From NCBI RefSeq assembly GCF_988243305.1, contig NZ_OZ547136.1: DNA of 64,000 nucleotides, one strand, 5' to 3'. Both the position numbers and the translations under genes were made by a program. The notes under the pieces were generated by a model, which did no database searches, was not told where the DNA came from, and saw only the letters and a program-made list of their open reading frames with translations. Each line of letters opens with the position of its first letter. Positions within the stretch are counted from its first letter, which is position 1. Below, piece after piece: positions 1 to 64,000 of this stretch.

Positions 1-93
1 GAAAATAGCGTCTTTCTGCATGTTCATATCGTCGCGGTTCAGACATGAAGGGCTGTGAGAGATCAGAACATGAATATTGATAAAGTTAGACAT
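1..93 (-). CDS. casC: CasC/Cas7 (Cascade backbone subunit), N-terminal 31 codons only; gene continues beyond window start
   Basis: Reverse complement of 1-93 translates [31 protein letters not shown], the recalled CasC N-terminus; ATG at 93-91 lies 12 bp downstream of the casB stop. Confidence 0.8.
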
Positions 94-105
94 AGAAAGG
101 TTTCC

Positions 106-588
106 TTACGCATTTTTGTTTGTGGTCAATACAAAATCTTCCAGAAGTTGCTGGCGTTCGCGCTTTCCCCACCAGGTCAACATCCTGGCCATTAATGGCC
201 AGTCAAGTACGGGTTCGGCGTGAGTAAGTAATCGACGTAACTGGACCATATCGGCTGTTCTGTCAGCCCGAATTAATTGAAAGATACGGCGCTCGTTAAT
301 TCTTCCACTATTGGCTAAAGCTCTTCCCAACGAGATACCTGTTGTTTGCTCCGGTTTTTTGTCCTGATGTCGGATGACATTCTTTCCTGCGCTCAGGCAA
401 AACACCATGCGCAAAAGAGCCTGCTGGTGACGTGGGTTTTCCCAACCAAAAGGTTGCACCAACCGATAAAACGCAGGGATATCGCGTAATTCATCAGGTT
501 CTGAAACACGTCTAATTTGCGCACATGCTCCATTATCCAGTTGTTGCCAGGCTCGATATAAAGCCATTGCATCAATTTCATCAGCCAT
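106..588 (-). CDS. casB: CasB/Cse2, Cascade small subunit (160 aa)
   Basis: ORF track 106..588 (-), 160 aa, the recalled length of E. coli CasB; 8-bp overlap with casA end, typical operon coupling. Confidence 0.9.
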   Translation of the reverse strand: MADEIDAMALYRAWQQLDNGACAQIRRVSEPDELRDIPAFYRLVQPFGWENPRHQQALLRMVFCLSAGKNVIRHQDKKPEQTTGISLGRALANSGRINERRIFQLIRADRTADMVQLRRLLTHAEPVLDWPLMARMLTWWGKRERQQLLEDFVLTTNKNA

Positions 589-2089
589 TTGATGGCCCTC
601 CTTGCGGTTTTAACTCCCGTAAATGTTTGTATAGCGTGGCGCGGGCAAGCGCTAATGTGCTTATTAATTTAGGATGATGTGCATAGGGAGCTACAGATTG
701 ATTAAATAGCATTTCACACAATTGATGAAGTTTGTCTCGTAAATCAGCTATTACCTCATCAGCCTGGGAAAAATTAATTTTCGCCAATACATCTGGAATT
801 AATAATTCACTCTGTCGATAGAAATGCCTTTCTGCAGTCTCATGAACAGAGACTCCGGCCCCTTTGAAGTCTTTATTTTTAAACCCTTCTGCAAAGGTAT
901 ATAACGCCTTGCGTAAGGCTGTTTTATACCCCAAACCAACAGTCACTATTTCGTTTATAACATTGCCGTATTGTTGCCACCCCTGATTAAACATCAGCAC
1001 ATCATGACGTCGTTCAAGAATAGATGCTTGATTATTACGATATCCCCCCATAATCAATTCAAGAGGACTTTGCGGCGCAATATTTCTGAATTGATTCACA
1101 ACCGCCGCCACGCGATTTCCATTTTCATTTTGAATAATCTTATCTACCACAACTCGGCTGATTTGCGTCCATGATGGTGCGGAGGTGGTGAAAGCAAGAA
1201 ATTTTTCCTCAACCTTCCCTTTCTTGACTGTTACCAGACAAGGGGAATGCGGATGGGGCCATAGTCCATTAACTGTAAAGGTAAATTTTTCCTTAAGAAA
1301 ACCGGTATAACGCAAATTGCTTTCCTGTCCACAGCAAGAACATTTACCAATCCCAATGGGATCGCATAGTTCAATATGCGCTGGTTGCCAGAATAAACCA
1401 CGGACAAACCCAATTGACGAAGCTGGCACAGATTCATTGGGCTTGATAGGCTTAATCCAGGTAGGTTGGTTTTCCGTATGTAATTCATTGGGAAATTGTT
1501 TTTGAAGACGAGGTATTGTGAGGACATTGAGTAATACCGTCGAGCGAAGATCGATCCCACATACGAAGGTGGTTATAGGTGTTCCTCCACGTAAACCGCT
1601 TTTAAAGCCACCACCAAAACCAGGTGCCTGATTCGCCTGGTTGAATAACGCAATCGCAGTGCATCCACCACATAATGCTTCACCCTGCCCCGGTTGATTG
1701 ACAAATGCACAATTCGTCGCGCCGCTTACCCCAGCCAACAGTTTTTCCATTGGAGTCACATCATTTGCTTTGACACCTTTGGTCTGCATAAAGGGATGTT
1801 CTGCGTGATTAAGGTAGAACATATCTATCCACGGCGCGATGAGTTGTTGAAACTCATCTTCAGTGAGCGGATTCATTATGCGATGTCGAAATTCAACGTC
1901 ATCTTTTGCCGGGGCGATAATTTGTCCAATGCAAACCAGCAGTGCTAAAGCGGCCAGTTCCATATCGTCACGGGGCAAACTTAATCGCCACTGATCTCTA
2001 CTGCAGTATAGCGATTGCAGATTTAGGATTTGGACTTTCCCCCCGTTTCGCGGGCGTACAGGGATCCAGTTATCAATAAGCAAATTCAT
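581..2089 (-). CDS. casA: CasA/Cse1, Cascade large subunit (502 aa)
   Basis: ORF track 581..2089 (-), 502 aa starting MNLLIDNWIPVRPRNGGKVQILNLQSL; length and position between cas3 and casB fit type I-E. Confidence 0.9.
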   Translation of the reverse strand: MNLLIDNWIPVRPRNGGKVQILNLQSLYCSRDQWRLSLPRDDMELAALALLVCIGQIIAPAKDDVEFRHRIMNPLTEDEFQQLIAPWIDMFYLNHAEHPFMQTKGVKANDVTPMEKLLAGVSGATNCAFVNQPGQGEALCGGCTAIALFNQANQAPGFGGGFKSGLRGGTPITTFVCGIDLRSTVLLNVLTIPRLQKQFPNELHTENQPTWIKPIKPNESVPASSIGFVRGLFWQPAHIELCDPIGIGKCSCCGQESNLRYTGFLKEKFTFTVNGLWPHPHSPCLVTVKKGKVEEKFLAFTTSAPSWTQISRVVVDKIIQNENGNRVAAVVNQFRNIAPQSPLELIMGGYRNNQASILERRHDVLMFNQGWQQYGNVINEIVTVGLGYKTALRKALYTFAEGFKNKDFKGAGVSVHETAERHFYRQSELLIPDVLAKINFSQADEVIADLRDKLHQLCEMLFNQSVAPYAHHPKLISTLALARATLYKHLRELKPQGGPSNG

Positions 2090-2504
2090 TTGTTCTCCTT
2101 CATATGCTCCGACATTTCTCCTGCATTTCTATACGTCGGAACACTTCCGTTATCGGTAAAAACAAAGAAAAAATACGGCGTAATTAATTCAATAATCACA
2201 TTCACTGCAAAAATATATTCATTGGTTTAATACAATTAACCTATGCATATATTAAGATGTGTTGAATTGTTTAAAGACAATAATGCATGCATTTCAAATC
2301 TGCAAGTTATTCGTTTTATTATCAAAGAAATTTTTTAGTTATAATAATTACCATAAATTTTATTACATAAAATATTCATACTGTGAATATAAAATCTCAT
2401 ACCGGGAAATTAAAAGAAGATGTACATTGTGCACCTTCCCTACTTAAGTAGGGATAAACCGTTATTGGTCTTGTTATCGTCATTGATACCAATCATTCCC
2501 GAAG
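2090..2504. promoter_or_regulatory. AT-rich cas3-casA intergenic region, expected site of the Cascade operon promoter (H-NS silenced, LeuO activated in E. coli)
   Basis: About 415 bp of strongly AT-rich, curved-looking DNA (runs such as ttattatcaaagaaattttttagttataataattaccataaattttattacataaaatattcatactgtgaatataaaat) directly upstream of casA; promoter identity is from established knowledge of the locus, exact -10/-35 not determined. Confidence 0.5.
2436..2461 (+). repeat. Solitary CRISPR-repeat-like palindrome (TTCCCTACTTAAGTAGGGATAAACCG) 44 bp downstream of cas3 stop
   Basis: Shares 5-prime TTCCC and 3-prime GGGATAAACCG with the I-E repeat GAGTTCCCCGCGCCAGCGGGGATAAACCG; central 16-bp perfect palindrome CCCTACTTAAGTAGGG replaces the repeat stem. 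Confidence 0.45.
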
Positions 2505-5171
2505 TTATTTGGGATTTGCAGGGATGACTCTGGTCATCCCTTCATCCCGAGTGTAGGTAATAACAATATTATTACCCTGCCAGATCCATCCATCCTGATT
2601 CTGTTTCCCTTCCAGCCAAAGTAACCCATCTTCATCTACTACTTCAGAAAAACTACGTTTCCAGGTGAAGGGTACATTGACGCGATTAAGTGCTAACGCC
2701 TCATACTGCTGTTCATGACTTAGGTCCTCGTAGACCTGGCCATCGAGCAGTTGTTTACCTGAAGACGTTTGTACATAAGGCAATAATGGCAGGCTCATTT
2801 CCCCATCCCTCGTTACCGCAAGAATGGTTTCATCGTTATCCTGCAAGCTATATTCTTCAGCCCACTGCAGAACCTTACGAGCCTTGAACCTTTTTTCACA
2901 CTCGGCGCTTTCAAACTTATCCATGCCTTTGATGACCCATTCTGGCTCATCCATTTCCGCATCATCGTAAATGCTATCCAGCCATTGCCGGTAGGCATCA
3001 GGGAAAAATAAGGATGCTCCATTAAGTTCCTCAATATGTTGCTGCGTCCGCCACATGACTCTAACGTTGCTATAAATATGCTCATGTCGTCCGTAACCTT
3101 CGCCATCAGGCAGCAAAATGGTGGCAAGAGGAATCTCAAAACCAACGGGGCGATATTTACGATGATGGCGATGTAAACGGCCCAATCGTTGGAAAAGCAA
3201 ATCTGCGGGACAATGCTGAGTAATTAACCAATCAAAATCAACGTCGAGTGATTGTTCCACGACCTGTGTGGCAACAAGTATTCTTCCAACATTTCGCTCC
3301 CCATTTTTCCCAAAATTACTAATAACACGATTCTCTTTTTCACGGCGATCGTTCAGCGTAAAGCGCGCATGAAACAAATCTATATCTACTTGCGTGTTAT
3401 TTAGTTCCTTTAACCGTTGGTGGCATAGTTGTGCAACATCAACCAAATTGCAGATAAGACAGACTTGTGCACCCGCATTTGCCGCTGCGATCATTCGCTC
3501 TAACATCGTAAGGTCAGGTAACATGTCAGCTAAATAAATAGGTTCTGGCTGAATCGAAAAGCGGGGCGGGAGTTGTTCTGGATGAGCTAACAGATCAAAA
3601 CGTTGCGCACCATTCACACCTCGCCAGTTAATGAGTGGATATGCGGAGTTATTTTCCTCTGGATCTGTATGCAGACCATAAGTATCCAGAAGTTTCTGTT
3701 TTTGTTTCATTGGTAGAGTTGCGGAAAGAAGAATAACACTCCCCCCCACATCAGCCTGAGCCTTGAGCACAGCCTCCAGCAAGCCGTTCATATACGTGTC
3801 GTAAGCATGAACTTCATCAACAATTAAAACACTTCGACCAATTCCCAAACCACGGATAAAGCGGTGTTTAACTGGCAATACCGATATCAACACCTGATCA
3901 ATCGTGCAAACGCCTATTTGCCCAAGAAACACTTTCTTATTGCTTTGTGACAACCATTGGCAACACTGAACCCACGCTTCTTCTTGCCCCTGCTCAGTAA
4001 ATGCGCGTGATTTTATTGATTGAAAAAGGTGGTTAAAACGTGAATTACCATGAGCAAGAATAAGATTTGGGGAGGTAAATAAACGGCTCGCGTTCGCTTC
4101 CATTCTGCTGAGCATTGCATTTGCAGTAGCTTGTGTAGGGAGGGCAAAAATAACACTATCCGCAAGTTGTTGGTCAATAAGTTTCCAGGCATAGGCCAGC
4201 GCTGTTTCGGTTTTACCTGATCCCGTAGGTGCCTCAATCACCGTCAGCCCGGGAGCTGTAGGAAGAGCATCAACCAACACCTGTAATTGTCTTGGTTGAT
4301 AGCCATTGTCCAGTAAGGCATGTACGCCGTCATAACTACGCTTATTTGATACAAGGCCACTCAACTCAAGTACCCGACACGCATCCTGTTGTCTATCCTG
4401 AAAATATTTTCTTAGCGCTTGTATGCCTGAAGGTGCATCTTCTTTGAATAGAAAGGTATCCGTTGTGGTCCAGGAACCTAACCAGTCAGCAAGCGAGCAA
4501 AAACCTGCTAACAATGATGAACAATCAGGTGGTATATCGTTTATAGATAACCCGGCTGGTGTTAAAAATAATGCTTCGAGTACAGATATCCACTCCTCAC
4601 GAGCCTGTTTATCTTGCGCAGCATAAGATGCCAGAGAAGCTGGCATTTCCCAACGCGACTTATCTTGATCCTGGGAATGTAATATAAAACCATGATGTCC
4701 TGTAACGGCCTCTACCCAAGGAAACCAGGACTCATAAGGATGAGGAGCGGCATCAAAAAAACTGAAAAAATCCCCGGGAGATTGCTCTGAAAGTGAATCC
4801 TGGTTAAACCAATACAGACCGGCTGCACCATGATTAAATTTACGGCACATTTGTGTTGATGGACCATTAAGTGATGGCGTTGCAGGATTTAATTTCAGCC
4901 AACTTTCTGCTGATTTATATTGGAATCGTATATCAAACTTTCCGATATCATGAAGGGCAATGAAAAATAACAGCCAGGCTTTCACCTTCTGTTTTGATAG
5001 CATTTCATTTCGGCAAAAAGCATTTTGTAGTACGACTGATTGATCCCACCAGCAATCTGCAACAGCTGCAACATCCAGGCAATGATAAATCAACAGATGA
5101 ATATCATTTCCTTTCGTCAGGCTTTTTGAGGATTTCCCCCAGTAATGACATATATATTTAAAAGGTTCCAT
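2505..5171 (-). CDS. cas3: Cas3 HD-nuclease/SF2 helicase (888 aa)
   Basis: ORF 888 aa; HD motif (ALHDIGKFD), Walker A (APTGSGKTE) and DEVH box (VDEVHAYD) visible in translation. Confidence 0.95.
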   Translation of the reverse strand: MEPFKYICHYWGKSSKSLTKGNDIHLLIYHCLDVAAVADCWWDQSVVLQNAFCRNEMLSKQKVKAWLLFFIALHDIGKFDIRFQYKSAESWLKLNPATPSLNGPSTQMCRKFNHGAAGLYWFNQDSLSEQSPGDFFSFFDAAPHPYESWFPWVEAVTGHHGFILHSQDQDKSRWEMPASLASYAAQDKQAREEWISVLEALFLTPAGLSINDIPPDCSSLLAGFCSLADWLGSWTTTDTFLFKEDAPSGIQALRKYFQDRQQDACRVLELSGLVSNKRSYDGVHALLDNGYQPRQLQVLVDALPTAPGLTVIEAPTGSGKTETALAYAWKLIDQQLADSVIFALPTQATANAMLSRMEANASRLFTSPNLILAHGNSRFNHLFQSIKSRAFTEQGQEEAWVQCCQWLSQSNKKVFLGQIGVCTIDQVLISVLPVKHRFIRGLGIGRSVLIVDEVHAYDTYMNGLLEAVLKAQADVGGSVILLSATLPMKQKQKLLDTYGLHTDPEENNSAYPLINWRGVNGAQRFDLLAHPEQLPPRFSIQPEPIYLADMLPDLTMLERMIAAANAGAQVCLICNLVDVAQLCHQRLKELNNTQVDIDLFHARFTLNDRREKENRVISNFGKNGERNVGRILVATQVVEQSLDVDFDWLITQHCPADLLFQRLGRLHRHHRKYRPVGFEIPLATILLPDGEGYGRHEHIYSNVRVMWRTQQHIEELNGASLFFPDAYRQWLDSIYDDAEMDEPEWVIKGMDKFESAECEKRFKARKVLQWAEEYSLQDNDETILAVTRDGEMSLPLLPYVQTSSGKQLLDGQVYEDLSHEQQYEALALNRVNVPFTWKRSFSEVVDEDGLLWLEGKQNQDGWIWQGNNIVITYTRDEGMTRVIPANPK

Positions 5172-5470
5172 TAATAGCCTCCCTGTTTTTTTAGTATTAT
5201 CGATGATATCAGTGGACTATTTTTCGATGCTGCTCATAAATATCGAATTACAGTGATATACACATGTCTTGCCTCCCTGCAAAGAAGAGACTAACATTCG
5301 AATTGCTTAGGTTCGAACGCTGGCCTCAGGTTGATAGAAATATCGCCTGGGGCTTTTGTCCATCTGGAACCTCGCGAATGCTTAACGCCAGACAGCCTCA
5401 AGCACCCAACGCCATTCTATACCTGATAATTCTTCCAGCGGCGTTCACGTTTAAAATCAGGAATGCTGCT

Positions 5471-5512
5471 CGCAAAATAAAAACGCCCCCATCATTTCTG
5501 ACAGAGGCGTTT
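5471..5512 (-). terminator. Putative rho-independent terminator downstream of cysH
   Basis: Inverted repeat aaacgcc...ggcgttt followed on the minus strand by a U-rich run (plus strand cgcaaaataaaa); located just past cysH stop. Confidence 0.4.
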
Positions 5513-5529
5513 AATTTATCCGGCAATAT

Positions 5530-6264
5530 TTACCCTTCGTGTAACCCACATTCTCTTTTTAAGCCAAAGAAACGCGTTTCTTCTTCCGCCATGCCGGGTT
5601 CCCATTTACGGGTTGTATGGGTATCACCGACCGATAAATATCCTTCATCCCATAATGGGTGATATTTCAGGCCATGTTTTTGCAGGTACTGATAAATAGT
5701 TCGGTTATCCCAGTCGATAATCGGCAGCACTTTAAATACGCCACGCTGAATTGCCAGCACCGGTAAATTGGCGCGGCTGCCGGATTGTTCACGGCGCAGG
5801 CCAGCAAACCAGGTTTGCGCATTCAGTTCTTTCAGCGCCCGGTTCATCGGTTCGACTTTGTTGATGTCATTGTACTTTTCAATGCCTTCAACGCCCTGCT
5901 CCCATAGTTTACCGTAGCGTGCTTCCTGCCAGGCGGCGCTTTCGGTAGCGCGGTACACTTTCAGGTTGAGCTTGAGTTTGTCCGTTAACTCGTCAATAAA
6001 GCGGTAGGTTTCCGGGAACAAGTAACCCGTATCGGTGAGGATCACTGGAATATCCGGGCGAATCTGATTCACCAGATGCAGGCTCACCGCCGCCTGAATG
6101 CCAAAGCTGGAAGAAAGTACATATTCACCGGGCAGATTATCCAGCGCCCAGGCAACGCGGCCTTCAGCGTCCAGTTTTTCCAGTTCGGCGTTAGTTTCCG
6201 CCAGCGCCAGAATGCGATCTACCTTCGGCAGTTCGTTCAGGGCGTTTAGATCGAGTTTGGACAT
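5530..6264 (-). CDS. cysH: Phosphoadenosine phosphosulfate (PAPS) reductase (244 aa)
   Basis: Internal Met of ORF 5530..6417 gives [23 protein letters not shown]..., 244 aa; the longer ORF start would run through the REP element, so the shorter start is used. Confidence 0.92.
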
Positions 6265-6280
6265 AAGTTCCTCACAGTTT

Positions 6281-6324
6281 GCCTTGCCTGATGCGACGCT
6301 CACGCGTCTTATCAGGCCTACAAG
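6281..6324. repeat. REP (repetitive extragenic palindromic) element between cysI and cysH
   Basis: gccttgcctgatgcgacgctcacgcgtcttatcaggcctacaag: classic REP imperfect palindrome. Confidence 0.6.
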
Positions 6325-6337
6325 ACCGGGCTGATGG

Positions 6338-8050
6338 TTAATCCCACAAATCGCGCGCCGGATCGAGCACCGGGCGAATGATGCCCGCACGCACCGTAAA
6401 GTCGCCGAAGCCTTCACCCGCTTCGCGCTCTTTCGCCCACCGCCCTATCAGTTCATCAAGCGACGCCAGGATTTCCGACTCGGTGATGTTTTCTTTATAC
6501 ATCCGTGGGATACGTGTCCCAATGCGGTTGCCGCCAAGATGCAGGTTGTAGCGACCCGGCGCTTTACCCACCAGGCCCACTTCCGCCAGCATCGCGCGAC
6601 CACAACCGTTCGGGCAGCCTGTTACACGCATCACGATATGCTCATCGCTGACACTATGTTTCGCCATTAAATTATCGATGTTGTCGATAAAAGACGGCAG
6701 GAAACGCTCCGCTTCCGCCATCGCCAGCGGGCAAGTCGGGAATGACACGCAGGCCATTGAGTTTTCACGCTGTGGCGTGACGGCATTCATTAACCCGCTC
6801 TCTTTGGCGATCTTCTCGATCTTCGCTTTCTCGCTTTCCGGTACACCCGCGATGATAAGATTCTGGTTCGCCGTAATGCGGAAATCACCTTTGTGGATCT
6901 TCGCGATCTCCAGCAGGCCAGTTTTCAGCGGACGCCCCGGATAATCAAGGATGCGTCCATTTTCGATAAACAGCGTCAGGTGCCAGTTATCATCAATACC
7001 TTTAACCCAGCCAATACGATCGCCGCGTCCGGTAAACTCATACGGACGAATCGGTTCAAATTTGATCCCCGCGCGACGCTCCACTTCCGCTTTAAACGTC
7101 TCAACCCCCACGCGCTCCAGCGTGTATTTGGTTTTGGCATTTTTACGATCGGTTCGGTTACCCCAGTCACGCTGAGTTGTCACGACGGCTTCCGCCACCG
7201 CCAGCGTATGCTCCAGCGGCAGATAACCAAACTCACTCGCCGTGCGGGCGTAGGTTTTCTTGTTGCCGTGTTCGATGGAAAGCCCACCGCCCACCAGCAG
7301 GTTAAAGCCAACCAGCTTGCCGTTTTCGGCGATTGCCACGAAGTTCATGTCGTTGGCATGCAGATCGATATCGTTCTGCGGCGGGATCACTACCGTGGTT
7401 TTGAATTTACGCGGCAAATAAGTCTGACCGAGGATCGGTTCTTCATCGGTGGTGGCGACTTTTTCCTGATCGAGCCAGATCTCCGCATACGCGCGGGTAC
7501 GTGGCAGCAGATGTTCAGAGATTTTCTTCGCCCATTCATATGCTTCCGCGTGCAACTGCGACTCGTAAGGGTTCGAGGTGCAGAGTACGTTACGGTTCAT
7601 GTCGTTAGCAGTCGCCAGCGCATCAAGACCGACCGAGTGCAGCATCTGGTGCACCGGTTTGACGTTCTTTTTCAGAATGCCGTGGAACTGGAACGTCTGG
7701 CGGTTGGTCAGGCGAATGCTGCCATAAATGGTGTTTTCACCGGCAAATTTATCGATCGCCTGCCACTGTTTGGTGGTGATCACGCCACCCGGCAGACGGC
7801 AGCGCAACAGCATCGCGTGGCGCGGCTCCAGCTTCTGTTCAGCACGTCCGGCGCGAATGTCGCGGTCATCCTGTTGATACATGCCGTGGAAGCGGATCAG
7901 CAGAAAGTTATCGCCCTTAAAGCCGCCGGTCAGACCGTCGTTTAAATCTTCCGCAATGGTGCCGCGCAGGTAGTTGCTTTCAAGCTTCATGCGCTCGGCG
8001 TCTGTCAGTTTTCCTTCGACCACTAAAGGCCCTGGATGTTTTTCGCTCAT
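6338..8050 (-). CDS. cysI: Sulfite reductase hemoprotein beta subunit (570 aa)
   Basis: 570 aa ORF, C-terminal siroheme/4Fe-4S region ([18 protein letters not shown]...TGCPNGCGR); directly downstream of cysJ with 1-bp overlap. Confidence 0.95.
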
Positions 8051-9849
8051 TAGTAGACATCTCGCTGATAACGGCGCTCTACGCGCAGCTCACTTAAAAA
8101 TTCATCCGCCGCTTCGGTGTCCATGCCACCAAATTCGGCAATCACTTCCAGAAGTGCCTGCTCAACATCTTTCGCCATGCGATTAGCGTCGCCGCAGACA
8201 TAAATGTGGGCACCGTCATTGATCCAGCGCCACAGCTCCGCGCCCTGTTCGCGCAGTTTGTCTTGTACATAAACTTTTTCTTTTTGGTCGCGCGACCAGG
8301 CAAGATCGATGCGGCTCAATACGCCTTCTTTCACGTAGCGCTGCCACTCCACCTGGTAGAGGAAATCTTCCGTAAAGTGCGGGTTGCCAAAGAACAACCA
8401 GTTTTTACCCGGCGCTTCGTCAGCGGCGCGCTGCTGCATAAAGGCGCGGAACGGCGCGATGCCGGTGCCTGGGCCAATCATAATCACCGGGGTTTCTGGG
8501 TTGGCTGGCAGGCGGAAGTTGTCGTTATGTTCGATAAATACGCGGACTTCGCCCTCTTCTTCCACGCGGTCCGCGAGGAAGCTGGAGGCACCACCGGCAC
8601 GGGCGCGGCCTTCCACGTCGTAACGCACCACACCAACGGTAACGTGCACTTCGTTCTCGACTTCCGCCTGCGAGGAGGCGATGGAATACAGGCGCGGGGT
8701 CAGCGGGCGCAACAGGTTAATCAGCGCTTCGGCATCCAGTTGCGCCGGAGAGAAACGCACCATGTCGACAATCGGCGTGGTCGCGGCGTAATGCTGTAAC
8801 TTCGCTTTATCGCCCACCAGCGGCAGCAGCGTTTCGCTGCGGGTAAGCGTGGCATAGTTCTCAACAATGTTGGCGGTGTTGACGGTCAGTTCGAAGTGCC
8901 ACTGTAGCGCTTCGTTCAGAGGCAACGTTTTGCCCTCGACGGTGACAGGTTCATCACCTTTCAGCCACAGCAGTTCGACAAGTTCTTTCACCAGTGCCGG
9001 ATCGTTCTGATACCAGACGCCCAGCGCGTCACCCGGCTGGTAACGCAGGCCCGAGTCACCTAAGTCAATTTCGATATGGCGAACGTCTTTTTCAGAGTTA
9101 CGCCCGGTAATTTTCTGGTTAACAGAGAGGCTCGCCACCAGCGGCGCGTCTTTGCTGTACGGGCTGGTGTGGATTTCATTTACCGCGCCAGTAGCGACGG
9201 ATTGCGAAGGTGCCGCGACAGGCGCACGCGATTTAAGCGCATCAACCACGCGGGCGCGCCACTCGATGGCAGCAGCCTGGTATTCAACGTCGGCATCGAC
9301 ACGGTCGAGCAGGCGTTCACCGCCCAGTTCCGCCAGCTTGCTGTCAAAATCTTTCCCGGACTGGCAGAAAAATTCATAAGAGCTATCGCCGAGGCTAAAC
9401 ACGGCAAATGCGGTGTTTTCCAGCTTCGGCGCTTTTTTGGAGAACAGGAACTTATGCAGCGCGACGGCTTCTTCCGGCGGTTCCCCTTCTCCTTGCGTTG
9501 ACGTCACCACGATAAGCAGTTTTTCGCTGGCGATTTGTTTGAATTTATAGTCGCCCGCGTTCACCAGCTTAACGTTCAGTTTTGCCGCCAATAAATCATC
9601 GCGTAACGCTTCAGCAACCCGGCGCGCATTGCCGGTTTGTGAAGCGGAGATAATAGTTATACCCGGCATTTCTGCGGCGGGCGCTGGCGTCGCTGCAAGC
9701 GCAGCTGGCTGCTGGTTGAGCACGCCCCAGAAATAGCCAGAAACCCAGGCAAGCTGGGTGGGAGTTAAATCGGTCGTGGCCGCCTGAAGGCGTGCCAGTT
9801 GCTCCGGGTTCAACGGAAGCAACGCGGAAGGTGGGACCTGTGTCGTCAT
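8050..9849 (-). CDS. cysJ: Sulfite reductase flavoprotein alpha subunit (599 aa)
   Basis: 599 aa ORF with flavodoxin-like N-terminal and FAD/NADPH reductase C-terminal regions; ends ...RYQRDVY. Confidence 0.95.
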
Positions 9850-10164
9850 GCGTCGTTATGTTCCAGTAAGCAAAGCTGTTTCTGCGCCCTGTCAGCGCCC
9901 ATAAAACAGAAGAGAAGGTAAGGTTAACGGGGTGAACGGTGTGGATTAAAGACGGGATAGCGATAACTAATAACCAAATCGACTAACCTGTTTTAGCAAT
10001 AGTCTTTAACAACAAAATAGATTAACCAACCCAATGAAAAACAAATGAATTTAGCCAATCATTAAGATAAATCAGCGATTTTGCGCAACAAAGTCGTTTT
10101 AGATAATGCGAAAAAACAGCCTTTCCGGTACTCTACGGCGGTTTTATCGTCCTGTAGAGAAATT
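9850..10164. promoter_or_regulatory. cysJIH promoter / queD upstream region (CysB-regulated cysJ promoter expected here)
   Basis: Intergenic, AT-rich, immediately upstream of cysJ on the minus strand and queD on the plus strand; specific CysB sites not resolved by eye. Confidence 0.4.
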
Positions 10165-10530
10165 ATGATGTCCACCACGTTATTTAAAGATTTCACCTTC
10201 GAAGCCGCTCACCGCTTACCACACGTCCCGGAAGGACATAAATGTGGTCGCCTGCACGGGCATTCCTTTATGGTGCGACTGGAAATTACCGGGGAAGTCG
10301 ATCCGCATACGGGCTGGATTATCGATTTCGCTGAACTGAAAGCGGCGTTTAAGCCAACTTATGAGCGCCTCGATCACCATTATCTCAATGATATTCCAGG
10401 TCTGGAAAACCCAACCAGCGAAGTTTTAGCAAAATGGATTTGGGATCAGGTTAAACCCGTTGTGCCGCTGTTAAGTGCGGTGATGGTAAAAGAAACCTGT
10501 ACTGCAGGCTGTATCTATCGCGGCGAATGA
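10165..10530 (+). CDS. queD: 6-carboxy-5,6,7,8-tetrahydropterin synthase (121 aa)
   Basis: Internal Met of ORF 10081..10530 gives [35 protein letters not shown]..., the PTPS/QueD Zn-binding motif; 121 aa. Confidence 0.9.
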
Positions 10531-10607
10531 TAAGAGTGTGTCGGCGGTCAATTTCCCTTAAGTAACGCTATGTTAGGGTGTTGTGTTCTGGATATCTGAG
10601 GCATGAC

Positions 10608-11879
10608 ATGGAAGACGACTGCGACATTATTATTATTGGTGCCGGTATTGCAGGCACCGCTTGCGCGTTACGCTGCGCGCGAGCGGGTTTATCCGTTTTG
10701 TTACTCGAACGCGCTGAAATCCCCGGCAGCAAAAATCTTTCCGGCGGGCGGTTATATACCCATGCACTCGCGGAACTCCTCCCGCAGTTTCACCTGACCG
10801 CGCCTCTTGAACGACGCATCACTCACGAAATCCTTTCCCTGTTAACGCCGGATGGCGCAACGACGTTTTCCAGCTTACAGCCCAGCGGTGAATCCTGGAG
10901 TGTATTACGTGCACGCTTCGATCCGTGGCTGGTTGCCGAAGCTGAAAAAGAAGGTGTCGAATGCATCCCTGGTGCGACGGTGGATGCGCTGTATGAAGAA
11001 AACGGCAGGGTGTGTGGTGTCATTTGTGGTGACGATATTCTCCGCGCCCGTTATGTGGTGCTGGCAGAAGGTGCCAACAGCGTCCTGGCTGAGCGTCACG
11101 GGTTAGTGACTCGTCCTGCTGGCGAAGCGATGGCGTTGGGGATCAAAGAAGTGCTGTCGCTGGAAACATCCGCTATTGAAGAACGTTTTCATCTGGAGAA
11201 TAACGAAGGCGCAGCGTTGCTGTTCAGCGGCGGGATCTGTGATGACTTACCCGGCGGCGCATTTCTTTATACTAATCAACAAACGCTCTCGTTAGGGATT
11301 GTTTGCCCGCTCTCTTCACTTACGCAAAGTCGTGTTCCGGCAAGCGAGCTGCTGGCTCGCTTTAAAACGCATCCGGCAGTGCGCCCGCTTATCAAAAACA
11401 CGGAATCACTGGAGTATGGTGCGCATCTGGTGCCAGAAGGTGGCTTACACAGTATGCCGATGCAATACGCCGGTAACGGCTGGCTGCTGGTGGGCGATGC
11501 GTTGCGCAGTTGCGTCAATACCGGAATTTCCGTGCGCGGCATGGATATGGCGCTAACTGGCGCGCAGGCGGCGGCACAAACGCTGATAAGCGCCTGCCAG
11601 CACCGCGAGCCGCAAAATCTGTTTGCGCTTTATCATCACAACGTCGAGCGCAGCCTGCTATGGGATGTTCTACAACGTTATCAGCATGTTCCGGCGCTTT
11701 TGCAACGCCCTGGATGGTACCGTGCGTGGCCTGCGTTAATGCAGGATATTTCCCGCGATTTATGGGATCAGGGTGATAAACCTGTTCCACCGCTGCGCCA
11801 GTTATTCTGGCGTCATTTACGTCGTCACGGCCTGTGGCATCTGGCGGGCGATGTTATCAGGAGTCTGCGATGTCTGTAG
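10608..11879 (+). CDS. ygcN: FAD-dependent oxidoreductase, FixC/ETF-quinone oxidoreductase-like (423 aa)
   Basis: N-terminal dinucleotide-binding fold DIIIIGAGIAGTACALRCARAGLSVLLLER; start taken at MEDDCD. Confidence 0.85.
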   Translation: MEDDCDIIIIGAGIAGTACALRCARAGLSVLLLERAEIPGSKNLSGGRLYTHALAELLPQFHLTAPLERRITHEILSLLTPDGATTFSSLQPSGESWSVLRARFDPWLVAEAEKEGVECIPGATVDALYEENGRVCGVICGDDILRARYVVLAEGANSVLAERHGLVTRPAGEAMALGIKEVLSLETSAIEERFHLENNEGAALLFSGGICDDLPGGAFLYTNQQTLSLGIVCPLSSLTQSRVPASELLARFKTHPAVRPLIKNTESLEYGAHLVPEGGLHSMPMQYAGNGWLLVGDALRSCVNTGISVRGMDMALTGAQAAAQTLISACQHREPQNLFALYHHNVERSLLWDVLQRYQHVPALLQRPGWYRAWPALMQDISRDLWDQGDKPVPPLRQLFWRHLRRHGLWHLAGDVIRSLRCL

Positions 11880-12130
11880 CCCGTAATCTCTGGCGCGTTG
11901 CCGATGCGCCGCACATTGTTCCGGCTGACTCCGTTGAGCGTCAGACGGTACAACGGTTGATTAACGCTTGTCCGGCTGGTCTTTTTTCGCTCACACCGGA
12001 AGGTGACTTACGCGTTGATTATCGCGGCTGCCTGGAGTGTGGCACCTGCCGTTTGCTGTGCGACGAATCAACACTACAACAGTGGCGCTATCCGCCTTCC
12101 GGATTCGGCATCACCTACCGTTTTGGATAA
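11870..12130 (+). CDS. ygcO: Ferredoxin-like protein, FixX-like (86 aa)
   Basis: Short ORF overlapping ygcN stop, with a cysteine cluster (CLECGTCRLLCDE); start taken at MSVARN. Confidence 0.8.
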   Translation: MSVARNLWRVADAPHIVPADSVERQTVQRLINACPAGLFSLTPEGDLRVDYRGCLECGTCRLLCDESTLQQWRYPPSGFGITYRFG

Positions 12131-12146
12131 ATAATAAGGATAATTT

Positions 12147-12722
12147 ATGCCCCTCTTACACCTGCTCCGCCAGAATCCGGTGATTGCTGCCGTTAAAGAT
12201 AATGCCAGCCTGCAACTGGCAATCGACTCTGAATGCCAGTTTATTTCCGTGTTGTACGGCAATATCTGCACCATCAGTAATATCGTTAAAAAGATTAAGA
12301 ACGCCGGAAAATATGCTTTTATTCATGTTGATTTGCTGGAAGGCGCGTCAAATAAAGAAGTGGTGATTCAGTTTTTGAAACTGGTGACTGAGGCGGACGG
12401 CATTATCAGTACCAAAGCCTCAATGCTGAAAGCAGCAAGAGCGGAAGGTTTTTTCTGTATTCATCGCCTGTTTATTGTTGATTCAATTTCGTTTCACAAC
12501 ATTGATAAGCAAGTTGCGCAATCGAATCCGGATTGTATTGAGATCCTGCCTGGCTGTATGCCCAAAGTGCTGGGCTGGGTGACGGAGAAAATCCGCCAAC
12601 CGCTGATTGCTGGCGGGCTGGTGTGCGATGAAGAAGATGCGCGTAATGCGATTAACGCAGGTGTCGTGGCGCTTTCCACCACGAATACCGGGGTCTGGAC
12701 GCTAGCGAAAAAATTGCTTTGA
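12147..12722 (+). CDS. ygcP: GlpP-like glycerol-3-phosphate-responsive antiterminator family protein (191 aa)
   Basis: 191 aa ORF starting MPLLHLLRQNPVIAAVKDN; family assignment by recalled similarity. Confidence 0.8.
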   Translation: MPLLHLLRQNPVIAAVKDNASLQLAIDSECQFISVLYGNICTISNIVKKIKNAGKYAFIHVDLLEGASNKEVVIQFLKLVTEADGIISTKASMLKAARAEGFFCIHRLFIVDSISFHNIDKQVAQSNPDCIEILPGCMPKVLGWVTEKIRQPLIAGGLVCDEEDARNAINAGVVALSTTNTGVWTLAKKLL

Positions 12723-12757
12723 CGGGATAATCGTAACGAATTGAATTTGTGTGATTT

Positions 12758-12870
12758 GTAGGCTGCACGCCACATCCGACATTCAGCGTCTGATGCGACG
12801 CTTGACGCGTCTTATCAGGCCTACAAGTCCCCAGGCCAGAACCGTAGGCAGGATCATCCGGCTGCACGTT
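12758..12870. repeat. Cluster of REP elements (BIME-like) between convergent ygcP and ygcQ
   Basis: Several REP units: gtaggctgcacgccacatccgacatt, tgatgcgacgcttgacgcgtcttatcaggcctacaag, gtaggcaggatcatccggctgcacgtt. Confidence 0.55.
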
Positions 12871-13729
12871 ATTGGCAATCTGCGTGAATGTTTGTCACCA
12901 GTGCCTCCAGCACCACTTTCCAGTCATCAACCACGCCAACATCTGCCTGTGAAAATACCGCTGCACTGGCGTCATGATTAATCGCCACCACAAACTTGCT
13001 ATTGCGTACGCCCGCCATTAACGCTGCTGCGCCGGAAGCGCCAACAACAATACACACCTCAGGTGCCAGCAGATGTCCAGAAATACCAATCACTTTTTCG
13101 GCATCAACGCCACCGTTCATCACTCGTGCCCGACTGTAGCCCACTTCGGCTCCCAGCTTTTCTGCCAGCATAGCGATTTCCTGGTTATCTGCCTCTCCGC
13201 CCTGCCCCACCACCAGCACCCGTCTGGCCTCAGCTAATGGGTCGCGGGTAACATTTTTCAGGTTTTCTATGCTAACCAGCCAGTCGGGAAGCGCACCTGG
13301 GACAATTTTCAGTTGCTGCATACCAGAGGGCAACGTGGCGTTTTTCGCTGCTCCCGCCTGACGCGCCAGGGAAAGGCATAGCGGGCGTTTTTCTGTTTGC
13401 AGCGTCGCCGTTAGCGCATTTCCCCAGTGGGATTTGCGCACGCTTACGGTTGAAATATCTAACGAAGTCACCTGGCAGATGCTTGCACCATGTAAACGCC
13501 AGGCCAGCCGGGTCGACAGTTCATCACCAAACGTTCCCGGCGGAAAGAGAACAACGTCCGCTGGCGTTCGCTGCCACTGTTCCACCAGCGCATCCAGCAC
13601 CTGTTCCGCCACTACGGGCTGAGGTTCAATCTGCCAGTGTGCCAGGGTACAACCGCTGAAATCCTGTTCTGCCAGCCAGCTCGCTATTGCGGCATTCTCC
13701 TGATTTATTGTCACAATTGCGAGATTCAT
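12869..13729 (-). CDS. ygcQ: Electron transfer flavoprotein alpha subunit, FixB-like (286 aa)
   Basis: ETF-alpha C-terminal FAD-binding region; start at MNLAIVTINQ gives an ATGA overlap with the ygcR stop. Confidence 0.85.
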   Translation of the reverse strand: MNLAIVTINQENAAIASWLAEQDFSGCTLAHWQIEPQPVVAEQVLDALVEQWQRTPADVVLFPPGTFGDELSTRLAWRLHGASICQVTSLDISTVSVRKSHWGNALTATLQTEKRPLCLSLARQAGAAKNATLPSGMQQLKIVPGALPDWLVSIENLKNVTRDPLAEARRVLVVGQGGEADNQEIAMLAEKLGAEVGYSRARVMNGGVDAEKVIGISGHLLAPEVCIVVGASGAAALMAGVRNSKFVVAINHDASAAVFSQADVGVVDDWKVVLEALVTNIHADCQ

Positions 13730-14505
13730 GGCTGCATCCTTTGGCGTAAATAGTCCTGCCATAGCTTTTGCGCTTTTTCTGCTACCGTTTGCCCATCAAT
13801 CAGCGTCGCTCCGCGTTGTTGCTCTGCTCTTGCCAGTTGCCGACACTGCATCGCTGGCGATTCGGCAGCAACAGTTTTACGGATAATTTCTGCTTTCCCC
13901 GCCGCCATTCGCTGACGCATTCCCGGTACTGGCAAGGCCACTTCACCGCACTGACGCACGGCAATCACCGCAGGCAAGCGAACCCGGCAACAGCGCAGCC
14001 CGTTTTCAGTACGCTGTTCAAGGGTGATAAACGGCGCGTCGAGAGTAAAACGCTCCACCTGGGTGAAGCAGGGCCAGCCCAGCATTTCCGCCAGCAAAAA
14101 TGGCGTTTGCCCATTCTGCCCTTCGCTGCTTTGGCAGCCGGTAATTATCAGATCCAGCGGATTCTGGTACTGCCATTCGGCAATATGGCGAGCGACAAAT
14201 TCCGGCGCAAAGCGCAGATCTGCCGCCGTCTCCAGCAATACAGCTTCCTCAAACCCATGAGCCATGAGATAGCGCAGCCAGTGCAACGCCCGTTCATCCC
14301 CCATGCTCAACGCGGTTAAAGACATCGACGTACCGTTTTTTCTCTGCGTCAACAGCAGCGCGGCGGCAGCCTGTTCATCAGCACCGAGTAAACTTCGCAG
14401 AAGCGAAACATCCGGTCCGCTATTACCCTGAGCCGCCGCCTGCCACTCTTTTTCCGCCAGCATTCCGGCATCCGGTTCGGCTTTAAACGCTAACAGAATG
14501 TTCAT
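13726..14505 (-). CDS. ygcR: Electron transfer flavoprotein beta subunit, FixA-like (259 aa)
   Basis: Start taken at MNILLAFKAEPDAG; ETF-beta-like. Confidence 0.85.
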   Translation of the reverse strand: MNILLAFKAEPDAGMLAEKEWQAAAQGNSGPDVSLLRSLLGADEQAAAALLLTQRKNGTSMSLTALSMGDERALHWLRYLMAHGFEEAVLLETAADLRFAPEFVARHIAEWQYQNPLDLIITGCQSSEGQNGQTPFLLAEMLGWPCFTQVERFTLDAPFITLEQRTENGLRCCRVRLPAVIAVRQCGEVALPVPGMRQRMAAGKAEIIRKTVAAESPAMQCRQLARAEQQRGATLIDGQTVAEKAQKLWQDYLRQRMQP

Positions 14506-15820
14506 TCGCACCTCCAACATTTCCCGCCGCCACCAGCGGGAGTGCTTTGGTTTCTGGTGCCCATAGCCAGGTCACGACAAAACCAACCAACAACACAGCC
14601 GCCAGGAGCAATAAGGTGACTTGCATTCCCCACTGCGCCAGCACCCACGGCAGCAGGCCAGTACTTACTGCCGCGCCCAACCGACTCATGGCGGTGGCAA
14701 AACCGACGCCCAGCGAGCGAATGTCAGTAGGAAAACTTTCCGCAGGCAAAATGCCCACCAGATTACTGACTGCCGAAATGGTGGTGCTGAAGAGAACAAA
14801 AAGCAGCAGCGTTAATGAACTGCCGGAAGGCAAACAAGCCATCACTACCAGCGTTGCCGCCAGCAGCAAAAAACTTCCCAGCAAAAATTTGCGATGTGCC
14901 AGCAGGTGCGTCAGAACTAATCCCAGCAGCGCACCCACAATTAACAACGCATTAAGCATCAGGCTAGCGGTCAACGCATCTTCCAGACCAATAGTCTGGG
15001 CGATAGTTGGCAGCCAGGTATAAATCACAAACCATGGGATTACGAGGCAGACAAAGAAGACGCTGTTAAACGCCGTGCGCCGCCAGTAGCGCGAAGAGAA
15101 CAAGGTTTTGATGTGTTTATGGGTCGCCGTTGCCACTTCATCGCCCAGTAAAACATGGGGACCAAAATAGCGATGCACGATAGCGTGAGCTTCTGCAAAA
15201 CGCCCCTGGCGCAGTAGCCAGCGTGGCGATTCTGGCGTTCCCCAGCGTAATAACGTAATCAACAATGCGGGCAGAGCTGCCGATGCCAGCAGCCAGCGCC
15301 AGGCCTCCGGGCTTTCGCTAATAAAGTGATATCCGGCAATACTTGCCAGCACATAGCCTACGGTCCACACCACGCTGAATGCGCCCAGCAAAATACCGCG
15401 ATGGCGGCGCGGAGAAAATTCAGCCAGCAAGGTGTGGCCTACTGAGTAATCGCCTCCCAGACCAATGCCGATCAAAATGCGCAGTCCAATAAGATGCTCT
15501 GGCGTGGTGGCAAAAAATTGTAAGAACGAAGCGAGCGTAATCAGCAAAAAGCTGAAGGTGAAGATTTTTTGCCGACCAATATGGTCGGAGATCCACCCCA
15601 AAACCAGGCTACCGATAAACAGGCCAAGTAGCGCCGAGCCGCCAATCATTCCCGCCATAAACGGCGTCAGTTGCATGGCGGGTGTAAGCTGAATAATGGC
15701 GTAACCAATGACGCCGAGAACATAACCGTCGGTCAGGTGCGCCCCGAAAGTGAGCGCAGCAATTCGACAGTGAAAACGGTTAAGCGGTAAATCATCCATT
15801 CGCACCGGTGAAGTGTTCAT
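14483..15820 (-). CDS. ygcS: MFS sugar-porter family transporter (445 aa)
   Basis: Multiple hydrophobic helices, sugar porter motifs (GRQKIF, PESPRWL); start taken at MNTSPVRMDD. Confidence 0.85.
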   Translation of the reverse strand: MNTSPVRMDDLPLNRFHCRIAALTFGAHLTDGYVLGVIGYAIIQLTPAMQLTPFMAGMIGGSALLGLFIGSLVLGWISDHIGRQKIFTFSFLLITLASFLQFFATTPEHLIGLRILIGIGLGGDYSVGHTLLAEFSPRRHRGILLGAFSVVWTVGYVLASIAGYHFISESPEAWRWLLASAALPALLITLLRWGTPESPRWLLRQGRFAEAHAIVHRYFGPHVLLGDEVATATHKHIKTLFSSRYWRRTAFNSVFFVCLVIPWFVIYTWLPTIAQTIGLEDALTASLMLNALLIVGALLGLVLTHLLAHRKFLLGSFLLLAATLVVMACLPSGSSLTLLLFVLFSTTISAVSNLVGILPAESFPTDIRSLGVGFATAMSRLGAAVSTGLLPWVLAQWGMQVTLLLLAAVLLVGFVVTWLWAPETKALPLVAAGNVGGANEHSVSV

Positions 15821-15913
15821 CTTTACCCCTTCATTGTCCGGTAATAAGAACGGCTTCTCGCCTGAGAAGCCGAAAAGGCAACGCTCCGTCATCGCGGAAC
15901 GCTGCCTGACACA

Positions 15914-17368
15914 TTATTTTTCAATCGGATAGATAGTACCCGTATTCATAATGCCGTTAGGATCGAACTGCTTTTTCAGCCCTTCCAGCAACGCCCACGC
16001 GCTGCCGTGTTCCAGCTTGCTCCAGTGAACGCGATGTTTACCAATACCGTGGTGGTGCACCATCGAACCGCCGAGGCGAATGGTTTCTTCGCAGATGATT
16101 TTGTTGAGCGGATTGTGGTACTTGTCGATTTCCTCTTCCGGCTTACAGTCAACAACGTTGTAGTCGTAAACGAAGTACATGTTGGTGCCGTTCTGGTAGC
16201 TGTGAGAGGAGTGACCGCCCAGCATGGTGATGTCGTCGGCGTGCGGGAACTCGGTACGAATACGGTTAATAACGCTTTCGTAGATTTCGTGAATGCAGCT
16301 CCAGCAGCCGGACACTTCGGTGGTAAAGCCCATGTTGCCGGTTTTGAGGATCTGCACACGTTCGGCAGCTACTTTATCCGGTCCCCAGTTCAGGTTGTTA
16401 AACCAGGTTTCGATCAGCTTGCTGTCCACTCGCTGGCATTGCGGGTAACGTGCCACGATTTCAGCAATCCCTTCGCCCGTCGCCTTCGCAATGCGAGGGT
16501 TACCTTCAGCCATAAAGATCAGCACGCATTTTCCGTCAGCAAAATGGGTGAAGTGTTGGGTGCCATCTTCAGCGTCATACAAACGAGCGATCGACGGACG
16601 ATACCCTTCCACCATGATTTCACGCAGGATGTTGAAGCCGGTTTTCATGTCTTCCAGGATATAGCCGTAGAAGAGGTTGTTTTCCGGGATGAACTTAAAG
16701 ATTTTCACAGTTACTTCAGTGATATAGCACAATGCACCTTCGTTGCCGATGATGATGTGACGAATGTCCGGGCCTGCCGCGCGGCGTGGTACGTTTTTAA
16801 TGCGTGTTACGGTGCCATCAGCCAATACTGCTTCCAGACCAACGACCATATCTTCGATTGCGCCGTAGAGTGTGGAGAACTGCCCGATACTGCGGGTTGC
16901 TACCAGGCCGCCCATCTGCGCCAGCGGCTTTGACTGCGGAGAATGCCCCGTGGTGTAACCTTTTTCACGCAACGCGTTTTCCAGCACTTCCAGCGGAACT
17001 CCGCATTGCGCCGTGGCCTGCATATTCTCAATATCAATATTAATGATTTGATTCATGGCAGAGCCGTCGAGCACCACCGAGTTTTCCACAACGGTTTCCA
17101 GCCCACCTTCGGTAGCGGAAGCACCGGTACGCGGCACACCGTTAATTTTGTGCGCATTCATAAAATTCAGCACACGGGATACTTGTTCTGTGGAACCGAG
17201 TTTTACGACCGCTGCCGGAATCGGCAAAGTATAAATGCCATGAATATCCGGAAATTTGCGAAAACGGTCAATACTGTTCTTCTTTAATACTGTTTCATCG
17301 GTAATTACGCGATCTGCACCAACAATTTCCTTTAGCTGGTCGACAATCGCTGCGCGAGATAAAGACAT
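15914..17368 (-). CDS. ygcU: FAD-linked oxidase (484 aa)
   Basis: 484 aa ORF with FAD-binding PCMH-type domain features. Confidence 0.88.
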   Translation of the reverse strand: MSLSRAAIVDQLKEIVGADRVITDETVLKKNSIDRFRKFPDIHGIYTLPIPAAVVKLGSTEQVSRVLNFMNAHKINGVPRTGASATEGGLETVVENSVVLDGSAMNQIINIDIENMQATAQCGVPLEVLENALREKGYTTGHSPQSKPLAQMGGLVATRSIGQFSTLYGAIEDMVVGLEAVLADGTVTRIKNVPRRAAGPDIRHIIIGNEGALCYITEVTVKIFKFIPENNLFYGYILEDMKTGFNILREIMVEGYRPSIARLYDAEDGTQHFTHFADGKCVLIFMAEGNPRIAKATGEGIAEIVARYPQCQRVDSKLIETWFNNLNWGPDKVAAERVQILKTGNMGFTTEVSGCWSCIHEIYESVINRIRTEFPHADDITMLGGHSSHSYQNGTNMYFVYDYNVVDCKPEEEIDKYHNPLNKIICEETIRLGGSMVHHHGIGKHRVHWSKLEHGSAWALLEGLKKQFDPNGIMNTGTIYPIEK

Positions 17369-17437
17369 AGTAATTCCTTCCTGATAATAAAAATGGAATA
17401 ATCATTAATAAGAGAAAACAGAAACCACCGTTATGGA

Positions 17438-18223
17438 TTAGCGCACTAAATAACCGCCATCAACCACTAATAAATGTCCGTTGACATAATTCGATGCCGG
17501 ACTTGCGAGGAATACGGCTGCGCCCATTAAATCCTGAGTATCGCCCCAACGGTTTGCCGGAATATGATCAAGAACGCGCTGGTTAGTTTCTGGATTACTA
17601 CGGGTCGCCAGAGTGATATCGGTAGCGTAATATCCCGGAGCAATACCATTTACCTGAATATTATATTGACCTAGTTCATCACAATAAGCTTTGGTGAACC
17701 CGGCAAGAGCATGTTTAGTGGCAGAATATGCAGGTGACCATTGTCCACCTAAGTAAGAGAATAATGAACAGATATTAATGATTTTACCGCTTTTCTGCGG
17801 GATCATAATTTTTGCAGCTTCATAGCTTAACTCGAATGCGGCGGTCAGGTTCACATCAATCATCGGGTCCCAGTCGGCACGACCGAAGTCCAGCACCTTA
17901 TTCAGCTTACAAATACCGGCATTGTTAATCAGAATATCGACGGTACCGAAACGTTCGCAACAGGCGGCGATTATCTTCTGCGGCGCGCCTTCTGCGGTGA
18001 TATCCACCTGCATGAAGTCCACCTCAACACCCTGTTTTTCAATCATTTCCTTTGTTTCGCCGTTATCTTTAACGAAGCTTGGAATAAAGATATTTGCGCC
18101 TGCTTTGGCCAGCGCCATGGCAAATGCCTGGCCTAAACCGCTATTCCCGCCGGTAACAATTGCGGTTTTACCTTTCAGGGAGAAAAAATCCATTGAGAAC
18201 GCATTGAGAGATTCGATTGACAT
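17438..18223 (-). CDS. ygcW: Short-chain dehydrogenase/reductase, KduD-like (261 aa)
   Basis: Rossmann motif TGGNSGLG and catalytic YSATK visible; start taken at MSIESLNAF. Confidence 0.85.
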   Translation of the reverse strand: MSIESLNAFSMDFFSLKGKTAIVTGGNSGLGQAFAMALAKAGANIFIPSFVKDNGETKEMIEKQGVEVDFMQVDITAEGAPQKIIAACCERFGTVDILINNAGICKLNKVLDFGRADWDPMIDVNLTAAFELSYEAAKIMIPQKSGKIINICSLFSYLGGQWSPAYSATKHALAGFTKAYCDELGQYNIQVNGIAPGYYATDITLATRSNPETNQRVLDHIPANRWGDTQDLMGAAVFLASPASNYVNGHLLVVDGGYLVR

Positions 18224-18541
18224 AGTTAGCTCCAATTTCCGTAAGGCAAAAAAAAAGAAAGGTAACTTCCCCCGCGAGAGGGAAGTTACCTTTCTCATTA
18301 TCTCTGGTAACTGGAGATAATTTTTATCATAAGGGCATAATCGCTAATGTGATCGTAATCACAGTGTGATATTCGAATTGTCAAATAATTTTAAAAAGCA
18401 GAAGCGTGATTACTCTCACACAACACCACTACTTTCCATGTTATTTCTTATTGCAATTACTAGAGACCTGAGAAAAGTAATCCACCTGAAAGGGCGGCTT
18501 ACTTTTCTCTTTTTTTTGTCTATTACAAATGGGAATACGAT

Positions 18542-19819
18542 ATGCAACACAACTCATATCGCCGTTGGATAACCCTCGCGATAATTAGTTTTAGCGGCGG
18601 CGTTAGTTTCGACCTGGCTTATTTACGTTATATTTATCAAATTCCCATGGCGAAATTTATGGGATTCAGCAATACCGAGATAGGTTTAATAATGAGTACC
18701 TTTGGTATTGCGGCTATTATTCTTTATGCCCCCAGCGGCGTTATTGCCGATAAATTTTCACACCGCAAAATGATTACTTCCGCGATGATCATTACCGGAT
18801 TACTGGGTCTGTTAATGGCAACATATCCACCGCTGTGGGTAATGCTCTGTATTCAGGTCGCCTTTGCGATAACGACGATTTTAATGCTGTGGTCGGTGTC
18901 GATTAAAGCCGCCTCGTTGCTGGGCGATCATAGCGAGCAAGGGAAAATTATGGGCTGGATGGAAGGGCTGCGCGGCGTCGGTGTAATGTCGCTGGCGGTG
19001 TTTACCATGTGGGTCTTTTCTCGCTTTGCACCGGATGACAGCGCCAGCCTGAAAACGGTCATTATTATCTATAGTGTGGTTTACATTCTGCTGGGCATTT
19101 TGTGTTGGTTTTTTGTTAGCGATAACAACAACCTGCGCAATACCAATAACGAAGAAAAACAGTCATTCCAGCTTAGCGACATCCTGGCTGTTTTGCGCAT
19201 CAGCACCACCTGGTATTGCAGCATGGTGATTTTTGGTGTCTTCACCATCTACGCCATTCTGAGTTACTCCACCAACTATCTGACCGAAATGTACGGCATG
19301 TCGCTGGTGGCGGCGAGCTACATGGGGATTGTGATCAACAAAATCTTCCGCGCACTGTGCGGCCCACTTGGTGGCATTATCACCACCTACAGCAAAGTGA
19401 AATCCCCTACCCGCGTGATCCAAATCCTTTCCGTACTCGGCTTGCTGGCGTTAACTGCCCTGCTCGTCACGAACTCTAACCCGCAATCGGTCGCGATGGG
19501 GATTGGCCTGATTTTACTGCTGGGATTCACCTGTTACGCCTCACGCGGGCTGTACTGGGCCTGCCCTGGCGAAGCGAGAACACCGTCTTACATTATGGGC
19601 ACCACGGTAGGTATTTGTTCGGTGATTGGATTCCTGCCGGATGTCTTCGTTTACCCGATTATCGGCTACTGGCAAGACACCCTGCCCGCTGCAGAAGCCT
19701 ACCGCAATATGTGGCTGATGGGCATGGCGGCGCTTGCCATGGTGATCGTCTTTACCTTTTTGCTGTTCCAAAAAATTCGTACTGCTGATAGCGCCCCTGC
19801 TATGGCTAGCAGCAAGTAA
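18542..19819 (+). CDS. yqcE: MFS transporter (425 aa)
   Basis: 425 aa strongly hydrophobic multi-helix ORF. Confidence 0.85.
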   Translation: MQHNSYRRWITLAIISFSGGVSFDLAYLRYIYQIPMAKFMGFSNTEIGLIMSTFGIAAIILYAPSGVIADKFSHRKMITSAMIITGLLGLLMATYPPLWVMLCIQVAFAITTILMLWSVSIKAASLLGDHSEQGKIMGWMEGLRGVGVMSLAVFTMWVFSRFAPDDSASLKTVIIIYSVVYILLGILCWFFVSDNNNLRNTNNEEKQSFQLSDILAVLRISTTWYCSMVIFGVFTIYAILSYSTNYLTEMYGMSLVAASYMGIVINKIFRALCGPLGGIITTYSKVKSPTRVIQILSVLGLLALTALLVTNSNPQSVAMGIGLILLLGFTCYASRGLYWACPGEARTPSYIMGTTVGICSVIGFLPDVFVYPIIGYWQDTLPAAEAYRNMWLMGMAALAMVIVFTFLLFQKIRTADSAPAMASSK

Positions 19820-19845
19820 GTCCAGAAAATTACAGGAGAAAAATC

Positions 19846-21324
19846 ATGTCGAAAAAATACATCATAGGGATTGATGGCGGAAGTCAGAGCACAAAAGTGG
19901 TGATGTATGATCTGGAAGGTAATGTGGTTTGCGAAGGCAAAGGCTTATTGCAGCCGATGCACACGCCAGATGCCGATACCGCAGAACATCCTGACGACGA
20001 TTTATGGGCATCATTATGTTTTGCCGGTCACGATTTGATGAGTCAGTTTGCCGGGAATAAAGAAGATATTGTCGGTATTGGTCTGGGATCCATCCGTTGC
20101 TGCCGTGCGTTATTGAAAGCCGATGGCACGCCAGCTGCGCCGTTGATTAGCTGGCAGGATGCACGCGTTACACGCCCTTACGAACATACGAATCCTGACG
20201 TGGCATATGTCACCTCTTTTTCAGGTTATCTGACGCATCGCTTAACCGGCGAGTTTAAAGACAATATCGCCAACTATTTTGGTCAGTGGCCGGTGGATTA
20301 TAAGACCTGGGCATGGAGTGAAGATGCCGCAGTCATGGAGAAGTTTAATATCCCCCGTCATATGCTGTTTGATGTGCAAATGCCGGGCACTGTTCTTGGG
20401 CATATCACTCCTCAAGCCGCGCTGGCGACACATTTCCCAGCTGGGCTGCCGGTTGTTTGTACCACCAGTGATAAACCGGTAGAAGCACTGGGAGCCGGGT
20501 TACTGGATGATGAAACTGCGGTAATTTCTCTTGGCACTTACATCGCGTTGATGATGAACGGCAAAGCACTGCCGAAAGATCCGGTGGCGTACTGGCCGAT
20601 TATGTCTTCTATTCCGCAAACATTGCTGTATGAAGGTTACGGTATTCGCAAAGGCATGTGGACGGTGAGCTGGCTACGCGACATGTTAGGCGAGTCGTTA
20701 ATTCAGGATGCCAAAGCACAGGATCTTTCACCGGAAGATTTGCTCAACAAAAAAGCGTCTTGTGTGCCGCCAGGCTGTAATGGTCTGATGACGGTGCTGG
20801 ACTGGCTGACCAATCCGTGGGAACCGTACAAACGCGGGATTATGATTGGCTTTGATTCCAGCATGGATTACGCATGGATATATCGTTCGATACTGGAAAG
20901 CGTGGCGCTGACGCTGAAGAACAATTACGACAATATGTGTAATGAAATGAATCACTTTGCAAAGCATGTGATCATTACTGGCGGCGGTTCGAACAGCGAT
21001 CTGTTTATGCAGATTTTTGCCGACGTGTTCAACCTTCCGGCACGCCGTAACGCCATTAATGGTTGTGCAAGCCTGGGGGCAGCGATTAATACGGCGGTAG
21101 GTCTGGGGCTATACCCGGATTACGCAACGGCTGTCGACAAAATGGTTCGCGTGAAAGATATCTTTATGCCTGTTGAGAACAATGCCAAACGCTACGACGC
21201 GATGAATAAAGGCATTTTCAAGGAGTTAACCAAACATACTGATGTAATCCTGAAAAAATCGTATGAAGTGATGCATGGGGAATTGGGGAATGCGGATTCG
21301 ATCCAGAGCTGGTCGAATGCGTAA
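19846..21324 (+). CDS. ygcE: FGGY-family carbohydrate kinase (492 aa)
   Basis: N-terminal IGIDGGSQSTKVVMYD actin-fold kinase motif. Confidence 0.9.
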   Translation: MSKKYIIGIDGGSQSTKVVMYDLEGNVVCEGKGLLQPMHTPDADTAEHPDDDLWASLCFAGHDLMSQFAGNKEDIVGIGLGSIRCCRALLKADGTPAAPLISWQDARVTRPYEHTNPDVAYVTSFSGYLTHRLTGEFKDNIANYFGQWPVDYKTWAWSEDAAVMEKFNIPRHMLFDVQMPGTVLGHITPQAALATHFPAGLPVVCTTSDKPVEALGAGLLDDETAVISLGTYIALMMNGKALPKDPVAYWPIMSSIPQTLLYEGYGIRKGMWTVSWLRDMLGESLIQDAKAQDLSPEDLLNKKASCVPPGCNGLMTVLDWLTNPWEPYKRGIMIGFDSSMDYAWIYRSILESVALTLKNNYDNMCNEMNHFAKHVIITGGGSNSDLFMQIFADVFNLPARRNAINGCASLGAAINTAVGLGLYPDYATAVDKMVRVKDIFMPVENNAKRYDAMNKGIFKELTKHTDVILKKSYEVMHGELGNADSIQSWSNA

Positions 21325-21370
21325 GTGAGGAAGGCCGGGCGGGAAACTGCCCGGCCTGAACATACCTGAA

Positions 21371-21508
21371 TGGTTATCCCCGCTGACGTGGGGAACATAA
21401 GTTCGACAACTTAAAAAATGATAACAAGTCCGGTTTATCCCCGCTGATGCAGGGAACATAATAAAAACTTTAACTAGTTCGGTTTATCCCTGTTGTTACA
21501 AGGAATAT
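21371..21508 (-). CRISPR. Degenerate CRISPR remnant: 3 decayed type I-E repeats with 32-bp and 20-bp spacers
   Basis: Plus-strand repeats tggttatccccgctgacgtggggaacat (21371-21398), cggtttatccccgctgatgcagggaacat (21431-21459), cggtttatccctgttgttacaaggaatat (21480-21508). Confidence 0.6.
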
Positions 21509-21962
21509 TAACTACACTCGATGTCCTTAGAATAAAAGACAACGCAAACCGTACTTTATCAATTTTCATTTAAAGTATGAACTGGATATCTTTATTCATA
21601 AGAACTATTCATCAACAGCCTATAGAGACGGTTATGTAAAACCACTCATTAGCCTCAAAACAAAGACAAATTTCCAGATTTATTACTTAATCAATGAATA
21701 ATAAGCTTAAAAAACAATCTATTATCCTAAAGAAAAAATTAACAAACATCAATTCAATATTAAAAAAATAATATATGATAATTTCTTAATGATTTAAGTA
21801 TCATACAACTAACACTTTAATTAAATTTGATTTTTTGTATCGATAATTGTGAACTTATCATATATGGAGAGCTATTTTGAACATGAGGTGTTACGTGGAT
21901 ATATTGCTTAATACGAGTACTGCTAATATAAAAACTTGAGAAAGAGATAACGGGTTATATGG

Positions 21963-22418
21963 TGGTTTATCCCCGCTGGCGCGGGGAACTCCGTCAGTGT
22001 GCCAGTTGCTACTGTTTCCCATACGGTTTATCCCCGCTGACGCGGGGAACTCATCAGTGATATCCAACATTGCGGAGCTAAACGCGGTTTATCCCCGCTG
22101 GCGCGGGGAACTCTATAAATGTGCCATATACGGCGTTTGTTGCCTCGGTTTATCCCCGCTGGCGCGGGGAACTCCTCCCGGTGATGCGGGTTATGTGGCC
22201 TGCCGCCGGTTTATCCCCGCTGGCGCGGGGAACTCTTCGCCGCGTCAACAATTCGGACCTGTAAATCCGGTTTATCCCCGCTGGCGCGGGGAACTCATCC
22301 GGCGAACGCGCTACAGAGTACAGTTCACCGGTTTATCCCCGCTGGCGCGGGGAACTCGGAAACCGCCCCGGCGGTGGTTAGCTGTTTGCCGGTTTATCCC
22401 CGCTGGCGCGGGGAACTC
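21963..22418 (-). CRISPR. Type I-E CRISPR array, 8 repeats (29 bp) and 7 spacers (32 bp each)
   Basis: Plus-strand repeat cggtttatccccgctggcgcggggaactc at 21963, 22024, 22085, 22146, 22207, 22268, 22329, 22390; reverse complement is the canonical E. coli repeat, so crRNA is from the minus strand. Repeat at 21963 starts with t, repeat at 22024 has gctgAcgc. Confidence 0.95.
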
Positions 22419-22560
22419 TCTAAACATAACCTATTATTAATTAATAATTTTTTAAGCCAGTCACAATCTACCAACTTTATAGTATCACACAAACAACACA
22501 TCCATTATGTTAAAGAGCACTTAATCCATTGATTGAAAAGCTAAATATTTAAAGTAATCC
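22419..22560 (-). promoter_or_regulatory. Putative CRISPR leader (AT-rich) adjacent to the newest repeat
   Basis: AT-rich sequence tctaaacataacctattattaattaataattttttaagcc... upstream of the first repeat in the direction of transcription; degenerate repeats lie at the opposite end. Confidence 0.5.
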
Positions 22561-22757
22561 TATACCGACTAAAATCTACCAAACTTTACCGCAATAATTT
22601 TCACTCCAGCGAAAAATTAATGCCGCAGAATTTGTAGAGAATGCTAATGATTAGCCCTGGATGGGTAAAATGGAGGAGTTTTCAGAGGCGACAAACAATA
22701 TAAATGAGTAGAAATCTTTACAGGTTCCACCCATTTATAACGCTTATAAATGTTTAA

Positions 22758-23429
22758 TCAGGCAATATTTAGATATTTATGTGTTTGCATCGACAAACGC
22801 CAATTACGAGCAATGCAGGTTTCAATGCACAATCGTGTGGCATCATCCTTTTGGCTAATCGGCTGCAGTGCAATGACTCGCGGTTTATCATCGGTCAGCG
22901 TCGCCAAAAGTTCATCCAGTGCTTCAATATCACGTACGCGTCCCACTGGATGCTTGATTTCGTTGGCTCGCTCCAGTGCCTGTGACAACACTTCATAGCC
23001 GCCGCGCATGTTCAGCTTTGGCGATACGGTAACCCAGGTATTCGGTGTGCAGCGTACCTCATGAGTACCACTGGTTTCGATCTGGCAGCTAAAACCGTTC
23101 TTTTCGAGCAGGTCAGTCAGTGGCAGCAAATCATGAATGCAAGGCTCACCACCCGTAATCACCACATGCCGCGCGGTGTATCCCTGGCGACCAATGACAG
23201 CCAGCAAGTCTTCACTGCTCGCCGCCCCCCACTTATCACTCTCTTTGGTCTTCGCCAGAATGCTGAAAAGGGAGACTTCCCGATCCTCAAGCTTTTCCCA
23301 GGTGTGTTTGGTGTCGCACCAGGCACAGCCAACCGGGCATCCCTGTAAACGAATAAAAATGGCGGGGACGCCGGTAAAGTAACCCTCACCTTGCAGGGTC
23401 TGGAACATCTCGTTAATCGGGTACTGCAT
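22758..23429 (-). CDS. queE: 7-carboxy-7-deazaguanine synthase, radical SAM (223 aa)
   Basis: 223 aa ORF with the cysteine cluster QGCPVGCAWCDTKHTW. Confidence 0.92.
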   Translation of the reverse strand: MQYPINEMFQTLQGEGYFTGVPAIFIRLQGCPVGCAWCDTKHTWEKLEDREVSLFSILAKTKESDKWGAASSEDLLAVIGRQGYTARHVVITGGEPCIHDLLPLTDLLEKNGFSCQIETSGTHEVRCTPNTWVTVSPKLNMRGGYEVLSQALERANEIKHPVGRVRDIEALDELLATLTDDKPRVIALQPISQKDDATRLCIETCIARNWRLSMQTHKYLNIA

Positions 23430-23601
23430 AGCATTCTCTGTGAAGTGGATAATTGTTAATTATTGCAGATCCTGCCACAACAATCATGTCTTATTAACAT
23501 TCTGTTACAGGCAGTTTTAAGGCAAAAAGTGGATTAGATCATAAAGAATAAAATGAAGCAGAGTATTATGTTTTAAGGAATTAATTAAAAGGGATTTAAA
23601 C

Positions 23602-24204
23602 ATGCTCAGAATATTCATCGTAATTATATTTATTTTCAATTTATCAGGCTGTGGATATAACGATATTCAAACCTATGATGAGCAGGTTAACGCCTCCTGG
23701 TCTGAGGTATTGAATCAATATCAACGTCGCGCCGATCTTATTCCTAATCTTGTCGCCAGCATTAAAGGTTATTCCAGCCATGAACGAGATGTACTGGAAG
23801 CCGTAACATTGGCTCGTAGCCAGGCTAATCGCGCCAGTAGCGATCTTCAGCAAACTCCGGGCGATGAACAAAAATTACAAGCCTGGCAACAGGCTCAAGC
23901 GCAGGTGACTCGCACTCTCGGTCAGTTAACGATAATTAGTGAGCGTTACCCTGAGTTAAAATCTCAGGAACTCTATCAAAATTTAATGGTACAGCTTGAA
24001 GGAAGTGAAAATCGGATTGCCGTTGCGCGAGGAAGATATATTAAAGCCATTGAACAATATAATGTCACTATCCGCAAATTCCCCGCTGTGTTAACCGCAA
24101 AGGTCATGGATTACACACCAAAGAAAAATTATTTGCCGGATGATGTCGCCGCAGTAAGTAAAGCCCCAACAATAGATTTTAGCCAGAATGCTAATGCTCA
24201 TTAA
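23602..24204 (+). CDS. LemA-family protein, predicted lipoprotein (200 aa)
   Basis: N-terminal signal with lipobox NLSGC (Cys17), followed by a LemA-like helical domain; first gene of a 4-gene operon. Confidence 0.8.
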   Translation: MLRIFIVIIFIFNLSGCGYNDIQTYDEQVNASWSEVLNQYQRRADLIPNLVASIKGYSSHERDVLEAVTLARSQANRASSDLQQTPGDEQKLQAWQQAQAQVTRTLGQLTIISERYPELKSQELYQNLMVQLEGSENRIAVARGRYIKAIEQYNVTIRKFPAVLTAKVMDYTPKKNYLPDDVAAVSKAPTIDFSQNANAH

Positions 24205-24217
24205 GCGGGGAAGTTCT

Positions 24218-25111
24218 ATGCGAAATTTTATCTTCCTTATGGCTTTCTTCTGTTCATCTGTGTTTGCCACACAAATTCCAGTACCTGAATCACCCAAGTA
24301 TGTGAATGACTTAACCGGCACATTAACAAACAGCGAAGTAAACACCCTGACCAACCAGATTAAAGCCCTGACGCAAAAAAACTACGCACAGTTGGTCGTG
24401 TTAGTGGTTGAAACAACTGGCGATGAAACCATCGAGCAGTACGCAACGCGGGTATTCGATAGCTGGAAACCGGGTGATAAAGACCACGATGATGGCGTTC
24501 TACTGTTAGTCGCCTGGCAGGATCATACCGTGCGTATTGAAATCGGTTACGGACTGGAAGGTATTATTACGGATGCACAGTCCGGGAAAATTATTCGCAA
24601 CAGTATTATTCCGGCATTTAAAAAAGGGGACCTGGCTGGTGGTTTGCAAAAGGGAATCAGCGATATTGAAAGTCGTCTGACGGGGAATAATTTAGCAACG
24701 ATAACACCGACCGATCACCCTTTGCCTTTTAGCGGTTGGTGGGCTTTGTTAGTCTGGGCGATAGTACTGACGTTTATTTCTGCCAGAGGATATATCAAAA
24801 CGCTGGGAGTAATTTGCTTCGCAGCTATTGTACTGGCCTTTGTTTTACCTATAGCAGGCTTCAGCGGAAGCTGGGGAGTACTCGCAACATTACTCTGCTT
24901 CGCCACACCGTTCCTGGCTGTCGCCATCGCTTTTACCCCCTTCGGCAAAAAGGTTCGGGATTCGATGCGTGATGCCAACCAGCCATCACGCCATACAAGA
25001 AGCAATTCTTCCTCCCACTATTCATCATCGTCATCCTCTTCATTCAACAATGACAATTTCAGCGGTGGTGGCGGTTCATCTGGTGGCGGTGGCGCTTCCG
25101 GGCGCTGGTAA
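24218..25111 (+). CDS. TPM-domain (YgcG-like) membrane protein, paralog 1 (297 aa)
   Basis: Signal peptide MRNFIFLMAFFCSSVFA, TPM-like core (GVLLLVAWQDHTVRIEIGYGLEG), 3 predicted TM helices, tail ...FSGGGGSSGGGGASGRW; 13-bp gap after lemA stop. Confidence 0.8.
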   Translation: MRNFIFLMAFFCSSVFATQIPVPESPKYVNDLTGTLTNSEVNTLTNQIKALTQKNYAQLVVLVVETTGDETIEQYATRVFDSWKPGDKDHDDGVLLLVAWQDHTVRIEIGYGLEGIITDAQSGKIIRNSIIPAFKKGDLAGGLQKGISDIESRLTGNNLATITPTDHPLPFSGWWALLVWAIVLTFISARGYIKTLGVICFAAIVLAFVLPIAGFSGSWGVLATLLCFATPFLAVAIAFTPFGKKVRDSMRDANQPSRHTRSNSSSHYSSSSSSSFNNDNFSGGGGSSGGGGASGRW

Positions 25112-25125
25112 CAAAAGGAATTGAT

Positions 25126-26274
25126 ATGCGTATTTTTCTCTTACTTCTGATGCTATGCGGTTTTCAGGTATTCGCTGAACAATTGCCTTCAGTAACTGAC
25201 TTAACCGGGACATTAACGACAGAAGAACAAACTGCTTTAACTCAACAATTACAGACTCTCGAGCAGCAAAACCACTTCCAGGTGGCCGTGTTGGTCACGC
25301 CGACCACAGGGGGCAAAAACATTAAACTTGCAGCCTCGCAGAGATACGGGGTATATCACTGGAAACCCGTTGGAGAGAAGCGATATGGCGAAGGTATCTT
25401 AATTCTCGTCGTATGGCCGGAAGGGCTGGCGTCAATGAAGATTGGACATGGACTGGAACAGATGTTGCCGCCGGAACAAGCTTCGCAAATTGTTCGTTAC
25501 CATATGCAGCCAGAATTCGAAAAAAACAATCTCTTTGCTGGATTAACGGGCGGAATTGAAAGCATCGCACAGTTTACCCATATCAAAGCGAACCTTAGCC
25601 CTTTGGATGCTTTAGCCAATCATCTGTTTGCTAATCCGCAACGTTCGCTGCCTTGTCTTGCCTGGACACTGCTGATGATCGTTGCCATCGTTGTCCTCTG
25701 GCGATTTGCCAGCCGCCCAGGGCGTGGCATATGGATGATATCGATGATTACCCCTATGGTCTGGTTTTTCTCCTTTCAGGACGATGTCATCATTCGGCGG
25801 GTATCGGTCGTTTGTTTTAGTTTATTGTTAGCAACAACCTGCAAGCAGCGTCTCGCGGTAGTTTTTAATATGTGCCGCGTATTTCCTATGATGCTGACCC
25901 CAAAAAATAAAAACGCTAAAGTGAAAAAACAAAAGAAGACTCCGCAGGTTCGTGAATCAGGACGAAATTCATTGTTTGTCGTGATGCTGATAATTATTGT
26001 GGGATGGTGCCTGGTGTTCGCCAGTAATAAAGATATTGCATTCATCTCAACAATTATTGGGTTAATTGATCATTTTATCGGCCCAATAACCATTGCTGGC
26101 ATCGTTCTGCTGATCATTGTGGCCAAATTTACTGGCAATCTTAAGCTGGGATCAGGAGAAAAAAGCAACAGGAAAACGGGGAATCGTAATGCTCATTCTC
26201 GCTCTTCGTCGAGAAATTCTTTCCGCGGTGGTGGCGGTTCTTCAGGAGGCGGCGGTTCATCCGGCCGTTGGTGA
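25126..26274 (+). CDS. TPM-domain (YgcG-like) membrane protein, paralog 2, diverged (382 aa)
   Basis: Signal peptide MRIFLLLLMLCGFQVFA, diverged TPM core (GILILVVWPEGLASMKIGHGLE), lysine-rich segment KNKNAKVKKQKK, TM helices, tail RGGGGSSGGGGSSGRW. Confidence 0.75.
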   Translation: MRIFLLLLMLCGFQVFAEQLPSVTDLTGTLTTEEQTALTQQLQTLEQQNHFQVAVLVTPTTGGKNIKLAASQRYGVYHWKPVGEKRYGEGILILVVWPEGLASMKIGHGLEQMLPPEQASQIVRYHMQPEFEKNNLFAGLTGGIESIAQFTHIKANLSPLDALANHLFANPQRSLPCLAWTLLMIVAIVVLWRFASRPGRGIWMISMITPMVWFFSFQDDVIIRRVSVVCFSLLLATTCKQRLAVVFNMCRVFPMMLTPKNKNAKVKKQKKTPQVRESGRNSLFVVMLIIIVGWCLVFASNKDIAFISTIIGLIDHFIGPITIAGIVLLIIVAKFTGNLKLGSGEKSNRKTGNRNAHSRSSSRNSFRGGGGSSGGGGSSGRW

Positions 26275-26279
26275 TCGTA

Positions 26280-27185
26280 ATGCGCTTAATCTTTATTCTA
26301 CTTGCTTTGTGGAGCCTTCCCGGGCTTGCCCAGCAAATTGCTGTGCCGGAGCTGCGCCAACAAGTGACTGATATTACTGGTACGTTAAGCACGTCTGAAC
26401 AGCAATCGCTAACGCAGCAGCTGCAGGATATTACACATAAAACACGGGCGCAGGTCGCTGTATTAGTAGTGCCGTCCACCGGAGACGATTCCATTGAACA
26501 ATATGCAGCACGCGTTTTTGATAGCTGGAAACTGGGAGATAAGCAGAGAAACGATGGTATTTTACTTCTGGTTGCCTGGGAGGAGCATGCTGTTCGTATT
26601 GAGGTTGGCTACGGGCTGGAAGGGGTGGTTACCGACCTGCAAGCGGCGAAGATTATCAGAGATATTTTGATCCCTGCCTTCAAAAGTGATGACCTGATGG
26701 GTGGATTAACACTGGCAAGCGAAAATATCGGCGCGCTTCTGTTGAATGGTGAATTATCGGAAGACAGGGGGGATTATTACAGTATCAATCCCTTTATTCC
26801 ATTATCGCTTGCTGTAATTATATTGCTGGCGGTACTTTCATATTTTATTGTTTTTACCGATCCGTCGAATTTACCCTGGATCACTCTCACTGGCGCCATT
26901 TACGGGATGGTATTCCTCTATGTTGCCGAGCCAGGACCATGGACCAATTTAATCGTTGCCTGCGGTATGCTCACGCCTTTTGCCATCGTACCACTGCTTA
27001 TTTTTTGGCTTATCGTTAATAAAAAGCTACGCGCTAAATACAAGAAGCTCGGTAAAGAAAGAGCTTCAAGAAAAGGTTCTTCTTCATCCTCTTCCGGTGG
27101 CGGCTCAAGTGGCGGAGGCTCAGGCGGTGGCTTTAGCGGCGGGGGCGGTTCTTCTGGCGGTGGCGGCGCGTCCGGTCGCTGGTAA
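26280..27185 (+). CDS. ygcG: TPM-domain membrane protein, paralog 3 (301 aa), probable counterpart of K-12 ygcG
   Basis: Signal peptide MRLIFILLALWSLPGLA, TPM core (GILLLVAWEEHAVRIEVGYGLEG), TM helices, tail GGGGSSGGGGASGRW; last gene before the terminator hairpin and eno, the position ygcG holds in K-12. Confidence 0.75.
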   Translation: MRLIFILLALWSLPGLAQQIAVPELRQQVTDITGTLSTSEQQSLTQQLQDITHKTRAQVAVLVVPSTGDDSIEQYAARVFDSWKLGDKQRNDGILLLVAWEEHAVRIEVGYGLEGVVTDLQAAKIIRDILIPAFKSDDLMGGLTLASENIGALLLNGELSEDRGDYYSINPFIPLSLAVIILLAVLSYFIVFTDPSNLPWITLTGAIYGMVFLYVAEPGPWTNLIVACGMLTPFAIVPLLIFWLIVNKKLRAKYKKLGKERASRKGSSSSSSGGGSSGGGSGGGFSGGGGSSGGGGASGRW

Positions 27186-27203
27186 CTCAACCATAAAAAA
27201 TGC

Positions 27204-27217
27204 CAGCCCGAAGGCTG
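27204..27217. repeat. Target-site duplication (left copy) of IS4 insertion, CAGCCCGAAGGCTG
   Basis: Identical 14-bp sequence directly flanks both IS4 ends (also 28644-28657); the true duplication may be 13 bp given the palindromic target. Confidence 0.8.
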
Positions 27218-28643
27218 TAATGCCGATCAGTTAAGGATCAGTTGACCGATCCAGTGGCTGTGTAAGAATCCGGAAACGCTCACTTGTTTCCGGATTTTTT
27301 TATGCACATTGGACAGGCTCTTGATCTGGTATCCCGTTACGATTCTCTGCGTAACCCACTGACTTCTCTGGGGGATTACCTCGACCCCGAACTCATCTCT
27401 CGTTGCCTTGCCGAATCAGGTACTGTAACGCTACGCAAGCGCCGTCTTCCCCTCGAAATGATGGTCTGGTGTATTGTTGGCATGGCGCTTGAGCGTAAAG
27501 AACCTCTTCACCAGATTGTGAATCGCCTGGACATCATGCTGCCGGGCAATCGCCCCTTCGTTGCCCCCAGTGCCGTTATTCAGGCCCGCCAGCGCCTGGG
27601 AAGTGAGGCTGTCCGCCGCGTGTTCACGAAAACAGCGCAGCTCTGGCATAACGCCACGCCGCATCCGCACTGGTGCGGCCTGACCCTGCTGGCCATCGAT
27701 GGTGTGTTCTGGCGCACACCGGATACACCAGAGAACGATGCAGCCTTCCCCCGCCAGACACATGCCGGGAACCCGGCGCTCTACCCGCAGGTCAAAATGG
27801 TCTGCCAGATGGAACTGACCAGCCATCTGCTGACGGCTGCAGCCTTCGGCACGATGAAGAACAGCGAAAATGAGCTTGCTGAGCAACTTATAGAACAAAC
27901 CGGCGATAACACTCTGACGTTAATGGATAAAGGTTATTACTCACTGGGACTGTTAAATGCCTGGAGCCTGGCGGGAGAACACCGCCACTGGATGATACCT
28001 CTCAGAAAGGGAGCGCAATATGAAGAGATCAGAAAACTGGGTAAAGGCGATCATCTGGTGAAGCTGAAAACCAGCCCGCAGGCACGAAAAAAGTGGCCGG
28101 GACTGGGAAATGAAGTGACAGCCCGCCTGCTGACCGTGACGCGCAAAGGAAAAGTCTGCCATCTGCTGACGTCGATGACGGACGCCATGCGCTTCCCCGG
28201 AGGAGAAATGGCGGATCTGTACAGTCATCGCTGGGAAATCGAACTGGGATACAGGGAGATAAAACAGACGATGCAACTGAGCAGGCTGACGCTGAGAAGT
28301 AAAAAACCGGAGCTTGTGGAGCAAGAGCTGTGGGGTGTCTTACTGGCTTATAATCTGGTGAGATATCAGATGATTAAAATGGCGGAACATCTGAAAGGTT
28401 ACTGGCCGAATCAACTGAGTTTCTCAGAATCATGTGGAATGGTGATGAGAATGCTGATGACATTGCAGGGCGCTTCACCGGGACGTATACCGGAGCTGAT
28501 GCGCGATCTTGCAAGTATGGGACAACTTGTGAAATTACCGACAAGAAGGGAAAGGGCCTTCCCGAGAGTGGTAAAGGAGAGGCCCTGGAAATACCCCACA
28601 GCCCCGAAAAAGAGCCAGTCAGTTGCTTAACTGACTGGCATTA
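27218..28643 (+). mobile_element. Insertion sequence IS4, complete (1426 bp)
   Basis: Imperfect terminal inverted repeats TAATGCCGATCAGTTAAGG (27218-27236) and TAATGCCAGTCAGTTAAGC (reverse complement of 28625-28643); single 442-aa transposase ORF; 1426 bp matches the recalled IS4 size; flanking direct repeats. Confidence 0.9.
27302..28630 (+). CDS. insG: IS4 transposase (442 aa from [14 protein letters not shown])
   Basis: ORF track 27284..28630; recognised as IS4-family transposase sequence. Confidence 0.88.
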
Positions 28644-28657
28644 CAGCCCGAAGGCTG
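28644..28657. repeat. Target-site duplication (right copy) of IS4 insertion, CAGCCCGAAGGCTG
   Basis: Matches 27204-27217; rejoining the flanks rebuilds a palindromic hairpin aaaaaatgccagcc-cgaa-ggctggcattttt. Confidence 0.8.
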
Positions 28658-28684
28658 GCATTTTTAAATCAGATAAAGTCAGAC

Positions 28685-29998
<1,314 letters not shown>

Positions 29999-30069
29999 TC
30001 ACTAGTTAAACTGAAACTCCAGACAAACAACGCGTACCCAGGGTACGCGTTGCCGTTCTAACTTTTTTC

Positions 30070-31722
<1,653 letters not shown>

Positions 31723-31934
31723 TTAGGTTGAAAAGACGATGGAATAACCAGGACGGGAAAGCAGTATACCCGAACATGACCTGTGCCACAAACTTTCATT
31801 ATCCCTCCTCTTCGCCAGCGCACTATTGAAATCAGGAGTGAGAAAATAGCCCCTTTGGGGTAAATGTTTTTGACGCAAATCAAGCGCTTGTCATTTAAAA
31901 AATGACACAAATCGCGCTTGACCACGTAATTCCC

Positions 31935-32726
31935 TTAGAGATCAATTTCCTGCCGTTTTACCTGTTGCCAGACTTCTTCCATTGTTTCGAGGTCAACACC
32001 TGTCATTTCCAGTCCACGCGCGGCAACAATACGCTCCACTTCGCGAAAACGACGCTCGAATTTTTCGTTCGCTTTTTGCAATGCGATTTCCGCTTTTGTC
32101 CCTAAATGACGAGCCAGATTGACCGTGGCAAACAGCAGGTCGCCCATTTCCTCCTCCAGTTTAGCCTGGTCGATAACAGCCTGCCGTGCCTCGTACATCA
32201 CCTCGTCGATCTCTTCGTAGACTTTATCGACTACCGGACCAAGCGTCGTCCAGTCAAAACCAACGTTGGCGCAACGTTTCTGGATTTTTTGCGCACGCAT
32301 TAAAGCCGGTAAACTACGAGGAATATCGTCCAGCGCCGAATGCTGCGCTTTCTGCGCGCGCTCTTCGGTTTTGATTTGCTCCCAACGGGCAAGCACTTCA
32401 CTACTGTTTTCGGCAGAACTGTCAGCAAAAACATGCGGATGGCGACGTTCTAATTTATCGCTGATCGCGGCGCATATATCATTAAAGTCAAAGCGCCCTT
32501 CTTCCTGAGCCATTTGTGCGTAAAACACCACCTGGAACAGCAGATCGCCCAGTTCACCGCGAAGATCGTCAAAATCTTCACGGGCGATGGCGTCCAGCAC
32601 CTCGTAGGTTTCTTCAAGGGTGTAAGGCGCAATGGTGGCAAATGTCTGCTCTTTATCCCACGGGCAGCCGTTTTCCGGATCGCGCAGGCGCTGCATGATG
32701 GTGAGCAAACGGTCGATTTGATTCAT
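31935..32726 (-). CDS. mazG: Nucleoside triphosphate pyrophosphohydrolase MazG (263 aa)
   Basis: 263 aa ORF downstream of mazF in the relA-mazEFG arrangement. Confidence 0.92.
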   Translation of the reverse strand: MNQIDRLLTIMQRLRDPENGCPWDKEQTFATIAPYTLEETYEVLDAIAREDFDDLRGELGDLLFQVVFYAQMAQEEGRFDFNDICAAISDKLERRHPHVFADSSAENSSEVLARWEQIKTEERAQKAQHSALDDIPRSLPALMRAQKIQKRCANVGFDWTTLGPVVDKVYEEIDEVMYEARQAVIDQAKLEEEMGDLLFATVNLARHLGTKAEIALQKANEKFERRFREVERIVAARGLEMTGVDLETMEEVWQQVKRQEIDL

Positions 32727-32797
32727 TAGAATGTCCTGAAAATTGCGGGTCTGTCAGGTGGAAACCTGTGACCAGAATAGAAGTGAGTTAGTAACAC

Positions 32798-33133
32798 CTA
32801 CCCAATCAGCACGTTAATTTTGGCTTTAATGAGCTGTAATTCCTCTGGGGCAACCGTTCCTTTCTTCGTTGCTCCTCTTGCCCGCCAGGCGATACTTTTT
32901 ACCTGATCAGCTAACGCTACGCCATCACGTTCCTGACCGGATAAAACAACTTCGAACGGATATCCTTTTGATTGCGTTGTACAAGGAACACACAGACACA
33001 TACCTGTTTTGTTGTTGTACATGAACGGACTCAGGACAACAGCCGGACGATGTCCGGCTTGCTCGCTACCTTTTGTCGGGTCAAAATCAACCCAAATCAG
33101 ATCGCCCATATCGGGTACGTATCGGCTTACCAT
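32798..33133 (-). CDS. mazF: MazF toxin, ACA-specific mRNA interferase (111 aa)
   Basis: 111 aa [39 protein letters not shown]...; overlaps mazE by 1 bp. Confidence 0.93.
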   Translation of the reverse strand: MVSRYVPDMGDLIWVDFDPTKGSEQAGHRPAVVLSPFMYNNKTGMCLCVPCTTQSKGYPFEVVLSGQERDGVALADQVKSIAWRARGATKKGTVAPEELQLIKAKINVLIG

Positions 33134-33381
33134 TACCAGACTTCCTTATCTTTCGGCTCCCCCCAGTCGATATTCTCGTGGAGGTTTTCCGGCGTGATGT
33201 CGTTGACCAGTTCAGCAAGCGTAAATACGGGCTCTTTACGCACTGGCTCAATAATTAATTTGCCATCCACCAGGTCAATCTTCACTTCATCATCAATATT
33301 CAGATTGAGCGCCTGCATTAACGTAGCCGGGATCCGCACCGCCGGTGAATTTCCCCAACGCTTTACGCTACTGTGGATCAT
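33133..33381 (-). CDS. mazE: MazE antitoxin (82 aa)
   Basis: 82 aa [31 protein letters not shown]... (AbrB/SpoVT-like fold). Confidence 0.93.
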
Positions 33382-33458
33382 AACCCTTTCCTCAAACCGC
33401 TATCATATGTAGATACAGTATATATCAATCTACATTGTAGATACGAGCTAATTTCGGC
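33382..33458 (-). promoter_or_regulatory. mazEF promoter/operator region with alternating palindrome
   Basis: Sequence tatcatatgtagatacagtatatatcaatctacattgtagatac contains inverted repeats (atgtagat / atctacat) directly upstream of mazE. Confidence 0.45.
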
Positions 33459-35693
33459 CTAACTCCCGTGCAACCGACGCGCGTCGATAACGTCTGGCAC
33501 CTGATTGAGTTTACCCAGCACGCGGCCCAGCACTTGCAGATTGTAAATCTCAATGGTCATGTCGATAGTCGCCAGTTGCTGTTTAGTGTCGCTACGGCTG
33601 GCAACGCCAAGCACGTTCACCTTCTCGTTGGCAAGAATGGTCGTGATATCACGCAATAATCCACTGCGATCATTGGCCATCACCCGGACCACCAGCGAAT
33701 ATCCGGCGGAGTAGCTCTCACCCCATACCGCGTCAACAATGCGTTCTGGCGCATGGGAGCGCAGTTCCGCCAGTTGTTCGCAATCGGCGCGGTGTACTGA
33801 AATACCGCGTCCCTGGGTAATGAAGCCGACAATCTCATCTCCAGGAATCGGCTGACAGCAGCGCGCGATGTGGTGCATCAGGTTGCCGACACCTTCTACC
33901 ACCACACGACCGTTATCTTTACTGCGGTTTTGCGGCGTATAGCTTTTTTGCTGAAGTTGCTTCAGCGCGGCGGCATCCTGCTCTTCGGCACTCGGCTTAT
34001 TAAATTGCGATTGCAGGAAGTTCACCATCTGATTGAGACGGATATCCCCGCCACCAATTGCCGCCAGCAACTCGTCGACATCATTGAAGTTGTAACGCGG
34101 CAGCAGATGTTTTTCTGCTTCTTTCAGGCTGATCCCCAGATGTTCCAGCTCGTCGTCAAGGATTTGCCGCCCAGCCAGAATGTTTTTGTCACGGTCCTGT
34201 TTACGGAACCAGGCGTGAATTTTCGAACGCCCACGGCTGGTTGTGACGTAACCGAGGTTTGGGTTTAACCAGTCACGGCTGGGGTTCGGCTGTTTCTGGG
34301 TGATAATTTCAATCTGGTCGCCCATCTGCAGCTGGTAGGTGAACGGCACAATGCGCCCGCCAATTTTTGCCCCGATGCAGCGGTGTCCGACATCACTGTG
34401 GATGTGGTAAGCGAAGTCCAGCGGTGTTGATCCCGCAGGCAAATCAACGACATCACCTTTCGGCGTAAAGACGTACACCCGGTCGTCAAAGACCTGGCTA
34501 CGTACTTCGTCGAGCATTTCGCCGGAATCAGCCATCTCTTCCTGCCACGCAATCAGTTTACGCAGCCAGGCAATCCGGTCTTCATGTCCCGAACGTGCGC
34601 CGCCAGCTGCCGCGCCCTCTTTATATTTCCAGTGCGCAGCAACACCCAACTCTGCATCTTCATGCATCTGTTTAGTGCGGATTTGGATCTCAACGGTTTT
34701 GCCACCTGGTCCCAGAACCACGGTATGAATAGACTGATAACCGTTTGGTTTCGGGTTAGCGACGTAATCGTCAAACTCATCCGGCAGGTGGCGATAGTGA
34801 GTGTGCACTATCCCCAGTGCGGCATAACAATCCTGTAAACGCTCGGCGACAATACGTACCGCACGCACATCAAACAGCTCATCGAAGGCGAGGTTCTTTT
34901 TCTGCATTTTGCGCCAGATGCTGTAGATGTGTTTCGGACGACCATACACTTCAGCTTTAACGCCTTCAGCTTTCATCTCAGCGCGCAGATGGCCGACAAA
35001 CTCTTCGATATAGTGTTCGCGGTCGAGACGGCGTTCATGCAGCAGTTTTGCGATGCGTTTGTATTCGGTCGGGTGGAGATAACGGAAGCAGTAATCTTCC
35101 AGCTCCCATTTCAGTTGTCCAATCCCAAGACGGTTCGCCAACGGCGCGTAGATATTGGTGCACTCTTTTGCCGCCAGTACGCGTTCATCTTCCGGCGCGT
35201 CTTTTACTTCGCGCAGATGAGCAATACGCTCTGCCAGTTTGATGACCACGCAGCGAAAATCATCGACCATCGCCAATAACATCCGGCGAACGTTATCGAC
35301 CTGTTCGGAGGAAACAGAATCGGTATGCGTCGCTTTCAGCTGGCGGATCGCCGCCATATCACGCACGCCGTGAATAAGGTTAACGACCGACTTACCGACG
35401 CTCTCACGCAGCACATCTTCGCTGACTACGTTGGCATCCGCCAGAGGGAACAGCAGCGCCGCCCGCAGCGTGTCAATGTCCATACTTAATGTCGAGAGGA
35501 TCTCCACCATCTCAACACCACGCCACAATAACAGACTGGCATCCGGATGCCCCTGCGTCTGTTGCAGACAATACGCCCAGGTTTCGGCTAAGCACTCACA
35601 CGACTTCTGGCTGGTAATACCCAGACTTGCGATCCATTTTTCCGGATCAAATTCACCAGCCTTATTGATATGTGCACTTCTTACCGCAACCAT
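33459..35693 (-). CDS. relA: GTP pyrophosphokinase, (p)ppGpp synthetase I (744 aa)
   Basis: 744 aa ORF with RelA/SpoT synthetase domain, TGS and ACT regions. Confidence 0.97.
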   Translation of the reverse strand: MVAVRSAHINKAGEFDPEKWIASLGITSQKSCECLAETWAYCLQQTQGHPDASLLLWRGVEMVEILSTLSMDIDTLRAALLFPLADANVVSEDVLRESVGKSVVNLIHGVRDMAAIRQLKATHTDSVSSEQVDNVRRMLLAMVDDFRCVVIKLAERIAHLREVKDAPEDERVLAAKECTNIYAPLANRLGIGQLKWELEDYCFRYLHPTEYKRIAKLLHERRLDREHYIEEFVGHLRAEMKAEGVKAEVYGRPKHIYSIWRKMQKKNLAFDELFDVRAVRIVAERLQDCYAALGIVHTHYRHLPDEFDDYVANPKPNGYQSIHTVVLGPGGKTVEIQIRTKQMHEDAELGVAAHWKYKEGAAAGGARSGHEDRIAWLRKLIAWQEEMADSGEMLDEVRSQVFDDRVYVFTPKGDVVDLPAGSTPLDFAYHIHSDVGHRCIGAKIGGRIVPFTYQLQMGDQIEIITQKQPNPSRDWLNPNLGYVTTSRGRSKIHAWFRKQDRDKNILAGRQILDDELEHLGISLKEAEKHLLPRYNFNDVDELLAAIGGGDIRLNQMVNFLQSQFNKPSAEEQDAAALKQLQQKSYTPQNRSKDNGRVVVEGVGNLMHHIARCCQPIPGDEIVGFITQGRGISVHRADCEQLAELRSHAPERIVDAVWGESYSAGYSLVVRVMANDRSGLLRDITTILANEKVNVLGVASRSDTKQQLATIDMTIEIYNLQVLGRVLGKLNQVPDVIDARRLHGS

Positions 35694-35740
35694 CGTCCTC
35701 TCCTTTAGGGACCAGACCTGCCGAAATCGGCAAATCGTAA

Positions 35741-37042
35741 CTATTTAACGCGCGAGAAAAGTACCATCGATTCCAGATGTCCCGTGTGTGGGAACATATC
35801 CAGCATCGCCAGTCGCGCAATGGTATATCCTGCTTTTAATAACGCTTCGCTATCCCGAGCCAGCGTTGCAGGGTTACAGGATACATAAACTATACGAATA
35901 GGTTCCAGTTTTATAATTTGCTGCATAACACCTGCGGCACCTGCTCGCGCGGGGTCCAGCAACACTTTATCGAAGCCGTTTTTCGCCCACGGCTGCTTTG
36001 TGACATCTTCTTCAAGATTTTCGTGATAAAACGTCACATTGTGTAAGTCATTAAGACGCGCATTCTGCTGGCCTTTTTCCACCAGCGCCGGAACACCTTC
36101 TACACCCACCACACTGGCAGCTTGTGTCGCCAATGGCAGTGTAAAGTTGCCCATACCGCAGAACAGATCCAGTACGCGATCTTCAGGTTGCACATCCAGC
36201 CATTCCAACGCACACGCTACCATTTTTTGGTTCACACCCGCATTGACCTGAATAAAATCGCGCGGGCTAAAAGTTAAGCGCAACCCGTTTGAGTCATACC
36301 AGGGCATCTCACCAGCGACGGTTTCGAGTATCTCACTATCGGGGGCGAGATACAGATCCAGGCCTTCAGAATGCGAAAAGCGTTCCAGTTTTTCGCGATC
36401 TGCCGAACTTAGCGGTGCGGTATGGCGCAAAATCATCAGCGTGCCGCTGGTTGCCTGTACCAGTTCAACATGACCAAGATGGCGCATAGCTTGTAAGCTG
36501 CCCAGGCATGCCCTGACTTTGGGCAGCAATGCTTCAAGTTGGGGCACTAAAATGGGGCATTGTTTAACGTCGACAATGTCACTGGAGCCCGCTTTGCGAA
36601 AGCCCATCTGAAGTTGCTGTGTTTTCGGTAAGTAGTTCAAACTTAAACGCGCGCGACGGCGATAGCCCCAGGGAACATCGGCGATCACTTCAGAGACCTC
36701 GTGTTTCATTAATCGGGCGAGTGCCGCACTTTTGCTTCGCTGCTGTAAATCCTCGCTGGCGTGTTGTTGCTGACAGCCGCCGCATACGCCAAAATGAGGG
36801 CAGCGTGGCGTTTCGCGTTCCGGGCTATCGCTTAACCGGCGCACGACTTTAGCGCGGGCGTATTGTTTTTTATCTTCAGTAACAGTAACTTCCGCGTTTT
36901 CCTGTGGCAATAATCCAGGAATAAATAACGCTTTGCCGTTATGTCGTGCCACGCCCTGACCAAAAGAGTCGAGGTCGTTGACTGAAACAGTTATGATCTG
37001 ACGCGTCGTCGTGCGTCGTTTTGCAGAGTAGAATTGCGCCAT
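35741..37042 (-). CDS. rlmD: 23S rRNA (uracil1939-C5)-methyltransferase (433 aa)
   Basis: 433 aa ORF; TRAM-like N-terminus and 4Fe-4S cysteines ([11 protein letters not shown]), SAM-MTase C-terminus. Confidence 0.92.
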
Positions 37043-37098
37043 TGGCGAGACTTTCTCAATTTAACAGTGTGACCTTAATTGTCCCATAACGGAACTCC

Positions 37099-39855
37099 AT
37101 GACCAACTACAGCCTGCGCGCACGCATGATGATTCTGATCCTGGCACCGACCGTCCTTATTGGTTTATTGCTGAGTATCTTTTTCGTTGTGCATCGCTAT
37201 AACGATTTGCAGCGTCAACTGGAAGATGCCGGAGCCAGCATTATTGAGCCGCTTGCAGTTTCTACTGAATATGGCATGAGCCTGCAAAATCGCGAATCTA
37301 TCGGTCAGTTAATAAGCGTACTGCATCGTCGCCATTCCGATATTGTTCGCGCGATTTCGGTTTATGATGAAAATAACCGACTCTTTGTCACCTCCAATTT
37401 TCATCTTGATCCCTCATCAATGCAGCTCGGCAGCAACGTGCCGTTTCCTCGCCAGCTCACTGTCACTCGTGACGGCGATATTATGATCCTCCGCACACCG
37501 ATTATTTCTGAGAGTTACTCCCCCGACGAATCGCCCAGTAGCGATGCCAAAAATAGTCAAAATATGTTGGGATATATTGCGCTTGAGCTGGATCTTAAAT
37601 CGGTTCGCTTGCAGCAATATAAAGAGATCTTTATTTCCAGCGTGATGATGCTGTTTTGTATCGGTATTGCGCTTATTTTTGGCTGGCGCTTAATGCGCGA
37701 TGTAACCGGTCCGATTCGCAATATGGTGAATACCGTCGACCGCATCCGTCGCGGGCAACTCGACAGCCGGGTGGAAGGATTTATGCTCGGCGAGCTGGAT
37801 ATGCTGAAAAACGGTATCAACTCGATGGCAATGTCGCTGGCTGCTTATCACGAAGAGATGCAGCACAATATCGACCAGGCGACGTCCGATCTGCGTGAAA
37901 CGCTGGAGCAGATGGAAATTCAGAACGTTGAGTTGGATCTGGCGAAAAAGCGTGCCCAGGAAGCGGCGCGTATTAAATCCGAGTTTCTGGCAAATATGTC
38001 ACACGAGCTGCGTACACCACTGAATGGTGTTATTGGCTTTACTCGCCTGACGCTGAAAACAGAATTAACACCAACGCAGCGCGATCACCTGAATACGATT
38101 GAACGTTCGGCAAATAATTTGCTGGCAATTATTAATGATGTTCTCGACTTCTCGAAACTGGAAGCAGGTAAGCTGATTCTGGAAAGTATTCCATTCCCAC
38201 TACGCAGCACGCTGGATGAAGTCGTTACCCTGCTGGCACATTCTTCTCACGATAAAGGGCTGGAACTGACGCTCAATATTAAGAGCGACGTGCCCGATAA
38301 CGTAATTGGCGACCCACTGCGATTACAGCAAATCATCACTAACCTGGTAGGGAATGCAATTAAATTCACCGAGAATGGCAACATTGATATTCTGGTAGAA
38401 AAACGTGCGCTGAGTAATACCAAAGTGCAGATTGAAGTGCAGATTCGGGATACCGGCATTGGTATTCCTGAACGCGATCAATCGCGCTTATTCCAGGCCT
38501 TCCGACAGGCTGATGCCAGTATTTCCCGCCGTCATGGTGGCACCGGGCTGGGGCTGGTGATTACACAAAAACTGGTTAATGAAATGGGCGGCGATATTTC
38601 GTTCCATAGCCAGCCGAATCGCGGTTCAACTTTCTGGTTCCACATTAATCTCGATCTGAACCCGAACATTATTATCGAAGGGCCATCCACCCAGTGCCTA
38701 GCCGGCAAGCGCCTGGCCTATGTCGAACCAAACTCCGCAGCAGCGCAATGCACGCTGGATATTTTAAGTGAAACGCCGCTGGAAGTGGTTTATAGCCCAA
38801 CGTTCTCCGCGCTGCCTCCCGCGCATTACGACATGATGTTGTTAGGCATCGCGGTGACCTTCCGCGAGCCGCTAACAATGCAACATGAGCGATTAGCGAA
38901 AGCGGTATCGATGACCGATTTTCTGATGCTGGCACTTCCTTGCCATGCACAAGTCAATGCTGAAAAACTTAAGCAAGATGGTATCGGCGCGTGTCTGCTG
39001 AAACCATTAACACCTACGCGCCTGTTACCTGCCCTGACGGAATTTTGTCATCACAAACAAAACACGCTTTTGCCTGTAACCGATGAAAGTAAGCTGGCAA
39101 TGACAGTCATGGCGGTTGATGACAACCCCGCTAACCTGAAACTTATCGGCGCATTGCTGGAAGATATGGTGCAACATGTGGAACTTTGCGATAGCGGGCA
39201 TCAGGCGGTTGAACGGGCGAAACAAATGCCGTTCGATTTGATCTTAATGGATATTCAAATGCCGGACATGGACGGCATTCGGGCCTGCGAGCTCATCCAC
39301 CAGCTCCCCCATCAGCAACAAACGCCAGTTATCGCGGTAACGGCGCATGCAATGGCCGGGCAAAAAGAGAAGCTGCTTGGCGCAGGGATGAGCGATTATC
39401 TGGCGAAACCGATTGAAGAAGAGCGATTGCATAATTTGTTGTTGCGCTACAAGCCTGGCAGCGGTATTTCCTCTCGCGTCGTGACGCCCGAAGTCAACGA
39501 AATTGTGGTGAACCCGAATGCGACCCTCGACTGGCAACTGGCACTACGCCAGGCAGCAGGAAAAACCGATTTAGCGCGCGATATGCTGCAAATGTTACTC
39601 GATTTCCTGCCTGAAGTTCGCAACAAAGTTGAGGAACAGCTGGTTGGAGAAAACCCGGAAGGCCTGGTTGATTTGATTCATAAACTGCATGGCAGTTGCG
39701 GCTATAGCGGTGTGCCGCGTATGAAGAATCTCTGCCAACTGATCGAACAACAGCTACGTAGCGGTACTAAAGAAGAAGATTTGGAGCCGGAGCTGCTGGA
39801 ACTGTTAGACGAGATGGATAATGTAGCGCGCGAAGCCAGCAAAATTCTCGGGTAA
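37099..39855 (+). CDS. barA: Hybrid sensor histidine kinase BarA (918 aa)
   Basis: 918 aa; TM/HAMP N-terminus, H-box ([11 protein letters not shown]), receiver domain ([14 protein letters not shown]), C-terminal HPt. Confidence 0.95.
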
Positions 39856-39987
39856 CGGACGTCTTGTCGAGTCAAAATAGGTTCCGTCCAATGCCAATGC
39901 TGGGAGCAGCACAGACAGTCCCCTCGCCCCTCCGGGGAGAGGGCGAGGGGGAAAACCGGCCCCGTAAACCACTTCGTCAGTAATCTC

Positions 39988-40022
39988 AAACCGACTTCTT
40001 ATGAAGCCGGTTTTGGTTTTCT
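39988..40022 (+). terminator. Putative rho-independent terminator downstream of barA
   Basis: Hairpin aaaccgacttc-ttat-gaagccggttt followed by ttggttttct; preceded by a GC-rich palindrome (cccctcgcccctccggggagagggcgagggg) at about 39925-39956. Confidence 0.45.
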
Positions 40023-40025
40023 GTC

Positions 40026-41366
40026 TTAACGCACCATGCACGGGCGCTTGTTATCAAACGTCCAGCCAGGAATCAGATACTGCATTCCCATCGCATCGTC
40101 TCGCGCACCAAGCCCATGTTTCTGATACAGCTCGTGGGCTTTCATCACCTGATCCATATCGATTTCTACACCCAATCCTGGTTTTTGCGGCACCTGTACC
40201 AGCCCGCCTTTGATCTCAAACGGTTCTTTGGTCAGACGCTGATTGCCTTCCTGCCAGATCCAGTGCGTATCAATAGCAGTAATTTTACCCGGTGCGGCTG
40301 CGGCAACGTGGGTAAACATCGCCAGGGAGATATCGAAGTGGTTGTTAGAGTGTGAACCCCAGGTCAGGCCAAATTCATGGCACATTTGCGCCACACGTAC
40401 CGAACCTTGCATCGTCCAGAAATGCGGATCCGCCAGCGGGATATCAACGGATTGCAGGGAGAGCGTATGGCCCATCTGCCGCCAGTCGGTGGCGATCATA
40501 TTGGTTGCGGTCGGCAGGCCAGTCGCGCGACGGAACTCTGCCATCACTTCACGCCCGGAGAAACCTTGCTCCGCACCACACGGATCTTCTGCATAAGCCA
40601 GCGACCCTTTCAGGTATTTACCAATTTTAATCGCTTCGTTCAGCGACCAGGCACCGTTAGGATCGAGGGTAATACGCGCCTGTGGGAAGCGTTGCGCCAG
40701 TGCCACAATAGATTCTGCTTCTTCTTCTCCGGCCAGTACACCGCCCTTCAGTTTGAAATCGTTGAAGCCATATTTTTCATACGCCGCTTCCGCCAGGCGC
40801 ACCACCGCATCCGGCGTCATCGCTTCTTCGTGACGCAGGCGATACCAGTCACATTTATCATCCGGCTGGCTTTGATACGGCAGCGGTGTGGCTTTGCGAT
40901 TACCGACGAAGAACAGATAACCGAGCATTTCGACTTCGCTACGCTGTTGACCATCGCCCAGCAGCGATGCCACGTTAACCCCCAGATGCTGCCCCAGCAG
41001 ATCCAGCATTGCCGCTTCTATCCCGGTAACCACATGAATAGTGGTCCGCAAATCAAATGTCTGCAAACCGCGCCCGCCGGCATCACGATCGGCAAATGTA
41101 TTACGCACCAGCGTCAGAACGTTTTTGTATTCACCCAGCGTTTTACCCACCACCAGCGGAATCGCATCTTCCAGCGTTTTACGGATTTTCTCGCCGCCGG
41201 GAATTTCCCCTACGCCGGTGTGACCAGAATTATCTTTGATAATCACAATATTACGCGTGAAGAACGGTGCGTGTGCACCACTCAGATTCATCAGCATACT
41301 GTCATGGCCCGCCACCGGGATGACCTGCATTTCAGTAACAACAGGCGTCGTAAATTGAGAACTCAT
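40026..41366 (-). CDS. gudD: Glucarate dehydratase (446 aa)
   Basis: Enolase-superfamily member, start taken at [25 protein letters not shown]. Confidence 0.92.
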
Positions 41367-41386
41367 ATTTATGTCCTTTTTCAAAA

Positions 41387-42727
41387 TCAATGACGGCCGA
41401 AAACGGGACGTTTACGGTCATAGGTCCAGCCGGGGATCAGGTACTGCATCGGGCCCGCGTCGTTACGCGCACCGCCAGGCAGACGTTTATAGGCCTCATG
41501 CGCCTTTTGTACCTGCTCCCAGTCCAGTTCCACGCCCAGACCGGGCGCATCAGGAACGGCAATTTTTCCGTTTTTAATCTCCAGCGGATTTTTGGTCAGG
41601 CGACAATCTCCCTCCTGCCAAATCCAGTGGGTATCGATAGCGGTAGGATTACCCGGTGCCGCCGCACCCACATGGGTAAACATCGCCAGAGAGATATCGA
41701 AGTGATTATTGGAATGGCAGCCCCAGGTCAGCCCCCAGTCGTCGCAAAGCTGCGCCACGCGGACTGCACCGGAAAGCGTCCAGAAATGCGGATCGGCAAG
41801 TGGAATATCCACCGCATTGAGCATTACCGCATGGCCCATTTCGCGCCAGTTGGTGGCAATCATGTTGGTCGCGACGGGCAGGCCGGTCGCCCGTCGAAAC
41901 TCCGCCATCACTTCACGACCGGAGAAACCCTGCTCAGCGCCGCATGGATCTTCAGCATAGGTGAGAACATCATTCAGCCCTTTGCACAGAGAAATTGCTT
42001 CATCAAGCAGCCATGCACCGTTGGGATCAACGGTAATCCGCGCATCCGGGAAGCGTTTCTTCAATGCACGAACAGTGTCGATTTCTTGCTCGCCAGGTAA
42101 CACGCCGCCCTTAAGTTTGAAATCTTTAAAGCCGTAGCGATCCTGTGAGGCTTCCGCCAGACGCACAACGGCTTCGCTGTTCATCGCTTTCTGATGGCGC
42201 AACTGATACCACTCATGGTTGCCCGGCGTATTTTCCAGATAAGGAAGATCGGTTTTGGTCCGATCACCGATATAAAACAGATAACCGAGGACGGTAATAG
42301 CCTCGCGTTGCTTGCCTGGCCCCAACAGTTCGCAGACCGGAACATTCAGCGCCTTACCTAGCAGGTCAAGCAAGGCGGCTTCCAGCGCCGCCACGGCATT
42401 AACGCGCAATTCAAAAGTCCAGGCACCTTTGCCGAAGGTATCAAAATCGGCTGCCTGATTACCTTTATGCACCTGCTGAACCACTTTATTCAGGCGCGCA
42501 ACTTCCTGGCCCAACACCATCGGAATAGCATCGACCAGTGTCTGATAAATCACCTCTCCGCCTGGCGCTTCACCAATGCCGGTATGCCCGGCGTTATCGG
42601 TGAGTACCACAATATTGCGAGTGAAATATGCGTTATGCGCCCCACCAATATTAAGCAACATGCTATCGTGCCCGGCGACCGGAATGACTTTCATATCAGT
42701 AATAACAGGACTGGATTGTGTCGTCAT
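41387..42727 (-). CDS. gudX: Glucarate dehydratase-related protein (446 aa), paralog of gudD
   Basis: [24 protein letters not shown]..., highly similar to the downstream gudD product. Confidence 0.92.
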
Positions 42728-42728
42728 C

Positions 42729-44081
42729 TTATTGCCCCGCGACAGGTTTCAGCTCGATACGCTTGATATCGCCCACCAGCACCAGGTAGCTCAGTACCGC
42801 GATTAAGGCATGAACACCAACATAAATCAGCGCCCCATTAAACGAGCCAGTCGTGCCAACGATATAACCAATTGCGATTGGCGTGACGATGCCAGAAATG
42901 TTACCGAACATGTTGAACAGGCCACCGGAAAGACCGCTGATCTCTTTTGGCGCGGTATCTGCCATTACTGCCCAACCCAGCGCCCCGATGCCCTTACCGA
43001 AGAAGGCCAGCGCCATAAAGCCGATGATCATCCACTCAACGTTGACGTAGTTGCAGAACACCATCACCATCGACAGCAACATGCCCATTACGATCGGTGT
43101 TTTACGCGCAATGTTCAGCGATCCCGTGCGGCGCATCAGCCAGTCGGAAATAATCCCACCCAGCACACCGCCGATAAAACCGCAAACCGCCGGAACGGAA
43201 GCCACAAAGCCCGCTTTCAGAATCGACATCCCGCGTGCCTGCACCAGATAAACCGGGAACCAGGTAATAAAGAAGTAAGTCAGGGCGTTGATACAGTACT
43301 GACCGATATAAACGCCGATCATCATCCGTGACCCGAGCAGCTGTTTGATCTGCCCCCACTTCACACTGAACGGTACTTTAACTTTGGTGTTTTGCTGATC
43401 CATATTGATCAGCGCGCCACCCGCGGCGATATACTCCAGCTCTTTCTGATTTACCCCCGGATGTTGATTTGGCTCGTGGATGACTTTCAACCAGATAAAG
43501 CTGATGACAATGCCCAGACCGCCCATAAAGAAGAAGACGTGTGACCAGCCCACTTCATGCGTCAGCCAGCCCATAATCGGCGCGAAGATCACCGTTGCGA
43601 AGTATTGAGCGGAGTTAAAAATCGACACCGCCGTTCCCCTTTCCTGCGCCGGAAACCAGGCCGCTACAATGCGACTGTTACCGGGGAAAGATGGCGCTTC
43701 AGCAAGCCCGACCAGGAAGCGCAGCGTAAACAGGGCAACGATAATGCCGAATCCACTAAAAATATCGACGAAGCCTTGCAGCAAGGTAAACATCGACCAG
43801 ATAAAGATCGACCAGAAGTAGACGCGTTTTGAACCAAAACGGTCCAGCAACCAGCCACCAGGGATCTGCCCGATAACATAAGCCCATGAGAAAGCAGAGA
43901 ACACATAGCCCATTCCCACAGGATCAAGGCCGATATCTTTGGCCATTTCCGAACCGGCGATAGAGAGCGTAGCGCGGTCGCCGTAGTTGAAGGATGTGAC
44001 GATAAACAACATCACCACTATCCAGTAACGAGCATTCGTGCGTTTTTCCACACTGCTCGCAGCCTGACTTAAAGAACTCAT
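42729..44081 (-). CDS. gudP: Glucarate/galactarate MFS transporter (450 aa)
   Basis: 450 aa hydrophobic MFS ORF heading the gudPXD operon. Confidence 0.92.
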
Positions 44082-44515
44082 TGTTGCACTCCTGAAAATT
44101 CGCGTTAGCCACGCTCACTCTGGACTGCGACATCGCCAGGAAATCAGAGGTGACGTAGGGTGTTTTTTGCCGTTTTTATAGGTCGTTCGCCGAATGCGGC
44201 GCGTGTTTATATCTGGCAATAGCAGTATAAAAAGCGCGCCATAGCGGCTCACCGTGCAACAACACAACATTAATGCGTTCAATGAGGCCCGATTTTGGCA
44301 TTAGCCCTGGACGGTGGAATCCACTTCACGGAAATGAAAACAAAAACAAGAAAGGAAGGGTTAAAACGAAGAAATAAAGAAGAGTATGAAATGGATCGCT
44401 TGACTCCAGGCAAACGCCAGTAAAAATCCACGCTATGAAGCAGTTTTTACTGGCATTTGCCTGAAAAGATTCGATTCAGCACCGCTAAAACGGCATTTCC
44501 CGCTCGCTGAACGTA

Positions 44516-44965
44516 TCAGGACAACAGCGTGCCCCAATGTTCGACCCACGGATTTGATTCCGTTTCCGGTTCCGGGTTCTCACTGGCGTCAATCAACAGC
44601 ATTTCTCCCACCCGCTGAGCGCTCTGTTCCTGCAACAAGGCATCGAACTGTTTGCCGCCATTGCAGAAATTCACATAACTACTGTCGCCGAGCGCAATCA
44701 CGCCATAACGCAGATTCGGCTGGAAGCCCAGACTATCTTTGATTCCCTGAAAGAGCGGCACAATGCTATCAGGAAGGTCGCCCTGCCCGGTCGTGGACGT
44801 AACCACCAGAACATACTTATCCTGATAGGGCAGCCAGTCGCTTAATTCAGGATCTTCAAATACCGTTGCTTTGTGGCCCTGCGCGGTCAGAATTGCTTCC
44901 GCTTCTTCCGCCACTAACAGCGAATTTCCGTACATGGTGCCCACAAAAATACCAATTTCCGCCAT
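44516..44965 (-). CDS. yqcA: Flavodoxin-like protein (149 aa)
   Basis: [26 protein letters not shown]..., short-chain flavodoxin fold. Confidence 0.9.
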
Positions 44966-44982
44966 ACCGTTTTCTCCCTGGA

Positions 44983-45765
44983 TTAGGAACTTATCTCTCC
45001 ATCCTGACCCGATGGCGCACTGAACTCAACCCTTTCATTTTCAGGAAGCAGACCCCGCCAGCCAAATTGTGATAACGCCTGCATCCAGGTGTCGTCCAGG
45101 CCCGCGTGAATAGTCAGCGGCTCGCCAGTAAAAGGATGCGTCAATGACAACTGACTGGCATGCAACATTAACCGCTGAAGGCCAAAATGTTCAGCACCGC
45201 TGCGATTCTGGCGTAAATCACCATGTTTGCTGTCGCCAATAATCGGGTGGCGCAAATGGGCAAGATGGCGACGGAGCTGGTGCTTACGTCCGGTTTTCGG
45301 CTCCAGTTCCACCAGGCCGTAGCGCGTGGTCGGGTAACGTCCGGTCGCTACCGGCATTTCTACGGTCGCCAGACCGCGATAATGCGTCACTGCTGGCTGT
45401 GGGCCTTTATCTTCGCGGGCAAATTTATCAGCGATTTTGTCCAGTTCTTCCACCAGTGGATAATCCAGAACTGCTTCTTCCATCAACCAGCCGCGCACAA
45501 TCGCATGGTAACGTTTCTGGATTTGGTGCTGCTCAAACTGTTGTGCCAGCAGCCGTCCGGCCTCGCTGGATAATCCCATCAACAACACACCAGAAGTTGG
45601 TCGGTCCAGACGATGAGCAGTAAACACATGCTGGCCTATCTGGTCACGCACGGTTTGCATGACCACTACTTTCTCGTCGCGATCCAGCCAGCTGCGGTGA
45701 ACCAGCCAGCCGGAGGGTTTATTTACCGCAACCAGCCATTCATCCTGATAGAGTATTTCCAGCAT
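44983..45765 (-). CDS. truC: tRNA pseudouridine(65) synthase (260 aa)
   Basis: RluA-family catalytic motif ([13 protein letters not shown]). Confidence 0.9.
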
Positions 45766-46094
45766 TAGCTCGCATCATCCGCAAAAAGAGCATCCAGTTT
45801 TTCCAGCTCAGCCAGAATAAGCGCGCGTTGCGGGTAGTCCGTCGCCAGCGCCATTTCATAATAGGGTGCAACGGCAAAAGCGCCCGGTAACGGCTGGTTG
45901 TTATCTAACAAATCGTGCATTCGCGGAATAAGCACCCACTGCAACCACTCCAGTGGTTCCATGGTGTCCATAAAGAACGGTTGGGTACTGTTAAATTGAT
46001 GCGGCTGGGGTTCATCGTTTCGCCAGTGCTGATGTTCACGCAGTAACGCTTCAAGCGCCTGCAACTGGAGACGAACGCGGTCATGAGTGGTCAT
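45765..46094 (-). CDS. yqcC: DUF446-family protein (109 aa)
   Basis: 109 aa ORF overlapping truC start by 1 bp. Confidence 0.85.
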   Translation of the reverse strand: MTTHDRVRLQLQALEALLREHQHWRNDEPQPHQFNSTQPFFMDTMEPLEWLQWVLIPRMHDLLDNNQPLPGAFAVAPYYEMALATDYPQRALILAELEKLDALFADDAS

Positions 46095-46140
46095 AAAGCA
46101 ACCTCAATAAGAAAAACTGCCGCGAAGGATAGCAGGAATA

Positions 46141-46505
46141 AAAAAAGGGAGCACTGTATTCACAGTGCTCCCGGTTCGTTTCGCAGCATTCCAGCTACTT
46201 TTGTTGCTCCCTGCTCATCCTTGACAACTTTTCCTCTGGCCTTGCGGCCAATCGTTCATCCTGAACTATTGCTTCCTGCTCACACCACCCCGATGTGATA
46301 CTTCATCCTGAAGTGTCCCTGGCCTTCCTGACCCACCGAATCATCCTGACCGGTTCTCATTCTCCATCCTGGAGGTGTCCTTTAACGCGTCCTGCGTCAT
46401 CCTCTTCGCTTCATCCAGAAGCCTTTCCCTGAAACACCATCCTGGTGTGTCCTTCAGAAGTGTCATCATCCTGATGTTCACTTCGTTGTCTGACTCCCTG
46501 TCGAC
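46141..46505 (-). ncRNA. csrB: CsrB small RNA (CsrA-sequestering), about 365 nt
   Basis: Minus strand begins GUCGACAGGGAGUCAGACAACGAAG... and carries about 18 CAGGA(U/A)G-type GGA motifs (plus-strand catcctg/ttcctg/tccctg); ends in terminator hairpin gggagcactg-tattca-cagtgctccc plus U-run. Confidence 0.85.
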
Positions 46506-46678
46506 GAAGATAGAATCGTCTTTTTCGCGAAGTCTTACAAGGCGCTTACAGACAATGCCTTAAGGAAAATTTCATATGAAAGTTAAGAATTGACAAGCAA
46601 TATATTGATTTTAAATGAAAATAACGATTCTTATCTTTTTAAGTATTCGCTTATTTCCTGGCGATCTCCTACAGAGTC

Positions 46679-46696
46679 TGTAAGAGATCTCTCACA
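46679..46696. promoter_or_regulatory. 18-bp perfect palindrome TGTAAGAGATCTCTCACA, UvrY response-regulator binding site upstream of csrB
   Basis: Perfect inverted repeat centred about 182 bp upstream of the inferred csrB 5-prime end, between syd stop and the csrB promoter. Confidence 0.6.
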
Positions 46697-46715
46697 ACCA
46701 GATGGGGTATTTGGA

Positions 46716-47261
46716 TTACAGAAGAGGCTTAAGTTGATTAAGGAATTCCGCAAGATTTGAGGCTAAATGCGTCCGTTTACGTGTTCCCAGCGTCTCTTTG
46801 CACACTTCACCGGAGAGATTACACACCGAGATGACCTCTAACTCTTCTTCCAGCGTCGCGATAAATAGCGTGGGCGGCAATTTTAGCCTTTTCTGAGTCA
46901 CCAGATGACCAATCAGATTTTCCTGCACCCGACGGAAGTCGTCTTCACTCCAGGTTTGCAGCAATGTCAGTTTGATATCGCCAAACTGCGCGTGCATATC
47001 CCCGGCAAACTGAGTCGTATAAAAGGTATGAATTGTGGGTTGTATCACAAGATCAAAAGCGCGTTCAACCGCGTTTACATTTTGTTCCCCGGTAAACGGC
47101 TGGGGTTGCCAGTATACGGCATCTTCGGTGGTTGAAATAATGCACGGTGAAGGAACGCCGTACAGTTCCTCACTCAACGGCCAGCTTTTATGCTCTTCAT
47201 GCCACGCATCGCAGTAGCGTGCAGTAAAATCTTTCAGGGCTTGTGCGGTCAAATCGTCCAC
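46716..47261 (-). CDS. syd: SecY-interacting protein Syd (181 aa)
   Basis: 181 aa [26 protein letters not shown].... Confidence 0.9.
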
Positions 47262-47328
47262 TAATTTCTCTCTTCACTTAAACCAGATACACTTGTCGTT
47301 TAGTTTATCTGGTTTATGACGGTGAAAC

Positions 47329-48177
47329 ATGTCTTCTTATGCAAACCATCAGGCACTTGCGGGCCTGACTCTTGGAAAATCAACCGATTACCGGGATACC
47401 TATGACGCCAGCCTGCTACAAGGCGTTCCGCGTAGTCTGAATCGCGATCCGCTGGATCTGAAAGCGGATAACCTGCCTTTTCACGGTACGGATATCTGGA
47501 CGCTGTATGAACTTTCCTGGCTGAATGCGAAAGGTTTGCCGCAGGTCGCCGTCGGTCATGTTGAACTTGATTACACCAGCGCAAATCTGATTGAATCGAA
47601 GAGTTTTAAGCTCTATCTCAACAGTTTTAACCAGACGCGTTTTAATAACTGGGATGAGGTGCGCCAGACGCTGGAGCGCGACTTAAGCACTTGCGCTCAG
47701 GGTAAGGTTAGCGTGGCGTTATATCGTCTTGATGAACTGGAAGGCCAACCGATAGGTCATTTCAATGGCACTTGCATTGATGACCAGGATATCACTATCG
47801 ATAACTATGAATTCACTACTGACTATCTGGAGAATGCCACCAGTGGCGAAAAAGTAGTAGAAGAGACGCTCGTCAGCCACCTGCTGAAATCAAATTGCCT
47901 GATCACCCATCAACCAGATTGGGGATCGATCCAAATTCAGTATCGTGGACGCCAAATTGACAGAGAAAAACTGCTGCGTTACCTGGTTTCTTTCCGTCAT
48001 CACAACGAGTTCCACGAACAGTGCGTGGAACGCATCTTTAATGACCTGTTACGCTTCTGCCAGCCAGAGAAATTGAGCGTTTACGCACGTTATACCCGTC
48101 GTGGCGGTCTGGACATTAACCCGTGGCGCAGTAATAGCGATTTTGTCCCATCGACCACAAGACTGGTTCGGCAATAA
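47329..48177 (+). CDS. queF: NADPH-dependent 7-cyano-7-deazaguanine (preQ0) reductase (282 aa)
   Basis: 282 aa two-domain QueF type. Confidence 0.92.
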
Positions 48178-48288
48178 ATTTTTTCTCAATTTTGCGTGCT
48201 GGATTCACGCAGAAGGTTGTGAAAGGTCATCAGGCAGGGCTATTGTAATCAAAGGGAATGACGATATTCGTCCCATAAGGAGTTTTTC

Positions 48289-49653
48289 TTGATTACACAT
48301 ATTAGCCCGCTTGGCTCCATGGATATGTTGTCGCAGCTGGAAGTGGATATGCTTAAACGCACCGCCAGCAGCGACCTCTATCAACTGTTTCGCAACTGTT
48401 CACTTGCCGTACTGAACTCCGGTAGTTTGACCGATAACAGCAAAGAATTGCTGTCTCGTTTTGAAAATTTCGATATTAACGTCCTGCGCCGTGAACGCGG
48501 CGTAAAGCTGGAACTGATTAATCCCCCGGAAGAGGCTTTTGTCGATGGGCGAATTATTCGCGCTTTGCAGGCCAACTTGTTCGCGGTTCTGCGCGACATT
48601 CTCTTCGTTTACGGGCAAATCCATAACACCGTTCGTTTTCCCAACCTGAATCTCGACAACTCCGTCCACATCACTAACCTGGTCTTTTCCATCTTGCGTA
48701 ACGCTCGCGCGCTGCATGTTGGTGAAGCGCCAAATATGGTGGTCTGCTGGGGCGGGCACTCAATTAACGAAAACGAGTATTTGTATGCCCGTCGCGTCGG
48801 GAATCAACTGGGCCTGCGTGAGCTGAATATCTGCACCGGCTGTGGTCCGGGAGCGATGGAAGCGCCGATGAAAGGCGCTGCGGTCGGACACGCACAGCAG
48901 CGTTACAAAGACAGTCGTTTTATTGGTATGACAGAGCCGTCGATTATCGCCGCTGAACCGCCTAACCCGCTGGTCAACGAATTGATCATCATGCCGGATA
49001 TCGAAAAACGTCTGGAAGCGTTTGTGCGTATCGCTCACGGTATCATTATCTTCCCTGGCGGTGTGGGTACGGCAGAAGAGTTGCTGTATTTGCTGGGAAT
49101 TTTAATGAACCCGGCCAACAAAGATCAGGTTTTACCATTGATCCTCACCGGCCCGAAAGAGAGCGCCGACTACTTCCGCGTACTGGACGAGTTTGTCGTG
49201 CATACGCTGGGTGAAAACGCGCGCCGCCATTACCGCATCATCATTGATGACGCCGCTGAAGTCGCTCGTCAGATGAAAAAATCGATGCCGCTGGTGAAAG
49301 AAAATCGCCGCGACACAGGCGATGCTTACAGCTTTAACTGGTCAATGCGCATTGCGCCAGATTTGCAAATGCCGTTTGAGCCGTCTCACGAGAACATGGC
49401 TAATCTGAAGCTTTACCCGGATCAACCTGTTGAAGTGCTGGCTGCCGACCTGCGCCGTGCGTTCTCCGGTATTGTGGCGGGTAACGTAAAAGAAGTCGGT
49501 ATTCGCGCCATTGAAGAGTTTGGTCCTTACAAAATCAACGGCGATAAAGAGATTATGCGTCGTATGGACGACCTGCTACAGGGTTTTGTTGCCCAGCATC
49601 GTATGAAGTTGCCAGGCTCAGCCTACATCCCTTGCTACGAAATCTGCACGTAA
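48289..49653 (+). CDS. ppnN: Nucleotide 5-prime-monophosphate nucleosidase PpnN (454 aa), TTG start
   Basis: LOG-family motif ([10 protein letters not shown]); TTG start at 48289 preceded by taaggag. Confidence 0.9.
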
Positions 49654-49662
49654 TCTCCCTCC

Positions 49663-49697
49663 CCCGGTGACGTTTGTTGCCGGGTTTTCTCGTTTTT
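49663..49697 (+). terminator. Putative rho-independent terminator downstream of ppnN
   Basis: cccggtgacgtttgttgccggg hairpin followed by ttttctcgttttt. Confidence 0.5.
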
Positions 49698-50208
49698 GGT
49701 CACATACCCATCAATTTATTTCATTTGTTATATGAATGTTTCTTACCACCCTCACGCGATAAATATCATTACAGTTAATATGTCATACAATTTATGTTGT
49801 AACGCAAACGTTTCCCTATTTTCATAAACCACATTTTATCGCTATGAAAAAGAAATTATCGCCATGATTAACTAAAAGTATTGATTTTTTCAGTTCAACC
49901 TACATATATTGCGCGCCCCGGAAGAAGTCAGATGTCGTTTAATGGGCAAATATTGCCCTTAAATTCTCTTTTACTTTTGATTTACAGAGTAAAGCGTTGG
50001 GATAATCTATCTTCCAAGTAGATTATTGTATTTGAGATCAAGATCACTGATAGATACATAACTTGTGTGTATCTTTCCGCCCTCAAATTATTACGGCGGT
50101 AAATGATTAAGCCATCGCCGATAGACAGATTTCATTTTTACGGTCAGGCACCTTCCCGGGCTGAACTGGCTAAAAGCTGAATTATTTGCATTCCTCCAGG
50201 AGAAATAG

Positions 50209-51498
50209 ATGGAAACGACTCAAACCAGCACGATTGCGTCGAAAGACTCTCGTAGTGCCTGGCGCAAGACAGACACCATGTGGATGCTGGGCCTTTACGG
50301 CACGGCAATCGGCGCGGGCGTGCTGTTCCTGCCAATCAACGCCGGTGTTGGCGGTATGATCCCGCTGATCATCATGGCTATCCTTGCGTTCCCGATGACA
50401 TTTTTTGCTCACCGCGGTCTGACTCGCTTCGTACTGTCTGGTAAAAACCCGGGCGAAGACATCACCGAGGTTGTAGAAGAACACTTTGGTATTGGCGCAG
50501 GTAAACTGATTACCCTGCTCTACTTCTTCGCTATCTACCCGATCCTGCTGGTTTATAGCGTGGCAATCACCAATACAGTTGAAAGCTTCATGTCTCACCA
50601 GCTGGGTATGACACCACCGCCGCGTGCGATTCTGTCGCTGATCCTGATCGTGGGTATGATGACCATCGTTCGCTTCGGTGAGCAGATGATCGTTAAAGCG
50701 ATGAGTATTCTGGTATTCCCGTTTGTTGGCGTACTGATGCTGCTGGCTCTGTACCTGATCCCGCAGTGGAACGGCGCAGCACTGGAAACGCTGTCTCTGG
50801 ACACTGCATCGGCAACCGGAAACGGTCTGTGGATGACCCTGTGGCTGGCAATTCCGGTAATGGTGTTCTCGTTCAACCACTCTCCAATCATCTCTTCTTT
50901 CGCTGTTGCGAAGCGTGAAGAGTACGGCGATATGGCAGAACAGAAATGCTCGAAGATCCTGGCATTCGCACACATCATGATGGTGCTGACCGTAATGTTC
51001 TTCGTATTCAGCTGCGTACTGAGCCTGACTCCGGCAGACCTGGCTGCGGCTAAAGAGCAGAACATCTCGATTCTGTCTTACCTGGCTAACCACTTTAACG
51101 CACCGGTTATCGCGTGGATGGCACCGATTATCGCGATTATCGCTATCACCAAATCCTTCCTCGGCCACTACCTGGGCGCACGTGAAGGCTTCAACGGTAT
51201 GGTGATTAAATCTCTGCGTGGTAAAGGTAAGTCTATCGAAATCAACAAGCTGAACCGTATCACTGCGCTGTTCATGCTGGTAACGACCTGGATTGTTGCC
51301 ACCCTGAACCCGAGCATCCTGGGTATGATTGAAACCCTGGGCGGCCCAATCATCGCGATGATCCTGTTCCTGATGCCGATGTACGCAATTCAGAAAGTAC
51401 CGGCAATGCGTAAGTACAGCGGTCACATCAGCAACGTATTCGTTGTCGTGATGGGTCTGATTGCAATCTCCGCAATCTTCTACTCTCTGTTCAGCTAA
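50209..51498 (+). CDS. sdaC: Serine:H+ symporter (429 aa)
   Basis: 429 aa hydrophobic HAAAP-family transporter, followed by sdaB. Confidence 0.95.
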
Positions 51499-51555
51499 GT
51501 CCTTTCGCGCCGCTTTCGGGCGGCGCTTCCTCCGTTTTAACGCGATGTATTTCCT

Positions 51556-53789
<2,234 letters not shown>

Positions 53790-53843
53790 CGGCGTGCCGG
53801 ATACGCCGCAAACGTCGCATCCGGCATTATCACATCAGCGCAT

Positions 53844-54992
53844 TTACCAGGCGGTATGGTAAAGCTCTACAATATCCTCAAGCGTTGCTTCACGCGGGTT
53901 GCCACCGGTACAAACATCATCCAGTGCCGCCTGCGCCAGTGCCGGAATGTCTTCCTTGCGTACACCAACATCACGCAAATGTGGCGGAATACCGACATCA
54001 CGGTTGAGAGCAAACACCGCTTCAACAGCGGCATTACGCGCCTCTTCCAGGCTCATACCTTCCACTTTCACGCCCATAACGCGCGCAATATCGCGGTACT
54101 TCTCACCGGTAAAGTCAGCGTTATAGCGCATGACATGCGGTAACAGGATGGCGTTCGCAACACCGTGTGGCGTGTTGTAAAACGCGCCCAGTGGATGCGC
54201 CATACCATGCACCAACCCTAACCCAACATTCGAGAATCCCATACCCGCAACATACTGCCCGAGCGCCATTTCTTCTCCGGCATCCTTATCACCAGCAACC
54301 GATCCTCGCAGCGCCCCAGCAATGATTTCAATCGCTTTAATGTGCAGCGCATCGGTTAGCGCCCACGCGCCACGGGTAATATACCCCTCAATAGCATGAG
54401 TGAGCGCATCGACACCCGTCGCGGCTTTCAGCGCTGGAGGCATACCATCCATCATGTCAGCGTCAATAAACGCCACCTGCGGGATATCATGCGGATCAAC
54501 GCAAACAAACTTGCGCCGTTTCTCTTCGTCAGTAATCACGTAGTTAATGGTCACTTCTGCCGCAGTGCCTGCTGTGGTGGGGATTGCCAGAATCGGTACA
54601 CTGGGTTTATTGGTCGGGGAAAGCCCTTCCAGGCTACGCACATCGGCAAACTCCGGGTTGTTGCTGATAATGCCAATCGCTTTACAAGTATCCTGTGGAG
54701 AACCACCACCAATAGCGATCAGGTAATCCGCGCCGCTATTCTGGAATACACCGAGCCCTTCTTTGACGACAGTAATTGTTGGGTTGGGCACTACGCCGTC
54801 GTAAATCGCCCATGCCAGCCCTGCAGCATCCATCTTATCGGTCACTTTTGCCACCACGCCGCATTGCACCAGCGTTTTATCGGTGACGATCAGCGCCTTC
54901 TGATAACCACGGCGTTTCACCTCATCGGTTAAAGCTCCAACAGCACCCCGACCAAACCATGCCGTTTCGTTCAGAATCATTCTGTTAGCCAT
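53844..54992 (-). CDS. fucO: L-1,2-propanediol oxidoreductase / lactaldehyde reductase (382 aa)
   Basis: Iron-containing alcohol dehydrogenase family; start taken at second Met (MANRMILNETAWFGRG). Confidence 0.93.
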   Translation of the reverse strand: MANRMILNETAWFGRGAVGALTDEVKRRGYQKALIVTDKTLVQCGVVAKVTDKMDAAGLAWAIYDGVVPNPTITVVKEGLGVFQNSGADYLIAIGGGSPQDTCKAIGIISNNPEFADVRSLEGLSPTNKPSVPILAIPTTAGTAAEVTINYVITDEEKRRKFVCVDPHDIPQVAFIDADMMDGMPPALKAATGVDALTHAIEGYITRGAWALTDALHIKAIEIIAGALRGSVAGDKDAGEEMALGQYVAGMGFSNVGLGLVHGMAHPLGAFYNTPHGVANAILLPHVMRYNADFTGEKYRDIARVMGVKVEGMSLEEARNAAVEAVFALNRDVGIPPHLRDVGVRKEDIPALAQAALDDVCTGGNPREATLEDIVELYHTAW

Positions 54993-55019
54993 CATCCTTC
55001 TCCTTGTTGCTTTACGAAA

Positions 55020-55667
55020 TTACTCTTCAATCCGTAACCCGTAGGTTTTGAATTTCTCCAGCACTACGGCAATCTCTTCATCGCTCAGCACTGGCACCGG
55101 GTCCGTAATCGCCAGGGTCGTCAGGTAAAGTTGCGCCAGCACTTCAACTTCATGCGCCAGCCATAACGCTTTTTCCAGATTCACCTCACAAGCGATAAGC
55201 CCATGATGTTGTAACAAAGTTGCCTTACGATTTTTGAGAGCCAGCGCAACATGTTCAGAAAGTTCGCGTGTTCCAAAGGTCGCATAAGGCGCGCAAGGAA
55301 TAGAATTACCGCCAGCCGCCGCAATCATGTAGTGAATAGCGGGGATCGGTCGGTTAAGAATGGAAACTGCTGTGCAATGAACGGCATGATTGTGAACAAC
55401 CGCGTTGGCATCCGGTCTGCTTTGATAGGCCGCCATATGGAAACGCCATTCGCTTGAGGGGAGTTTTCCTTCCTCATGTTTACCGTTGCCATCAATAAAG
55501 ACAATATGCGACTCCGTCAGTTTTTCATATGGAATACCTGTAGGCGTAATCAGCATCCCATCCTGATAACGTACACTGACGTTACCCGCTGTCCCCTGGT
55601 TCAGTCCCAGGCGGGTCATTTCCAGGCAAGTGTCAATAATCTGACGAGCAAGTTTATTTCGTTCCAT
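55020..55667 (-). CDS. fucA: L-fuculose-phosphate aldolase (215 aa)
   Basis: 215 aa class II aldolase ORF MERNKLARQIIDTCLEMTRLGLNQGTAGNVSVR.... Confidence 0.93.
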   Translation of the reverse strand: MERNKLARQIIDTCLEMTRLGLNQGTAGNVSVRYQDGMLITPTGIPYEKLTESHIVFIDGNGKHEEGKLPSSEWRFHMAAYQSRPDANAVVHNHAVHCTAVSILNRPIPAIHYMIAAAGGNSIPCAPYATFGTRELSEHVALALKNRKATLLQHHGLIACEVNLEKALWLAHEVEVLAQLYLTTLAITDPVPVLSDEEIAVVLEKFKTYGLRIEE

Positions 55668-56213
55668 TAGCTACCTCTCTCTGATTCAAAACAGGGCAAT
55701 AATGTTGTTCCTTTCACACTATTGAATTAGCCGTTTAATTACCCACCATCTTCTTCCTGATTAACAAGAAAGAAATTCACAAGCTTATATTTTGTGACCT
55801 GGTTCAACTAATCACAGTAAATAACTGCAAGTTCTCTTTTTATAACCCTATTAAAAATGACCGCTCTTAAAAATATTTATCAAAACGGTCATTTTTCCAT
55901 TCCCTCTCGCCAGAAATGCCCGTTTTCGGCACAAACAATTAATACGGTCATCGGGTTTGTGTTTTTTATGATTTATTTTCTGAAACGGGCATGAAATTTC
56001 GATTATTAAAGTGATGGTAGTCACATAAAGTCACCTCCCAGCTAATAAGTGTGACCGCCGTCATATTACAGAGCGTTTTTTATTTGAAAATGAATCCATG
56101 AGTTCATTTCTGACAGGCAAATATTCACTGATATGAAGCCCGAACTCGCTGGTTTTGCACTTTTGAAAACATAACCGATTACGTGCTTAAGCTTCTGAAC
56201 CTAAGAGGATGCT
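55668..56213. promoter_or_regulatory. Divergent fucAO / fucPIKUR promoter region
   Basis: 546-bp AT-rich intergenic region between divergent fucA and fucP; FucR/CRP sites expected from the known regulon but not individually resolved. Confidence 0.45.
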
Positions 56214-57530
56214 ATGGGAAACACATCAATACAAACGCAGAGTTACCGTGCGGTAGATAAAGATGCAGGGCAAAGCAGAAGTTACATTATTCCATTCGCG
56301 CTGCTGTGCTCACTGTTTTTTCTTTGGGCGGTAGCCAATAACCTTAACGACATTTTATTACCTCAATTCCAGCAGGCTTTTACGCTGACAAATTTCCAGG
56401 CTGGCCTGATCCAATCGGCCTTTTACTTTGGTTATTTCATTATCCCAATCCCTGCCGGGATATTGATGAAAAAACTCAGTTATAAAGCAGGGATTATTAC
56501 CGGATTATTTTTATATGCCTTGGGCGCTGCATTATTCTGGCCCGCTGCAGAAATAATGAACTACACCTTATTTTTAGTTGGCCTATTTATTATTGCAGCC
56601 GGATTAGGTTGTCTGGAAACTGCCGCAAACCCTTTTGTTACGGTATTAGGGCCGGAAAGCAGTGGTCACTTCCGCTTAAATCTTGCGCAAACATTTAACT
56701 CATTTGGCGCAATTATCGCGGTTGTCTTTGGGCAAAGTCTTATTTTGTCTAACGTGCCACATCAATCGCAAGACGTTCTCGATAAGATGTCTCCAGAGCA
56801 ATTGAGTGCGTATAAACACAGCCTGGTATTATCGGTACAGACACCTTATATGATCATCGTGGCTATCGTGTTACTGGTCGCCCTGCTGATCATGCTGACG
56901 AAATTCCCGGCATTGCAGAGTGATAATCACAGTGACGCCAAACAAGGAGCGTTCTCCGCATCGCTTTCTCGTCTGGCGCGTATTCGTCACTGGCGCTGGG
57001 CGGTATTAGCGCAATTCTGCTATGTCGGCGCACAAACGGCCTGCTGGAGCTATTTGATTCGCTACGCTGTAGAAGAAATTCCAGGTATGACTGCAGGCTT
57101 TGCCGCTAACTATTTAACCGGAACCATGGTGTGCTTCTTTATTGGTCGTTTCACCGGTACCTGGCTCATCAGTCGCTTCGCACCACACAAAGTCCTGGCC
57201 GCCTACGCATTAATCGCTATGGCACTGTGCCTGATCTCAGCCTTCGCTGGCGGTCATGTGGGCTTAATAGCCCTGACTTTATGCAGTGCCTTTATGTCGA
57301 TTCAGTACCCAACAATCTTCTCGCTGGGCATTAAAAATCTCGGCCAGGACACCAAATACGGTTCGTCCTTCATCGTTATGACCATCATTGGCGGCGGTAT
57401 TGTCACTCCGGTCATGGGGTTTGTCAGTGACGCGGCGGGCAACATCCCCACTGCTGAACTGATCCCCGCACTCTGCTTCGCGGTCATCTTTATCTTTGCC
57501 CGTTTCCGTTCTCAAACGGCAACTAACTGA
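56214..57530 (+). CDS. fucP: L-fucose:H+ symporter (438 aa)
   Basis: 438 aa MFS ORF. Confidence 0.95.
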   Translation: MGNTSIQTQSYRAVDKDAGQSRSYIIPFALLCSLFFLWAVANNLNDILLPQFQQAFTLTNFQAGLIQSAFYFGYFIIPIPAGILMKKLSYKAGIITGLFLYALGAALFWPAAEIMNYTLFLVGLFIIAAGLGCLETAANPFVTVLGPESSGHFRLNLAQTFNSFGAIIAVVFGQSLILSNVPHQSQDVLDKMSPEQLSAYKHSLVLSVQTPYMIIVAIVLLVALLIMLTKFPALQSDNHSDAKQGAFSASLSRLARIRHWRWAVLAQFCYVGAQTACWSYLIRYAVEEIPGMTAGFAANYLTGTMVCFFIGRFTGTWLISRFAPHKVLAAYALIAMALCLISAFAGGHVGLIALTLCSAFMSIQYPTIFSLGIKNLGQDTKYGSSFIVMTIIGGGIVTPVMGFVSDAAGNIPTAELIPALCFAVIFIFARFRSQTATN

Positions 57531-57562
57531 ACATATTTTCCGAATAAAGTGAGGAATCTGTA

Positions 57563-59338
57563 ATGAAAAAAATCAGCTTACCGAAAATTGGTATCCGCCC
57601 GGTTATTGACGGTCGTCGCATGGGTGTTCGTGAGTCGCTTGAAGAACAAACAATGAATATGGCGAAAGCTACGGCCGCACTGCTGACCGAGAAACTGCGC
57701 CATGCCTGCGGAGCTACCGTCGAGTGTGTCATTTCCGATACCTGTATCGCGGGTATGGCTGAAGCCGCTGCTTGCGAAGAAAAATTCAGCAGCCAGAATG
57801 TAGGCCTCACCATTACGGTAACGCCTTGCTGGTGCTATGGCAGTGAAACCATCGACATGGATCCAACCCGCCCGAAAGCCATTTGGGGCTTTAACGGCAC
57901 TGAACGTCCCGGCGCTGTTTACCTGGCAGCGGCTCTGGCAGCTCACAGCCAGAAAGGTATCCCGGCATTCTCCATTTACGGTCATGACGTTCAGGATGCC
58001 GATGACACATCGATTCCTGCTGATGTTGAAGAAAAACTGCTGCGCTTTGCCCGCGCCGGTTTGGCCGTCGCCAGCATGAAAGGTAAAAGCTATCTGTCGC
58101 TGGGCGGCGTTTCGATGGGTATCGCCGGTTCTATTGTTGATCACAACTTCTTTGAATCCTGGCTGGGAATGAAAGTCCAGGCGGTGGATATGACCGAACT
58201 GCGTCGCCGTATCGATCAGAAGATTTACGACGAAGCCGAACTGGAAATGGCGCTGGCCTGGGCTGATAAAAACTTCCGCTATGGCGAAGATGAAAATAAC
58301 AAACAGTATCAACGCAATGCCGAGCAAAGCCGCGCAGTTCTGCGCGAAAGTTTACTGATGGCAATGTGTATCCGCGACATGATGCAAGGCAACAGCAAAC
58401 TGGCCGATATTGGTCGCGTGGAAGAATCACTTGGCTACAACGCCATCGCTGCGGGCTTCCAGGGACAACGCCACTGGACCGATCAATATCCCAATGGTGA
58501 CACCGCCGAAGCGATCCTCAACAGTTCATTTGACTGGAATGGCGTGCGCGAACCCTTTGTCGTGGCGACCGAAAACGACAGTCTTAACGGCGTGGCAATG
58601 CTAATGGGCCACCAGCTCACCGGTACCGCTCAGGTATTTGCCGATGTGCGTACCTACTGGTCACCAGAAGCAATTGAACGTGTAACGGGGCATAAACTGG
58701 ATGGACTGGCAGAACACGGCATCATCCATTTGATCAACTCCGGTTCTGCTGCGCTGGACGGTTCCTGTAAACAACGCGACAGCGAAGGTAACCCGACGAT
58801 GAAGCCACACTGGGAAATCTCTCAGCAAGAGGCTGACGCTTGCCTCGCCGCTACCGAATGGTGCCCGGCGATCCACGAATACTTCCGTGGCGGCGGTTAC
58901 TCTTCCCGCTTCCTTACCGAAGGCGGCGTCCCGTTCACCATGACCCGTGTCAATATCATCAAAGGCCTGGGACCGGTACTGCAAATCGCGGAAGGCTGGA
59001 GCGTGGAATTGCCGAAGGATGTGCATGACATCCTCAACAAACGCACCAACTCAACCTGGCCAACCACCTGGTTTGCACCGCGCCTCACCGGTAAAGGGCC
59101 GTTTACGGATGTGTACTCGGTAATGGCGAACTGGGGCGCTAACCACGGGGTTCTGACCATCGGCCACGTTGGCGCAGACTTTATCACTCTCGCCTCCATG
59201 CTGCGTATCCCGGTATGTATGCACAACGTTGAAGAGACCAAAGTGTATCGTCCTTCTGCCTGGGCTGCGCACGGCATGGATATTGAAGGCCAGGATTACC
59301 GCGCTTGCCAGAACTACGGGCCGTTGTACAAGCGTTAA
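57563..59338 (+). CDS. fucI: L-fucose isomerase (591 aa)
   Basis: 591 aa [33 protein letters not shown].... Confidence 0.95.
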
Positions 59339-59416
59339 TACATTACTCCCTGATGTGATGCCCGGTCGCTCCGGCTACCGGGCCTGAACAAGCAAGAGTG
59401 GTTAGCCGGATAAGCA

Positions 59417-60865
59417 ATGTTATCCGGCTATATTGCAGGAGCGATTATGAAACAAGAAGTTATCCTGGTACTCGACTGTGGCGCGACCAATGTCAGGGCC
59501 ATCGCGGTTAATCGGCAGGGAAAAATTGTTACCCGCGCCTCAACGCCTAATGCCAGCGATATCGCGATGGAAAACAACACCTGGCACCAGTGGTCTTTAG
59601 ACGCCATTTTGCAACGCTTTGCTGATTGCTGTCGGCAAATCAATAGTGAACTGACTGAATGCCACATCCGCGGTATCGCCGTCACCACCTTTGGTGTGGA
59701 TGGCGCTCTGGTAGATAAGCAAGGCAATCTGCTCTATCCGATCATTAGCTGGAAATGTCCGCGAACAGCAGCGGTAATGGACAATATTGAACGGTTGATC
59801 TCCGCACAGCAGTTGCAGGCTATTTCTGGAGTCGGAGCCTTTAGTTTCAATACGTTATATAAGTTGGTGTGGTTGAAAGAAAATCATCCACAACTGCTGG
59901 AACGCGCGCACGCCTGGCTCTTTATTTCGTCGCTGATTAACCACCGTTTAACCGGCGAATTCACTACTGATATCACGATGGCCGGAACCAGCCAGATGCT
60001 GGATATCCAGCAACGCGATTTCAGTCCGCAAATTTTACAAGCCACCGGTATTCCACGCCGACTCTTCCCTCGTCTGGTGGAAGCGGGTGAACAGATTGGT
60101 ACGCTACAGAACAGCGCCGCAGGAATGCTCGGCTTACCCGTTGGCATACCGGTGATTTCCGCAGGTCACGATACCCAGTTCGCCCTTTTTGGCGCTGGTG
60201 CCGACCAAAATGAACCCGTGCTCTCTTCCGGTACATGGGAAATTTTAATGGTCCGTAGCACCCAGGTTGATACTTCGCTGTTAAGTCAGTACGCCGGTTC
60301 GACCTGCGAACTGGATAGTCAGGCAGGGTTGTATAACCCAGGTATGCAATGGCTGGCATCCGGCGTGCTGGAATGGGTGAGAAAACTGTTCTGGACGGCT
60401 GAAACTCCCTGGCAAATGTTGATTGAAGAGGCTCGTCTGATCGCGCCTGGCGCGGATGGCGTGAAAATGCAGTGTGATTTATTGTCGTGTCAGAACGCTG
60501 GCTGGCAAGGAGTGACGCTTAATACCACGCGGGGGCATTTCTATCGCGCGGCGCTGGAAGGGTTAACTGCGCAATTACAGCACAATCTACAGATGCTGGA
60601 AAAAATCGGGCACTTTAAAGCCTCTGAATTATTGTTAGTCGGTGGAGGAAGTCGCAACACATTGTGGAATCAGATTAAAGCCAATATGCTTGATATTCCG
60701 GTAAAAGTTCTCGACGACGCAGAAACGACCGTCGCAGGAGCTGCGCTGTTCGGTTGGTATGGCGTAGGGGAATTTAACAGCCCGGAAGAAGCCCGCGCGC
60801 AGATTCATTATCAGTACCGTTATTTCTACCCGCAAACTGAACCTGAATTTATAGAGGAAGTGTGA
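59417..60865 (+). CDS. fucK: L-fuculokinase (482 aa; alternative start at 59447 gives 472 aa)
   Basis: FGGY kinase; conserved core begins [21 protein letters not shown]. Confidence 0.9.
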
Positions 60866-60866
60866 A

Positions 60867-61289
60867 ATGCTGAAAACAATTTCGCCGTTAATTTCTCCCG
60901 AACTATTGAAAGTGCTGGCAGAGATGGGACATGGAGATGAAATTATTTTTTCCGATGCTCACTTTCCCGCCCATTCGATGGGACCGCAGGTGATCCGCGC
61001 TGATGGCCTGTTGGTGAGCGACTTGCTCCAGGCGATAATCCCGTTATTTGAACTGGACAGTTATGCACCGCCGCTGGTGATGATGGCGGCGGTAGAAGGT
61101 GACACTCTCGATCCTGAAGTAGAACGACGTTACCGTAATGCGCTTTCACTACAAGCCCCGTGTCCTGACATCATCCGCATCAATCGTTTTGCGTTTTATG
61201 AACGGGCGCAAAAAGCCTTTGCGATCGTTATCACAGGCGAACGAGCGAAGTACGGGAATATTCTTTTAAAAAAAGGGGTAACACCGTAA
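60867..61289 (+). CDS. fucU: L-fucose mutarotase (140 aa)
   Basis: 140 aa RbsD/FucU-family ORF. Confidence 0.92.
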
Positions 61290-61346
61290 TCTCATACCGG
61301 TACGCCCGCATGACGCGGGCGGTTATCGAATGATGGGGTGAAAAAT

Positions 61347-62078
61347 ATGAAAGCGGCACGCCAGCAAGCGATAGTCGACCTGCTGCTGAACCATACCAGC
61401 CTGACCACGGAAGCTCTCTCTGAACAGCTAAAGGTCAGTAAAGAAACCATTCGTCGCGATCTCAATGAATTACAGACGCAGGGTAAAATTCTGCGCAATC
61501 ATGGGCGCGCTAAATATATCCACCGTCAAAATCAAGACAGTGGCGATCCCTTTCACATCCGGCTGAAAAGCCATTATGCGCATAAAGCAGATATCGCGCG
61601 CGAGGCGCTCGCGTGGATTGAAGAAGGGATGGTGATAGCCTTAGACGCCAGTTCAACCTGCTGGTATCTGGCACGCCAGTTGCCTGACATCAACATCCAG
61701 GTCTTCACCAATAGCCATCCGATTTGCCATGAACTCGGTAAACGTGAACGCATTCAACTGATCAGTTCCGGCGGCACACTTGAGCGCAAATATGGCTGTT
61801 ACGTCAATCCCTCGCTGATTTCCCAACTTAAATCGCTGGAAATCGATCTGTTTATTTTTTCTTGTGAAGGGATCGATAGCAGCGGTGCACTGTGGGACTC
61901 CAATGCCATCAACGCTGATTACAAATCAATGCTATTAAAACGTGCCGCGCAATCGTTGTTATTGATTGATAAAAGTAAATTTAATCGTTCAGGGGAAGCC
62001 CGCATCGGGCATCTGGATGAGGTCACGCACATTATTTCTGATGAGCGCCAGGTTGCGGCTTCTTTGGTAACAGCCTGA
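61347..62078 (+). CDS. fucR: DeoR-family transcriptional activator of the fucose regulon (243 aa)
   Basis: N-terminal HTH, DeoR C-terminal sugar-binding domain; start taken at MKAARQQAIVDLLL. Confidence 0.9.
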   Translation: MKAARQQAIVDLLLNHTSLTTEALSEQLKVSKETIRRDLNELQTQGKILRNHGRAKYIHRQNQDSGDPFHIRLKSHYAHKADIAREALAWIEEGMVIALDASSTCWYLARQLPDINIQVFTNSHPICHELGKRERIQLISSGGTLERKYGCYVNPSLISQLKSLEIDLFIFSCEGIDSSGALWDSNAINADYKSMLLKRAAQSLLLIDKSKFNRSGEARIGHLDEVTHIISDERQVAASLVTA

Positions 62079-62121
62079 CGGAAAGGGTAGCAGGCCGGAG
62101 ACGACGCCCCGGCCTTGCCTG

Positions 62122-63222
62122 TTATCGCTCGTCGCGACGACCACCAACCGCAGCCCAGATACGGCGGACGTGCACCGTCACTTCTTCGCGATCGTGATAT
62201 AACTGCCGCGCCTGGATCTGAGCATTTATGCCATGTTCATCAAGCTGTGCCTGAATATACGCCAGATTGTGTGACACTTCTTCGTAGCGTTTTTTCATCG
62301 GCAGTTTGAGGTTGAAAATGGTTTCACGGCACCAGCCATTAACCAGCCACTGCGCCATCAATGCCGCAACTTTCGCCGGTTTTTCAACCATATCGCATAC
62401 CATCCAGGAGATATTGCTGCGTGTCGGACGGAATTTGAAACCGTCTTCCCTCAGCCACGTCACCTGTCCGGTATCCATCAGACTTTGCGCCATCGGGCCG
62501 TTGTCGACGGAATAAACCCACATGTTGCGCTTCACCAGTTGGTAGGTCCAGCCGCCTGGGCAAGCGCCTAAATCCACCGCCCACATCCCGTTCGCCAGGC
62601 GTTCATCCCACTCATCCGCAGGAATAAACACATGAAATGCCTCTTCCAGTTTGAGCGTGGAACGACTCGGCGCATCTGCCGGAAATTTCAGGCGCGGAAT
62701 GCCCATATAGAACGGCGAATTATTGTTGCTGTATGAGTAACCGGTATAGCAGCAGCCTGGTGCAATAAAGAATACATGCACAACCGGACGCTTCGGCGTT
62801 TCATAGTTCGCCAGCACCCCAGCATCGCGCAAGGCAGCGCGTAGCGGCACGGTGAATTTACGGCAGAATTTCAGCAACTCTTTGCTTTCGTTGGTATCGG
62901 CAACTTCAACACGCAGTTCACCGCCCTTCTCTACTACACCCTGTAACATGCCGACAATGGGGGTAATACGATCTTCTGGCGGCAAATGCTGCAGGAGTTC
63001 CCCCACCACAAACCACTGGCGGGCAAAAATTAATGAACTGAACGGCAGCTCACGGATTAACTTATCGCCATCATCAGGTTGATAACATTCATAAATGACA
63101 TAACCCGCATTCTCTTTCACGCGGGCAAAACCGAAAATTTCCCGCTGGCCGGCTTTATCGGTAATTTCTGCGGCGCACTCTTTTTCAAAGCCCGGACGGC
63201 ACAGCAATACAACCTTACTCAT
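62122..63222 (-). CDS. rlmM: 23S rRNA 2-prime-O-ribose C2498 methyltransferase (366 aa)
   Basis: 366 aa [28 protein letters not shown].... Confidence 0.9.
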
Positions 63223-63610
63223 GACTTACGCCCTTGCGCTTTAAACGGATAGCACCAACTAACATTAACGCCCAGCCCGCGAGGAAGCTCACGCCGCCAA
63301 CCGGTGTGACAAATGCCCACAAACGCAGATGGGACAGCGCCAGGCAATAAAGGCTGCCGCTGAACAGCACCGTGCCTAACGCGAGGAAAACGCTACTCCA
63401 GTAAAACCAGATACTGATGCGACGCTGCATTGCCACCGCCAGACCTAAGATCGCCAGCGTGTGGAACGCCTGGTATTCGAGACCGGTCTGGATCCAGCCC
63501 ATCTCAACGGCCCCCATGGTTTTACTTAACACATGCGCGCCAAAAGCGCCCAGAGCCACAAAAATGAAGCCGCTAATGGCGGCAAAAATCAGCATAAAAC
63601 GGCTGGTCAT
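63215..63610 (-). CDS. ygdD: DUF423 inner-membrane protein (131 aa)
   Basis: 131 aa hydrophobic ORF overlapping rlmM start by 8 bp. Confidence 0.85.
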
Positions 63611-63628
63611 GGTCGTACCCTACGTAAA

Positions 63629-64000
63629 TTATTGTTCATAACGAAAGCGGAATTTTTCTTGTTCAGCAGCGGCTTTCGCCAGGATCCATTGGCGAAAGGC
63701 GGCTATTTTACCCAGTTCTGCCTGGCTGTCATGACAAACCAGATAAAAAGCGTTTTTACTGACCAGAACATCATTAAACGGGCAAACAAGACGTCCGGCC
63801 TCAATTTCAGATTGCGCCATCACGTTATTTGCCAGCGCCACTCCCTGCCCGTGGATAGCCGCTTGCAGCACCATGGCGCTATGGCTAAAAATTGGCCCTT
63901 GCTGAACGTTGATATGATTTAACCCCAACTGTCGGGTATATGTCTGCCAGTCACGACGCGACGCATCATGTAATAACGTATGTTTAGCCAGATCTTCCGG
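63629..64000 (-). CDS. gcvA: LysR-family regulator GcvA, C-terminal portion only (gene start lies beyond window end)
   Basis: Minus-strand ORF ending ...AAFRQWILAKAAAEQEKFRFRYEQ at 63629; the track's 99-aa ORF is only the tail of a reading frame open to the window edge. Confidence 0.8.
   Translation of the reverse strand, partial: PEDLAKHTLLHDASRRDWQTYTRQLGLNHINVQQGPIFSHSAMVLQAAIHGQGVALANNVMAQSEIEAGRLVCPFNDVLVSKNAFYLVCHDSQAELGKIAAFRQWILAKAAAEQEKFRFRYEQ

Follow-up and report, generated by a model that had tools for sequence, protein, structure and literature searches.

The csrB small RNA gene of Escherichia coli and its published control region between yqcC and syd

In the 64-kb stretch of DNA that was analysed (the window), the interval between the yqcC and syd genes was almost certainly the csrB gene of Escherichia coli together with its complete published control region. 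This locus is already known and well studied, and its regulatory architecture was as published. A first-pass annotation, made from the sequence alone, had placed a minus-strand RNA gene between yqcC and syd and named it csrB. The K-12 genome carries an annotated csrB gene of 369 nt at this place, and the Rfam covariance model for CsrB, which had been named as the test able to overturn the assignment, matched over its full length with 382.9 bits. The features of the locus are collected in Table 1.

Table 1. Features of the csrB locus and its gene neighbourhood in the window (positions with a sign are relative to the csrB transcript start).
Feature	Coordinates	Strand	Basis
barA, sensor kinase phosphorylating UvrY	37099-39855	+	NCBIfam NF008318 equivalog
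Glucarate dehydratase gene, between barA and csrB	40026-41390		
Glucarate dehydratase-related protein gene, below the cut-off of that model	41387-42727		
MFS transporter gene, D-galactonate transporter subfamily	42729-44081		
yqcC, downstream flanking gene	45765-46094	-	ORF; RefSeq YqcC family protein on identical DNA
csrB sRNA gene, 369 nt, +1 at 46505	46137-46505	-	Rfam RF00018; gap-free K-12 alignment
Intrinsic terminator: stem-loop 46172-46147 (GGGAGCACTGT GAAT ACAGTGCTCCC), then T7 at 46146-46140	46140-46172	-	Terminator scan
3' decay determinant: GGA sites 20 and 21 and unstructured RNase E cleavage segment	46175-46210	-	Sequence positions; function from PMC5027483
Probable core promoter: -35 TTGTAA (46540-46535), 17-nt spacer, -10 GATTCT (46517-46512)	46512-46540	-	K-12 +1; conservation
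Perfect 12-bp palindrome TTTCATATGAAA, -76 to -65; membership in the control region uncertain	46570-46581		Sequence
Putative IHF site AATCAATATATTG, -105 to -93, fits WATCAANNNNTTR	46598-46610	-	Pattern match
Extra UvrY half-site TGTAGGAGA, -168 to -160, 5 bp downstream of the repeat	46665-46673	-	Sequence; PMC4682653
UvrY-P site, 18-nt near-perfect inverted repeat TGTGAGAGATCTCTTACA, -191 to -174	46679-46696	-	Identity to footprinted K-12 site
syd, upstream flanking gene	46716-47261	-	NCBIfam SecY-interacting protein, 285.8 bits; RefSeq annotation

Identity of the gene and properties of its RNA

When the whole window was scanned with Rfam 15, two matches exceeded the threshold, one of which was CsrB (RF00018; 46137-46496 on the minus strand, E = 2.2e-111, gathering threshold 71). 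The match covered model positions 1-356 of 356, was not truncated, and had posterior probabilities of about 1.0 throughout. As a full-length score above the curated threshold, it placed the RNA in the RF00018 family, and the position between yqcC and syd together with a length of about 369 nt identified the gene as the csrB orthologue rather than csrC. All three genes of the locus were on the minus strand; the yqcC ORF started at 46094, and the syd stop codon (46716-46718) was located 20 bp before the inverted repeat. The 621-bp intergenic interval could be aligned without gaps to that of K-12 MG1655 and differed from it by six substitutions (-99, -96, -92, -87, +52, and +340), which left the inverted repeat and every GGA intact. 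Since the alignment was free of gaps, the equivalent transcript in the window ran from 46505 (+1) to 46137. The length of roughly 365 nt proposed in the first-pass annotation was near the K-12-equivalent 369 nt, with the interval 46141-46505 ending inside the terminal T-run.

The 801 bp from 46000 to 46800 matched several E. coli chromosomes at 100% identity, and among 5,426 complete E. coli genomes 5,425 carried this region, so that the window was assigned to the chromosome of E. coli. In the RefSeq (PGAP) records with identical DNA the csrB interval carried no annotation. Therefore, recovering csrB and its activator site directly from the letters exceeded what the standard pipeline provides. 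The practical value was one of annotation only, with csrB left unmarked by the automated RefSeq pipeline. The discovery value was small, since CsrB, its CsrA-binding repeats, its UvrY/IHF promoter, and its decay are well-characterised E. coli biology.

The transcript contained 22 GGA triplets in 369 nt, whereas its antisense strand had 2 and a stretch of this length held 5.2 on average across the window; no other spot in the 64 kb was as dense in GGA. The literature figure for the GGA sites of CsrB is likewise 22 (PMC5027483). The motif count suggested earlier for the minus-strand transcript was carried out and also yielded 14 AGGA and 8 exact CAGGA[U/A]G, the latter compared with 0.24 +/- 0.49 (maximum 3) in dinucleotide-preserving shuffles. 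When 7-mers were scored against CAGGA(U/A/C)G, 9 were exact, 12 matched at 6 or more of the 7 positions, and 16 at 5 or more. The figure of about 18 motifs in the first-pass annotation was fair as a count of CAGGAUG-like repeats and too low as a GGA total.

The RNA was predicted to fold at -119.9 kcal/mol (z = -4.3 against shuffles). In the minimum-free-energy structure 9 GGA were wholly inside hairpin loops, and the mean unpaired probability was 0.81 for GGA triplets and 0.44 for the whole RNA; numerous GGA, mostly in loops or single-stranded stretches, are what characterises the RF00018 family. The GGA-rich segment terminated in GGGAGCACTGTGAATACAGTGCTCCCTTTTTTTATT, and the strong terminator that had been claimed for it was found to be a rho-independent one with an 11-bp stem (7 G-C pairs), a 4-nt loop, and T7. 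RNase E has been reported to cut CsrB at A327 and A331, immediately before the terminator, and CsrA on GGA sites 20 and 21 to shield the RNA from this cleavage (Vakulskas et al. 2016, PMC5027483). Both A residues were intact here (46179 and 46175), and the two GGA sites were found at +296 (46210-46208) and +314 (46192-46190).

For comparison across genera, GTDB was scanned with one genome per species using a csrB-internal 21-mer, so that the upstream palindrome was not presupposed. This yielded 32 loci, 29 of which were csrB. Among these, 28 belonged to Enterobacterales (Escherichia, Citrobacter, Trabulsiella, Yokenella, Pluralibacter, Kosakonia, Phytobacter, Mangrovibacter, Buttiauxella, Shimwellia, Tenebrionibacter, Pseudenterobacter, Pantoea, and other Enterobacteriaceae); the 29th (L033) was a 797-nt chimera-like contig labelled Phyllobacterium and was discarded. 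Two further loci, from an Anaerolineae MAG and from Bathyarchaeota, had neither a CsrB match nor syntenic genes and were discarded as chance matches to the 21-mer. The yqcC-csrB-syd synteny was seen in 26 of the 29 csrB loci, and the flanks of the other three were cut too short on one side or, as in L033, contained no gene. An RNAalifold consensus of 20 sequences had 67 predicted pairs, 18 of which kept pairing through changes on both sides; examples from stems presenting GGA loops were GC:11/AU:8 and GC:10/AU:8. The number of GGA was 20-28 in sequences 70-84% identical to the window. All 11 terminator stem pairs were kept in the 20 genera-spanning sequences, 2 of them via changes on both sides. 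The 3' third of CsrB, from AGGAAAAGUUGUCAAGGAUGAGCAGGGAGCA to the terminator, was nearly invariant across genera, which matches the published CsrD/RNase E decay determinant in this part of the RNA.

Two other identities of the RNA were considered. One was CsrC, the paralogous sponge, or another Csr/Rsm member; CsrC shares with CsrB the clan CL00106, the logic of GGA repeats, and upstream UvrY sites. However, clan competition kept CsrB over 356 positions, and the RNA was 99% identical to K-12 csrB and occupied the yqcC-syd locus with 369 nt, whereas csrC has 246 nt, lies between yihA and yihI, and has the degenerate repeat TGTGAGACATTGCCGATA. Synteny, length, and sequence identity thus all refuted CsrC, and the probability left for any such clan member is negligible. 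That the GGA-rich stretch was a compositional or coding artefact, such as a small protein gene or a purine-rich repeat, deserves practically no credence either. Eight short ORFs of 22-71 aa overlapped the interval (none was above 71 aa), and the second-highest GGA density of the window (16 per 369 nt, plus strand, about 27.9 kb) belonged to coding sequence only, as it was located inside the ORF of an IS4-family transposase and was rejected as an RNA sponge. On the other hand, the enrichment in the csrB interval was strand-specific and extended to a specific 7-mer, the hairpin stems covaried with the loop GGAs kept, the GGA number was maintained in diverged sequences, and the covariance-model score was overwhelming.

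The control region upstream of csrB

It has previously been reported that an 18-nt "nearly perfect" palindrome is centred at -183/-182 of csrB (Zere et al. 2015, PMC4682653). In K-12, ChIP-exo showed that UvrY crosslinked to this repeat in vivo and that the crosslinking depended on barA, and only phosphorylated UvrY protected the repeat from DNase I (PMC4682653). In the window the 18-mer read TGTAAGAGATCTCTCACA on the plus strand and TGTGAGAGATCTCTTACA on the transcript strand. A mismatch between the two at positions 4 and 15 left the sequence 16/18 self-complementary, so that the first-pass description of it as perfect had to be corrected to the "nearly perfect" of the literature (PMC4682653); perfect dyad symmetry is not a requirement of the family. 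The distance of about 182 bp to the 5' end held, with the centre of the repeat 182.5 bp upstream of +1 (46505), where the distal site is expected. The 18-mer was its own only match in the window at up to 3 mismatches (0.05 expected). It was identical to the K-12 site at 18 of 18 positions, and it had the form TGTRAG-N6-CTYACA of a UvrY/SirA (GacA-type) activator site. A partial copy of the repeat, TGTAGGAGA, has been described 5 bp downstream of it (PMC4682653). This half-site followed the repeat at the same 5-bp spacing in 21 of 23 loci. Its usual form was TGTGAGAGATCGCC, which repeats the whole left arm in direct orientation and was the second element in most genera. The comparison with the csrC upstream region that had been suggested was also made, and it returned the weaker site TGTGAGACATTGCCGATA (12/18), as published (PMC4682653).

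A putative IHF site is situated between the distal repeat and the csrB promoter, and without IHF neither UvrY binding nor csrB expression reaches its full level (PMC4682653). AATCAATATATTG probably corresponds to the putative IHF site of Zere et al., and its core was conserved across genera as TCA-N5-TTR. Four substitutions relative to K-12 clustered at -99 to -87, in and beside this putative site and at non-consensus positions. The 13-bp patch from -99 to -87, which held 4 of the 6 K-12 differences, was hypervariable among Escherichia sequences that were otherwise 96-99% identical.

The hexamers of the core promoter were placed at TTGTAA and GATTCT on the basis of the K-12 start and of cross-genus conservation, and this placement is probable. 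A generic sigma-70 promoter scan of 46000-46800 gave no site; it was silent on the csrB promoter because the -10 hexamer matched the consensus at just 3 of 6 positions. Both the weak -10 hexamer and its being missed by the scan fit an activator-dependent promoter.

Conservation was expressed as the mean fraction of 18 lineages sharing the commonest base, with a background of 0.65 over -215 to -1. By this measure the inverted repeat reached 0.99 and was nearly invariant across about 15 genera, followed by the extended -35 block cTTGTAAGAC (0.91), the -10 block GATTCTA (0.88), and the second UvrY element (0.87); the transcript start GTCGACAGGGAG was conserved too. The spacer between the repeat and +1 was largely unalignable between genera. 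Nevertheless, the distance from the centre of the repeat to +1 was 180.5-183.5 bp in 23 loci and exactly 182.5 bp in 14 of them. A repeat-promoter distance held within +/-1.5 bp across about 15 genera fits the expectation of a fixed IHF-looping geometry. This constancy of the activator-promoter distance despite divergence of the spacer was a small quantitative addition to what is known.

Two elements of the control region were left over. The palindrome TTTCATATGAAA was kept in Escherichia, Citrobacter, Trabulsiella, and Pluralibacter and partly elsewhere. Its conservation of 0.71 was barely over the background, and therefore we did not claim a function for it; a literature search for the string gave no csrB paper among the matches listed, as judged by title. 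The other element concerned the promoter-proximal region from -56 to +25, where UvrY crosslinking without a recognisable repeat has been reported (Zere et al., PMC4682653). Within this region, the conserved block cTTGTAAGAC overlapped the -35 hexamer and contained TGTAAGAC, a 7/9 match to the repeat arm TGTAAGAGA. It is conceivable, if rather unlikely, that the control region holds extra cis-elements of this kind, namely a UvrY half-site overlapping the -35 hexamer and lying behind the proximal crosslink, and TTTCATATGAAA as an operator for a further csrB regulator. A pair of direct TGTAAG half-sites at -45 and -34 was considered as the cause of the proximal crosslink and was demoted to a low-probability lead. 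The -45 copy was conserved in Escherichia and Citrobacter only (0.55), and overlap with the -35 hexamer could account for the conservation of the -34 copy. Moreover, csrC shows the same proximal UvrY crosslink as csrB (PMC4682653). The upstream sequence of K-12 csrC used in the comparison had no TGTAAG near its -35, and the only copy was far upstream, beside the distal repeat, which weakened the idea of a proximal half-site.

Linkage to barA and the gene neighbourhood

The placement of barA at 37099-39855 by the first-pass annotation was supported by a full-length equivalog match of its product to NF008318 (1623.9 bits against a cut-off of 890, residues 1-917 of 918). From the barA stop to the csrB 3' end there were 6,281 bp, for which the earlier 7 kb was a reasonable round figure, and from the barA start to the csrB +1 there were 9,406 bp. 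After the two glucarate dehydratase-type genes and the MFS transporter gene came yqcA, truC, and yqcC, and then csrB. The physical linkage of barA and csrB that had been pointed out was real and conserved, as each of the 8 related loci that reached far enough to be checked had barA on the downstream side of csrB, in a sample almost exclusively from Enterobacteriaceae. The order queF/syd/csrB/yqcC/truC/yqcA was invariant in the related loci. In E. albertii, Pluralibacter, and Yokenella barA directly followed yqcA, and elsewhere it came after the gud block.

Upstream of csrB, the 18-mer could primarily be a terminator or 3' stabilising hairpin of syd rather than an activator site, as it directly followed syd in the same orientation and an inverted repeat could form an RNA hairpin. 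However, its arms abutted without a loop, the stem was short and A/U-rich with one G-U pair, the repeat was followed by GACUCUGUAGG without a U-run, and the terminator scan gave no call there. Binding of UvrY-P is shown by the published DNase I footprint and ChIP-exo (PMC4682653), and a terminator would have no need for a distance to the csrB +1 held within +/-1.5 bp across genera. The terminator function is thus very improbable, and the activator site remained the preferred reading. Downstream, the proximity of barA and csrB could reflect selected functional clustering of the circuit rather than inherited gene order. The proximity recurred in all 8 loci with sufficient flank, and in E. albertii, Pluralibacter, and Yokenella no more than about 1.7 kb separated barA from the search anchor (csrB +281). 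However, the neighbourhood of rlmD, barA, yqcA, truC, yqcC, csrB, syd, and queF was wholly syntenic in close relatives, so that the linkage needs no special explanation; the variable gud insert indicated that the spacing of barA and csrB was not constrained; csrA was absent from the window, and in K-12 more than 1 Mb separates csrC from this locus. Functional clustering was therefore judged unlikely. Conserved synteny was the simpler reading of the linkage, and we saw no evidence for more than inherited order.

Proposed mechanism and comparison with known systems

Every cis-element required by the published model was present and conserved. The mechanism that we infer from near-identity is the published BarA-UvrY/IHF to CsrB to CsrA model. 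BarA, encoded 6.3 kb off, would phosphorylate UvrY, and UvrY-P would bind the 18-nt near-palindrome and the adjacent half-site. IHF near -100 would bend the DNA so that the distal activator could act on the weak sigma-70 promoter. The resulting 369-nt CsrB with its 22 GGA would bind many CsrA dimers and titrate CsrA from its mRNA targets; this CsrB is expected to bind CsrA as has been published for K-12 CsrB, to which it is 99% identical. Turnover would start with RNase E at A327/A331, in the unstructured segment upstream of the terminator, where CsrA at GGA sites 20 and 21 may block RNase E until CsrD/EIIA-Glc relieves the block.

The closest known system was K-12 csrB (b4408), which had the same yqcC-csrB-syd locus, length of 369 nt, 22 GGA, terminator, and 3' decay segment. 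The two RNAs were identical at 367 of 369 positions. The +52 C>A difference turned CAGGAC into AAGGAC with the GGA kept, and +340 G>A turned a G-U pair of the terminator stem into A-U. The differences from K-12 csrB were allelic variation only, and identical alleles were present in several sequenced E. coli genomes. The published UvrY/SirA site of csrB (PMC4682653), with the same TGTGAGAGATCTCTTACA centred at -182.5, the half-site TGTAGGAGA, and the putative IHF site, showed no difference here. Likewise, csrC encodes a CsrA sponge that is activated by UvrY-P from a distal site, in this case one starting with TGTGAGA. However, K-12 csrC differs in its length of 246 nt, in its location between yihA and yihI, in its degenerate repeat TGTGAGACATTGCCGATA (12/18), a weaker UvrY site as published (PMC4682653), and in being IHF-independent.

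Sequence elements upstream of csrB

The csrB promoter region carried two TGTAAG half-sites in direct orientation, where the expectation for 210 bp is about 0.07 occurrences. Of the two, the proximal one formed part of the -35 block TTGTAAGAC, which is strongly conserved, and the distal one was kept only in Escherichia and Citrobacter. Moreover, both half-sites were enclosed by the promoter-proximal region of UvrY crosslinking (Zere et al. 2015, PMC4682653).

Further upstream, we found the perfect 12-bp palindrome TTTCATATGAAA, which was kept in Escherichia, Citrobacter, Trabulsiella and Pluralibacter and was partial elsewhere. Its conservation, expressed as the mean fraction of 18 lineages sharing the commonest base, was 0.71 vs 0.65 for the background (-215 to -1), and the palindrome was not found in the csrB papers of the searchable literature. 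Of the six substitutions that the alignment with K-12 showed, four fell in a variable patch of 13 bp, which lay partly in the putative IHF site and partly directly downstream of it. This patch was hypervariable across Escherichia sequences that were 96-99% identical elsewhere, and its length was kept. The consensus positions of the putative IHF core were unaffected by these substitutions.

The UvrY inverted repeat and its adjoining half-site each contained a GATC (Dam methylation) site. These two sites were 23 bp apart, and both were retained in most genera; the central one was missing in Mangrovibacter (GATATC) and Trabulsiella (ACATCT).

Coordinates of the features in the window (csrB positions are relative to its +1)
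Feature	Position	Strand	Remark
sok antitoxin RNA (RF01794)	5251-5407	-	Rfam match, 104.3 bits vs threshold 59
IS4-family transposase ORF	27284-28630	+	NCBIfam, 304.4 bits
gud (glucarate) block	40026-44081		separates barA from yqcA
Two direct TGTAAG half-sites	46534-46550		csrB -45 to -29; 11 bp apart
Perfect 12-bp palindrome	46570-46581		csrB -76 to -65; between putative IHF site and promoter
Variable patch	46592-46604		csrB -99 to -87
GATC site	46663-46666		in half-site adjoining UvrY inverted repeat
GATC site	46686-46689		exact centre of UvrY inverted repeat

Gene neighbourhood of csrB in related loci

The gud block was missing in E. albertii, Pluralibacter and Yokenella (loci L005, L016 and L027), where barA directly adjoined yqcA; the other genera compared had the block, in versions of varying content. 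Thus, it behaved as an insertion/deletion cassette in an otherwise fixed gene order. Additionally, GcvB (RF00022) is a further conserved sRNA gene in this neighbourhood. Two related loci had a match to it (10740-10947 of L007 and 446-652 of L010), at a distance of about 9-10 kb from csrB on its upstream side, towards syd and queF.

Other features of the window

The sok match was placed in the gap between cas3 (2505-5171, minus strand) and the next long ORF (5530-6417, minus strand). The neighbouring ORFs seen were fragments of 26-42 aa, and none was an intact one of Hok size (about 50 aa), so this region looked like a decayed chromosomal hok/sok locus. The transposase ORF contained the second-highest GGA density of the window (16 per 369 nt); an RNA sponge at this peak was considered and rejected, the density being an effect of coding composition.

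csrB in database records

In a record whose DNA was 100% identical to the window (NZ_CP031609.1, locus 1096-1716), the RefSeq/PGAP annotation gave only yqcC and syd and left csrB unmarked, unlike the curated K-12 record, where csrB was annotated. A different case was a contig of 797 nt from a Phyllobacterium myrsinacearum assembly (NZ_PVBT01000018.1), which appeared to be either contamination or a chimera assembled from abundant E. coli small RNAs. It contained a 6S RNA match (246-429) directly followed by an E. coli-like CsrB (474-797, 96% identical). In E. coli the 6S RNA and CsrB genes are not adjacent.
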